Of a stretch of DNA of 40,785 bases, positions 1-40,785 are shown one piece after another. Origin of the DNA: a virus (lineage: Duplodnaviria > Caudoviricetes); the IMG/VR virus record IMGVR_UViG_3300048854_000036, positions 1-40,785 of that record. One strand, 5' to 3'. A model generated the notes under the pieces. That model made no database searches and was not told the DNA's origin. It was given only the letters and a program-made list of their open reading frames with translations. Made by a program: the position numbers and the translations under genes. Each line of letters opens with the position of its first letter. The stretch's first letter is position 1.

Positions 1-127
1 AGCCCTGCACCTTTGCCCACATAAGGAAAAAGGCGAGGAACGAGACCTTAGCCCTTTCCATGGACGCGCTTGTCGAACTGCGCTTTCGCTGCGCTCTTCT
101 GCGCCTGATTCAGCAGGCGAGTCGCTT
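1..127. repeat. 127-bp direct repeat identical to 40659-40785 (assembly overlap)
   Basis: Exact identity read from both ends; 127 is a common assembler k-mer; it falls inside coding sequence. Confidence 0.95.
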
Positions 128-428
128 CTTTCTCAGCGGCAGCGATTTCGGCGTCGAGTTCGTCTTCCGTCTCATGCACCGCATTCGCGCCGTCGCCCGC
201 GGCGCTGCCCTTCTGGATCGAGCCGACGAGGTTCTCGACGCGGCCGATCAGCATCACGGTCGCGGCGGCGTTCTTCTTCGACCAGTAACGGTCCCCGCGC
301 GTGGTCTTGTCCATCGTCTGGAGATCGATGCCATAACCCGGCCACGTCTCGGGATCCGACTCGTCAAGGAACACATCCACCAGCTTTTCAGAGAGCGCTT
401 GCAAACGCTCGTATTGGTCTAGTCTCAT
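48..428 (-). CDS. terS: Terminase small subunit (probable), 126 aa from MRLDQY
   Basis: Directly upstream of and overlapping terL across the circular junction; ATGA overlap with the HNH stop at 425-428; small helical protein. Confidence 0.7.
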   Translation of the reverse strand: MRLDQYERLQALSEKLVDVFLDESDPETWPGYGIDLQTMDKTTRGDRYWSKKNAAATVMLIGRVENLVGSIQKGSAAGDGANAVHETEDELDAEIAAAEKEATRLLNQAQKSAAKAQFDKRVHGKG

Positions 429-919
429 GTCGTGCACCCCGCGTGTAGTTTTCGTTTCGCATTGATATATGCCGAATGCGCTTCTTCCGCTGTCCTGAAA
501 TATCCAAGATAGATGGTATTCCCATCGACCTTTATCTGCGAACGGAACCCTTTGCCGAACTGGCTTACACCGAGAAGCTCCGTAGCATTTTCTTTATGAG
601 CGGAACGCTGGCTCTGCATTACCTCGGCACGTGTTCGCGGTTCAAGATTTTCGAATCGGTTGTCTGAGAGCACCCAATTTTTATGGCCGACTTCTTCGCG
701 CGGCCATTCCCCTGTTACAAACAACCACGCGATTCTGTGTGCCTTTAAGCTTCTACCGTTGACCCGTATCGTTACGTAGCCGTCTTCGGCAATGTGACCG
801 GCTGCCTGCCCAACTTGGATGCGATAGGACTTTCTAATCCGCCACGTGAAAATCCCCGTCTTCGGGTCATAGTTCAGCCATTCGCGAAGACGCTCTGGGG
901 TAATATCATCAGTAGCCAT
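425..919 (-). CDS. HNH endonuclease with C-terminal AP2-like DNA-binding domain, 164 aa (true start MATDDIT at 919)
   Basis: HRIAWLFVTGEWP..VGHKN....DNRFENL HNH motif; GVS....FRSQIKVDG..IYLGYF.TAEEAH.AY AP2 motif; SD AGGAG upstream of 919; lower GC than neighbours. Confidence 0.85.
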   Translation of the reverse strand: MATDDITPERLREWLNYDPKTGIFTWRIRKSYRIQVGQAAGHIAEDGYVTIRVNGRSLKAHRIAWLFVTGEWPREEVGHKNWVLSDNRFENLEPRTRAEVMQSQRSAHKENATELLGVSQFGKGFRSQIKVDGNTIYLGYFRTAEEAHSAYINAKRKLHAGCTT

Positions 920-989
920 ATATCGATCTCCTATATCGATGTTGGTCAGAAGCCCCGGTTCCGCGCGAACGGCCGGGGCTTCGTCAATT

Positions 990-3599
990 CTACTGACCGC
1001 CGAACGCATGCGCGAGGTCAGGGGCACGATCCGGAACAGAACTTCCGGGATTCCACCAGAAATCATTACCGTACTGCTTATTCGATCTGTTCACGTTGCG
1101 CTGCGTCACGCCCGGTGACAAGTTCTCAGCGATGTTATCGAAAATCAGCCTATTCCAAACAGTTTTCCAATACCACAAGTTAATCAGCGGCGTATTGTTC
1201 TGCGCGAACTTCAGCATGTCCGCCGCGACGTGCGTGTCCTTTCCGTTCGCCGCGTCGGTCGCATTCTGATAGGCAATGTGCAGCGGGTCGAACAGAACTG
1301 ATCCGACCGGGCCGCCGACGATCGAGCCAATCGCTGAACCGTAATCGCGCGAGGTCAGTGCCGAGTTCAACATGTCGCCCGCGAAGCCTGCGCCGCCGCC
1401 CTTCAGAAACGCGCGCGTCCAGAAGAGCGCCGCTTGCTTCGGGTCGCCCCACATCGCCTCGGGATCTTTGCCAAAGATAAGGTCCTTTGCCTGATTCGAG
1501 ACTGCGCCCATGATCGTCGTGCTGACGACCAGCGCCGCACCATAAGCCAGCGGGTTAGCGAGCGTCGGCGCGCCCTCAGGTAGGTTTTGTCCGCGCCAAC
1601 CGTACTCCCGGCGCATATCGTTGAGCCGCCCCCAATGCCGCGTCATCATCGCGATAGGGAATGCTTTGAACTGCATGAACGTCTTACGCAATTCGCCGCT
1701 GATCGTCCCGGACGGCGCGGACGTTATCACCTTCGCGGCGAGATCGGGATTGAGCACCGCATACTCACCTTCTTCGCGGATCATGCCTAGCATCTTCGGC
1801 ACGATGCTCGCGGCGCTCTCATGACCGGTGCCGTAGATCGCGTCAGGCGTCAGAAATTTATTGCCGCCATACTCTCCCGGCTTCGCGGTGTTGATGACGT
1901 CCCAGTCCGCCTCGGTGATGCCAGATCGCCCGAGCGAGCGGCGGTCCCATTCGTCCAGATCGCCCCATTTCGTCCCGGCCATTTTCCCCAGACCCTTCAT
2001 CATCTGCGCCTGAAACCCGGTGCGCAATGCATCTGTCCAGGCCGTGACGCCGCCAAACTTCATCGTTGCCGCCGACAGATTGCTCGCCCATGTCGTCGAC
2101 AGATTGTCGGTGCCCCACCGGTTCAAACCGTGTTCGAGTGATTCAGCGATCAGGCCTTGCGACGAAAGGTAATCGCGATACGCGGAGCCCCCAGGCAAGC
2201 GAAGTCTGGCGGCAGTAGCCAGCGACTTAAAGAACGGGACTTTGTTATACCCTGCGGTCACATAGAGCGTGCCCACATCGCCAAGCGCCGCGAGTAGAGT
2301 CGCCTGCAGCTTGATCGCACTGACAACCGTTCGCGCCGCGGAGAACCGTTCAGCCATCGCCGGATTCACTGGCGTATTCGTGGTCCCATTCACGTAGTTC
2401 CAGTAGGCACCGATAGACGTAAAACCGCCTTCGAGCGTGCGCAACTCGGTGTTGTCGTGCACCGCCGTCATCTGCATCTGCGTCTGCATGTTGCGCGTCG
2501 GATTCGGGCCGTAGCGCTCGGTGAGCGTGATGTTCTTAGCCATGCCGGTGATGTGATCATTCAGCGCGTCAAGGAGCGAGCCTTCGCCGAACTTCGCGTT
2601 ATAGGCCATGTGCGCATCAGCATCGGCGAAGTGCAGCACGCGATGCTGAGATCCGGCGTTCGCGCGCCCGCCCGTGCCAGTCGTCTCGCCCGGGGTGATC
2701 TTGTTGACGCCACCATAGGCGATCGTGTCCCAGACGCCCTGCGTGCGAGGCGCGACGCCCTGCCCGCGCGCGGCGGCGTTGGCTTGCTCCCACGGCACGC
2801 GGTCGTCTCCGGTGAGCACCTTGCGCAGCTCGGCGTCGCCCATCTGGTTGCCGCTGTCGTCGAGATAGCGCGAGCGGTCGAGCAGCGGCATCACGGTATC
2901 GGCCCACGCGGCGCGCTGCGCATCGGAGCCGTCGCCGAGCACCTTGGATTGGCTGTGCCGGATCGGCACATAGCCGTAGTCGAGCTCGCCGACATTGCCG
3001 CCCGCGCTATTGAACCGCGTGCGCATCGCGTCGGTCGTCTTGCTGATCTGCGTGGCTGCCGCCTTCGCCACGTCGTTTCCGGTCGAACCGTCCGCGCCGC
3101 GGTAGATCTCACGGATGATGTCGCGCTCCATCGCGGGATTGTCGACGTCGAAGGCGCGCGCGATGAAGTTCTGGCCGTGCTTCATGGCATCGATCGCGCC
3201 CATCGTGCCGCGCATGTAATCGGCCTTCAGTGCGCCGATCTGCGTGTACGTTTCGGAGATATCCGCCTTCACCGCCTTCTCGCGCGCGCGCTTCGCATGC
3301 GCTTTCTCCGGGTCGGCATAGAGACGCTCGTTCACTCGGTCGGTCGTCTCGATCTGCTTGGCGACCTGCTGCAGCTTGCGCTGCTTCGCGAGTTCGGCTT
3401 CGTGCTCCAGCTGCTGGCGCGCGAAGTCCGCGCCGGCCGCCGTGCGTTCTGCCTGCGTCATGCCGCGCCACGCGTCGATGTCCTGCGCGGCGACTGAGCG
3501 CATGCCCGCGCGCACACGGTTCTCGATGCCGTCGATCTCCGCTTTCGTCAGCGCGCGCCCGGCCGCCGCCGTTACTGCCTGAATGCACTTGTCGCGCAT
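990..3599 (-). CDS. Large internal virion (ejection) protein, 869 aa
   Basis: Last of the internal-protein series after the tail tubes; hydrophobic Gly-rich C-terminal helices typical of podovirus ejection proteins. Confidence 0.75.
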   Translation of the reverse strand: MRDKCIQAVTAAAGRALTKAEIDGIENRVRAGMRSVAAQDIDAWRGMTQAERTAAGADFARQQLEHEAELAKQRKLQQVAKQIETTDRVNERLYADPEKAHAKRAREKAVKADISETYTQIGALKADYMRGTMGAIDAMKHGQNFIARAFDVDNPAMERDIIREIYRGADGSTGNDVAKAAATQISKTTDAMRTRFNSAGGNVGELDYGYVPIRHSQSKVLGDGSDAQRAAWADTVMPLLDRSRYLDDSGNQMGDAELRKVLTGDDRVPWEQANAAARGQGVAPRTQGVWDTIAYGGVNKITPGETTGTGGRANAGSQHRVLHFADADAHMAYNAKFGEGSLLDALNDHITGMAKNITLTERYGPNPTRNMQTQMQMTAVHDNTELRTLEGGFTSIGAYWNYVNGTTNTPVNPAMAERFSAARTVVSAIKLQATLLAALGDVGTLYVTAGYNKVPFFKSLATAARLRLPGGSAYRDYLSSQGLIAESLEHGLNRWGTDNLSTTWASNLSAATMKFGGVTAWTDALRTGFQAQMMKGLGKMAGTKWGDLDEWDRRSLGRSGITEADWDVINTAKPGEYGGNKFLTPDAIYGTGHESAASIVPKMLGMIREEGEYAVLNPDLAAKVITSAPSGTISGELRKTFMQFKAFPIAMMTRHWGRLNDMRREYGWRGQNLPEGAPTLANPLAYGAALVVSTTIMGAVSNQAKDLIFGKDPEAMWGDPKQAALFWTRAFLKGGGAGFAGDMLNSALTSRDYGSAIGSIVGGPVGSVLFDPLHIAYQNATDAANGKDTHVAADMLKFAQNNTPLINLWYWKTVWNRLIFDNIAENLSPGVTQRNVNRSNKQYGNDFWWNPGSSVPDRAPDLAHAFGGQ

Positions 3600-5825
3600 T
3601 TAATCCCCCGATCCTATGAAACAGTTCGCCGCGACCTGCAACAGGCTGGCGTCCTGCAAGGTGTTCTGGTGTTCCTCGTCGATCGTGCGCAGGATATCGC
3701 CGATGGAGCCTTCCTGATGCCCCGCATTCGCATCGACGTGCACGACGGTATCGGGGCGCTCCAGTGCGGTCTGACGCACGCTCTGCTCGATCGGGCTTTG
3801 CCGTTCTTGGCCTGAAGCAGCTTCGCCTGATGCCTGAGGCACGGAAGCCTTCGCTTCGTTCGGTACGCCGCTGGAATCTGTCTGCGATCTCTGTTCTCGG
3901 AATGCCCGCAATGCACGCGCATCATCTGAAACCGTGCCGAGGGATTCGCCCCCCTTCAGAACAGCGCCGTGGCTCTCAGCGAGGTCATAGAGAATGGTTC
4001 CGATGCCGCGTCTACGGTAGCGGTCGTGAACAAACGAATCGATCGCGCGGTCACCGGGGGAGAACGCCAACTTACCTATCTCATCGCCTGACCTGTTCCT
4101 TGCGATGAATTCGGCCGGATCTGTCTCACGGGGGACGTAGCCATCTGGCATTGCACCGGACCCGCGGGCGTGCTGCTTTTCAACCGTGATCTCTTCACCG
4201 CCCTTGATGGAGAATGTCCTGGAATCTCCGTTTCTAAATAGCGTTGATTGGCCATCGACTTCCGCCGCGCGCGCCGCGCCGATGTCTCGCGCGTATCGCC
4301 CAAGCACGTCGCCGCTCATCAATTCGGGCGGCACACGGTCGAGCACGTCAACGGGTTCGCCCGCATCCATCTGGCGTGCCGCGAGCTCGAACGCGTCCTG
4401 GTGCGTCGCCATGCTCGCGACGTCGTCGGCCGGGCCGATGTGCGCGTCATCGACGATGCGCTGCCCGTGCGCGAGGAATGCCGCGTCGGTCTGCGCGGGC
4501 GTCGGATCGAACGTCGCATTCGTGATCTGGTGATTCGCTGCGTACTCGTCGAAGCGCTTTAGATAGGCGATCGTCTCCGGGTCGGTCGGCTTGCCGCCCG
4601 CGTGCACAGCCTGCGCCTGCTTCACGCCGCCGTTGTATTCGGTGATCGCCGCGCGCATGTCGCCGTCGTAGCGTTTCAGGAGGTCGGCAGCGTAAGCCGC
4701 CGCGGCGTCGATCGAGTTCACCGGGTCTTTCGGGTCGCCCTTGCCGAATGCCCTGAACGTGTCGTCAGTGAACTGCATCACGCCTTTCGCGCCGGCCGGA
4801 CTCACCTGATTGCTGTTCGAGCGCTCGCCGCGGTTCTTGATGAAGAGCAGCATCTCGGGCGGCACGCCGGCGGCTTGCGCGGCCTGCTGCGCGTACGCGT
4901 CGAGGGATGGGGAGTTGAACGGCAGGGCCTTGCGCGCGTCGACGCTCATCTCGGTGATCGGCACCGATGGCGCCGCGCCGGGCGTCGCGGGCTTCGCCGC
5001 TGTCTCGGCAGCACTCGCCGCTCGTTTCGCGCCCACCACATGCGCCCCACCGAAAGCCCCCGCGATCAGCGTCGAGGCCGCGAGGTTCACCGGGTCGAGC
5101 GGGTCGATCTGATCGGCGAGATGGTCGTAATTCGAGTTCTTCAGGATGGCTTTCTCTGCCGAACCTTGGACGACAGTCAGGCCGGGCCCACCGATCGCGA
5201 CGAGGCCCGCCGTGCGCGCGAGCGTCGAGCCGCCGACGGGCAGCACCGCACCCAGCCCGCCGAGCGTGCCTTCGACCGCACCGACAGCGGTTCGTGTGCC
5301 GACGTCGACGCCTTCGCGCTTCAGGTCTTCGGCGCGCCCCAGGCCGATCGACGCGCCACCGACCGCCGCGCCCGCGAGCGGACCGCCGAGCACAGCAGCC
5401 GGAACAATCTGCGTCAGTCCGGCGACCGCACCTTGCACCACCTGATCAATCGCCGTCGTGTTCGTCGGATCGGGTTTCAGCGTGCTCGCAAAGTCGTAAG
5501 CCGCCGTGCCCGCGCGCGATTCGAACAGGTGCCCGGCCTTGCCGGCCGCGATCGCCTTGTTGATGCGCTGATCGTCAGCTTCCTGCAAAGAAGGATTGAG
5601 CAGCGCCTGATCGGGATCTGAGTAGATTTGACTCAGGCCAGCAGCGGTGTCGGCGGCAGCGCCAGCGAGGTTCGCCGCACCCTGCCCGAAGCCGCGCCCT
5701 GCCGCTCGCGCGATCGAGGTAAGCGAGGTGCTAGGCGCGGGCGCAGCGGGCTCGGGCACGTTCGCCTGATTCTGGCCGGCGAGATAGTCCGACGTGCTGT
5801 CGGCATAGAGCGGATCAAATGGCAT
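3600..5825 (-). CDS. Internal virion protein with lytic transglycosylase (SLT) domain and GNAT-like domain, 741 aa
   Basis: SLT motifs GE.S....VSPAGAKGVMQF, AAITEYNGG, ETIAYL; acetyl-CoA motif FVHDRYRRRGIGTILY. Confidence 0.8.
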   Translation of the reverse strand: MPFDPLYADSTSDYLAGQNQANVPEPAAPAPSTSLTSIARAAGRGFGQGAANLAGAAADTAAGLSQIYSDPDQALLNPSLQEADDQRINKAIAAGKAGHLFESRAGTAAYDFASTLKPDPTNTTAIDQVVQGAVAGLTQIVPAAVLGGPLAGAAVGGASIGLGRAEDLKREGVDVGTRTAVGAVEGTLGGLGAVLPVGGSTLARTAGLVAIGGPGLTVVQGSAEKAILKNSNYDHLADQIDPLDPVNLAASTLIAGAFGGAHVVGAKRAASAAETAAKPATPGAAPSVPITEMSVDARKALPFNSPSLDAYAQQAAQAAGVPPEMLLFIKNRGERSNSNQVSPAGAKGVMQFTDDTFRAFGKGDPKDPVNSIDAAAAYAADLLKRYDGDMRAAITEYNGGVKQAQAVHAGGKPTDPETIAYLKRFDEYAANHQITNATFDPTPAQTDAAFLAHGQRIVDDAHIGPADDVASMATHQDAFELAARQMDAGEPVDVLDRVPPELMSGDVLGRYARDIGAARAAEVDGQSTLFRNGDSRTFSIKGGEEITVEKQHARGSGAMPDGYVPRETDPAEFIARNRSGDEIGKLAFSPGDRAIDSFVHDRYRRRGIGTILYDLAESHGAVLKGGESLGTVSDDARALRAFREQRSQTDSSGVPNEAKASVPQASGEAASGQERQSPIEQSVRQTALERPDTVVHVDANAGHQEGSIGDILRTIDEEHQNTLQDASLLQVAANCFIGSGD

Positions 5826-5827
5826 GG

Positions 5828-7981
5828 TCAGAACGGGTTGTCGGTCATGGAGGTGCTCGCGGCGGCGACAGGCGCGGCGGCCTGCTGCGGCTTCTGCGCG
5901 CGCGTCAGATGGATCGTGACGGGCGCGCCGGTCTGATCGGTGACGAACTTCGAACCGGTGACGACCGCATACGTGCCGCGCACGCCGACGCGCATCAGCT
6001 GGTAGCTCGGGAATTTGGACATGAACTCGTCGGCGGGGATCGGCTTGCCGTTCGCGTAGACCGTGTCAATCGGCTTGCCGCCGATCTGGTTCTCGATGTT
6101 GCCCGCGCCGGCCGTCTTCACGCTGCCCTGAAACTCGTCATCGCTCCAGCCATAGGGCAGCGCGACCTGTTTCGGTTTGCCGCTCGGCAGCGTGCCGCCC
6201 GTGTTCGAGACGCCGCCCGTCGCGGTATCGATGCCGCCTTGAATGTCGTTCTTGTCGGGCACCTCGTGACCATTGCGATGGGCGTTCGAGATCGCGATGT
6301 AATACGCCATCTCTTTCGCGTCCTGCTCCTGATTCGGCGGGAGCGTGCCATTCACCGCGGTCGCGATCTGCGCGCGCATGCCCGTGCCGGCCGCCTCGTC
6401 GATCTTCACCGTCTTGTCGGCAATGGCTTGCTGGCCGTCGAGAATGTAGCTCGCGACCGGCCTGCCCTTCGTCGTCATCAGCGGCTGGCCGTCACCGCCC
6501 GCCGAGCCCGCCTTCAGCGCGAGCGCGACGGATGGGTTCTTTTCCTTCCACTGTTCCGCCAGATCATTGATGCGCGCCGCGTTATTTGACGCTGCGCCGA
6601 TCTGCGTCAGCACCTGCGCCTTCGCATCGGTCGACAGAGCGCTGACGGTATCGAGCACCTTGCTCGCTTCGTCGGGCGTGAAGAGCGAGACGCGGCGCCC
6701 GGCCTGCTGATCGATGACACCGGCCGCCGCCGCGCGCCCCTGGATCGAGGTGAGCAGATTCGGGATGCTCGACGTATCGAGCGGCGGAATCTGCTGGATG
6801 ACGCCGCGATCAAGCGCCGCGTTCCATGGATCTTTCTTGTACGCCTCGACGCTCGCATCGTAGATCTGCTGGCGAGCCTTCACCGCCTTCGCTGTCAGCG
6901 GATCGGTGCCGATGCCCGGCGTGTTCGCGTCGGTCTGGTCTTTCTGGATCGCCGCGCGCATCGCCGGGAGAGACAGGCTGGAGAATCCTGCATTCTGCCC
7001 GGCTGCGGTGATCAGGCGCTGCGTATCCGCCGCGACTGCTGTGCCCGACGTCGCGTCGTTGAGCTGCTTGATGTACGCCGGGCTGAATTGCTTTCCGGCA
7101 TTCATCAGGTCGGAGGCTTGATTGAACGCGGTGACGGCCTGCGTCTCGCGCGCCTGCGCCTCGGCGCTGCTCTGGTTCTCCAGCGTCAAGCGTTGCGAGA
7201 CGACCGACGAGAGCACCTGATTGCGCTGCTGCGCGGTCATCTTGCCGGAGTAGAAGCCGTCGTGCGACGTCAGGTCCTTTTCGAGTTGCGTGAGCGCGGC
7301 CGCGTCGCCGTTGCCGCGAGCCTGAATTGCTGCGAGCGTGGCGTGCTGCGTGTATTGCTGGTTCTCCCAGTTCGTGTACATCTCATTGGCTTTGGCCGTC
7401 GAGATGCCCGCCGTGGGCGCAGTCGCCATAAACGCGGCCTTCGTGCTCGCCGTGGTCTGTGCGATGTTGCCGGGGTCGACGGCGATGTCCTTGCCCGCGT
7501 TATCGAGCAGCGCGCCGACGTTCGCCGCGTTCTGCTGCTGCGTGTACTTCGTGAGCGTCGAGCCCATCTGCAGCTGCACGGTGCGATCGAGACCGACGTT
7601 CTGCATGGTGGCGGCCTGCTTGAACTGCGAGTCAGGCAGCGCGCCGATGGTCGTTTCGAAGGACTGTTTCGTCGCGTCGGTGACGCGCTTCGTGTAATCG
7701 TCTGGCGTGATCAGGTTCGACGAGAGCGCCTCGCCCGCGTCCTGCATTGCGACCTTCACATTCGTCTGGTGCGTCTGGTAGGCGGTCAGCGCAGACGTGC
7801 GCGCGAGTGCGTTTTCCTGCTGCACATCGAACGTGTGCTGCGCCTGTGCGACCTGCACGCCGGCATTGCCGAGTTGCTCGACGGCCGCTCCTTGCTGCGC
7901 GCCGAAGGCGTTCGGCGAGAACTGAGGCGCCGGGCCGGCGCTTGCGACTTGGTTGCCGAAGTCGCCCATTGGGATTCTCAT
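5828..7981 (-). CDS. Internal virion (ejection) protein, 717 aa
   Basis: Position in the ejection-protein cluster; Ala/Gln-rich helical protein starting MRIP. Confidence 0.7.
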   Translation of the reverse strand: MRIPMGDFGNQVASAGPAPQFSPNAFGAQQGAAVEQLGNAGVQVAQAQHTFDVQQENALARTSALTAYQTHQTNVKVAMQDAGEALSSNLITPDDYTKRVTDATKQSFETTIGALPDSQFKQAATMQNVGLDRTVQLQMGSTLTKYTQQQNAANVGALLDNAGKDIAVDPGNIAQTTASTKAAFMATAPTAGISTAKANEMYTNWENQQYTQHATLAAIQARGNGDAAALTQLEKDLTSHDGFYSGKMTAQQRNQVLSSVVSQRLTLENQSSAEAQARETQAVTAFNQASDLMNAGKQFSPAYIKQLNDATSGTAVAADTQRLITAAGQNAGFSSLSLPAMRAAIQKDQTDANTPGIGTDPLTAKAVKARQQIYDASVEAYKKDPWNAALDRGVIQQIPPLDTSSIPNLLTSIQGRAAAAGVIDQQAGRRVSLFTPDEASKVLDTVSALSTDAKAQVLTQIGAASNNAARINDLAEQWKEKNPSVALALKAGSAGGDGQPLMTTKGRPVASYILDGQQAIADKTVKIDEAAGTGMRAQIATAVNGTLPPNQEQDAKEMAYYIAISNAHRNGHEVPDKNDIQGGIDTATGGVSNTGGTLPSGKPKQVALPYGWSDDEFQGSVKTAGAGNIENQIGGKPIDTVYANGKPIPADEFMSKFPSYQLMRVGVRGTYAVVTGSKFVTDQTGAPVTIHLTRAQKPQQAAAPVAAASTSMTDNPF

Positions 7982-8499
7982 TCTGCGGCTCCTGTGTAGG
8001 TCTGGTTGGCGACGGCGCTCTTTGCCATCTTCCAGCGGGAATAAGCCGTGACGCCGGTCGCGAGCGCGGACAGCTTAGAGGCAGACGCCGCGCTCTGTCC
8101 CGCCGCGCGCGTCAGTTGCGCATTGGTCTGAAGCGCCACCGCCTGACGGCCGCCGTTCGTGATCGCCGCGAGTGCGTCGCTGTTGGCGTTGTCGCCGATC
8201 GTGTCCGCGGCAAGCTTGGCCGATCCGCTATCCACGACCACACCGGACGCCGCCGCCGCCGCGCGCGCAGTGCCCTGAGCCGCCGCACCATTGCGCCGGA
8301 TCACTGTTGCCTGATCGCGCGCCGACTGGAGCGCCTGATTCGATTGCACCATCAGCGCATCGGATTGCGCGTTGGCCGCAGCTTCGGCCGCGCTGCCCTG
8401 CTTGAGCGCGCCGAATGCGCTGAGCGCCGCCGAGCCAACACCGAGTGCGGTATTGGCATTGCCCGCCGTGAGGAAGGTCGAAGGGTTATTGGTTCCCAT
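7978..8499 (-). CDS. Small internal virion protein (T7 gp14-like), 173 aa
   Basis: Ala/Gly-rich, A.AAASGVVVDSGS motif; GAGG SD before ATG at 8499; synteny. Confidence 0.7.
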   Translation of the reverse strand: MGTNNPSTFLTAGNANTALGVGSAALSAFGALKQGSAAEAAANAQSDALMVQSNQALQSARDQATVIRRNGAAAQGTARAAAAASGVVVDSGSAKLAADTIGDNANSDALAAITNGGRQAVALQTNAQLTRAAGQSAASASKLSALATGVTAYSRWKMAKSAVANQTYTGAAE

Positions 8500-8947
8500 G
8501 TGGAGCCTCGAAAATAAAGCCGAAGGGGCGCAGGCCAATGCGCTCGTAGAAGGTAACGACCCGATCGACGTCGGGCGTCTCGGTGCAGATACCCATATTC
8601 GTCATGACTGCGCCGCGCGATTGCGTCCACTGCACGAACGCGCGAATCATCCGAAACGAATCGAGCGAGCCGCGATAGGCGGGCAGCATGTAGACGGTGA
8701 GTTCCGTGCCGATCTTGTCCTCGCTCATCCAGTGCTCAGTGACCATGCCGGCCATCGCGCCGACGATCTGACCGTCGCGCACAGCAACGTGCACAAAGCC
8801 ATCCTCGGACTCGATCAACTGCCCGATGAAGCGCTCGACCTTGTGCGGCGCGTAGCGAAAGCGCCCGTAATGCGGCAATTCGGCGGCCATCACGGCGCCG
8901 AGTTCGAGCAGCGTAGGCAAGTCTGCGAGAGTGGCAGCGCGGATCAT
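8486..8947 (-). CDS. GNAT-family acetyltransferase (T7 gp13 position), 153 aa
   Basis: MIRAATLADL start, VYMLPAYRGS motif A, FYERIGL end; ATGA overlap with tail tube B. Confidence 0.8.
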   Translation of the reverse strand: MIRAATLADLPTLLELGAVMAAELPHYGRFRYAPHKVERFIGQLIESEDGFVHVAVRDGQIVGAMAGMVTEHWMSEDKIGTELTVYMLPAYRGSLDSFRMIRAFVQWTQSRGAVMTNMGICTETPDVDRVVTFYERIGLRPFGFIFEAPHGNQ

Positions 8948-11355
8948 GAGTTCGTCGAGTAGGTGCGCACGACCGCCAACAGGTGGAAGTCGTAGGGTTG
9001 GTCCTGCGTGATGACCAGATCGCCGCCCCTGTCCCATCCGAGCGTGGAAATGTCCTTGTCGCCGGTGAACGGCTGCGGCGCTTCGTCGAGCAGGTCTGAG
9101 CCGAACTCGCGCCACGGAATCTCGTCACCATTCACGTTTCCGCCGATGGTCGAGTCCACGCGCAGAATGACCTGCGATGTGCTCTGTGCGCTGCCGACGT
9201 TCGTGCCGGTGCCGCCACTGAGCGCGGGCGGCAGTAGCGTCACGGCCGAGTCGTAATGCAGGCCGATCTCGACGGCGTTCGCCGTGCGCGGCAGCGTGAT
9301 CGCACCGCCCGCCACCGTGAATTGACCGACGTACACGCCGTCGGCCTTCACGTCGACCGTCTTGCCCTCGAGCGATGACAGACCGGACCACGTCGCGGTG
9401 ACCGTCGCATTCGTCCCGGTGATCGCGCAATCGGTGTTCAGGTCGGCATCGAAACGCTCGACGAACCGCTGCGTCGCGCCGTTGATGGTGCGCTCGACGA
9501 CCACAAACACGAGATCGCCTTCGTCGACCACTGAACTCGGGATGCACGCGACAGACAGAAACTTTCCGTCGGTCGTGTGGCGCGCCCAGGCGGTGACCTG
9601 CTGCTGCTTGTCATAGGTGGCCGATACGAGCACGCCATCGCCGCGCACGAACCAGATGACCGGCGTCGGCTCCTGCTGGAATGCGCAATCGATCACGCCC
9701 GTCTCGGTGATGTGCTGCGCGAGCGAGGTGATGTCGGCAGAGATGAACGAATCGCTCGCGAAGTCGTACGACAGTGCGCGCACCTTGCGCGAGCCGCGCT
9801 GCGCAAAAATGATCTCGTTGCCCACGCGCACCGGCCGCACCGAGTTCGAGCCATAGGTCGATTGCGCTTTCACGCTCGGCGCATTCGTCGGGCCAATCGT
9901 GTTATTCGCGCCCACGCCGACGGTGAATTCGACGCCATCGGTGAAAGCGCCCATCGTGCTCGCTGTCACCAGATGCTTGATCTGGCTGACCTGATCGGAC
10001 GAGGCCGTGAATTGGAACGCGTCGTCGTCATCCTTCGCGATGGTGAAGTCGTACAGCGTGCCGGTCGAACTGCCCCACATCGTCTGCGGAAAGCTCGCGG
10101 AGCCCGCCGCAATCAATCGCTGCTGGAAAAGCGCCACAGACGCAGGGTATCCGTCGATCGCATTCCACGACGTGGATTCGAGAGACCATGCGGAGCCTTC
10201 CGCCGTCGTCGATTCCGACATGGTTTTGATGATCTGCGCCAGCACATGGCCCGCGTCGACAAAGCCGGTGATCTTCAGCAGGCCGCTATTCATGCGGATG
10301 TATTTGCCGACGTCGTCGCTGGAGAACGCGTTGCCCGCGCCAAACTTGTAGATGTAGCCGAACGCCGCACTCGCGAGCAGCGAGCCGGTGTAGGTCACGG
10401 TGAAGACGTTCGCGTTCGTGATGGCCTTGACGTAGTAGTTTCCGTCGATGCCATCCGACTCGAAGAACGACAGATTGATGAAGTCGTTGACGGCGAATCC
10501 GTGCGGCGCCTCAGTCTGAATCGACAGCACCTGATTCGTCGTATCGAGGCTCATCGAGTTCACGTACTGGCGCGCGCCCATCGCATACACCGCAGGCACC
10601 GCGCCGACCGGGCTTTTCGTCAGCGCGCATACCGGGACCTGCGGCGAGCCCGCCACCTTCCAACTGTTCGCCGCATACGAGAGCGAACTGAATTGCGCCT
10701 GCACCGTGGCAGTCACCGAGTTGTCGCCGTTCTTCGCGGTGATGAGCGCGACGCCCGAGCCCGCCACGATATTGCGGCCCACGTCGCTCGTCAGGAATAC
10801 GTCCGCCGACGGCATCATATTCACGGTGCCCGAGGTCGCGCTAAGCGTGAGCGTTGCGCCCGGGCGCTTGCCGTTTTCAGCAAAAGGAAGCGGATCGAAC
10901 GGCGCGTCACCGATCACCCATTGCGTGCCCGACACGCGGTACAGCCGCTGAATCATGTGCGACGGGTGCGACATGAGCATGCTGTCGGTGCCCTGCACAT
11001 ACTCGACGTCGAACAGTTGTGCGGGCGGATACGGCGTGCTTACCTCGACGGGCGTCGGGCCGCTCACGACCTGACCAGCCGAATTGTAGAAGCGCGCATA
11101 GCCATTGCCGAGCTCGACGATATAAGCGGAATCCTTGTTGAAGACGTAGGAGACGAGGCGCGTGCCGAGCAGGTCTTTCGTGCGCGCGATCTGGCGCAGC
11201 CCGTCGCGGCGCATCACCCCGCCCTCGACGATCGGCAGCAGGTTTTCAATCTTCTTCGCGCCGTTCTGATAGCGCGCGATATCGACGCGGCCCATCAGGC
11301 GGCTGGAAAGTTCGCCCGCGGTGAAGTTGGTCTGAATCGGGTTAAGGCGCGGCAT
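8944..11355 (-). CDS. Tail tubular protein B / nozzle, 803 aa
   Basis: QTNFTAGELS..L.GR.D N-terminus, YP.SV..FQQRL, AWARH.T.G motifs; probable FCCH-like insert (TEAPHGFAVND...GNYYV) near 10380-10565. Confidence 0.85.
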   Translation of the reverse strand: MPRLNPIQTNFTAGELSSRLMGRVDIARYQNGAKKIENLLPIVEGGVMRRDGLRQIARTKDLLGTRLVSYVFNKDSAYIVELGNGYARFYNSAGQVVSGPTPVEVSTPYPPAQLFDVEYVQGTDSMLMSHPSHMIQRLYRVSGTQWVIGDAPFDPLPFAENGKRPGATLTLSATSGTVNMMPSADVFLTSDVGRNIVAGSGVALITAKNGDNSVTATVQAQFSSLSYAANSWKVAGSPQVPVCALTKSPVGAVPAVYAMGARQYVNSMSLDTTNQVLSIQTEAPHGFAVNDFINLSFFESDGIDGNYYVKAITNANVFTVTYTGSLLASAAFGYIYKFGAGNAFSSDDVGKYIRMNSGLLKITGFVDAGHVLAQIIKTMSESTTAEGSAWSLESTSWNAIDGYPASVALFQQRLIAAGSASFPQTMWGSSTGTLYDFTIAKDDDDAFQFTASSDQVSQIKHLVTASTMGAFTDGVEFTVGVGANNTIGPTNAPSVKAQSTYGSNSVRPVRVGNEIIFAQRGSRKVRALSYDFASDSFISADITSLAQHITETGVIDCAFQQEPTPVIWFVRGDGVLVSATYDKQQQVTAWARHTTDGKFLSVACIPSSVVDEGDLVFVVVERTINGATQRFVERFDADLNTDCAITGTNATVTATWSGLSSLEGKTVDVKADGVYVGQFTVAGGAITLPRTANAVEIGLHYDSAVTLLPPALSGGTGTNVGSAQSTSQVILRVDSTIGGNVNGDEIPWREFGSDLLDEAPQPFTGDKDISTLGWDRGGDLVITQDQPYDFHLLAVVRTYSTNS

Positions 11356-11356
11356 A

Positions 11357-11968
11357 TCAGCGTCCCGGTGCGTAGGTGCGCACGCCGAGCGACGGGCCGT
11401 AGCCAGTCAGGCGTTCAGCAAGCAGCGGGAAGTCGCCGAGCGTTTCAGGCGGATCGTCCTGGCCATTAACCGAGCGCGCGGTCTTCAGCAGCGTCAGCAG
11501 TTCGCCCTGCTTGGTCTGCGCGAGCGCGGCCGATTTGGTGAGCGGATAGGCAAAGAGCGACGCCATGTAGAGCGTCATCGCCTCGATCAGAAGCCCGTCC
11601 CATTCCGACTCGTTGGTGCTCTTGTAGACGTAGACCAGCGGGATTGCATTGATGTCGGCAAGCAACAGACGCCCTTCGATCAGATACGGGATCTCGTCGC
11701 CGCGCAGGCCGACCTGAATCGGGCGCGCGAAATCGGCGGGCAGTTGGAACTGGTAGGAATAGTCGAAGGCCGGCGCGGTCGCGAGCGGCGCAAGCATCAC
11801 TCGCTTCTTCACGCAGCTCCACGGGTGCATGCGCAAGACAGCCTCGCGCGCGGACGGATAGAGGTTCGAAGCGAGCCGAGCTCGGTCGTTGGCCTCGTCG
11901 AGCGAGCTAATCGGCCGATCGCCGATCATCAGCAGCGCGTTGGAATTGATGGATACGGACGATGTCAT
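11357..11968 (-). CDS. Tail tubular protein A / adaptor, 203 aa
   Basis: I.SNALLMIG..PI.SL, HPWS, Y.YQFQLPAD motifs; precedes the nozzle gene. Confidence 0.85.
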   Translation of the reverse strand: MTSSVSINSNALLMIGDRPISSLDEANDRARLASNLYPSAREAVLRMHPWSCVKKRVMLAPLATAPAFDYSYQFQLPADFARPIQVGLRGDEIPYLIEGRLLLADINAIPLVYVYKSTNESEWDGLLIEAMTLYMASLFAYPLTKSAALAQTKQGELLTLLKTARSVNGQDDPPETLGDFPLLAERLTGYGPSLGVRTYAPGR

Positions 11969-11979
11969 GCTGGCCTCGG

Positions 11980-12015
11980 AAACGAAAATGCCGGGAGCGG
12001 TCAGCCCCCGGCATT
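11980..12015 (-). terminator. Intrinsic terminator after the capsid/cement genes
   Basis: AATGCCGGG...CCCGGCATT stem followed by TTCGTTT on the minus strand. Confidence 0.65.
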
Positions 12016-12045
12016 GCTGGACAAACTAGCCGGGAGACCGGCCGC

Positions 12046-12507
12046 TTAATCGACGACGTAGTGCACCGTCACCGCGATCAACTGGCCCGGCGAAACCGGC
12101 GTAACAGCGCCCGCAATCGTCGCGTACACGTCGACTTCCGTCGGCGTTTCATACGTCTGACCTGCGTTGATCAGCGAGCCGGTCGACGAAACGTCGGCGT
12201 TTGCAGCCGATGCGATCGACGTTGCCGCTGCGAGACCCGCCGCCGCGATCACGACCTTCGTATCGGTGCGGCGAAGGCCGATTGCCAACGTGCTCGACGC
12301 CGTGCCGGCCGCGTTGCTCAAACGAACAGCCGTGATGCGCGCACCTACGGGGATACGTCCGAGATAGATCGTGTCGCCGATCTGACCGGAGATCGATGCG
12401 ATCTGCGCGAACATGATGCGATTGACGCCGTGGCGTTCGTTCGCTTGCAGCCGCGACGGCGGCAACGCCGCCAGCTTGGCCATCTGAATCGAAAGTGCCT
12501 CTGCCAT
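12046..12507 (-). CDS. Capsid cement/decoration protein (probable), 153 aa
   Basis: Immediately after the major capsid gene; beta-rich with GDTIYLGRIPVGARI motif. Confidence 0.6.
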   Translation of the reverse strand: MAEALSIQMAKLAALPPSRLQANERHGVNRIMFAQIASISGQIGDTIYLGRIPVGARITAVRLSNAAGTASSTLAIGLRRTDTKVVIAAAGLAAATSIASAANADVSSTGSLINAGQTYETPTEVDVYATIAGAVTPVSPGQLIAVTVHYVVD

Positions 12508-12544
12508 TTCAAACTCCTAGAATTGGGTTGCCGTTCAGCGTCGA

Positions 12545-13432
12545 TCAGACCTGATAGTTGATCGCCACGACCTTGTTCTCGAACACGCGACCCGCGCCGT
12601 ACGACTCGCGCGCGTAGATCTGGATCGCGTTCTTCTTGTCGCGACGCGGACCGACGTCGATTTCGCGGCTCATGCCGGTGCCGAACTTCAGCGCCGACTT
12701 GGTGTAGGCAACCGTCGTCTTGACGCCGCCCGGCGTCGTGTTCAGCGCCTCGTACGGCACCCAGTTGAAACCGAGCCACTTGCCGCCCGTGTCGCCGTCC
12801 TGCAGCATCTTCACGGCCATGAAATCGGCGCTCGTGAGCGTGGTGTCGCTCAGCACGTCTTCGAGCGATTCAGCGTCGTACAGCATGTAAAGCGTCTCGC
12901 CGTTGTACGAGTCCGCCTCGTTCTTGCGGAACAGCTTCTTGGCCGTGATGATCTTGGCCTTCGTCATGCCCGTGCCACCGTCGAGGATGGTTTGCGACGA
13001 CGAGAAGGCCGCGGTGCCGTACGGCGCGCCGTCTTGCGTGCGCGTGAGCGCCGTGCCGAGCAGCGCGTTATAGATCACGCTGTCCTTCTTGCGATTCAGC
13101 GCGGCGATGCCGTTCTGCATGTATTCGCCTTGCGGGCTGGCGAGCAGCTTCGGCAGGTCGAATTGATCGATCGGCGTGGCCCAGTCCTTGTCCTGCATCA
13201 GCACGATGCGGGTCGTGTGGGTCTGATCCGACCATTCGGTATCGCCCAGGCGGTTCGTCACGTCGTTCGCAGCCGTTGCCGCGAGCGTGTTGAACGTGAA
13301 CGAGGTGCCCGTGACGCCGCCGACATCGGTGACGGTTGCTTGCAGGCGCGAGTCTTTCTGTTGTGCGGCGAGTTCCCAACCTGCCTTGAACTCCACCACA
13401 AAGCCGGTGGTGATCGTGTCGTTGACAGCCAT
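12545..13432 (-). CDS. Major capsid protein, 295 aa
   Basis: AQQKDSRL, AALNRKKD, WLGFNW, YGAGRV....V motifs of podovirus capsids; follows the scaffold gene. Confidence 0.9.
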   Translation of the reverse strand: MAVNDTITTGFVVEFKAGWELAAQQKDSRLQATVTDVGGVTGTSFTFNTLAATAANDVTNRLGDTEWSDQTHTTRIVLMQDKDWATPIDQFDLPKLLASPQGEYMQNGIAALNRKKDSVIYNALLGTALTRTQDGAPYGTAAFSSSQTILDGGTGMTKAKIITAKKLFRKNEADSYNGETLYMLYDAESLEDVLSDTTLTSADFMAVKMLQDGDTGGKWLGFNWVPYEALNTTPGGVKTTVAYTKSALKFGTGMSREIDVGPRRDKKNAIQIYARESYGAGRVFENKVVAINYQV

Positions 13433-13582
13433 GATGTGATGCTCCGAAAAGGGATGTGGTTTTCTTCTCGCCTTTCAGGGTGTCCGGCTGCCACCGGGCC
13501 TGTGATACGGCCTCGCGCGGGCGTCGCGTGAAGCATCGGGCTATTCGGGTGTCCGCTCGCCACAGCGGGCCGATAGGGACCG

Positions 13583-13615
13583 ATATTCGGTTAGAGGGCA
13601 CGTCGATATCCCGAC
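13583..13615 (-). promoter_or_regulatory. Putative activator-dependent late promoter for capsid: GTCGGGATATCGAC-N13-GAATAT
   Basis: Exact 14-mer at 13602-13615, also at 19083 and 39060; lies just after a terminator. Confidence 0.75.
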
Positions 13616-13629
13616 GAAATCAACGGACG

Positions 13630-13659
13630 AAAAAAAGCCCCGTGCCAAAGACACGGGGC
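13630..13659 (-). terminator. Intrinsic terminator after the scaffold gene
   Basis: GCCCCGTGT-CTTTG-GCACGGGGC followed by T7. Confidence 0.85.
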
Positions 13660-13682
13660 AAACGCACTGCGAGGAGACCTGT

Positions 13683-14549
13683 TTAAACGACCGGCGTGTT
13701 GCCGTGCTGACGATTGAAGAACGTGCGCACCTTCGCAACCGTCTCAGCGTGCTTCGGATGCTTCTCGTTGGTGTATGCCTCCGAGCGCATGAGTTCTTGA
13801 ACGCCGCTCTCGGTTTGCAGCACGCCACCGCCGCCTGCCTGCGCCGTGTCTTCGCTGAATTCCGGCCCAAGCGCGGCCATCATGCGAATGAATGCCGGGT
13901 TGTTTGCAAGGCCGCTGGACTCGATCTCGTCCATCGACACACCTGCGATCGAGCCCACCCGCGTCGCCGCATTGAGCGCGTGCTTGAAATTCGCTTTGCT
14001 CGTCGTCGGGTCGGTCCAGAGCTTGCCGAGTTCGGCCGTGCATGCCTCGGCGCTCAACTGGCTGCTCGCGCCCACGAGTGCCGGCGCGATCTTCCAGTAT
14101 TCGCCCATCACTCCATCGAACTGTTTCTGCGTGAGACCGAGACCATGCAGCGAATTGCGCACCTCCTTGAACCCGGCGTCTTCGTCGAGATTCACCATGT
14201 CCTTCATCGAGTCGGGCACGGTGACGGTGTATTCCTCAGGCGTCTTCGGCGCAGCGCCACCCGTGCCAAGTCGCTTTTCCAGCTCTGAGCGCGCCGCTTC
14301 GACCTTGCGTGCGGACGCTTCGAGATCGAGCGAGCCGTCTTCCTTCGCTACGCGGTACTTCTCCGGCACCCATGCACTCGGGTCGGCAGCAGGATCGGCG
14401 GGAGGAGCCGGATCTGCTGCGGTGGTGAGCGCGCTCGGTGCGGCTGAAGGGGCAGGCGCGACAGGTTCGGCTGGTGCAGCAGCGGGCGCACCGCCTGCGG
14501 GCGCCTCGGTGGTGACTTCTTCCATCAGCGGGTAATGCTTGCGAAACAT
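13683..14549 (-). CDS. Capsid scaffolding protein, 288 aa
   Basis: Pro/Ala-rich N-terminus, PEKY, P.TPEEY, GLTQKQ, HPKH motifs; upstream of the capsid gene. Confidence 0.8.
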   Translation of the reverse strand: MFRKHYPLMEEVTTEAPAGGAPAAAPAEPVAPAPSAAPSALTTAADPAPPADPAADPSAWVPEKYRVAKEDGSLDLEASARKVEAARSELEKRLGTGGAAPKTPEEYTVTVPDSMKDMVNLDEDAGFKEVRNSLHGLGLTQKQFDGVMGEYWKIAPALVGASSQLSAEACTAELGKLWTDPTTSKANFKHALNAATRVGSIAGVSMDEIESSGLANNPAFIRMMAALGPEFSEDTAQAGGGGVLQTESGVQELMRSEAYTNEKHPKHAETVAKVRTFFNRQHGNTPVV

Positions 14550-14579
14550 TTGTTTTCTCCTCGCGTGTAAAAGTTCGAA

Positions 14580-14729
14580 TCAGGTCTGGTCAATCGCCGG
14601 AACTTCATCGCCCGGCTGATAAACGGCGTACGTCGCGCCATCGCACACAACGGCGATAGCGTCAGCGGGGATCGGCTCAGCCGGAGACTGAATGCCGTTC
14701 GTATCGGTAACTGCTTGGATCGTGATCAT
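14580..14729 (-). CDS. Small acidic protein, 49 aa (possible fibre chaperone)
   Basis: ATGA overlap with the stop of the 14726-15253 gene. Confidence 0.5.
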   Translation of the reverse strand: MITIQAVTDTNGIQSPAEPIPADAIAVVCDGATYAVYQPGDEVPAIDQT

Positions 14730-15253
14730 GGGTTCAGGATCTCCACGATGTAGCTTTCCAGCGTGATCGTTTCGGATGTGTTGGTCAGCGTGCCGCACAG
14801 CGTGATGTTTTGCGGTTGCGTCGTATCGACACTGAAGGTAGCCGACGTGCCGCCACTTGTTCCGTATGCGCCCGCGCCCGCGCTGCTGCCAACTTGGCTG
14901 TTTGTGGCATTACGGTTAGTGATCAAGAAAATGTCGCTTCTTGAACTCGTCGTAGTTAGGGGGACTGTGCGCGCCTGAAATCCCGCAAACCTCTGATTCG
15001 TGGTCTTTGTGTTGGCGCTGTTCGTATAAGACCACTGGGAAGTTACGCGGACCGCACCGTTCGGACCCATCGCATTAGCGGGGATCGTGATCGTCGCAAG
15101 TACAGTTTCAGAAGTCGTCCCCGTCACGCTCGACGGGACGGCAGACTGCGCGAGCACATATGGCGTGAGGTGGCCATTCACCTGAGGCGGGTTCGGCGTG
15201 ATCTCGTTACACAACCAGCCGTTACCCGTGAGAGTTGCACCGCCACCGGGCAT
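14726..15253 (-). CDS. Thr/Ser/Gly-rich beta-sandwich virion protein (possible head fibre/spike), 175 aa
   Basis: GAGGAG SD; composition and VLATITIPAN motif resemble fibre tip domains. Confidence 0.55.
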   Translation of the reverse strand: MPGGGATLTGNGWLCNEITPNPPQVNGHLTPYVLAQSAVPSSVTGTTSETVLATITIPANAMGPNGAVRVTSQWSYTNSANTKTTNQRFAGFQARTVPLTTTSSRSDIFLITNRNATNSQVGSSAGAGAYGTSGGTSATFSVDTTQPQNITLCGTLTNTSETITLESYIVEILNP

Positions 15254-15282
15254 GATTTACTCCTCTAGCTTCGGTTATGAAA

Positions 15283-15495
15283 TCAGTACGACGTGCCGGC
15301 CGACCACGCGCCCGCGACGTTCTCGTAGATCTTGCGGGCCGTCTTGTCGATGGACAAGTCGCCCGGCTTGCCTACGCCCTGCGGCGGCTGGCCGCTGAAG
15401 AATGCGACGCCGGCATAGTCGAAGTCGCTGCGCGGCTGACCTGCTGCGGTCCAGCCCGAGCCCGGCGTATAGGTTGAAGTGCCTGCCATGATCAA
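15283..15495 (-). CDS. Small virion protein with fibre-anchor-like G.P...G..GD..ID.....Y....G.W motif, about 70 aa
   Basis: Coupled to the upstream gene; motif recurs in phage fibre N-termini. Confidence 0.55.
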   Translation of the reverse strand: MIMAGTSTYTPGSGWTAAGQPRSDFDYAGVAFFSGQPPQGVGKPGDLSIDKTARKIYENVAGAWSAGTSY

Positions 15496-15752
15496 TCTCC
15501 TTCTTCGGGGGTTTCAGGACCGGCTGCCGCGCGATCCAGTTGCTTGAAAATGAATTCGATGACGTCGCGACGACCGCATCGGAAGTCGGTCTCGCGCTGC
15601 GCTTCGAGGCCGCCGCGCACGTAGACCGAGCCGTAAAACTTGTCGAGCAGGTGCTGAAGCACGAGCGCGCCTTGCGGCGATGCTTCGAATGCCGCGCTGT
15701 AATCGGCAGGTGTCGCGACGGCGTTACCGCGTCCTGGTGCGTTCGTGGTCAT
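15492..15752 (-). CDS. Conserved portal-adjacent protein (Bbp19-like), 86 aa
   Basis: Y...FE.SPQG..VL..L...F and G.RDVI.FI pattern; directly after the portal gene. Confidence 0.65.
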   Translation of the reverse strand: MTTNAPGRGNAVATPADYSAAFEASPQGALVLQHLLDKFYGSVYVRGGLEAQRETDFRCGRRDVIEFIFKQLDRAAAGPETPEEGD

Positions 15753-17362
15753 GCTGCCGCCTTGTTGACTGCAGCGAGGCCGACGCCCTGCTGAATGGCG
15801 CCCTGCGTCGCGATGGATTGCTCCTGCTGCTGCTGTTGCAGGCGTGCCGCCTGACGATCGCCGCGCAGCTGCTTCACCTGATCCGGCGTGCGGATGATGC
15901 TCATCGGTACACCGAGATCGCGCGAGAGCACGCGCACGGCCTCGTCGTTATCGATGTTGTCGAGGATCGTGGCGTCGATGCTTGCCATCTGCGCCGCGTC
16001 CGCATACAGGCGCTCGATTGCGCTGACCTCTTCAAGCTTTTGCGCACGCGCGAGCGGGCTGACGTAGCGGATGGTGAAGTCGCGGTTCACGAGCGAGTCA
16101 GGCGGCGGCGAGAAGATACCCGCGCGATACGCCACGCCAAAGCAGCGCGAGATCAGCGGCTGCAGGTATTCGGCTTGCAGGCGGCCATAGATCGGCCCGA
16201 GCAACTGCCGCACGAGGTCGACGCGCACGTGCACCTCGGTCGCTGTCATGGCGGGGCCATCCTGCGGCTGCAACTGGTCGGCGAGAAGGATCTTGCGGAT
16301 GCTCGCCTGCAACTTGTCGATCTCGGTGAACGCGACCTGAAAGTTCGTCGCGGGCTGAAGCGGCTTCATCGAGTCGACCGAGTTGGCGACGACGATCTTG
16401 CGCGGGCCGACCTTGATCGTGCGCGGATTGAGCACGCCGTCGTCTTCCGCGATCCACATGCCGGAGACGGCCATGTCCAGATTGGCGTATTCGAGCGTCT
16501 TGATGCTGTTGATCGAGCGGATGTCGGGCAGCGCATCGAGCACCGGGCCGGTCGCATAGACGCTGTCCGGGATCTTCTTCCAGCGCGCGACGACGACAGG
16601 CATCTCGTGATAGCCCGACTCGCGCACGGTCGTCTTGTCCTTCAGCGCGATCGTGCAGGAGGCAATCGGCAGGTTCTTCGAGCGGATCGCGTTCTTGATC
16701 GACACGCGGCGCGGATAGATCGCCCAGAGGAAATCGAACATCTCGTCAGGCTGCAGCTTCGCGCGCTGGACGATCGTGTCCGGCAGCGTGTCGCCGCGCT
16801 GGCTGTACGCGTTCACGGCGGCCTCGGCGGTCATGCGGAACGGCCGGAACACCGTGTCGATCGTGCCGCCCGGCTTGGACGACGCGCAGTAGATGCTGGA
16901 GAGCGGCCAGTGCTCGAAGTGCAGGCCGCCGTTTTCCTTGTCCTCGTCGATGAAGAGACCGAACCAGCCCGCGCCCATGCAGTCGTCGAGGCAATCGCTC
17001 GACTCGGAATCAAAGTTCGCGTTGTGGATGTTCTCCCACAGCAGCTCGCTTGCCTCTTCGAGCCACTTCGCCTCATCGTCCGACTGATTCGCCACGGTCA
17101 TCTTGAACCACAGCGAGTTGGCCGGCGTCATGCCGGACTGCACCGATGAGGCCAGGGTGCGCTTTGCATCGATCGCGGTCGAATCCATGATCTTCGCGAT
17201 AGCCGCGCTGATCTCGTTGGCATTCATCACGAAGCCATCGAAGCCCGACGCGCGCACGGGATCGGTGAGGAGAAAGCATTCTTTCCACACGAGCTCGTGC
17301 ACCTGTCGCGCCGACTTGAGCGAATCGAGCCGCTTGCAGAGGGAGGTCGCGAGATCGTCCAT
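15749..17362 (-). CDS. Portal (head-tail connector) protein, 537 aa
   Basis: T7-type portal motifs DSTA, GMTP....WF, P.VVARW, YATGP...ALPD, MTATEV..R, YVSPLARAQ. Confidence 0.92.
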   Translation of the reverse strand: MDDLATSLCKRLDSLKSARQVHELVWKECFLLTDPVRASGFDGFVMNANEISAAIAKIMDSTAIDAKRTLASSVQSGMTPANSLWFKMTVANQSDDEAKWLEEASELLWENIHNANFDSESSDCLDDCMGAGWFGLFIDEDKENGGLHFEHWPLSSIYCASSKPGGTIDTVFRPFRMTAEAAVNAYSQRGDTLPDTIVQRAKLQPDEMFDFLWAIYPRRVSIKNAIRSKNLPIASCTIALKDKTTVRESGYHEMPVVVARWKKIPDSVYATGPVLDALPDIRSINSIKTLEYANLDMAVSGMWIAEDDGVLNPRTIKVGPRKIVVANSVDSMKPLQPATNFQVAFTEIDKLQASIRKILLADQLQPQDGPAMTATEVHVRVDLVRQLLGPIYGRLQAEYLQPLISRCFGVAYRAGIFSPPPDSLVNRDFTIRYVSPLARAQKLEEVSAIERLYADAAQMASIDATILDNIDNDEAVRVLSRDLGVPMSIIRTPDQVKQLRGDRQAARLQQQQQEQSIATQGAIQQGVGLAAVNKAAA

Positions 17363-17655
17363 TACTGACCCAGTGCGGATTTGCCGCCGCCCGATGCGAG
17401 CGCGGATGCGGATTGTGTGGAGGTGCTGTCACCGAGTCCGCCCGAACTCGCTTGCGAGAGCAGGCTGCTTGCCGCGCGGCGCTTGTTGTCCGACGCGGCT
17501 TGCAGCGAGGCATCGGCCGTGCCAGACGTTTTCTCGCCCTTCGCCGTGATCGCCTTCGGCATGCCGGGCGCTTTGGCTGTAAGCGCTGAATATGCGGTAG
17601 CGCCTGCGCCGATGAGCGCCGCCCCTGCCGTGATTGCTGCTGTGTATCCGGACAT
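17362..17655 (-). CDS. Small Ala/Ser/Gly-rich virion protein (T7 gp7.3 position), 97 aa
   Basis: Immediately upstream of the portal gene; ends GKSALGQ. Confidence 0.6.
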   Translation of the reverse strand: MSGYTAAITAGAALIGAGATAYSALTAKAPGMPKAITAKGEKTSGTADASLQAASDNKRRAASSLLSQASSGGLGDSTSTQSASALASGGGKSALGQ

Positions 17656-17657
17656 CC

Positions 17658-18110
17658 CTATTCCCCCGTGATGACGACGCGCTGCGTGCCGTGTTCGAGC
17701 AGCGCTGTTTCGTCCGTAAATTCCGCTTCTGCCTCCGCGACGCTCTTCGCCTGCGTCGGGAAAAGCATGGTCAGGTGCGTGAGCGCGTGCGAGACGAACG
17801 CCTGCTTGCGCCCGGCGCTGCCCGGCAGCACGTGATGGCCCGTGAGGCGCTCGCAGTCATCGCCGACGTAGACGGTGACGTCGCCGCTGATCACCAGCGT
17901 GGTCGCACGTTTGAGCAGCGCGCCCGTCAGCAGCACGCCCGCGGGCACTGCGATGGTCCGCGCATACATCCCGGCGTGAAACAGGTGCTCCATCAGCAGA
18001 TCGACCTGCGCCATGTTCCGCAGCGCCGATTCAAGCGAGCGCACACTGGCGACTTGCTCAGGCGTCATCGCGGGCAGCGACGGCAGCATCGGCGCGATCT
18101 CGTGCGTCAT
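17658..18110 (-). CDS. Cupin-like protein, 150 aa
   Basis: HLFHAGMYARTIAVPAGVLLTG...ISGDVTV double-stranded beta-helix pattern. Confidence 0.55.
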   Translation of the reverse strand: MTHEIAPMLPSLPAMTPEQVASVRSLESALRNMAQVDLLMEHLFHAGMYARTIAVPAGVLLTGALLKRATTLVISGDVTVYVGDDCERLTGHHVLPGSAGRKQAFVSHALTHLTMLFPTQAKSVAEAEAEFTDETALLEHGTQRVVITGE

Positions 18111-18565
18111 GCGAGGCTCCGGAAGTAGACGCGGCTCGTTGGGCGATAGCCAGAGCGCGGCAGGATCGCATCGAGACGGCCATTAACCGGCGCGCTGAAG
18201 AGGATGCCGACGGCACCGCACTCGGTCGCAAGGCGCTCGACAGCGCTGCGCAGCGTGAGCCATGCGCCGCCGTTGCGCGCAGCACCGGCGATGAAGATCG
18301 ATTCGACCGAGGCCACGCGCTTCGAGAAGTGCGGCAGTTCCGACACGATCAGCGTGGCGAATCCGACCAGTTGGCCGTCCTGTTCCGCGAGCACTGCGCG
18401 CAGGATGCCGGCCGCTTCCATCGCTCGATACGTGTCGCAGTTCATCGTCGGCGCGCCCAGCTCGGTGATCGCGGATTCGCGCGCGTACTCCTCGCACAGG
18501 TCAAGGAAGTTCGGCGCAGACGCGATCTCGTCGAAGGTGCAGGCACGGACGGTGACGGCTTGCAT
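18107..18565 (-). CDS. GNAT-family acetyltransferase, 152 aa
   Basis: DGQLVGFA, ESIFIAGAARNGG, ..GY motifs. Confidence 0.75.
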   Translation of the reverse strand: MQAVTVRACTFDEIASAPNFLDLCEEYARESAITELGAPTMNCDTYRAMEAAGILRAVLAEQDGQLVGFATLIVSELPHFSKRVASVESIFIAGAARNGGAWLTLRSAVERLATECGAVGILFSAPVNGRLDAILPRSGYRPTSRVYFRSLA

Positions 18566-18570
18566 GTGCT

Positions 18571-19038
18571 TTAGCTCCGCGGCGGCATCATCGGCTTGGA
18601 CGGCACGAGCCAGCCTTGCGTGGTCTCGACCGGCGCCGTGATGGTGTCGACGTCCACCTCATGCGGCTGCGGCAGTTCGCCATAGCCACGACGCACAGGC
18701 CGCGTGCGCTCGACTTCCTGCGCGGCGGGCTTCACGCGCTGCTCGGCGGTCAGCGGCTGATTGCGCTTGACCTGCTCGGCGAGTTCGGTGATTTCGGAGA
18801 CCTGCTTCTGCACCAGCGCGTCGCGCTCTTCGGGTTCGAGATCGTTCCACGTGAGCAGATCGAGGCCGCTGGTTTCGAAGGCCGCCTGGACGATCTCGTT
18901 GAGCGGAAACGGCTTACCATCGATGTCGATGGTGCTTTCGTCGGCGCTCATGCCCGCGATCGAGACGGCGGATTCGTCGACGGTCGGACTGGCGCCCGGC
19001 GTTTGGATGTTGTGCGTGCGGGATTTCGGTGCGCCCAT
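18571..19038 (-). CDS. Hypothetical protein, first gene of the late operon, 155 aa
   Basis: GGAGG SD; C-terminal ELP....VD...I..PV.T.QGWLVP motif. Confidence 0.7.
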   Translation of the reverse strand: MGAPKSRTHNIQTPGASPTVDESAVSIAGMSADESTIDIDGKPFPLNEIVQAAFETSGLDLLTWNDLEPEERDALVQKQVSEITELAEQVKRNQPLTAEQRVKPAAQEVERTRPVRRGYGELPQPHEVDVDTITAPVETTQGWLVPSKPMMPPRS

Positions 19039-19063
19039 GCTGCCTCCGGTTGGAATGAAGGCG

Positions 19064-19096
19064 AGTATCGGCGGCGGCAGGTGTCGATATCCCGAC
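19064..19096 (-). promoter_or_regulatory. Putative activator-dependent late promoter: GTCGGGATATCGAC-N13-GATACT
   Basis: Exact 14-mer at 19083-19096; -10-like GATACT at 19069-19064; an A follows after a 7-nt spacer, then the SD. Confidence 0.75.
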
Positions 19097-19097
19097 T

Positions 19098-19352
19098 TTA
19101 CTGGCCGCGTCGGGAGTGCGCCGAGGGGTAGATCGGCGTGAGCGGAGGGGAATCGAGGCGCGTGGATTCGCGCCAGAACTTCATGAGGATCTCGCCGCGC
19201 CAGTACGGCGGCTCGGCACCCTGTCGATATTCGATGAGCGTGGTGCGCGGGATCTCGGTGAAGTACGAGACTTTTTCGAGGGAATAACCCTCCCGCGCCA
19301 GATCGGCCAACACACGGAACCAGTCGATGCGGACAGGGAGGGCTGCGTTCAT
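19098..19352 (-). CDS. Small HTH protein, candidate late-gene activator, 84 aa
   Basis: GYSLEKVSYFTEIPRTTLIEYRQGAEP helix-turn-helix pattern; last delayed-early gene, ending 1 nt before the late motif. Confidence 0.6.
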   Translation of the reverse strand: MNAALPVRIDWFRVLADLAREGYSLEKVSYFTEIPRTTLIEYRQGAEPPYWRGEILMKFWRESTRLDSPPLTPIYPSAHSRRGQ

Positions 19353-19358
19353 AGGCGA

Positions 19359-20486
19359 TTACAAGGCGTGTTCGATGTCGTGCAGCACGGCCAGCAACTC
19401 GGACATGATCAGCGCTTCGCCGGCCATGATCTTGAGCTTCAGACGGCGCGCTTGCGTCTTCACGGGGTGCTCGTCTTCATCGGAAGCGGACGTACTTCCA
19501 TCCAAATTCGCCGATGACGAGGACGTGATCGGGGACGAGATCGGGATAGGTGACGAAGAGCTTGCCGATGCTCCACTCACCCCTTGCGACTCCCCCACGG
19601 CACTCGCGGGTTGATCCGCCGCAACAGGGTCGCTTGACGCTGCGGCCGCTTGCGCGGTGTTCACGTCGGTCGTGGAGTCGGGAACGTTGCCACCGATGCC
19701 TGCGTTCTCGTTGGTGTTGGCGGCCGTCGTATCGGTCGCGGCGAGCGGGCTATCGTCGGTCGTGATGCCTGCGGTCGTGTTCGAGCCTGCGATGACTGCG
19801 CCCGTGCCTTCGGTCGAGTCAGCCACCGGCACGACCACGCCACCAGCGCCCAAAGGGAGCGCAGAGTCTGCCGAAGAAACCGAGCTTTCGTCGGACAGGC
19901 TCGTCGCTGCGCTTGAGGGACTCGATGAGTGCACGGAGGGCGATTGCGCGGAGTCGGTTGCGGTGCTCGCCGAGATCGGGGAAGTCGGCGTCGAATCGGC
20001 AGTCTGTGATGACGATCCTTCGTCCGTCGATTGGGTCGAATTTGATTGGCTCGCGCTGGAAATCGAGGAATCCGATTCCGTCGAGCCACTCACGTTTGGG
20101 ACGTCACCACCACCGACAGGAGCATCGCCAGCCTGTTGGGCGCCATCGGTTGCAGCGCCCGCAGCGTTTCCCGCGTCAGCGGTTTGGCTCTGCGACGAGT
20201 TGGAACCATCGGCGTCCGTGCTCGTCGGGTTCTCCGAGCCGGTCGATGCGGAGTCGTTCGTCGTCAGCGAGGTATCCGAGGCAGAGCCGACGGTCGCCGT
20301 CTCGGAGAATGCGTTTCCCTGCTCACCTGCATCGCCAGCCGTGGCAGCGGGCGCAGAGGCGTTGTCCTGCGATTGCTCGTCCGACGAGGCACCACCAGCA
20401 GCGTTTCCCGTTTGCTCCTCCGGGTGCGCATCGAGCGCGGCTTGGTCGATCTCGTCGGGCTTCTTCGTTTCGTCAGTCATGGTCAT
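19359..20486 (-). CDS. Acidic low-complexity protein (375 aa, zero frame) carrying six in-phase -1 slippery sites and five overlapping -1-frame modules
   Basis: AAGGAG SD before ATG at 20486; heptamers at 20409, 20319, 20172 (GGGAAAC), 20100 (CCCAAAC), 19857 (CCCTTTG), 19596 (GGGGGAG). Confidence 0.8.
   Translation of the reverse strand: MTMTDETKKPDEIDQAALDAHPEEQTGNAAGGASSDEQSQDNASAPAATAGDAGEQGNAFSETATVGSASDTSLTTNDSASTGSENPTSTDADGSNSSQSQTADAGNAAGAATDGAQQAGDAPVGGGDVPNVSGSTESDSSISSASQSNSTQSTDEGSSSQTADSTPTSPISASTATDSAQSPSVHSSSPSSAATSLSDESSVSSADSALPLGAGGVVVPVADSTEGTGAVIAGSNTTAGITTDDSPLAATDTTAANTNENAGIGGNVPDSTTDVNTAQAAAASSDPVAADQPASAVGESQGVSGASASSSSPIPISSPITSSSSANLDGSTSASDEDEHPVKTQARRLKLKIMAGEALIMSELLAVLHDIEHAL
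19477..19596 (-). other. -1-frame module 5: GGVARGEWSIGKLFVTYPDLVPDHVLVIGEFGWKYVRFR*
   Basis: Hand translation from G_GGG_GAG; hydrophobic beta-like pattern while the zero frame reads Ser/Pro-rich. Confidence 0.65.
19819..20100 (-). other. -1-frame module 4 (93 aa): PKREWLDGIGFLDFQREPIKFDPIDGRRIVITDCRFDADFPDLGEHRNRLRAIALRALIESLKRSDEPVRRKLGFFGRLCAPFGRWWRGRAGG*
   Basis: Hand translation from C_CCA_AAC; no ATG of its own; normal codon style in the -1 frame. Confidence 0.75.
20104..20172 (-). other. -1-frame module 3: GKRCGRCNRWRPTGWRCSCRWW*
   Basis: Hand translation from the third G_GGA_AAC; CxxC-x9-CxC. Confidence 0.65.
20176..20319 (-). other. -1-frame module 2: GKRILRDGDRRLCLGYLADDERLRIDRLGEPDEHGRRWFQLVAEPNR*
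   Basis: Hand translation from the second G_GGA_AAC; globular-protein composition. Confidence 0.7.
20323..20409 (-). other. -1-frame module 1: GKRCWWCLVGRAIAGQRLCARCHGWRCR*
   Basis: Hand translation from G_GGA_AAC; CxxC-x11-CxxC. Confidence 0.7.
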
Positions 20487-20514
20487 GCTCCTTTGGGTTG
20501 GTGCTACCGGGGGA

Positions 20515-20757
20515 TTAAGCGTGTTCAAGTTGCCGCTCGCGCCACGCGACAAACGGCTTGCGAATGAAGTTGTGAAACCGCTCAGCGGCCTCTTTGCTGG
20601 TCGCCAACTCGCGGCGGCTCTCGACCTTGCAGACCATGCGGATGAACTGCGCGGCCTCGTCTGCGCTCACCGCGCGCGGCGGCACAGTCCACTGGCCGAC
20701 CCATTCGATGAACTGCGGGTCGCGCGCGAGCATGCCGGAGAGTTGGACGAGGTTCAT
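20515..20757 (-). CDS. Hypothetical protein, 80 aa
   Basis: Coupled to the resolvase gene; AAQFIRMVCKVESRREL motif seen in phage small proteins. Confidence 0.7.
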   Translation of the reverse strand: MNLVQLSGMLARDPQFIEWVGQWTVPPRAVSADEAAQFIRMVCKVESRRELATSKEAAERFHNFIRKPFVAWRERQLEHA

Positions 20758-21263
20758 GCGAACGTCCTTTGCCCGTAGCGAGCGATCAGAAGCGCATCAG
20801 CGCGCCCGTCATCTTTCGCACGCGACAGCCATTCCATGCCGTAGAGCTGGCGCGCAATGCGCAGCGATTGCGCCTTGGTGTCCTCGCGCTCGGTGCGCTT
20901 GATGCCGTAGAGCGCCTGCCATTCGCGCGGCGTGACGAACATCACGTCGAGGTCGTTCAGTTCGCAGATCGCGACGATGACGGCCTTGGTAGCAGCGAGC
21001 GATGCCTGAGACGCCATCGAGCCCACGCGAACGCCTGCGCCCATGAACGCGTGCATCTGCTCCATCACCACCAGCGCAGTCACGTCGACCGGCACAAGCT
21101 CGCGCAGCACGCGCTGCAGCCCTTTCGGGTCGATCTCGTTGCGCACCTTGCCCGTGTCCTTCTTCGCCCTGGTGGGCATGTCGTGCACGCGCGGCAGGCC
21201 GTTGTGATCGATGACGGCAATCGCGCCTTTGATGCCCGGATCGATACCGATGGTCAGCATCAC
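20754..21263 (-). CDS. RuvC-like Holliday junction resolvase, 169 aa
   Basis: IGIDPGIKGAIA, VVMEQ, VTPREWQ, DDGRADALLIA catalytic motifs. Confidence 0.85.
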   Translation of the reverse strand: MMLTIGIDPGIKGAIAVIDHNGLPRVHDMPTRAKKDTGKVRNEIDPKGLQRVLRELVPVDVTALVVMEQMHAFMGAGVRVGSMASQASLAATKAVIVAICELNDLDVMFVTPREWQALYGIKRTEREDTKAQSLRIARQLYGMEWLSRAKDDGRADALLIARYGQRTFA

Positions 21264-21397
21264 AGCCCCCCCAAATGCGCGCGCGAGGCCATGCGTGCGT
21301 CGGCCCGCTCACAAGCCCGGACATAGACGTGAATCGCGATGGCGCAGAGGACGGGCCACACGAGGACAAACACGATTTCTTGGGCTTCGGTGGTCAT
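21260..21397 (-). CDS. Small single-TM protein, 45 aa
   Basis: Start and stop overlap neighbouring genes at both ends; hydrophobic IVFVLVWPVLCAIAIHVYV. Confidence 0.55.
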   Translation of the reverse strand: MTTEAQEIVFVLVWPVLCAIAIHVYVRACERADARMASRAHLGGL

Positions 21398-21486
21398 TGC
21401 GGTGCCTTTTGCGGTTGCGGGTTCCAGTTGCGGCGGCGGATGCCGGTGACGGCGTAAAACCAATCGAAGTCGGCGGGGAGGCTCAT
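21394..21486 (-). CDS. 30-aa peptide MSLPADFDWFYAVTGIRRRNWNPQPQKAPQ
   Basis: Exactly bridges two genes by ATGA overlaps at both ends. Confidence 0.5.
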   Translation of the reverse strand: MSLPADFDWFYAVTGIRRRNWNPQPQKAPQ

Positions 21487-21980
21487 CGTCCAAGCTCCGG
21501 AAGGAATTGCGCGGCGTGCGTCGGGCCGATGAGCTTGGCCGTGGGCGGCACGTTCGGCAGCAGAGGTTGACGACCGTGACCGATCGCGTTCGCCATCGTT
21601 TCGAGTTCGAGTTCAAGGCGCGCGAGCCACATCTTCACGACGGGCGGCATTTCGCGACCAACGATGGAGATAGGCGGTGTGTCCTTGCCGTCGGCGTTGA
21701 AAAGCAGGTCCGGCCGCTCAGCCGCGACGAGCATTTTCTGGATGTGCCGGTAGGTGTGCGCCCATGCGTCCGTGCCGTAGTGCATGCGGATGAGCACCGC
21801 CGATTCACCGATGTGGCGCTCGCGCCATACCATCGCCGTGATCTCGTTGAAGTCGCGCGACTCGGCGCGATAGTGGCAATAGCAGGCCCATTCGCTGCCA
21901 CGGCCAAGGGAGCCGAAGAGCGGGCAATGCTCAACGAAGCACTTGCCCCACTGCTCACCCGGATTCATGTCGACGCTCAT
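21483..21980 (-). CDS. Hypothetical protein with Cys/His-rich N-terminus, 165 aa
   Basis: C....CP..G.......W.C.CH; coupled to the replication gene. Confidence 0.65.
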   Translation of the reverse strand: MSVDMNPGEQWGKCFVEHCPLFGSLGRGSEWACYCHYRAESRDFNEITAMVWRERHIGESAVLIRMHYGTDAWAHTYRHIQKMLVAAERPDLLFNADGKDTPPISIVGREMPPVVKMWLARLELELETMANAIGHGRQPLLPNVPPTAKLIGPTHAAQFLPELGR

Positions 21981-22867
21981 GCTGCGACTCCTTGCCGCTC
22001 AAGGCGGCGAATCTCTTCGAAAACTGCGTCCTTGAGCTGGGCATAGCTCCAGCCTGAGCGGATCGTCACGCCCAATTCCTTGGCCTTGCGCTTGATGCCC
22101 TCGTCCGATCGATGCCAGTCGTCGCGCTGCGTTTGCGGCTTTGCCGGCGCGGGGTTGAGCAAGTCGAGGATGACCGGCGCGAGGTAGTTCACGCCTGCCG
22201 GTTTGCTGCCGAGGCTGGTGCGCGCCTTCGACAACGCCGCATCGAGGATCTCGTTCGTCACGCGGACGTCGTCAGCCCATGCAGCGACGTTCGGGTTGAA
22301 GCTGTTCGCACCAGCAACGCCGCGTTGGCGAAGGTAGGTTGCGATTTCGACTGCTCTCGAAACCGGAGAAGATCCGTCGGGCATTTCTTCGCGCGCAGGT
22401 GCGAGAGCTACCACTTCCCTCTGCTCTTCTATCTGGTTATTGGTTACTGGCTTCTGGTTACTGGCTAGGGTTTTTTCAGAAACCGTGATGGTTTCCGTTT
22501 CAAAACCGTTTGGGTTATTCGTGGGTTCCGTCTGGGTTTCTGTTTTCTTCGGTCGTCCGCCGAGTTTCCCGACTTGCCGATTCACCTCAGCCTTAGCCTG
22601 CTTGGCTTCTAGCTCACGATCGCAGCGAGAGTTGTGATAGCCGTCCTCTTCCAATTCGAAGAATTCTTCCAGCACCACCTCAACGGCCGCTTTCTCTTCT
22701 TTTGTGCGTGCTCCGATCAGCCGCAGGATTTTTTTCAAATCTTTTGGCAGCGGAGCCTCTTCCGCGTAGTACTTCCTGATGAGCCGCGAGTAAGCAGCAT
22801 CCTCGACAAACGACAGATGACGCGTCGCTTGGTCGTAGTCGCCGATGTGGTGTCTGTAGAAATTCAT
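21977..22867 (-). CDS. DUF1376/YdaU-family replication initiator-like protein, 296 aa
   Basis: MNFYRHHIGDY...T.HLS..E..AY.RL...YY N-terminus, N...GK.GGRPKK; lambda O position. Confidence 0.85.
   Translation of the reverse strand: MNFYRHHIGDYDQATRHLSFVEDAAYSRLIRKYYAEEAPLPKDLKKILRLIGARTKEEKAAVEVVLEEFFELEEDGYHNSRCDRELEAKQAKAEVNRQVGKLGGRPKKTETQTEPTNNPNGFETETITVSEKTLASNQKPVTNNQIEEQREVVALAPAREEMPDGSSPVSRAVEIATYLRQRGVAGANSFNPNVAAWADDVRVTNEILDAALSKARTSLGSKPAGVNYLAPVILDLLNPAPAKPQTQRDDWHRSDEGIKRKAKELGVTIRSGWSYAQLKDAVFEEIRRLERQGVAA
22430..22550. other. Possible replication origin (iteron-like repeats in the initiator gene)
   Basis: Minus strand: GCCAGTAACCA x2, AC(A/G)GAA(A/C)CC x3, ACGGTTT x2, in an A-rich stretch. 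Confidence 0.4.
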
Positions 22868-22880
22868 GGCGTGCCCCGGT

Positions 22881-23336
22881 TCACTTCTCCGCCATGCCTT
22901 CGATGCGTGTGACCATCGAAAGCAGCGTGACCATGTGATTCCAGGCGCGGTCTTTCACGCGCTTGACCTCGTGAGCCTCGACGACGCCATCGGCGAAGGT
23001 GCGATTCACCTCGCGGCCGATCTCGCCATTCGTCTCCCACGTCTTGGCCATCAGCTCGATGACGTCGGCGTCGGCACAGTTTTCGGCTTGGGGAAGTTCG
23101 ATCAATGCGAAACCCAGTTCGCGCGCCCATGCCTGGACGATGCGCGTGTCGCCGGTGATCTCCGTCATGCGGACCGCTTCGGCAAGGGTCAGGTGATTGC
23201 GGTTCTCAGGCGTGCGGTTGAGCACCACCTTGTTGCGCAGAATCGCGCCTGAGGACAGGCCCATCAGCGTGGCGAGCGTGTCCGTGTTATGCGCGAAGTC
23301 ATGGGCGACAGCGTGTGAGGCTTGCTGTGTGTTCAC
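22881..23336 (-). CDS. CII-like phage regulatory protein, 151 aa
   Basis: LA..MG.S....L.NK....N.LTL.EA....E.TGD pattern; follows cro. Confidence 0.7.
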   Translation of the reverse strand: MNTQQASHAVAHDFAHNTDTLATLMGLSSGAILRNKVVLNRTPENRNHLTLAEAVRMTEITGDTRIVQAWARELGFALIELPQAENCADADVIELMAKTWETNGEIGREVNRTFADGVVEAHEVKRVKDRAWNHMVTLLSMVTRIEGMAEK

Positions 23337-23409
23337 GATTTTTAGGTCCGTATGTGTGCACTGCAGCGAACGAATGGTCTAATTCGCTTCATCGCTGCTT
23401 GCGGGGAAA

Positions 23410-23661
23410 TCAGGCAGCGAGAGCCGCTTCACGTGCATGGTCGGACACACGGCCAGCTGCTTCGAAAGCGTCGAGACGCTCGAAGTAATCGGCGAGTTTT
23501 TGGACCGTGCTCACAGACGGATCTTTCGTGCGCCCTTGTGCGATCTTCTTCACCGTGTCGTAGGGAACGCCCGAGTACTTCGCCGCATCAGTCCAGCGGC
23601 CTCGGGTTTCGCCCAGTCGACGGAGAACGAACGCGAAGAGCTTCTCTTGCTCTTGGTGCAT
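23410..23661 (-). CDS. cro: Cro-like HTH repressor, 83 aa
   Basis: AAKYSGVPYDTVKKIAQGRTKDPSVSTVQKLADYF; divergent from cI; GGGAG SD. Confidence 0.8.
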   Translation of the reverse strand: MHQEQEKLFAFVLRRLGETRGRWTDAAKYSGVPYDTVKKIAQGRTKDPSVSTVQKLADYFERLDAFEAAGRVSDHAREAALAA

Positions 23662-23688
23662 ATTCGGCTCCCAGTTGAGTTCCGTTGC

Positions 23689-23757
23689 AGTATGGGCCTT
23701 TTGTGGCCCAATTGCAAGGGCCGCAAAAGAGTTGGAACAAAACCCATAATTGGCCCT
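23689..23757. promoter_or_regulatory. OR-type switch: PR (minus strand TTGCAA-17-CATACT), PRM-like -10 CATAAT at 23745-23750, operators
   Basis: Palindrome TGGGCC-N6-GGCCCA at 23693-23710; degenerate copies at 23717-23734 and 23740-23757. Confidence 0.7.
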
Positions 23758-24486
23758 ATGAAAGAGAACTCGAAAACTGTGGTAGGCCGGAAGCTCACGG
23801 AGCTGATGGAGGCGTTCCCTCTTTTGGGGACACAAAGAGCTGTTGCGGCGAAAACGGGGATTGCTTCATCTACAATCGGACGAATCCGTCGAGGAGATGT
23901 CAATGCCACGGCGGAGAACATGCGTGCCATCGCGGCCGCGTTCGGCGTTCCGGTAAGTTTTCTCTACGACGAAACCGACGTTCATGGCTTGACGAAGGAA
24001 GAACGCGCCCGGTGGTATCAGAAGCTAACCGAGGCCTCAGTCACGGAAATCAACGTGGAACCGGGGCCCGAAATCCGAGGCCAGCTGCCCCTGATCTCAT
24101 GGGTGCAGGCCGGAAACTGGGCTGAAGTCGTGGACAATTTTCAAGTAGGAGACGCGGAAGAATGGATTCCGTGTCCATTTCCCCATGGGCCAAATTCATT
24201 CGTGCTGCGCGTTGTCGGCGAAAGCATGTTCGATCCGAACGGCTCTAGATCCTTCTCGGACGGCGATTTCATCGCTGTCGACCCATCGAAAGAAGCAACG
24301 AACAGAAGCCTCGTTGTGGTCCGCGTCGACCATGAAGAGCGCGCGACGTTCAAGCAAATATTGATGGACGGCGAAGGAACAGTCATGCTTCGCGCCCTGA
24401 ATCCGAACTGGCCGAACAAACTGATGGAGATGCCACCCGGCTCGAAAGTCGTGGGCGTCGTCATCGGTAAATGGACGCCGATGTAA
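23758..24486 (+). CDS. cI: CI-like repressor, HTH + S24 autopeptidase, 242 aa
   Basis: TQRAVAAKTGIASSTIGRI HTH; VQAG cleavage site; VVGESM serine and TFKQ lysine. Confidence 0.9.
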   Translation: MKENSKTVVGRKLTELMEAFPLLGTQRAVAAKTGIASSTIGRIRRGDVNATAENMRAIAAAFGVPVSFLYDETDVHGLTKEERARWYQKLTEASVTEINVEPGPEIRGQLPLISWVQAGNWAEVVDNFQVGDAEEWIPCPFPHGPNSFVLRVVGESMFDPNGSRSFSDGDFIAVDPSKEATNRSLVVVRVDHEERATFKQILMDGEGTVMLRALNPNWPNKLMEMPPGSKVVGVVIGKWTPM

Positions 24487-24488
24487 CC

Positions 24489-24791
24489 ATGGATGAGATT
24501 GACGGCCTCGCTTCGAACATCGGGTACGCCGTCATCACGGCGATTATCAGCACGCTCGTCCTGATCGCTGTTGTCCGCTACAAAGCGGCATGGTGGGCCG
24601 CCAAGGTTCTCTTCCTGTGCGCCTGGGGCACGATTGGCATCGTCGCCCCGGTCTATTCCTTCCTCGGGATCTCTCTTCCCCAAGGGCGCCCGATCAGCGG
24701 CGCCATCGCCTCTCTGATGTGTCTCGCCGTCATTGGCGGACCTTTCATCTACTTCGGGCTTCCGAAGCTGAGGCAAGCCATTCGTATGTAG
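24489..24791 (+). CDS. Three-TM membrane protein co-transcribed with cI, 100 aa
   Basis: Starts 2 nt after the cI stop; three hydrophobic segments; followed by a terminator. Confidence 0.7.
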   Translation: MDEIDGLASNIGYAVITAIISTLVLIAVVRYKAAWWAAKVLFLCAWGTIGIVAPVYSFLGISLPQGRPISGAIASLMCLAVIGGPFIYFGLPKLRQAIRM

Positions 24792-24812
24792 TAATCACGC
24801 AACACCCGACAC

Positions 24813-24838
24813 GAACCGCCGCACAGGCGGTTTTTTTT
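24813..24838 (+). terminator. Intrinsic terminator of the cI operon
   Basis: AACCGCC-GCACA-GGCGGTT with T8. Confidence 0.85.
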
Positions 24839-24854
24839 CGTCCATACGTCAGCA

Positions 24855-24923
24855 TTTTGGGCCATACATGGCTTGACGGCTGAGTAAGTGCGGCCTAAGA
24901 TGTGGTGCATGGATGGCCCAAAA
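24855..24923 (+). promoter_or_regulatory. PL-type promoter TTGACG-17-TAAGAT (24873-24901) with flanking operators
   Basis: TGGGCC-N6-GGCTTG at 24858-24875 and TGGTGC-N6-GGCCCA at 24903-24920 match the OR palindrome; they form a 15/16 inverted repeat. Confidence 0.75.
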
Positions 24924-25095
24924 GCACATCCCGGATAGCCCGGCAACGTGAGTCGGGAATGTCTAGCCCGAACTGCAATCGGGCCGACCTAATGACCCAG
25001 CGAAATCCGAGCTGGCGAGGCGACAGAGCGGAGAAGCTTTACCTAGGCGCCCTACGAAAGGACGCCGAGTTAAGGCAACCACACACGGGGCAACC

Positions 25096-25785
25096 ATGCT
25101 TATCAAAATCCTTCACCGTTTCACCGCAGCCGTTCTGTTCGAACACGACGCCGAAGACAACTCGATGCGAGTGACACTTGAATTGGCATTGAAGAGCGAC
25201 GCGTACCTGAGCGGCGCGTACCTGAGCGACGCGTACCTGAGCGGCGCGTACCTGAGCGGCGCGGACCTGCGCGGCGCGGACCTGAGCGGCGCGGACCTGA
25301 GCGGCGCGGACCTGAGCGACGCGTACCTGAGCGGCGCGTACCTGAGCGGCGCGGACCTGCGCGGCGCGGACCTGAGCGGCGCGGACCTGCGCGGCGCGTA
25401 CCTGCGCGACGCGTACCTGAGCGGCGCGGACCTGCGCGGCGCGGACCTGAGGCCCATCAAAGCCGATTTCCTCGAAATCATCTCTCAGGCGCCCAAGGAA
25501 ATCCCGGCGCTGATTGCGGCCTTGAAAGAAGGTCGCGTCGATGGATCGACTTATTCCGGCGAATGCGCGTGCCTTGTCGGGACGATCGCAAATGCACGGG
25601 GCATGGATGTCAATTCCGATGAATTCAATATCTTGATGGACTCGCAGCGGCCCGCAGAGAGTTTCTTCATGGCGATTCGCAAAGGTGACACTCCTGAAAC
25701 GAATCCTGCATCCGCTCTCGCGCTGGAATGGGCCGAGAGCTTTTACAAGACGATGACCGAAGCATTCGGCGCGAGCGTCTTTTGA
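25096..25785 (+). CDS. Pentapeptide-repeat protein, 229 aa
   Basis: 17 A(Y/D)L(S/R)(G/D) units; C-terminal [20 protein letters not shown] domain. Confidence 0.9.
25201..25455 (+). repeat. 17 x 15-bp tandem repeat GCG(T/G)ACCTG(A/C)GCG(G/A)C
   Basis: Read directly from the sequence; the last unit is degenerate. Confidence 0.95.
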
Positions 25786-25800
25786 TCGCAGGAGACCACC

Positions 25801-25926
25801 ATGAACCGGCTGCACAACTGGATTTACATCGGCGCGAACGCCTACGACGAGTACACGTTTGTGCCCTGGCTCAATCGTTCGGTATATCGGCGCACCGTCG
25901 ATCTCACCCGGGTGTGCCTGCAATGA
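25801..25926 (+). CDS. 41-aa hypothetical protein
   Basis: AGGAG SD; ATGA overlap with the next gene. Confidence 0.6.
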   Translation: MNRLHNWIYIGANAYDEYTFVPWLNRSVYRRTVDLTRVCLQ

Positions 25927-26048
25927 ACCGCCTCGTAGACAAATGTCCCGATCACGATTACCTGCTTCTGCGTGATCTTCCGGACGACGAAGAAGAAGCA
26001 GAAGACGACGACCATTCGGACGAGTGGTTCCAGCGACACGAGGATTGA
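25923..26048 (+). CDS. 41-aa highly acidic protein
   Basis: DLPDDEEEAEDDDHSDEW; translational coupling. Confidence 0.55.
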   Translation: MNRLVDKCPDHDYLLLRDLPDDEEEAEDDDHSDEWFQRHED

Positions 26049-26050
26049 CC

Positions 26051-26239
26051 ATGCAACTCTGCTTCGGCACGACGCCGACCACGCTTATTCCGACGTTTCT
26101 CACTGATGACTTTGGCGACGAACTTTGTGTCATTCCCGGCGAATGGTGCCGGGTCAATGACGACGAGTTCGAGCTGCGCATCGTCAACCACCACGCGTGG
26201 GATGTGCTCTGCGCGTCGGTCATGAGGATGGGGGACTAA
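26051..26239 (+). CDS. 62-aa acidic hypothetical protein
   Basis: GAGGA SD; contiguous operon. Confidence 0.6.
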   Translation: MQLCFGTTPTTLIPTFLTDDFGDELCVIPGEWCRVNDDEFELRIVNHHAWDVLCASVMRMGD

Positions 26240-26322
26240 TGCGCGCCGCAGCCTTCTACACCGCGACGTGCGCGTGCGCGGTTCTTATCACGGGTTTGAT
26301 CGTCACCATTATCAGGGGCTGA
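26239..26322 (+). CDS. 27-aa single-TM peptide
   Basis: TAATG overlap; fills the gap exactly. Confidence 0.45.
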   Translation: MRAAAFYTATCACAVLITGLIVTIIRG

Positions 26323-26324
26323 CC

Positions 26325-26501
26325 ATGTTCGATGCCTATACCGAGCAGCGCAAGGCGATGCTGAAGAAGCTTTACGAGTATGTCGATTCGCACGAGGAGC
26401 GCATCGCGCGCGCCAAGGAAGCGCTCGGCGACAAGTATCTGCTCGCGCCGTGCAATCGCGTGCAGCGCCGCGCAACGCCTTACGGGGAGCGCGCACGATG
26501 A
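26325..26501 (+). CDS. 58-aa hypothetical protein
   Basis: AGGGG SD; AKEALGDKYLLAP motif. Confidence 0.6.
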   Translation: MFDAYTEQRKAMLKKLYEYVDSHEERIARAKEALGDKYLLAPCNRVQRRATPYGERAR

Positions 26502-26899
26502 GCCGCTCCTACTCTCCGGGCCGTCGCCCGAACTCGAAGTCGCGCGAGCGTCAAGAAAAGATGCTTGACCTGCTCGAAGACCACGGGCCGATCACCGAAA
26601 TTCAACTCGGCGAGATGCTTCATGTGTCGGCGAACATCGTGAATCAGATGGTCTGGCTTGCGCACGAGCAGCACCGAGCGCACATCGCCGGACAGACGCT
26701 GAGCAAGATCCGCAGGAACTACGAGGTGAATTTGTGGGGCGCGGGTTGCAAGCCCGACGTGCTGAGCCCGCTGATGCAGAGAAGACTGCACAACAGGCTC
26801 AAGGGCATTGAGTTGGCCGGGTCTCGGAAGATCGTCTCGGAGATCAAGCCGTTTCGTGATCCCATGGTATGGGCGCTTTTTGGAGGTGCGACGGCATGA
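26498..26899 (+). CDS. Winged-HTH-like protein, 133 aa
   Basis: MLDLLEDHGPITEIQLGEMLHVS; C-terminal FRDP...ALFG. Confidence 0.6.
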   Translation: MSRSYSPGRRPNSKSRERQEKMLDLLEDHGPITEIQLGEMLHVSANIVNQMVWLAHEQHRAHIAGQTLSKIRRNYEVNLWGAGCKPDVLSPLMQRRLHNRLKGIELAGSRKIVSEIKPFRDPMVWALFGGATA

Positions 26900-27702
26900 A
26901 GCGCGAACCCGTAACCATCCGCGCATCCTCGTTCGGCAGTCTCTTCGACTGCCCCGCGCGCTGGATTGCAATTCACCTCGAAGGCAAGCGCACGCCGAGC
27001 AGTTCTAACGCGGCGCTCGGAACGGCTGTGCACAAAGGCACTGCGGTGTTCGACGAGAGCCGCTTACCGGGCTTCCAGCCGGTATCGGTCGACGACGCCA
27101 AGCAAGCCGCCTACGACGCCGCCACGCGGCCCGTTGATGAGGTTGATTGGGAAGACGGCAAGCCCGGCAAGGTCGCCGACATCGCCGTCTCCCTGACCGA
27201 GCGCTACTGCACGCTGTTCGCGCCCACGGTCGAATACGCGGCCGTCGAGATCAGCGTCGACTCGCTGCTGCTCACCGATCTGGACATCGTCCTGACGGGC
27301 CATACAGACCGCGTGCGGCGCATCGCCGACAGCTTCGGTATCTGCGATCTGAAGACCGGAAAGACCGCAGTCGGCACGGACGGAACCGCCAAGACTCACG
27401 GCCACGCCGCACAGATGGGCGTGTACGAGATCGTCGCGGAAACCGCGCTCGGCGTTCGCATGGATCTGCCGGCCGAGATCATCGGCTTGCAAACGAACCT
27501 GACGCCCGAAAAGCAGCGCATCGGCACCGGCGAGATCGAAGGCGCGCGTGAAGTGCTCGTCGGCAATGAAGAACACACGGGGCTGCTGAACGTGGCGGCG
27601 CAACTCGTGCACGGAGAGATCGCGCCGTGGGGAAACCCGAAATCGATGATGTGCCACAAGCGCTATTGCCCTAACTACCAAACCTGTTTCTGGAGGCGTT
27701 AA
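26896..27702 (+). CDS. PD-(D/E)XK (RecB/Cas4-like) exonuclease, 268 aa
   Basis: GTAVH, E...LTGHTD....ICDLKTG, Q...Y motifs; 1+3 Cys arrangement (DCP...C....C.....C). Confidence 0.85.
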   Translation: MKREPVTIRASSFGSLFDCPARWIAIHLEGKRTPSSSNAALGTAVHKGTAVFDESRLPGFQPVSVDDAKQAAYDAATRPVDEVDWEDGKPGKVADIAVSLTERYCTLFAPTVEYAAVEISVDSLLLTDLDIVLTGHTDRVRRIADSFGICDLKTGKTAVGTDGTAKTHGHAAQMGVYEIVAETALGVRMDLPAEIIGLQTNLTPEKQRIGTGEIEGAREVLVGNEEHTGLLNVAAQLVHGEIAPWGNPKSMMCHKRYCPNYQTCFWRR

Positions 27703-27706
27703 ACCC

Positions 27707-28594
27707 ATGCAAGCCACTTCCACCGTCACCGCTCTGCAACAAGCCGCGCAGCCTCGCGAGGCCAGCATGCCGGTCGTGCGTGCGAGTTTCTTCGACCTGC
27801 AGGGCTTCGAGCTTATGCAGCGCGTCTCGAAAGCGTTCGCCGCGTCGACGCTCGTCCCCAAGGAATACCAGGGGAACATCTCGAACTGCATGATCGCGCT
27901 GAACCTCGCCGAGCGGCTGAAGGCTGACGCGCTGATGGTGATGCAGAACCTCTACATCGTGCACGGTCGGCCGGGCTGGAGCGCGCAGTTCCTGATCGCG
28001 ACGTTCAATCAATGCGGTCGGTTCTCCGCGCTCCGCTATGAGTTCTTCGGTAAACAAGGCACCGACGATTGGGGCTGCCGCGCGTGGGCCATCGAGAAAG
28101 ACACCGGCGAGAAGATCATCGGCGCAGACATCACGATCGCGCTCGCGAAGAAGGAAGGCTGGTACGGCAAGAGCGGCAGCAAGTGGCAATCGATGCCGCA
28201 GCAGATGCTGATGTATCGCTCCGCGGCGTGGCTGGTGCGTGCGTATGCCCCGGAAATCGCGATGGGCCTGCCGACCGCAGACGAGCTCGCAGATGTGGTC
28301 GATGTGCACTCGGACGGCTCGTACACGATCAGCACGCAGGAACTGCGCGGCGCTGAAGCGGCGACGCAGCCCGCGGAAGTCGTCGACCAGTCCACCGGTG
28401 AGATCACCGACCAGCGCGCGCAGCAGGGGGAAATGACGGTGGACTACAACGACCTGCTGACCCAGATGGGGAAAGCGAAGGACGTCGAGACGCTCTCGAT
28501 GGTGCTCGACAGCGGGCGCGACCTGTCGGAGTTCGACCGAGCCAAGCTGCAGCAGGCTTTCGAAGACCGCCGTGAAGTACTGCTCGGCGCCTAA
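27707..28594 (+). CDS. RecT-like single-strand annealing protein, 295 aa
   Basis: VP..YQG...NC.IA, MQNLYIVHGRP, W.SMP.QML.YR......R.YAPE..MG; paired with the exonuclease. Confidence 0.8.
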   Translation: MQATSTVTALQQAAQPREASMPVVRASFFDLQGFELMQRVSKAFAASTLVPKEYQGNISNCMIALNLAERLKADALMVMQNLYIVHGRPGWSAQFLIATFNQCGRFSALRYEFFGKQGTDDWGCRAWAIEKDTGEKIIGADITIALAKKEGWYGKSGSKWQSMPQQMLMYRSAAWLVRAYAPEIAMGLPTADELADVVDVHSDGSYTISTQELRGAEAATQPAEVVDQSTGEITDQRAQQGEMTVDYNDLLTQMGKAKDVETLSMVLDSGRDLSEFDRAKLQQAFEDRREVLLGA

Positions 28595-28618
28595 CCCATC
28601 CCCCACCCCGGAGAACCC

Positions 28619-29203
28619 ATGTTCCAAGTAAAAGACCAACTGGCGAAGATTGTTTCGTGCACGAACGTGAGCGAGAAGCACGGTAAAGATCGCGTGCCGG
28701 CGCTCTCGATCGGCTGGTATCTCGTGATGCCGAGCAAGACGCTCGACCAGTTCGACACCGCGCTGCGCCCGATGCTCTATCGCAAGCCGCAGCCCTCGCC
28801 CGGCGAGTTGCCGCTCGAAACCGACGACCTCACCGAGTTGCGCTTCCCCTTCATGCGCAACCTTGCATGGGATCGCAAATACGCCGGCTATCTGCTGCGT
28901 ATCCACATCGGTGCGACAGGATCAGAAGACGTGCTGCTCGCCGAGTGCGGCTTGAAAGACGTTCGCTTCGTTGCTCAGGAAGGCGGAAGCGTCGGCATCG
29001 GATTCAAGATCACCGCCCATCCGAAGGACGAGGTCGATCACGGCAAGGTCGCGACGCGGCTGCAGCAGGAAATGATCATCACGCTTTCGCCGCCCGACAA
29101 GGTGCCGGATCTGTTCGACGGCGAGAACGACGCGCAGGACGATGAGCGCGACCCCTTCGAAAATTCCGACCTTGCGCAAGATGACACGCGCATCGACGCA
29201 TAA
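28619..29203 (+). CDS. Hypothetical protein with acidic tail, 194 aa
   Basis: GGAG SD; NV.EKHG...VPA motif; acidic C-terminus. Confidence 0.7.
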   Translation: MFQVKDQLAKIVSCTNVSEKHGKDRVPALSIGWYLVMPSKTLDQFDTALRPMLYRKPQPSPGELPLETDDLTELRFPFMRNLAWDRKYAGYLLRIHIGATGSEDVLLAECGLKDVRFVAQEGGSVGIGFKITAHPKDEVDHGKVATRLQQEMIITLSPPDKVPDLFDGENDAQDDERDPFENSDLAQDDTRIDA

Positions 29204-29212
29204 CGACCATCC

Positions 29213-29239
29213 CCGGCGCCGCGAGCGCCGGTTTTCTTT
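29213..29239 (+). terminator. Intrinsic terminator inside the early-left operon
   Basis: CCGGCGC-CGCGA-GCGCCGG followed by TTTTCTTT. Confidence 0.7.
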
Positions 29240-29249
29240 CGAGGACAGC

Positions 29250-29939
29250 ATGAAAGAACGCCCTATCCTGTTCAGCGGCGCGATGGTGCGCGCGCTGCTC
29301 GATGGCCGTAAGACGCAGACGCGGCGGGTTATTAAAGACCAGAAGATTGGCGAGAACTATTCGCACACGCTGACTGATGGCCGCGTTCATCTCGAATGGC
29401 TCGGCACTCCGTCCTGCGGCGCCGGCGTATGGGACGTGCCCGAACACAGCTCGCAGGTCGCGAGCCCGTATGGCGTGATCGGCGATCGTCTGTGGGTGCG
29501 CGAAGCATGGCGCGTGGGCAAACCTCACGACGAGACGCCGCCGCGTGACATTCTGCCGCCGCTGATCGAGCGCGGTCAGGGTGTGACTGTCCTATATGAA
29601 GCGGGAGGTTGGCGAAGCATTGGACCGGATGGCCGAGTTGAGCCCACCTATCCGGACAACGAACTCATGCCGAACTGGGCAGGAAAACGGCGCCCAAGCA
29701 TGTTCATGCCGCGTGCTCTCTCTCGCATCACGCTCGAAGTGACCGGCGTGCGCGTCGAGCGCCTGCAGGACATTAGCGAGCAGGATGCGACGGTGGAAGG
29801 CGTAAGCATCGAAGCGGATGGCGATCCGATCTACCCCTACACCTATGCGTTCGCGAAGCTGTGGGAGCAATTGAACGGAAAGGGATCGTGGCTCGCTGAC
29901 CCTTGGGTCTGGGTCGTCGAATTCCGGCGCGTCCAATGA
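29250..29939 (+). CDS. Conserved phage protein, ASCH/PUA-like, 229 aa
   Basis: MKERPILFS..MVRALLDGRKTQTRR, GDRLWVRE, PS.FMPR..SRITLEV..VRVERLQDI, PWVWVVEF. Confidence 0.8.
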   Translation: MKERPILFSGAMVRALLDGRKTQTRRVIKDQKIGENYSHTLTDGRVHLEWLGTPSCGAGVWDVPEHSSQVASPYGVIGDRLWVREAWRVGKPHDETPPRDILPPLIERGQGVTVLYEAGGWRSIGPDGRVEPTYPDNELMPNWAGKRRPSMFMPRALSRITLEVTGVRVERLQDISEQDATVEGVSIEADGDPIYPYTYAFAKLWEQLNGKGSWLADPWVWVVEFRRVQ

Positions 29940-30160
29940 TCCGCCTAGCCCGCCCCTACCTCGCGCTGCTCGACGCACTAGATGCAATGGGCCGCGCGAA
30001 CAAAGCCACAGACGCGCTCGTCCATCGCGCATGTTCGACATTCGCGACGATGGTCGCTGAGATCACCGGCGAGCGTTGCGTGATCCTGATTGGCGAAACA
30101 CCTATTGCGAGAACACATGGAACCCACCATCAAAGACGTGATCGCGGGATTGCGGGCTGA
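29936..30160 (+). CDS. 74-aa hypothetical protein
   Basis: ATGA overlap with the upstream gene. Confidence 0.55.
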   Translation: MIRLARPYLALLDALDAMGRANKATDALVHRACSTFATMVAEITGERCVILIGETPIARTHGTHHQRRDRGIAG

Positions 30161-30384
30161 GGCAAAGCACTTCCGCGAACTAGCCGCAGGAAAGCGACAA
30201 CTGATACGCGAACTGAAAGCTCGGCCGATCGGAAGCAAAGACCCTATCGGCGTCCTGAAGGCACAGGGTCGACTGAGCGAATACGTCAAGGCAGCGCAGG
30301 ACCGCGATGCGCGCGTCGCTGAGCTTCGCCTGCGTCTCGGTCAGAAACCTAAAGACTGACGGTTGCGAAACACCTATTGCGAGA
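30093..30384 (+). repeat. 20-bp exact direct repeat GCGAAACACCTATTGCGAGA (30093-30112, 30365-30384)
   Basis: Read directly; each copy lies 4-5 nt before an ATG. Confidence 0.9.
30117..30359 (+). CDS. 80-aa basic helical protein
   Basis: Bracketed by the 20-bp repeats. Confidence 0.6.
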   Translation: MEPTIKDVIAGLRAEAKHFRELAAGKRQLIRELKARPIGSKDPIGVLKAQGRLSEYVKAAQDRDARVAELRLRLGQKPKD

Positions 30385-30389
30385 GAGAA

Positions 30390-30665
30390 ATGAGCGCTCA
30401 GTTCGATCCCGACTTTTACGACCACTACAAACAGCCGAGCATCATCTGCCCGCATTGCCGCCACGAAATGACGGACGACGAGATGAGGGCCAACCACTAC
30501 GCGGAAGGCAGCGATGGCGACGACCTGTGGGCGCTCGCGCCGAAAGAGCGCCGCACGAAGGTGGTTTGCCCTTCCGTGCTCTGCGGCGAGCCGTTCTATG
30601 TGCAAGGCGGATACACGCCGACATACACCACGGCCGCCACCGAAGACGAACTCGACTCGCTCTGA
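30390..30665 (+). CDS. Zinc-ribbon protein, 91 aa
   Basis: CPHC ... CPSVLC, F.V motif. Confidence 0.7.
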   Translation: MSAQFDPDFYDHYKQPSIICPHCRHEMTDDEMRANHYAEGSDGDDLWALAPKERRTKVVCPSVLCGEPFYVQGGYTPTYTTAATEDELDSL

Positions 30666-30674
30666 GAGGAAAGC

Positions 30675-31178
30675 ATGAGCAGATTGCCAAATTTGCCGAC
30701 ACCAATTGCCACGCTGAACGGTGTTGGCGTGTTCACAGAACACCAGATGCAGGGATATGCGAACGCCGCGCTTTATGAGGCGAATGTGTTGCACGAAGGC
30801 GCAGAGGCTGTCGAAAGCTTCCTTGCCGAGGTCCGCGCCGAATTGTTGCGCGCCCGAGCCAAGTTTCCCGGCGATCGAATCATGACGATTGCGCTTGCCG
30901 AAGAGTTCGGCGAACTGTGCAAGGCCGTGCTCGATGAGCCTGCGGCCAACGTGCGCAAGGAAGCGATCCAGACGGCCGTTATGTGCGCGCGCGTCGTTCT
31001 GGATGGCGACGGGTCGGTGAACGAATGGCGCGCTCAGAAGGGCCTGGACCCTCTCACCTCGCCAAGCGCGTGCCTCTCGTGCAAAGGGCGCGGATGGTTC
31101 ACGAATCGCGACCTAGAGAACGAATGGCAGCAGGAATGTTACTCGTGCAACGGCACCGGAAAGGCTACCACCGCCTAA
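30675..31178 (+). CDS. MazG-like NTP pyrophosphohydrolase domain plus CxxCxGxG zinc finger, 167 aa
   Basis: ALAEEFGELCKA...RKEAIQTA; CLSCKGRG and CYSCNGTG. Confidence 0.7.
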   Translation: MSRLPNLPTPIATLNGVGVFTEHQMQGYANAALYEANVLHEGAEAVESFLAEVRAELLRARAKFPGDRIMTIALAEEFGELCKAVLDEPAANVRKEAIQTAVMCARVVLDGDGSVNEWRAQKGLDPLTSPSACLSCKGRGWFTNRDLENEWQQECYSCNGTGKATTA

Positions 31179-31219
31179 CCCGCTGCCTCTCCGCAGCGAC
31201 AACGATTAGAGGATTGATT

Positions 31220-31693
31220 GTGACTGACGAACAAGCATGGGAAGCGTATCTGAACGAGCAGAAGCTAATCCTCGGGCTGCCGGGCCTGATGGCGAAACCG
31301 AGTTTCATCGCGGGCTATCGCGCCGCTCTCGCATCCTCCGCGAGCGACAAGCAAGAGGCGGTGGCAACGACCGACGAGCAGAGAGACGCTATCAAGTGGG
31401 CGCTGAACCACATGAGACTTGAACTTCGGACAGGCAAGTACGCCGATATTCTGCGGGGCATCCTCGCCGCCCCTCCCGCCAATCCGAGCGACAAGCAAGA
31501 GGCGGTAGCGCTTTGGGCCGCATTCGATTGGCAAGGCATTTTGCTGGCGCACTCGAAGGTCCGTCCCGGCCTAAGCGACGTTTTGAAGTGGGAGCCGCTT
31601 TACCATGCCCCTCTCACCCAGTCCGCAGAGCAAGACAGGATTGATGCGGAGCGTATCCGCCAAGCAAAAGCAAGACAAGGAGAGCAGCCGTGA
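31220..31693 (+). CDS. Mosaic Ead/Ea22-like early protein, 157 aa (GTG start)
   Basis: AGAGGA SD; repeated SDKQEAVA linker; PLY..P motif. Confidence 0.6.
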   Translation: MTDEQAWEAYLNEQKLILGLPGLMAKPSFIAGYRAALASSASDKQEAVATTDEQRDAIKWALNHMRLELRTGKYADILRGILAAPPANPSDKQEAVALWAAFDWQGILLAHSKVRPGLSDVLKWEPLYHAPLTQSAEQDRIDAERIRQAKARQGEQP

Positions 31694-31992
31694 CTGAACA
31701 CTTTCTGCCGATGGATCATGTTCGCCTCCGATCGACCGGCGAAGACCTTTACGTCAACAGCGCGCATTACGTTTGCATGAAGTCTGGTAAGCCACGCCAG
31801 ATGTTCAGTGTATGCCGGACGCTCAAACCCGGCGAAGAACATCCCGGCACCCTGTATTACGCCGACGAGTGCGACCTGATTCACCGCCACGACTACAAAC
31901 CGTACAAGGGAATCAGTCGTTGTGATTGCGGCGAGGTGTACACGACGATGGCCGATCTCATGAAGCCACGAGGGGATGTCACATGGAATTGA
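31690..31992 (+). CDS. 100-aa hypothetical protein
   Basis: AGGAG SD; GTGA overlap. Confidence 0.6.
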   Translation: MTEHFLPMDHVRLRSTGEDLYVNSAHYVCMKSGKPRQMFSVCRTLKPGEEHPGTLYYADECDLIHRHDYKPYKGISRCDCGEVYTTMADLMKPRGDVTWN

Positions 31993-32180
31993 CCCCCACC
32001 CTCGCCCAGCGCATCGAGCATCAAATCGACGCGGCGATCTTCTCGCTGGAGGCGATCCCGGAGCGCACGGCCGGTCAGCCGGAATACGCACAGCAGAACA
32101 TTACGCGGCGCCAGACGCTCGACGCATACCGCTATGTCGAGTTCGCGCATTGGCTGCTGATTCGGGAGACGCAGCCGTGA
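31983..32180 (+). CDS. 65-aa hypothetical protein
   Basis: GAGGGG SD. Confidence 0.55.
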   Translation: MELTPTLAQRIEHQIDAAIFSLEAIPERTAGQPEYAQQNITRRQTLDAYRYVEFAHWLLIRETQP

Positions 32181-32272
32181 AGCGACACCGAATCCTCACC
32201 GCCCTCGCCCTTTCCCCGAGCGCCATGACCATCGGCTATGCGATGTGGTATGCGCTGGCTTTGCATCATTGA
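32177..32272 (+). CDS. 31-aa hydrophobic peptide
   Basis: GGGAG SD; GTGA overlap. Confidence 0.4.
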   Translation: MKRHRILTALALSPSAMTIGYAMWYALALHH

Positions 32273-32281
32273 GAGAACATC

Positions 32282-32482
32282 ATGCCCCGACTGATACCCC
32301 TTTCCGAATGGGCCGTCGAAGTCTTCGGCGAGCACAAGCCGCACGTCAACACGCTGCACCGTTGGGTGCATGATGGGCGCATCCAGCCTCAGCCGAAGAA
32401 GGTCGGCAATCGGTTCTTCGTCGATCCGAAAGCCGAATACGTCGAGGCCGAAGAAGAAAGCTTGCTCGCGAGGACAGTGTGA
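32282..32482 (+). CDS. xis: Excisionase, 66 aa
   Basis: L.EWA...F...P..NTL.RW...GRI.P.P.KVG....V...AEY lambda-Xis-like pattern; overlaps the int start. Confidence 0.85.
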   Translation: MPRLIPLSEWAVEVFGEHKPHVNTLHRWVHDGRIQPQPKKVGNRFFVDPKAEYVEAEEESLLARTV

Positions 32483-33561
32483 ACGCACGCAGACGACAGG
32501 CAAACCGGCGCAATTGGCCGGCGAACCTTTACCAGAACGCCGACGGATATTTCTGGTTCCGAAACCCGGTGACGAAGAAGACGGCCGGCTGCGGCACCGA
32601 TCTGCAGAAAGCCATCAAGATGGTCAAGGCGGCAAACCTTGGGCTCGAGAAACTGAAGGCCGAGCGCGATCTTCTGGCCGCCACGTCGGACGGCCTTGTA
32701 ACGCTGGCGTCGCATTGCGATGCCTACGAGAAGGAGTTCGCCGTCGGCAAGACGAACACCATTAAAGCGATCAAGTCGCAACTGAACGCGATCCGGAAAT
32801 CGGAAAGCTCGAAGAAGGCGATCGATCAGTTCACACCGAAGGATGCGGCAGACCTGATCAAAGAGGCCGTCGAGAATCGCGGCGCGACGATGGCGCAGGC
32901 GATCCGTCGACGCCTGAAGGACGTTTATCGCGATGCCATTCTGCACGGCCTCGTGAAGGATAACCCGGTCGATGTCGTGCTCAACCCAAAGACGGTCGTC
33001 ACGCGCGCGCGCATGAGCGAGTCCGACTTCTGGGCCATCTTCGAAAAGGCCGAGGACCGGTGGCTAAAGAATGCCATGTTGCTCGCGCTGCTAACCGGTC
33101 AGCGGAAGAACGACATTCTGAGGATGAAGTTCGAAGATGCAAAGGACGGTTACCTGTGGGTCGACCAGCAGAAGACCGGCGCAAAGATCAAGATCGAGTT
33201 GACCGTCGCGCTCGGGCCGCACGCCCTGCAGAATGTCATCGCGCAGTGCCGCGACAAGGCTGTGAGCAGATACCTCGTTCACTTCCCGGCTGAAACCTAC
33301 CAGCACAAGCGCGGCGCAAAGGTCGGAGAGGGATCGCTAGAAGTCGCGTTCCGTCGCGCGCGCGAGAAGGCGGATCTGATCTATCCCGATGGCGCAACGC
33401 CTACGACGTTTCACGAGATCAGGTCATTGGCCGCCCGGCTGCATGCGAAAGCGCGCAATTCGGAGTTTGCCCAGGCGCTTCTCGGGCACAGTTCGGCGGG
33501 CATGACGGAGCTTTACAAGGACGTTCGCGGGCAGCAATGGGTCGAAGTCAAGGCAGGCTGA
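32479..33561 (+). CDS. int: Tyrosine integrase, lambda-Int type with arm-binding N-domain, 360 aa
   Basis: TGQR, QQKTG, FHEIRSL, LLGH, TELY catalytic residues; P.NLY....GYF.FRNP.T arm-binding motif. Confidence 0.95.
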   Translation: MNARRRQANRRNWPANLYQNADGYFWFRNPVTKKTAGCGTDLQKAIKMVKAANLGLEKLKAERDLLAATSDGLVTLASHCDAYEKEFAVGKTNTIKAIKSQLNAIRKSESSKKAIDQFTPKDAADLIKEAVENRGATMAQAIRRRLKDVYRDAILHGLVKDNPVDVVLNPKTVVTRARMSESDFWAIFEKAEDRWLKNAMLLALLTGQRKNDILRMKFEDAKDGYLWVDQQKTGAKIKIELTVALGPHALQNVIAQCRDKAVSRYLVHFPAETYQHKRGAKVGEGSLEVAFRRAREKADLIYPDGATPTTFHEIRSLAARLHAKARNSEFAQALLGHSSAGMTELYKDVRGQQWVEVKAG

Positions 33562-33830
33562 TTCCTGATTTATTTCTAAACTGTTTTGAACGACCCTTGC
33601 TAGATAAGGCTTTGCGGGATATTTGTGTATAGGTGACAAATCCTCTGAGAAATCCACGTCAAGCCTTTTCTAGTAAGGGTTGAGGGTTATCTTTGCGCGC
33701 CGAGAAACCACCGCATCACCACCTCTCCACATCACAGAATCAATGGCTTACAGCTCAGTTTTTAATGCCGATCAAGTTTTGTTCACCCAAAACCGTCAAC
33801 CAGTTGTATCCTCTGCTGAAAACGAGTTGT
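33562..33830. other. Probable attP region
   Basis: AT-rich non-coding DNA after int; perfect IHF consensus AATCAATGGCTTA at 33738-33750; 18/20 inverted repeat at 33593-33612 and 33661-33680. Confidence 0.65.
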
Positions 33831-33848
33831 TACAAAAAGGAAACGAAA

Positions 33849-34070
33849 ATGAAGAACGACCTGCCGAACGAGATCGCTGACATCGAGGAACTAAAGCGTG
33901 AAGCGGAAGCCTTCCGCTGGCTGATCGCGCAGCCGGAATCGACGTGGACGCGGATTGGCGCTGAGGTATCCGGCTTGCCTCGGGTGACCCTGAGGCGAAA
34001 CCTGATCGAAGAGGCGCGGCGTGTGCCCGAGAGAAACGGGCCGCTCGAAGGAGCGACCCAGTACGACTGA
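33849..34070 (+). CDS. 73-aa hypothetical protein beside attP
   Basis: AAGGA SD; converges on the end of the late operon. Confidence 0.55.
   Translation: MKNDLPNEIADIEELKREAEAFRWLIAQPESTWTRIGAEVSGLPRVTLRRNLIEEARRVPERNGPLEGATQYD
34030..34059 (-). terminator. Probable terminator of the late/lysis operon
   Basis: GGGTCGCTC-CTTC-GAGCGGCCC followed by GTTTCTCT on the minus strand. Confidence 0.5.
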
Positions 34071-35033
34071 TTACGGCAGGCGGCTGATCGATATGAAATT
34101 GAGGGCCGCCGCCGTGCTCATCGTTCTAGCGACTCCCGTGCTCTGCGATACCTGAAAGACAATCGTCTGCCCCGCTGTCAGAGAAACAACCGTCAGCGGG
34201 ATCGCCACCTGGACCGGCACAGAGGTCGTCGCGGTTTGATCGAAGCGGCTCTGTGCAATGGTCACGCCGTTTGCAACCACAGCAGCCGTATAGATCGCGC
34301 CCGATACGCCAGTTGCAGTCGAAAAGGTGACCGCCCCTCCCACCTGATAAATGCCAGTTGCCGGCGCCGTAAAGGTGCCCGTCGATGCATTGAAGTTCGC
34401 ATTGACGCGGTCGGATACCTTAGTGAAGGTCGTGAGCGTCGTCGGCGTGTTGTTAGGGATGCTCTGCCCGCTGGTGTTCGAATAAAGCAGCGCATCGTTG
34501 CCGCTTGCACTGAGCGTCGTCGCGTTCAATGCCGCAGTCGTGACCGTGCCCGTGAACGTCGGCGATGCAAGCAACGCGTAATTCGCGATCGTCAGATTCG
34601 CCGAATCCCACGGCGTTGCTACACCGAACACGGGGCGACTCTTCAGCGTGACAACGCCGGTCGAACGCGTGACCGTGATCGGGTTATCGATGAACGTTCC
34701 GGCGTCGCTGTAGCGCGAGAGCACGAAGTTCGTACCGGCATTCCCGCCGCTTTCCGCTGTCGCGTCATTCAGGAATGACCATCGCGGGGCTGTCGCGACA
34801 TACCAAGTGAGTGCGCGCTGCGTCGCTGCATTCGCCGCCTGGAGTACGACATTGCCGGTGAAGGTCGTTTGACCGATCGCGGCACCCCATGACGGGGGCG
34901 ACGAGGGTCCATTCGAAATGATCATCTGCCCGGCCGTTGAGCCGGTCGGGCTAATCAGGGAGACGGGCGTCGTTGTCGCGCCGAATGCGACTGAAGTGAG
35001 CGCGAGAAGCGCGGCGGCAAAGAGTCGTTTCAT
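34071..35033 (-). CDS. Fibre-like protein with signal-peptide-like N-terminus and C1q/TNF-like C-terminal domain, 320 aa
   Basis: MKRLFAAALLALTSVAFGA; AESGGNAGTNF.LSRY.DAG fibre motif; FNASTGTFTAPATGIY and V.L.AGQ.I C1q motifs. Confidence 0.7.
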   Translation of the reverse strand: MKRLFAAALLALTSVAFGATTTPVSLISPTGSTAGQMIISNGPSSPPSWGAAIGQTTFTGNVVLQAANAATQRALTWYVATAPRWSFLNDATAESGGNAGTNFVLSRYSDAGTFIDNPITVTRSTGVVTLKSRPVFGVATPWDSANLTIANYALLASPTFTGTVTTAALNATTLSASGNDALLYSNTSGQSIPNNTPTTLTTFTKVSDRVNANFNASTGTFTAPATGIYQVGGAVTFSTATGVSGAIYTAAVVANGVTIAQSRFDQTATTSVPVQVAIPLTVVSLTAGQTIVFQVSQSTGVARTMSTAAALNFISISRLP

Positions 35034-35035
35034 TT

Positions 35036-35638
35036 TTAGGAGCCTCGGTAAAGATCGGGTTGCGGCTGCGCGACGGGCTGCGTCTGCGCCGGAGTGGTGA
35101 TATTCACGGGAGCGGATGCGGCAGCGTTGCCGACGTCCGCGATCATCTGCGTCTTCTCGCGGCTGTCCTTGCTGGAGCCGAAGTAGTAGCTGACGACGGC
35201 GATCCAGGCGGTTTGCAATGCGCCCACCATGACAAGCAACAGGTCGTGCACGTCCTGCCGGAGCGGTGCGAGCATCACGGCGCCGAGACATCCGAAGAAG
35301 CCAGCAGTGATGCCGCCCGCGAGCCATTGCGGCGTGTGATCGGTCGGGTTTGCGGTCTGTCGAGCGCGCGCGTTCTGGATATCAGCGAGGCGGTTTTGTT
35401 CCGCCGTCACGGCGAGCTGCTGAAGCTGGACCTTCGCATTCGTCTGCAACTCCTGAATCTTCACGATCGCATCAGGGTTGCCGACGAGCGCGGCGCTCAC
35501 TGCATCAGGCGTTGCCTCTGTCCCGAGCGCCGCCGCGACCATGCCGCCGACTGCTGCACCTGCCGGGCCGCCGAGCAACGTGCCTACGATCGGCGCGGCC
35601 TTGCCGACGACGCCAGCGATATCTTTCCAGTCCATCAC
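35036..35638 (-). CDS. Holin-like membrane protein (3TM type), 200 aa
   Basis: AP..GTLLGGPAG, D...AR, VSYYFGSS motifs; follows the endolysin. Confidence 0.75.
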   Translation of the reverse strand: MMDWKDIAGVVGKAAPIVGTLLGGPAGAAVGGMVAAALGTEATPDAVSAALVGNPDAIVKIQELQTNAKVQLQQLAVTAEQNRLADIQNARARQTANPTDHTPQWLAGGITAGFFGCLGAVMLAPLRQDVHDLLLVMVGALQTAWIAVVSYYFGSSKDSREKTQMIADVGNAAASAPVNITTPAQTQPVAQPQPDLYRGS

Positions 35639-36060
35639 GCCACCCCCGTGCGCATCATTTCAGCGAGGCGCTCAGCACGATCGCCGACCTGCGTCGCCCA
35701 CTTCGACGCCAGCATTCCGGCCGCGGCTGCCGCATACGAGCCGCCCTGCACCGCGGCCAGCGTGTTCTTGAACGTGAGCAGCCCGGTCATGCCGAGGTTG
35801 AACGCCATGTTCACCAGCACGCGCTGACGCACCGGATCGAGCTTGCGCCACCACGGCAGCGACTTGTCGAGCGCAGCGACCGTGCGCGCGACATCGTTCT
35901 GCAGAAGCGCCGTGCACTCGTCGTCGGAGATCCCGACATCGGCCAGGTTGCGGCCGACGCCGATCGTGAGTTTCCCGACCGTGTCGGTGTATGGCTTCAG
36001 GCGCACGCCTTCGTCGCGCTTCAGTTCGCCGATCAGCGTCGGCATATCGAACGTGTTCAT
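35635..36060 (-). CDS. Endolysin, T4-lysozyme-like (GH24), 141 aa
   Basis: DEGVRLKPYTDTVGKLTIGVGRNL with E-8x-D-5x-T triad; MAFNLG; S.WA.QV..RA.RL. Confidence 0.92.
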   Translation of the reverse strand: MNTFDMPTLIGELKRDEGVRLKPYTDTVGKLTIGVGRNLADVGISDDECTALLQNDVARTVAALDKSLPWWRKLDPVRQRVLVNMAFNLGMTGLLTFKNTLAAVQGGSYAAAAAGMLASKWATQVGDRAERLAEMMRTGVA

Positions 36061-36068
36061 GAGACCCC

Positions 36069-36608
36069 CTATCGTCGATTGCCGGCCCACGGAAGCGCAG
36101 GCTTGGGCGGTTGAACTGCGGTGTCGAGCTTCTTGTCGACGGCCTTCGCGGTGCTCGCTGCCTCAGCCGCTTTCGCGGTCGCAACGTTCACCTTCTGCTC
36201 GACGACCTCGGTCTTTTGCGCCGCGACGCTTGCGGCCACGGCAGCCTGTCGCGCCTGCTTGATCAGCGCTGTCTGCCGGGCATCGGTCAGCCGTGCGCGA
36301 TCACCGAGAAAGCGCAGGGTGTAGGCGACGATCTGGTTTGTGTCGGCGATCGATTGCTTCATCGCGGCGAGATCTACTGCACCGCGTTCATTGACCGCCT
36401 TCAGCCCATCGACTTGAGCCGTGAACTCGCGCGTGCACGCCGCGCGCTCTTCGGCCCTCACCTTCGGGAATCGATCGATCAGGACGGCGCGTTCATCCGC
36501 GTCGACGCGCTGCTGCCACTGCGCACCGATGAAGCCCGCTACCGCAGCAATCAGAGCCACGGCGACAAGTAATTTGACCTGCTGCCACCAGTTGTTAATC
36601 CGTGCCAC
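36069..36608 (-). CDS. N-terminal TM plus coiled-coil protein in the lysis cassette, 179 aa
   Basis: Hydrophobic residues 11-30, then Ala/Lys-rich helix; GTG start with GGAG SD. Confidence 0.65.
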   Translation of the reverse strand: MARINNWWQQVKLLVAVALIAAVAGFIGAQWQQRVDADERAVLIDRFPKVRAEERAACTREFTAQVDGLKAVNERGAVDLAAMKQSIADTNQIVAYTLRFLGDRARLTDARQTALIKQARQAAVAASVAAQKTEVVEQKVNVATAKAAEAASTAKAVDKKLDTAVQPPKPALPWAGNRR

Positions 36609-36930
36609 GTTCGCTCTCCAGTTCTGCGATGCGATCCTCTAGCGCAGCGCTTCGTCGACGTTCTTGATCTAAATCGTCTTCTGCGATCCGCCGCAGCTTT
36701 CGCTCGGCCTCAACCTCTTGATCGCGTTCATCGAGTTTCTTTTCCAGCGATCCAACGCGCTCGGCCAAGCGCGTGATTTCTGCCTTCATATTTTTGATTG
36801 CTGTCGACTCTGACTGATCACCCTGAAAATCCCTGCGACTGGTGCGCCAGACCTGAATAAGCCAGCGCAGTCCCAAGATGCCGGCTGTACCGAATCCGGC
36901 GTTTCTGATCCAGTCTTCGGGCATTGCCAT
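36595..36930 (-). CDS. TM plus coiled-coil protein, 111 aa
   Basis: Short hydrophobic N-terminus and charged coiled coil; first gene after the tailspike. Confidence 0.65.
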   Translation of the reverse strand: MAMPEDWIRNAGFGTAGILGLRWLIQVWRTSRRDFQGDQSESTAIKNMKAEITRLAERVGSLEKKLDERDQEVEAERKLRRIAEDDLDQERRRSAALEDRIAELESERGTD

Positions 36931-36933
36931 GCT

Positions 36934-39012
36934 CTAGCGCACCTTCGTGATGAGCAGACTCAGGTGCATTTCCGGCACCGCCCCCGCGCCATCCCCTGTC
37001 ACGATCGCCCCGACGTCGATGTAAGAACCGTCTCCGGCCACAGCAACAATTCCGGGAACGCACCAGTTCGTTCCGTTCGACACGCCGATGCCGCCGACTT
37101 GCAACATGTAGTTGGAAAAAGAGAACGAGAAATCCGGCGTCACGCGCACACGCCCGGAACTCAGCCACGTCACGTTGCAGCCCATGACGGTCGCGCCCGC
37201 AAGCGTCGCCGAATTACCGTCGAAGAAAGCGGAAGCCGCATTGGTTCGCAGGAACCGACCGGTGAGCGCGCCAGTGCCGCTCAGAATGTTTGAATCTGTG
37301 AAGACGTTGTCACACGTGGCCGGATCGAAACGGCACGTCATGTTGTAAATCGTGTTGCTGCGGAATTTGCAACCGATCAGGTTGAGGTACCCCGTGCTGC
37401 TCGTGCGCAGCGCGATCCAACAATCCTCGACGGTCAGGCCATAGCACAGGCCTTGATGGAAGAACTCGACATTGACCGTGTATTCGATGTAGCAGCCGAT
37501 GACGCGAATGCTCGTCGAGCCGGCCGCCAGCGAATAGATCACCGAGCACTGCTCGAAGTCGCAGTTTTGCAGGACGATATTGTTCGTCGCGCCATCGATG
37601 CGGAGCATGATCCCGGTCGTGCCACCGACACCGAAGCCCTTGCAGCTATCAAGGATGATGTTGTGCGCAGACGTGTACGAGTAGACACCCCATTGCGTCG
37701 TGTTCACCCACTGGCAATTATTGAGTCTGACGGCATAGCAGGCATTCAATGTGATGGCGTTCTGGACTGCTCCGAACTGGACATCGTCGAATCGAATGCC
37801 GTTCATGTTCAGGCACGCGAAACCCGTCGTCTGCGTACCTGCGCCCGGCTGGATCATGCACTTTGAAATCACGCAGTCGGAACCACCGGCCGGAGAACTG
37901 CCCTCACCGAGGTTGAACATGGGGCCTGCCGGCAGCGTCGCCCCTGCCTTGAAGATCGACGTAGCACCTTCACCCGTGAGACGAAACGTCTTCGTATCCT
38001 TCACGATCGACACGGGAGAATTGATGATGTACGTGCCTTTCGGGACGTGCAGCTCACCGCCCCACGGCAGCGCCTGCACTGCATTGATTGCGGCCTGAAT
38101 ACCGGCCGAACTGTCGTGCGTGCCGGTGGGATCGATGCCAGCAAAGTCGGTCAGACTAATGACGTCCCGCATTTTGGCCTGAAGCGTGCGGCCGATAACG
38201 CCGAACCCATCCTGAAAGAACGTGCCGAGCATCGACGGCGAAAAGTACATGACGCTGACTTCCCCGATGCCGGAAGGGATTGCGCCATTGAAACTCAGCG
38301 TGATGTTGTCGATACCGAGAGACCATTGCGACGTCGACTGAAAGACGCCATCGAAGAACACGCCGGAGATTACCTTCGGGTTCGCCGTCACCGGCAGGGT
38401 GACGCTCGTCGATGCGCCAGACGTGTAGTCGATACCGTCTTTCAGCAGTGTCGGCGCAAAACTCTGGAATGTCGGCATCTGGATGCCTGCGATCAACTGT
38501 TCAGCGACATCGCGAGCCTGATCGACGATAGCGGAACCTTCCTGAAAAGGCTCGGCAGAGACGGTTGCGTTACCGGATGCGTCGAAGATCAGCGCCTTAG
38601 CCGCGCGCGTGGCGGCAGCAGGCAATTCGCTTTTCAGACCATATTCAGTAAGCGGGAAATGCAGGCCGCGGGCTGACATCCCGCCAATATCCTGGAGCGC
38701 CATCCAGATCCGGTCGAAGTCTGCGTTGACAACCGTGGAGAGGAAATCGCCGTTCTTCTGATAATCGGTGTCGCGCTCAAGCGCAACATCACGATAAAGA
38801 AGGATCGGGGTGCCAGATATAGGGGCGTTGTCAAAAGTGACCGTGCACTGGTCATCACCGATTCCGGTAATCGTGAACCCGGAAGTGATTTGAATCCCGG
38901 AGAGCATGACGCTCATGTCCGCGGACTCGACTATCCGGAATGGTGCTGTGAATGCAGTAGTGAGACCATTTCCAACGTAGGAAACGATGGGCGTTTGAAT
39001 TGGTACGGTCAT
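36934..39012 (-). CDS. Tailspike: T7-type N-terminal adaptor plus pectate-lyase-like beta-helix (probable depolymerase), 692 aa
   Basis: YVGNG.TT.F..PF, R.TDYQ..GDF....VN.DFDRIW; D.TG..DSSAGIQAAI, L.VP.GTY.I, Asn/Cys-rich beta-helix. Confidence 0.88.
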   Translation of the reverse strand: MTVPIQTPIVSYVGNGLTTAFTAPFRIVESADMSVMLSGIQITSGFTITGIGDDQCTVTFDNAPISGTPILLYRDVALERDTDYQKNGDFLSTVVNADFDRIWMALQDIGGMSARGLHFPLTEYGLKSELPAAATRAAKALIFDASGNATVSAEPFQEGSAIVDQARDVAEQLIAGIQMPTFQSFAPTLLKDGIDYTSGASTSVTLPVTANPKVISGVFFDGVFQSTSQWSLGIDNITLSFNGAIPSGIGEVSVMYFSPSMLGTFFQDGFGVIGRTLQAKMRDVISLTDFAGIDPTGTHDSSAGIQAAINAVQALPWGGELHVPKGTYIINSPVSIVKDTKTFRLTGEGATSIFKAGATLPAGPMFNLGEGSSPAGGSDCVISKCMIQPGAGTQTTGFACLNMNGIRFDDVQFGAVQNAITLNACYAVRLNNCQWVNTTQWGVYSYTSAHNIILDSCKGFGVGGTTGIMLRIDGATNNIVLQNCDFEQCSVIYSLAAGSTSIRVIGCYIEYTVNVEFFHQGLCYGLTVEDCWIALRTSSTGYLNLIGCKFRSNTIYNMTCRFDPATCDNVFTDSNILSGTGALTGRFLRTNAASAFFDGNSATLAGATVMGCNVTWLSSGRVRVTPDFSFSFSNYMLQVGGIGVSNGTNWCVPGIVAVAGDGSYIDVGAIVTGDGAGAVPEMHLSLLITKVR

Positions 39013-39040
39013 CTCGGCAATTCCTCGTAAGTTCGCGAGG

Positions 39041-39073
39041 AGTTTGCTGCCGAGTGCCCGTCGATATCCCGAC
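39041..39073 (-). promoter_or_regulatory. Putative activator-dependent late promoter: GTCGGGATATCGAC-N13-CAAACT
   Basis: Exact 14-mer at 39060-39073, overlapping the terL stop codon. Confidence 0.75.
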
Positions 39074-40719
39074 TAGCTTTCTAGCGAAACCTCATATACG
39101 CCGCCGTTCGGACGCCATTCAAGGCGCTCGTGTTCGGTGATCGAGCCAACGATTTTCCCGATGCGCACGGGCGCTTCTAGGATCGCGCTCGCGCCACTGT
39201 CGAGGAAGTCGTCCGGCTGCGTCTTGATGGCGGGATTCCAGTCCTTCATCTGATCCCAGAGCGGCCCGTCGAGCACGTCGACGTGCGCCCACAGCACGCC
39301 CGATTTCAGCGGCGGCTCAAGCCCGGCGAGGATCTTTTCGTTCTTGTTCACGGTGGCCGTACGTTCGATCACCGCGCACGACAGACCATGCTGCTTGAGC
39401 GCCTTGCGCAGCAGTTTCGGCGTGAATGAGCCGACGCCATTCGACTCGACGACGACCTGGGGAATCTGATACTTCGCGATGATCTCGCAGGCCTGCATCA
39501 CCTGACCGCTTTCGATGGTGGCATTGCGGTCGTCAGAGAACACGGCCGCCTCGCCAATGAGAGCGACGGCGACCTGCCAGTAATAGTTTCCGCTATTGTC
39601 CTCGAACATGACAGAGAACGCGGAGTCGTCGCCGCCGACCTTGCCGAGTGCGCAATCCCAATAGGCGCGCGCGCTGACGATGCGCGTCGCGCCGAGCATC
39701 ATGCGGATCTCGCCGTTGGCGCGCTCGACAAGCGGCTGCACGGCATAGGGCTTGATGCCCTCAGGATCAAGGCGCGATTCAGTGACGGGCTTCGCTTCGA
39801 GCTGATACTGGCTGTCCCAGTAATTCAGCGTGCGCGTCTTCGCGCGGCGCTTTGCGATGTCCTCGCGCGTGAAGCGCTCGGGCCACGCGCAGTGTGCGTA
39901 GATATCGAGCACCGCGCCGGGAGGCTGCGCGAATACGACGTCTTGCCCCTCGACGCGATAGTCCTTTCCTTCGACAAGCAGTTTCGCGTGCTTGTAGATG
40001 CCGGTCATCACGTACAGACCGTCGGCACCGGGCTTGAAGTTGAAGCGGAAACGCGTGCGCTTGTCGACGTCCTTGTCATAGCGCACGGCGGATTCGAACA
40101 GCGGGATCTTCAGCGAGGACGCGCCGGCCGAGATCAGCTCGGGATAAATGGAGTCGTGCGTGTGCGGCGTGCCGATGTACGTTTCCTGACCGCCCGGCAC
40201 CAGGATGAAGGTCGCTTCCTGAATCTTCAGGCGCAGGTTTTCACGCGATTCAGGTGTTCGAATATTCTTCGGCACCTCGACATCGTCATAGTCGATGCTG
40301 TCCGCGCGCGCCGACGTGACGTTCTGATCGACGCCGACGGCGGTCATGCTGGCGTTTCGCGGATCGGCCGCGCCGTTGACCCAGAACATCTGTGAGCCGG
40401 GCTTCGTCGGCAGCATGCCAGCGCACAGCGGGTGCCGGCGCAGCACGTTGATCGTGTCTCGGGTCAGTTTTTTGGAGAGCCCGCCATCAGCCGCCCAGAT
40501 CAGGTTTCGGGCGCGAGGATCTTTATAGAAGCCCCACGCCTTATAGACGGCGTAGATCGTGGACTTCGCCGCGCCGCGGAACACCTGGAGCACGCGCACC
40601 GGGTCGTCGCACGTCTCCAGCCAGTTGCACACGCGCACGTGCAGAATCGGCACCTTCCAGCCCTGCACCTTTGCCCACATAAGGAAAAAGGCGAGGAACG
40701 AGACCTTAGCCCTTTCCAT
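39073..40719 (-). CDS. terL: Terminase large subunit, 548 aa
   Basis: Walker A FRGAAKST, Walker B IDYDDVE, coupling motif IGTPH, nuclease YWD.A....D.S, ESNG, PDDFLD. Confidence 0.92.
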   Translation of the reverse strand: MERAKVSFLAFFLMWAKVQGWKVPILHVRVCNWLETCDDPVRVLQVFRGAAKSTIYAVYKAWGFYKDPRARNLIWAADGGLSKKLTRDTINVLRRHPLCAGMLPTKPGSQMFWVNGAADPRNASMTAVGVDQNVTSARADSIDYDDVEVPKNIRTPESRENLRLKIQEATFILVPGGQETYIGTPHTHDSIYPELISAGASSLKIPLFESAVRYDKDVDKRTRFRFNFKPGADGLYVMTGIYKHAKLLVEGKDYRVEGQDVVFAQPPGAVLDIYAHCAWPERFTREDIAKRRAKTRTLNYWDSQYQLEAKPVTESRLDPEGIKPYAVQPLVERANGEIRMMLGATRIVSARAYWDCALGKVGGDDSAFSVMFEDNSGNYYWQVAVALIGEAAVFSDDRNATIESGQVMQACEIIAKYQIPQVVVESNGVGSFTPKLLRKALKQHGLSCAVIERTATVNKNEKILAGLEPPLKSGVLWAHVDVLDGPLWDQMKDWNPAIKTQPDDFLDSGASAILEAPVRIGKIVGSITEHERLEWRPNGGVYEVSLES

Positions 40720-40785
40720 GGACGCGCTTGTCGAACTGCGCTTTCGCTGCGCTCTTCTGCGCCTGATTCAGCAGGCGAGTCGCTT

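Follow-up and report, generated by a model that had tools for sequence, protein, structure and literature searches.

The window analysed here, a stretch of 40,785 bp, is a complete virus record with direct terminal repeats. Its gene content, assigned with PHROGs, includes a repressor, a CII-like activator, a RecT-like protein, an exonuclease and a podovirus-type virion set, with about 51% identity to the nearest cultured capsids. We infer a host within the Burkholderiaceae, since the nearest carrier is labelled Burkholderia sp. KK1 and Burkholderia phages match the upstream DNA. A single contig of run X1, possibly the source of this DNA, covers the whole stretch with zero differences, so assembly error is not indicated. 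The early region also encodes a pentapeptide-repeat-like protein with many five-residue repeats (25096-25785, +), and the large terminase and an HNH gene (39073-40719 and 425-1066, -) are found downstream of the internal virion proteins and well away from the portal-type gene.

The gene under study lies on the minus strand, flanked by a Holliday junction resolvase gene plus an 80-aa gene and by a repressor-like HTH gene; a promoter scan found none. Its zero-frame product contains 52 Asp and Glu residues, seven Lys and Arg residues and no Cys, Trp or Tyr. Six slip-type signals lie in phase along the gene, each opening a -1 frame that lacks a start codon (Table 1). The six motifs were recovered where the initial annotation had placed them and in the phase it gave, and its five -1 peptides read as quoted. 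It had set the start at 20486 and predicted products of 54 to 375 aa. The predicted ladder of seven products stands, each likely two residues shorter, because the second ATG, at 20480, is the more likely start codon: GGAG lies 7 nt before it and it is the sole start ATG present in relative L002. Initiation there would give products of 52, 101, 125, 220, 220, 334 and 373 aa.

Table 1. Features of the putative frameshift array gene, in window coordinates.
Feature	Position	Strand	Remarks
Carrier ORF, zero frame	19359..20480	-	373 aa from ATG 20480 (375 from 20486); leader of 23 aa, acidic spacer rich in Ser/Ala/Thr/Gly, conserved tail of 39 aa that looks helical
Shine-Dalgarno-like AAGGAG region before start	20488..20494	-	from sequence
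Site 1, G_GGA_AAC	20403..20409	-	retained in L002, L003 and further homologues
Module 1, -1 frame, 26 aa, two CxxC	20323..20403	-	TGA 20325-20323; predicted product 52 aa
Site 2, G_GGA_AAC	20313..20319	-	TGA 3 nt upstream
Module 2, 45 aa	20176..20313	-	predicted product 101 aa
Site 3, G_GGA_AAC	20166..20172	-	TGA 3 nt upstream
Module 3, 20 aa, CxxC and CxC, Trp/Arg-rich	20104..20166	-	predicted product 125 aa
Site 4, C_CCA_AAC	20094..20100	-	TGA 3 nt upstream; 26 C_CCA_AAC in the family
Module 4, 91 aa	19819..20094	-	predicted product 220 aa
Site 5, C_CCT_TTG, opening 10-aa module 4b	19851..19857	-	predicted product 220 aa
Linker, signal-free	19600..19818	-	-1 frame: TAG, Arg/His-rich
Site 6, G_GGG_GAG, non-canonical	19590..19596	-	recurrence in relatives
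Module 5, 37 aa	19477..19590	-	predicted product 334 aa

A strict scan for X_XXY_YYZ heptamers returned sites 1 to 5 and a T_TTG_GGC that overlaps site 5; the gene's other two phases contained no such heptamer. By comparison, 19 reference genes of the same phage hold zero to two such heptamers each. When the span was recoded synonymously in 20,000 runs, the mean was 0.23 signals and the maximum 4, with at least four occurring once (5 in 100,000). Site 6 (G_GGG_GAG, 19596) lies outside the X_XXY_YYZ form and is non-canonical; it recurs in relatives. Elsewhere on the minus strand, an in-phase G_GGG_GAA stands at the extreme end of a 150-aa tail-fibre-like gene (17667-17655). The -1 frame there runs stop-free into the next gene, the motif may be merely that gene's ribosome-binding site, and no homologue of the gene was found among the fetched loci.

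The codon argument of the initial annotation proved weak when taken alone, as GC3 in the -1 frame is 0.67-0.74 over the modules, yet 0.65 in the linker; the Arg/His-rich sequence and stop that it described in the linker's -1 frame were found. It had also described the zero frame over the modules as having the composition of an off-frame reading. This description holds only in part, since module 2 has normal zero-frame codons, and the zero frame is more than an off-frame reading, being constrained in its own right, as recoding comparison shows. With window codon statistics weak alone, the case rests on relatives. A tblastn search with the window zero frame gave no match among GenBank phages.

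Pattern scans recovered 55 further distinct phage genes with two to eight signals, which with the window gene make 56 genes and 230 sites. Four scans returned 45, 27, 9 and 50 loci, of which 31, 14, 4 and 6 distinct genes were kept; 20 duplicates or near-duplicates, one truncated gene and 55 out-of-phase, closed, repetitive or ordinary loci were left out. Selection was partly by eye and for one set by a composition filter, and the 56 genes are related in groups. The 230 sites comprise 164 G_GGA_AAC, 26 C_CCA_AAC, 22 G_GGG_GAG, 8 C_CCT_TTG, 7 G_GGG_GAA, 2 G_GGA_AAG and 1 C_CCA_AAT. Although part of no search pattern, G_GGG_GAR and C_CCT_TTG recur in phase: G_GGG_GAR occurs 29 times in phase and once out of phase, and four of the eight in-phase copies of C_CCT_TTG lie 6 nt past a -1 TGA. 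Two direct homologues have leader and tail in common with the window gene and carry G_GGA_AAC four and five times; their -1 modules are partly different, one being a hydrophobic two-segment peptide. What the initial annotation missed is, on the genes retrieved, a widespread family with exchangeable cassettes and unrelated carrier proteins.

Of ten records looked up, five had a named host: Paraburkholderia tropica (MBB2999659.1 is one member), P. pallida, Caballeronia arvi (member SAL47133.1), C. temeraria and Burkholderia sp. CF099, to which phage BcepB1A is added. Five named database entries list only the zero-frame product, annotated as hypothetical, and the BcepB1A copy bears no annotation at all. 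In this cultured phage (AY616033.2; L169:3096-3374) a carrier of 92 aa lies between gp37 and gp36 and contains two G_GGA_AAC sites and two -1 modules rich in Cys. Further searches were negative within their scope: 301 genomes of one order gave no further match, a G_GGA_AAG version of the pattern gave three loci, none array-like, and a three-site pattern without the TGA gave no family member among 120 loci (28 of 64 parts scanned). A pattern scan of genome contigs (27 of 64 parts) served as background: 61 of 119 were in phase, and on inspection by eye none resembled the family.

The motifs exceed what the search itself would bring in. Across the 56 genes, (G/C)3AAA(C/G) lies in phase 192 times and out of phase nine times, and 82 of the 192 were unneeded for retrieval. 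Gly-Asn is encoded as G_GGA_AAC in 102 of 107 cases from 32 genes, where the search forces about two per gene, compared with GGA at 39 of 580 other Gly residues, and GGG and CCC swap freely ahead of AAAC. The motif is kept beyond what the protein needs. A -1 TGA stands 3 nt before G_GGA_AAC at 119 of 133 later sites and at 2 of 31 first sites, which have no module ahead of them (one per gene being forced by the search); at later sites with an unforced position, TGA is at -6 in 66 of 81. Between sites, TGA occupies 121 of the 124 -6 positions available to it, versus 30 of 458 others. GG precedes the TGA in 86 of 139 cases at sites versus 35 of 202 for other -1 TGAs. Pairing with the anti-Shine-Dalgarno sequence is found at 72% of later sites versus 11%, a figure confounded with the TGA, and folding 3' of the sites is not strong (mean MFE -16.6 versus -12.8 in controls, z about -1.1).

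The initial annotation found no in-frame ATG in the modules, and this largely extends to the family: ATG occurs in 5 of the 230 -1 frames, and any of ATG, GTG or TTG in 13. At 74 of 80 unforced sites A_AAC is followed by G, and nearly all modules therefore start with Arg. One cassette family, starting R-R-C-x-x-C-G and containing RKRH, has C_CCA_AAC as its opening motif in some genes and G_GGG_GAA in four; its occurrence behind two motif types supports the doubtful sixth site.

Selection was estimated by simple counts rather than a codon model, from 65 spanning-tree cassette pairs clustered on DNA. Over cassettes the dN/dS-like omega was 0.33 in the -1 frame, a moderate value, versus 0.79 in the zero frame. 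The reverse was seen in the tail (1.18 in -1, 0.22 in zero) and the leader (1.76 and 0.28). A looser clustering, which chained unrelated modules, gave the same trend more weakly. Variability over cassettes was highest at the -1 wobble position (0.192 versus 0.105 and 0.086); the zero-frame wobble position was the most variable in tails (0.230) and leaders (0.164). We rejected the +1 frame as coding over cassettes, its wobble position being the least variable. Internal indels were multiples of three in 23 of 26 cases. Loss of the heptamers or gain of -1 stops in homologues, which would have spoken against frameshifting, was not seen: the motifs are kept and multiplied, the -1 frame is the conserved one over cassettes, and its stops cluster directly before the next site. 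The zero frame over the modules, compared with random coding, contains 18 versus 354 Cys, Trp, Phe or Tyr, 25 versus 563 Arg or Lys and 651 versus 186 Asp or Glu; absence of zero-frame stops, being partly by definition, was excluded from the evidence. Judged by these patterns, both frames are coding over the cassettes.

In the window gene, selection on a -1 frame that lacks its own start is supported outside residues 36-78 of module 4. Module 1 belongs to a 13-member family (-1 omega 0.40), module 2 to a three-member family with 60-65% identity (0.41) and module 3 to a 10-member family (0.19). Module 5 has one homologue, 50% identical and behind the same G_GGG_GAG, in L181, which also has a module-1 homologue without a heptamer of its own. 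Among the fetched loci, module 4 matches only over its last 13 aa, leaving 78 residues without a homologue there; relatives of its first ~35 codons occur in runs X2 and X5, and a comparison of the module with viral contigs gave no match. The one match among 1.84 billion representatives was rejected: it is a protein built of helical repeats that are near-identical to each other, and its score was summed over six stretches. In the ESM Atlas, module 4 showed low recognition, giving leads at most. A single-sequence fold (pLDDT 44.7) was disregarded.

Across 216 modules CxxC occurs 182 times against 70 +/- 7 expected (2.6-fold), and other Cys spacings are not enriched. The modules contain 20% Arg, 11% Cys and 5% Trp, and 85% are net positive. 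Some relatives' modules match zinc ribbons of the CxxC...CxxC type (Pfam DZR_2, DnaJ_CXXCXGXG) weakly, sharing the Cys spacing; the best match (E 8.5e-4, 19.5 bits) and all others fall below curated cut-offs. Accordingly, none of 137 modules reached the Pfam cut-off, and the three window modules scanned gave no hit, even weak. Against PHROGs the best module match was 5.6e-5, to an unknown family, and the window modules had none.

Compared with the window, contigs from three other runs in two studies show cassettes exchanged at their borders with the frame preserved. Module 2 is replaced (147 for 132 letters), in run X2 by another in-frame cassette, and module 4 is missing (net 240) or shortened (net 111). 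The contigs of X2 and X5 come from RNA libraries and contain relatives; they are no measure of transcription. In the shortened form, read by hand, a -1 TGA lies 6 nt ahead of C_CCT_TTG, which argues that module 4 of the window is likely a fusion extending into module 4b.

The carriers vary, some starting with a hydrophobic segment and some bearing unrelated domains, and their neighbours are as varied as an ssDNA-binding protein, terminases and capsid genes. About a dozen carriers, L008, L009, L016, L040, L188, L191 and L192 among them, have a hydrophobic start ending P-M/F/L-x-x-x-D/E; the scaffold-like gene at 14549 of the window starts similarly, and the segment is a candidate signal peptide or cleavage motif. 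L174:932-1963 (-) has a Pro/Ala-rich carrier (phrog_11133) and two -1 modules with DnaJ-like CxxCxGxG spacing, below cut-off. Arrays also occur in phrog_18957 genes of 243-254 kb contigs (L026, L190), that of L190 adjoining an RNA polymerase beta subunit gene. In two uncultured jumbo relatives, the arrays lie within a longer acidic N-terminal part. Five cultured jumbo phages (five of 30 matches fetched) have the phrog_18957 domain and no array, so the array is dispensable there; one of them has a lone A_AAC_CCC upstream of the annotated start. The distribution tentatively suggests that the array was gained.

Could the gene simply encode a disordered acidic protein in which (D/E)-x-G-N recurs, its heptamers made by duplication and its -1 peptides mere shadows of T-ending codons? 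Tandem-repeat proteins do carry in-phase GGGAAAC triplets (40 distinct cases in 120 control loci), so phase alone is not diagnostic, and the structure of the code makes Ala/Gly/Val/Ser-rich frames read as Cys, Trp and hydrophobic residues in -1. However, TGA was at -6 in none of those 40 control cases, none of 378 within-gene cassette pairs were alike, and between the motifs there are no repeated units, TRF finding just one short 12-18-nt repeat. Reshuffling the family's codons gave 17 signals, 45 CxxC and 386 stops, versus 230, 186 and 189 observed, and substitutions favour the -1 frame over cassettes. This explanation is largely refuted and, in our view, extremely improbable. Slippage that is real and only throttles the full-length product, the -1 peptides being disposable tails, is likewise exceedingly improbable: the modules are short, omega is moderate, singletons are many and family matches are absent, but a throttle needs an immediate stop, as in csoS2, and here mostly 11-60-codon frames follow, with a CxxC excess and conserved residues.

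The modules might instead be separate mini-genes, entered at a non-AUG start behind the Shine-Dalgarno-like GGTGA or by re-initiation after the preceding TGA. Enrichment of GG before site TGAs and a near-fixed spacing that resembles an initiation distance would fit, yet the codons at the sites (GGG/CCC-AAA-CGN) are not start-like, the TGA is mostly missing at first sites, and mini-genes would give no purpose to the GGG/CCC interchange or to a constrained acidic zero frame; we consider this very unlikely. Finally, the -1 frame could be reached at the nucleic-acid level, by RNA polymerase slippage, DNA deletion or phase variation between motifs, as the precise cassette deletions and swaps among relatives might suggest. 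Homopolymer runs of just 3-5 nt and the phase bias (an inserted base would serve any phase) make this most unlikely, and since swaps preserve the frame, even module 1 would still require a shift.

We conclude that the window gene is very probably a serial -1 frameshift array, which would yield as many as seven proteins that begin alike and end differently. The signals, their phase, the stops, -1 selection, zero-frame constraint and cassette exchange are observed; the slip itself and its efficiency are inferred. Ribosomes would leave the zero frame by a programmed -1 slip at any one of six sites, through tandem slippage at the Gly-Asn, Pro-Asn and Pro-Leu sites, and at the Gly-Glu site 6 either with a middle G-U pair or by a P-site-only slip. 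A small ribosome share would exit at each site, so that every site could be served, and the zero frame would form a neutral, acidic, disordered tether taking ribosomes to later exits. The GGTGA directly upstream may be a stop codon doubling as anti-Shine-Dalgarno partner and aiding the slip, and cassettes may be renewed by recombination at TGA-NNN-heptamer borders. G_GGA_AAC has a low efficiency in Escherichia coli and is nevertheless listed among the commoner heptamers of IS1/IS3-family elements (PMC4066793); this low efficiency fits a serial design, but the products would be scarce. C_CCU_UUG is listed among motifs exceeding 0.10% unaided (PMC4066793), and 1-3% is given for A_AAC variants (PMC6787027).

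More tentatively, at slightly less than even confidence, the modules may form a compact library, expressed at a low level, of small cationic effector peptides, most of them zinc-binding, for host takeover or counter-defence. This reading draws on composition, diversity and position, with zinc binding read from the CxxC excess. We lean modestly towards a broader proposal, in which Burkholderiaceae phages would have grafted a portable cassette array, comparable in prokaryotes to alternative splicing, onto disordered linker regions of genes that are otherwise unrelated. G_GGG_GAR would be a new slip motif, and each stop codon would stimulate the next site. The array would span 40-kb temperate to 250-kb jumbo phages and supply, from one start codon, a fast-evolving, annotation-invisible library of zinc-finger and cationic effectors. 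If true, up to eight selected proteins per phage ORF are hidden and overlooked by gene callers. The family yields more than 200 new small-protein candidates, its 230 sites are a natural series for learning bacterial frameshift rules, and the pattern is a simple one for re-reading other acidic low-complexity phage genes.

The elementary -1 step is known. The serial-cassette architecture is real and conserved, and probably undescribed: a literature search that covered few subscription papers gave no account of an array of this kind. The lambda G/GT-type tail assembly chaperone (PMC5009743) and gp18/19 of Burkholderia phage KL1, whose predicted site is G_GGA_AAC (PMC3483164), resemble the array in the features described for them: a phage gene with a -1 shift on X_XXA_AAN, a low share, and a common N-terminus followed by a new C-terminal part. 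G/GT-type genes have one site near the stop, two products and a fixed place before the tape measure gene, whereas the arrays spread 2-8 sites over the gene, end in short modules and occupy many genomic places. The window gene has neither a single near-stop site nor tail tube and tape measure flanks; its phage is of podovirus type, with no tape measure among the genes scanned. In L180:734-1314 and L170, a G/GT-like gene lies between tail tube-like and tape measure-like ORFs (neighbours by eye). G_GGA_AAC is near its stop in the GGTGA-NNN context seen in the arrays, and another in-phase G_GGA_AAC stands upstream of this one.

The -1 shift inside an open zero frame, giving a shorter isoform, is similar to accounts of dnaX tau/gamma and csoS2, and an upstream Shine-Dalgarno-like element aids the shift in dnaX. 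In the arrays the spacing of the anti-Shine-Dalgarno match is 3 nt, shorter than in dnaX. As described, dnaX and csoS2 have one site and a tail of few residues (the csoS2 stop follows after 3 residues; PMC5009743), in contrast to the many sites and selected -1 modules of the array. More than one frameshift per coding region is reported for retroviruses, with two -1 shifts, and for genes of Euplotes and mitochondria, where the number reaches 12 (PMC5009743). The multi-shift genes named there are solely of the extending or restoring kind, successive shifts serving one long product, whereas the array sites would be alternative exits, each with its own stop. PRFect is likewise described as treating one site per gene pair (PMC10885494).

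Constant N-terminal parts with variable C-terminal cassettes that are exchanged by recombination are also found in shufflons and in the orphan cassettes of polymorphic toxins. In both, one cassette is picked by DNA rearrangement; shufflons have inverted cassettes, recombination repeats and an adjacent recombinase, which they require. In the window gene the cassettes are co-oriented and neither neighbour is a recombinase. Unlike shufflon or toxin cassettes, those of the array would, as proposed here, all be read from one unrearranged mRNA.
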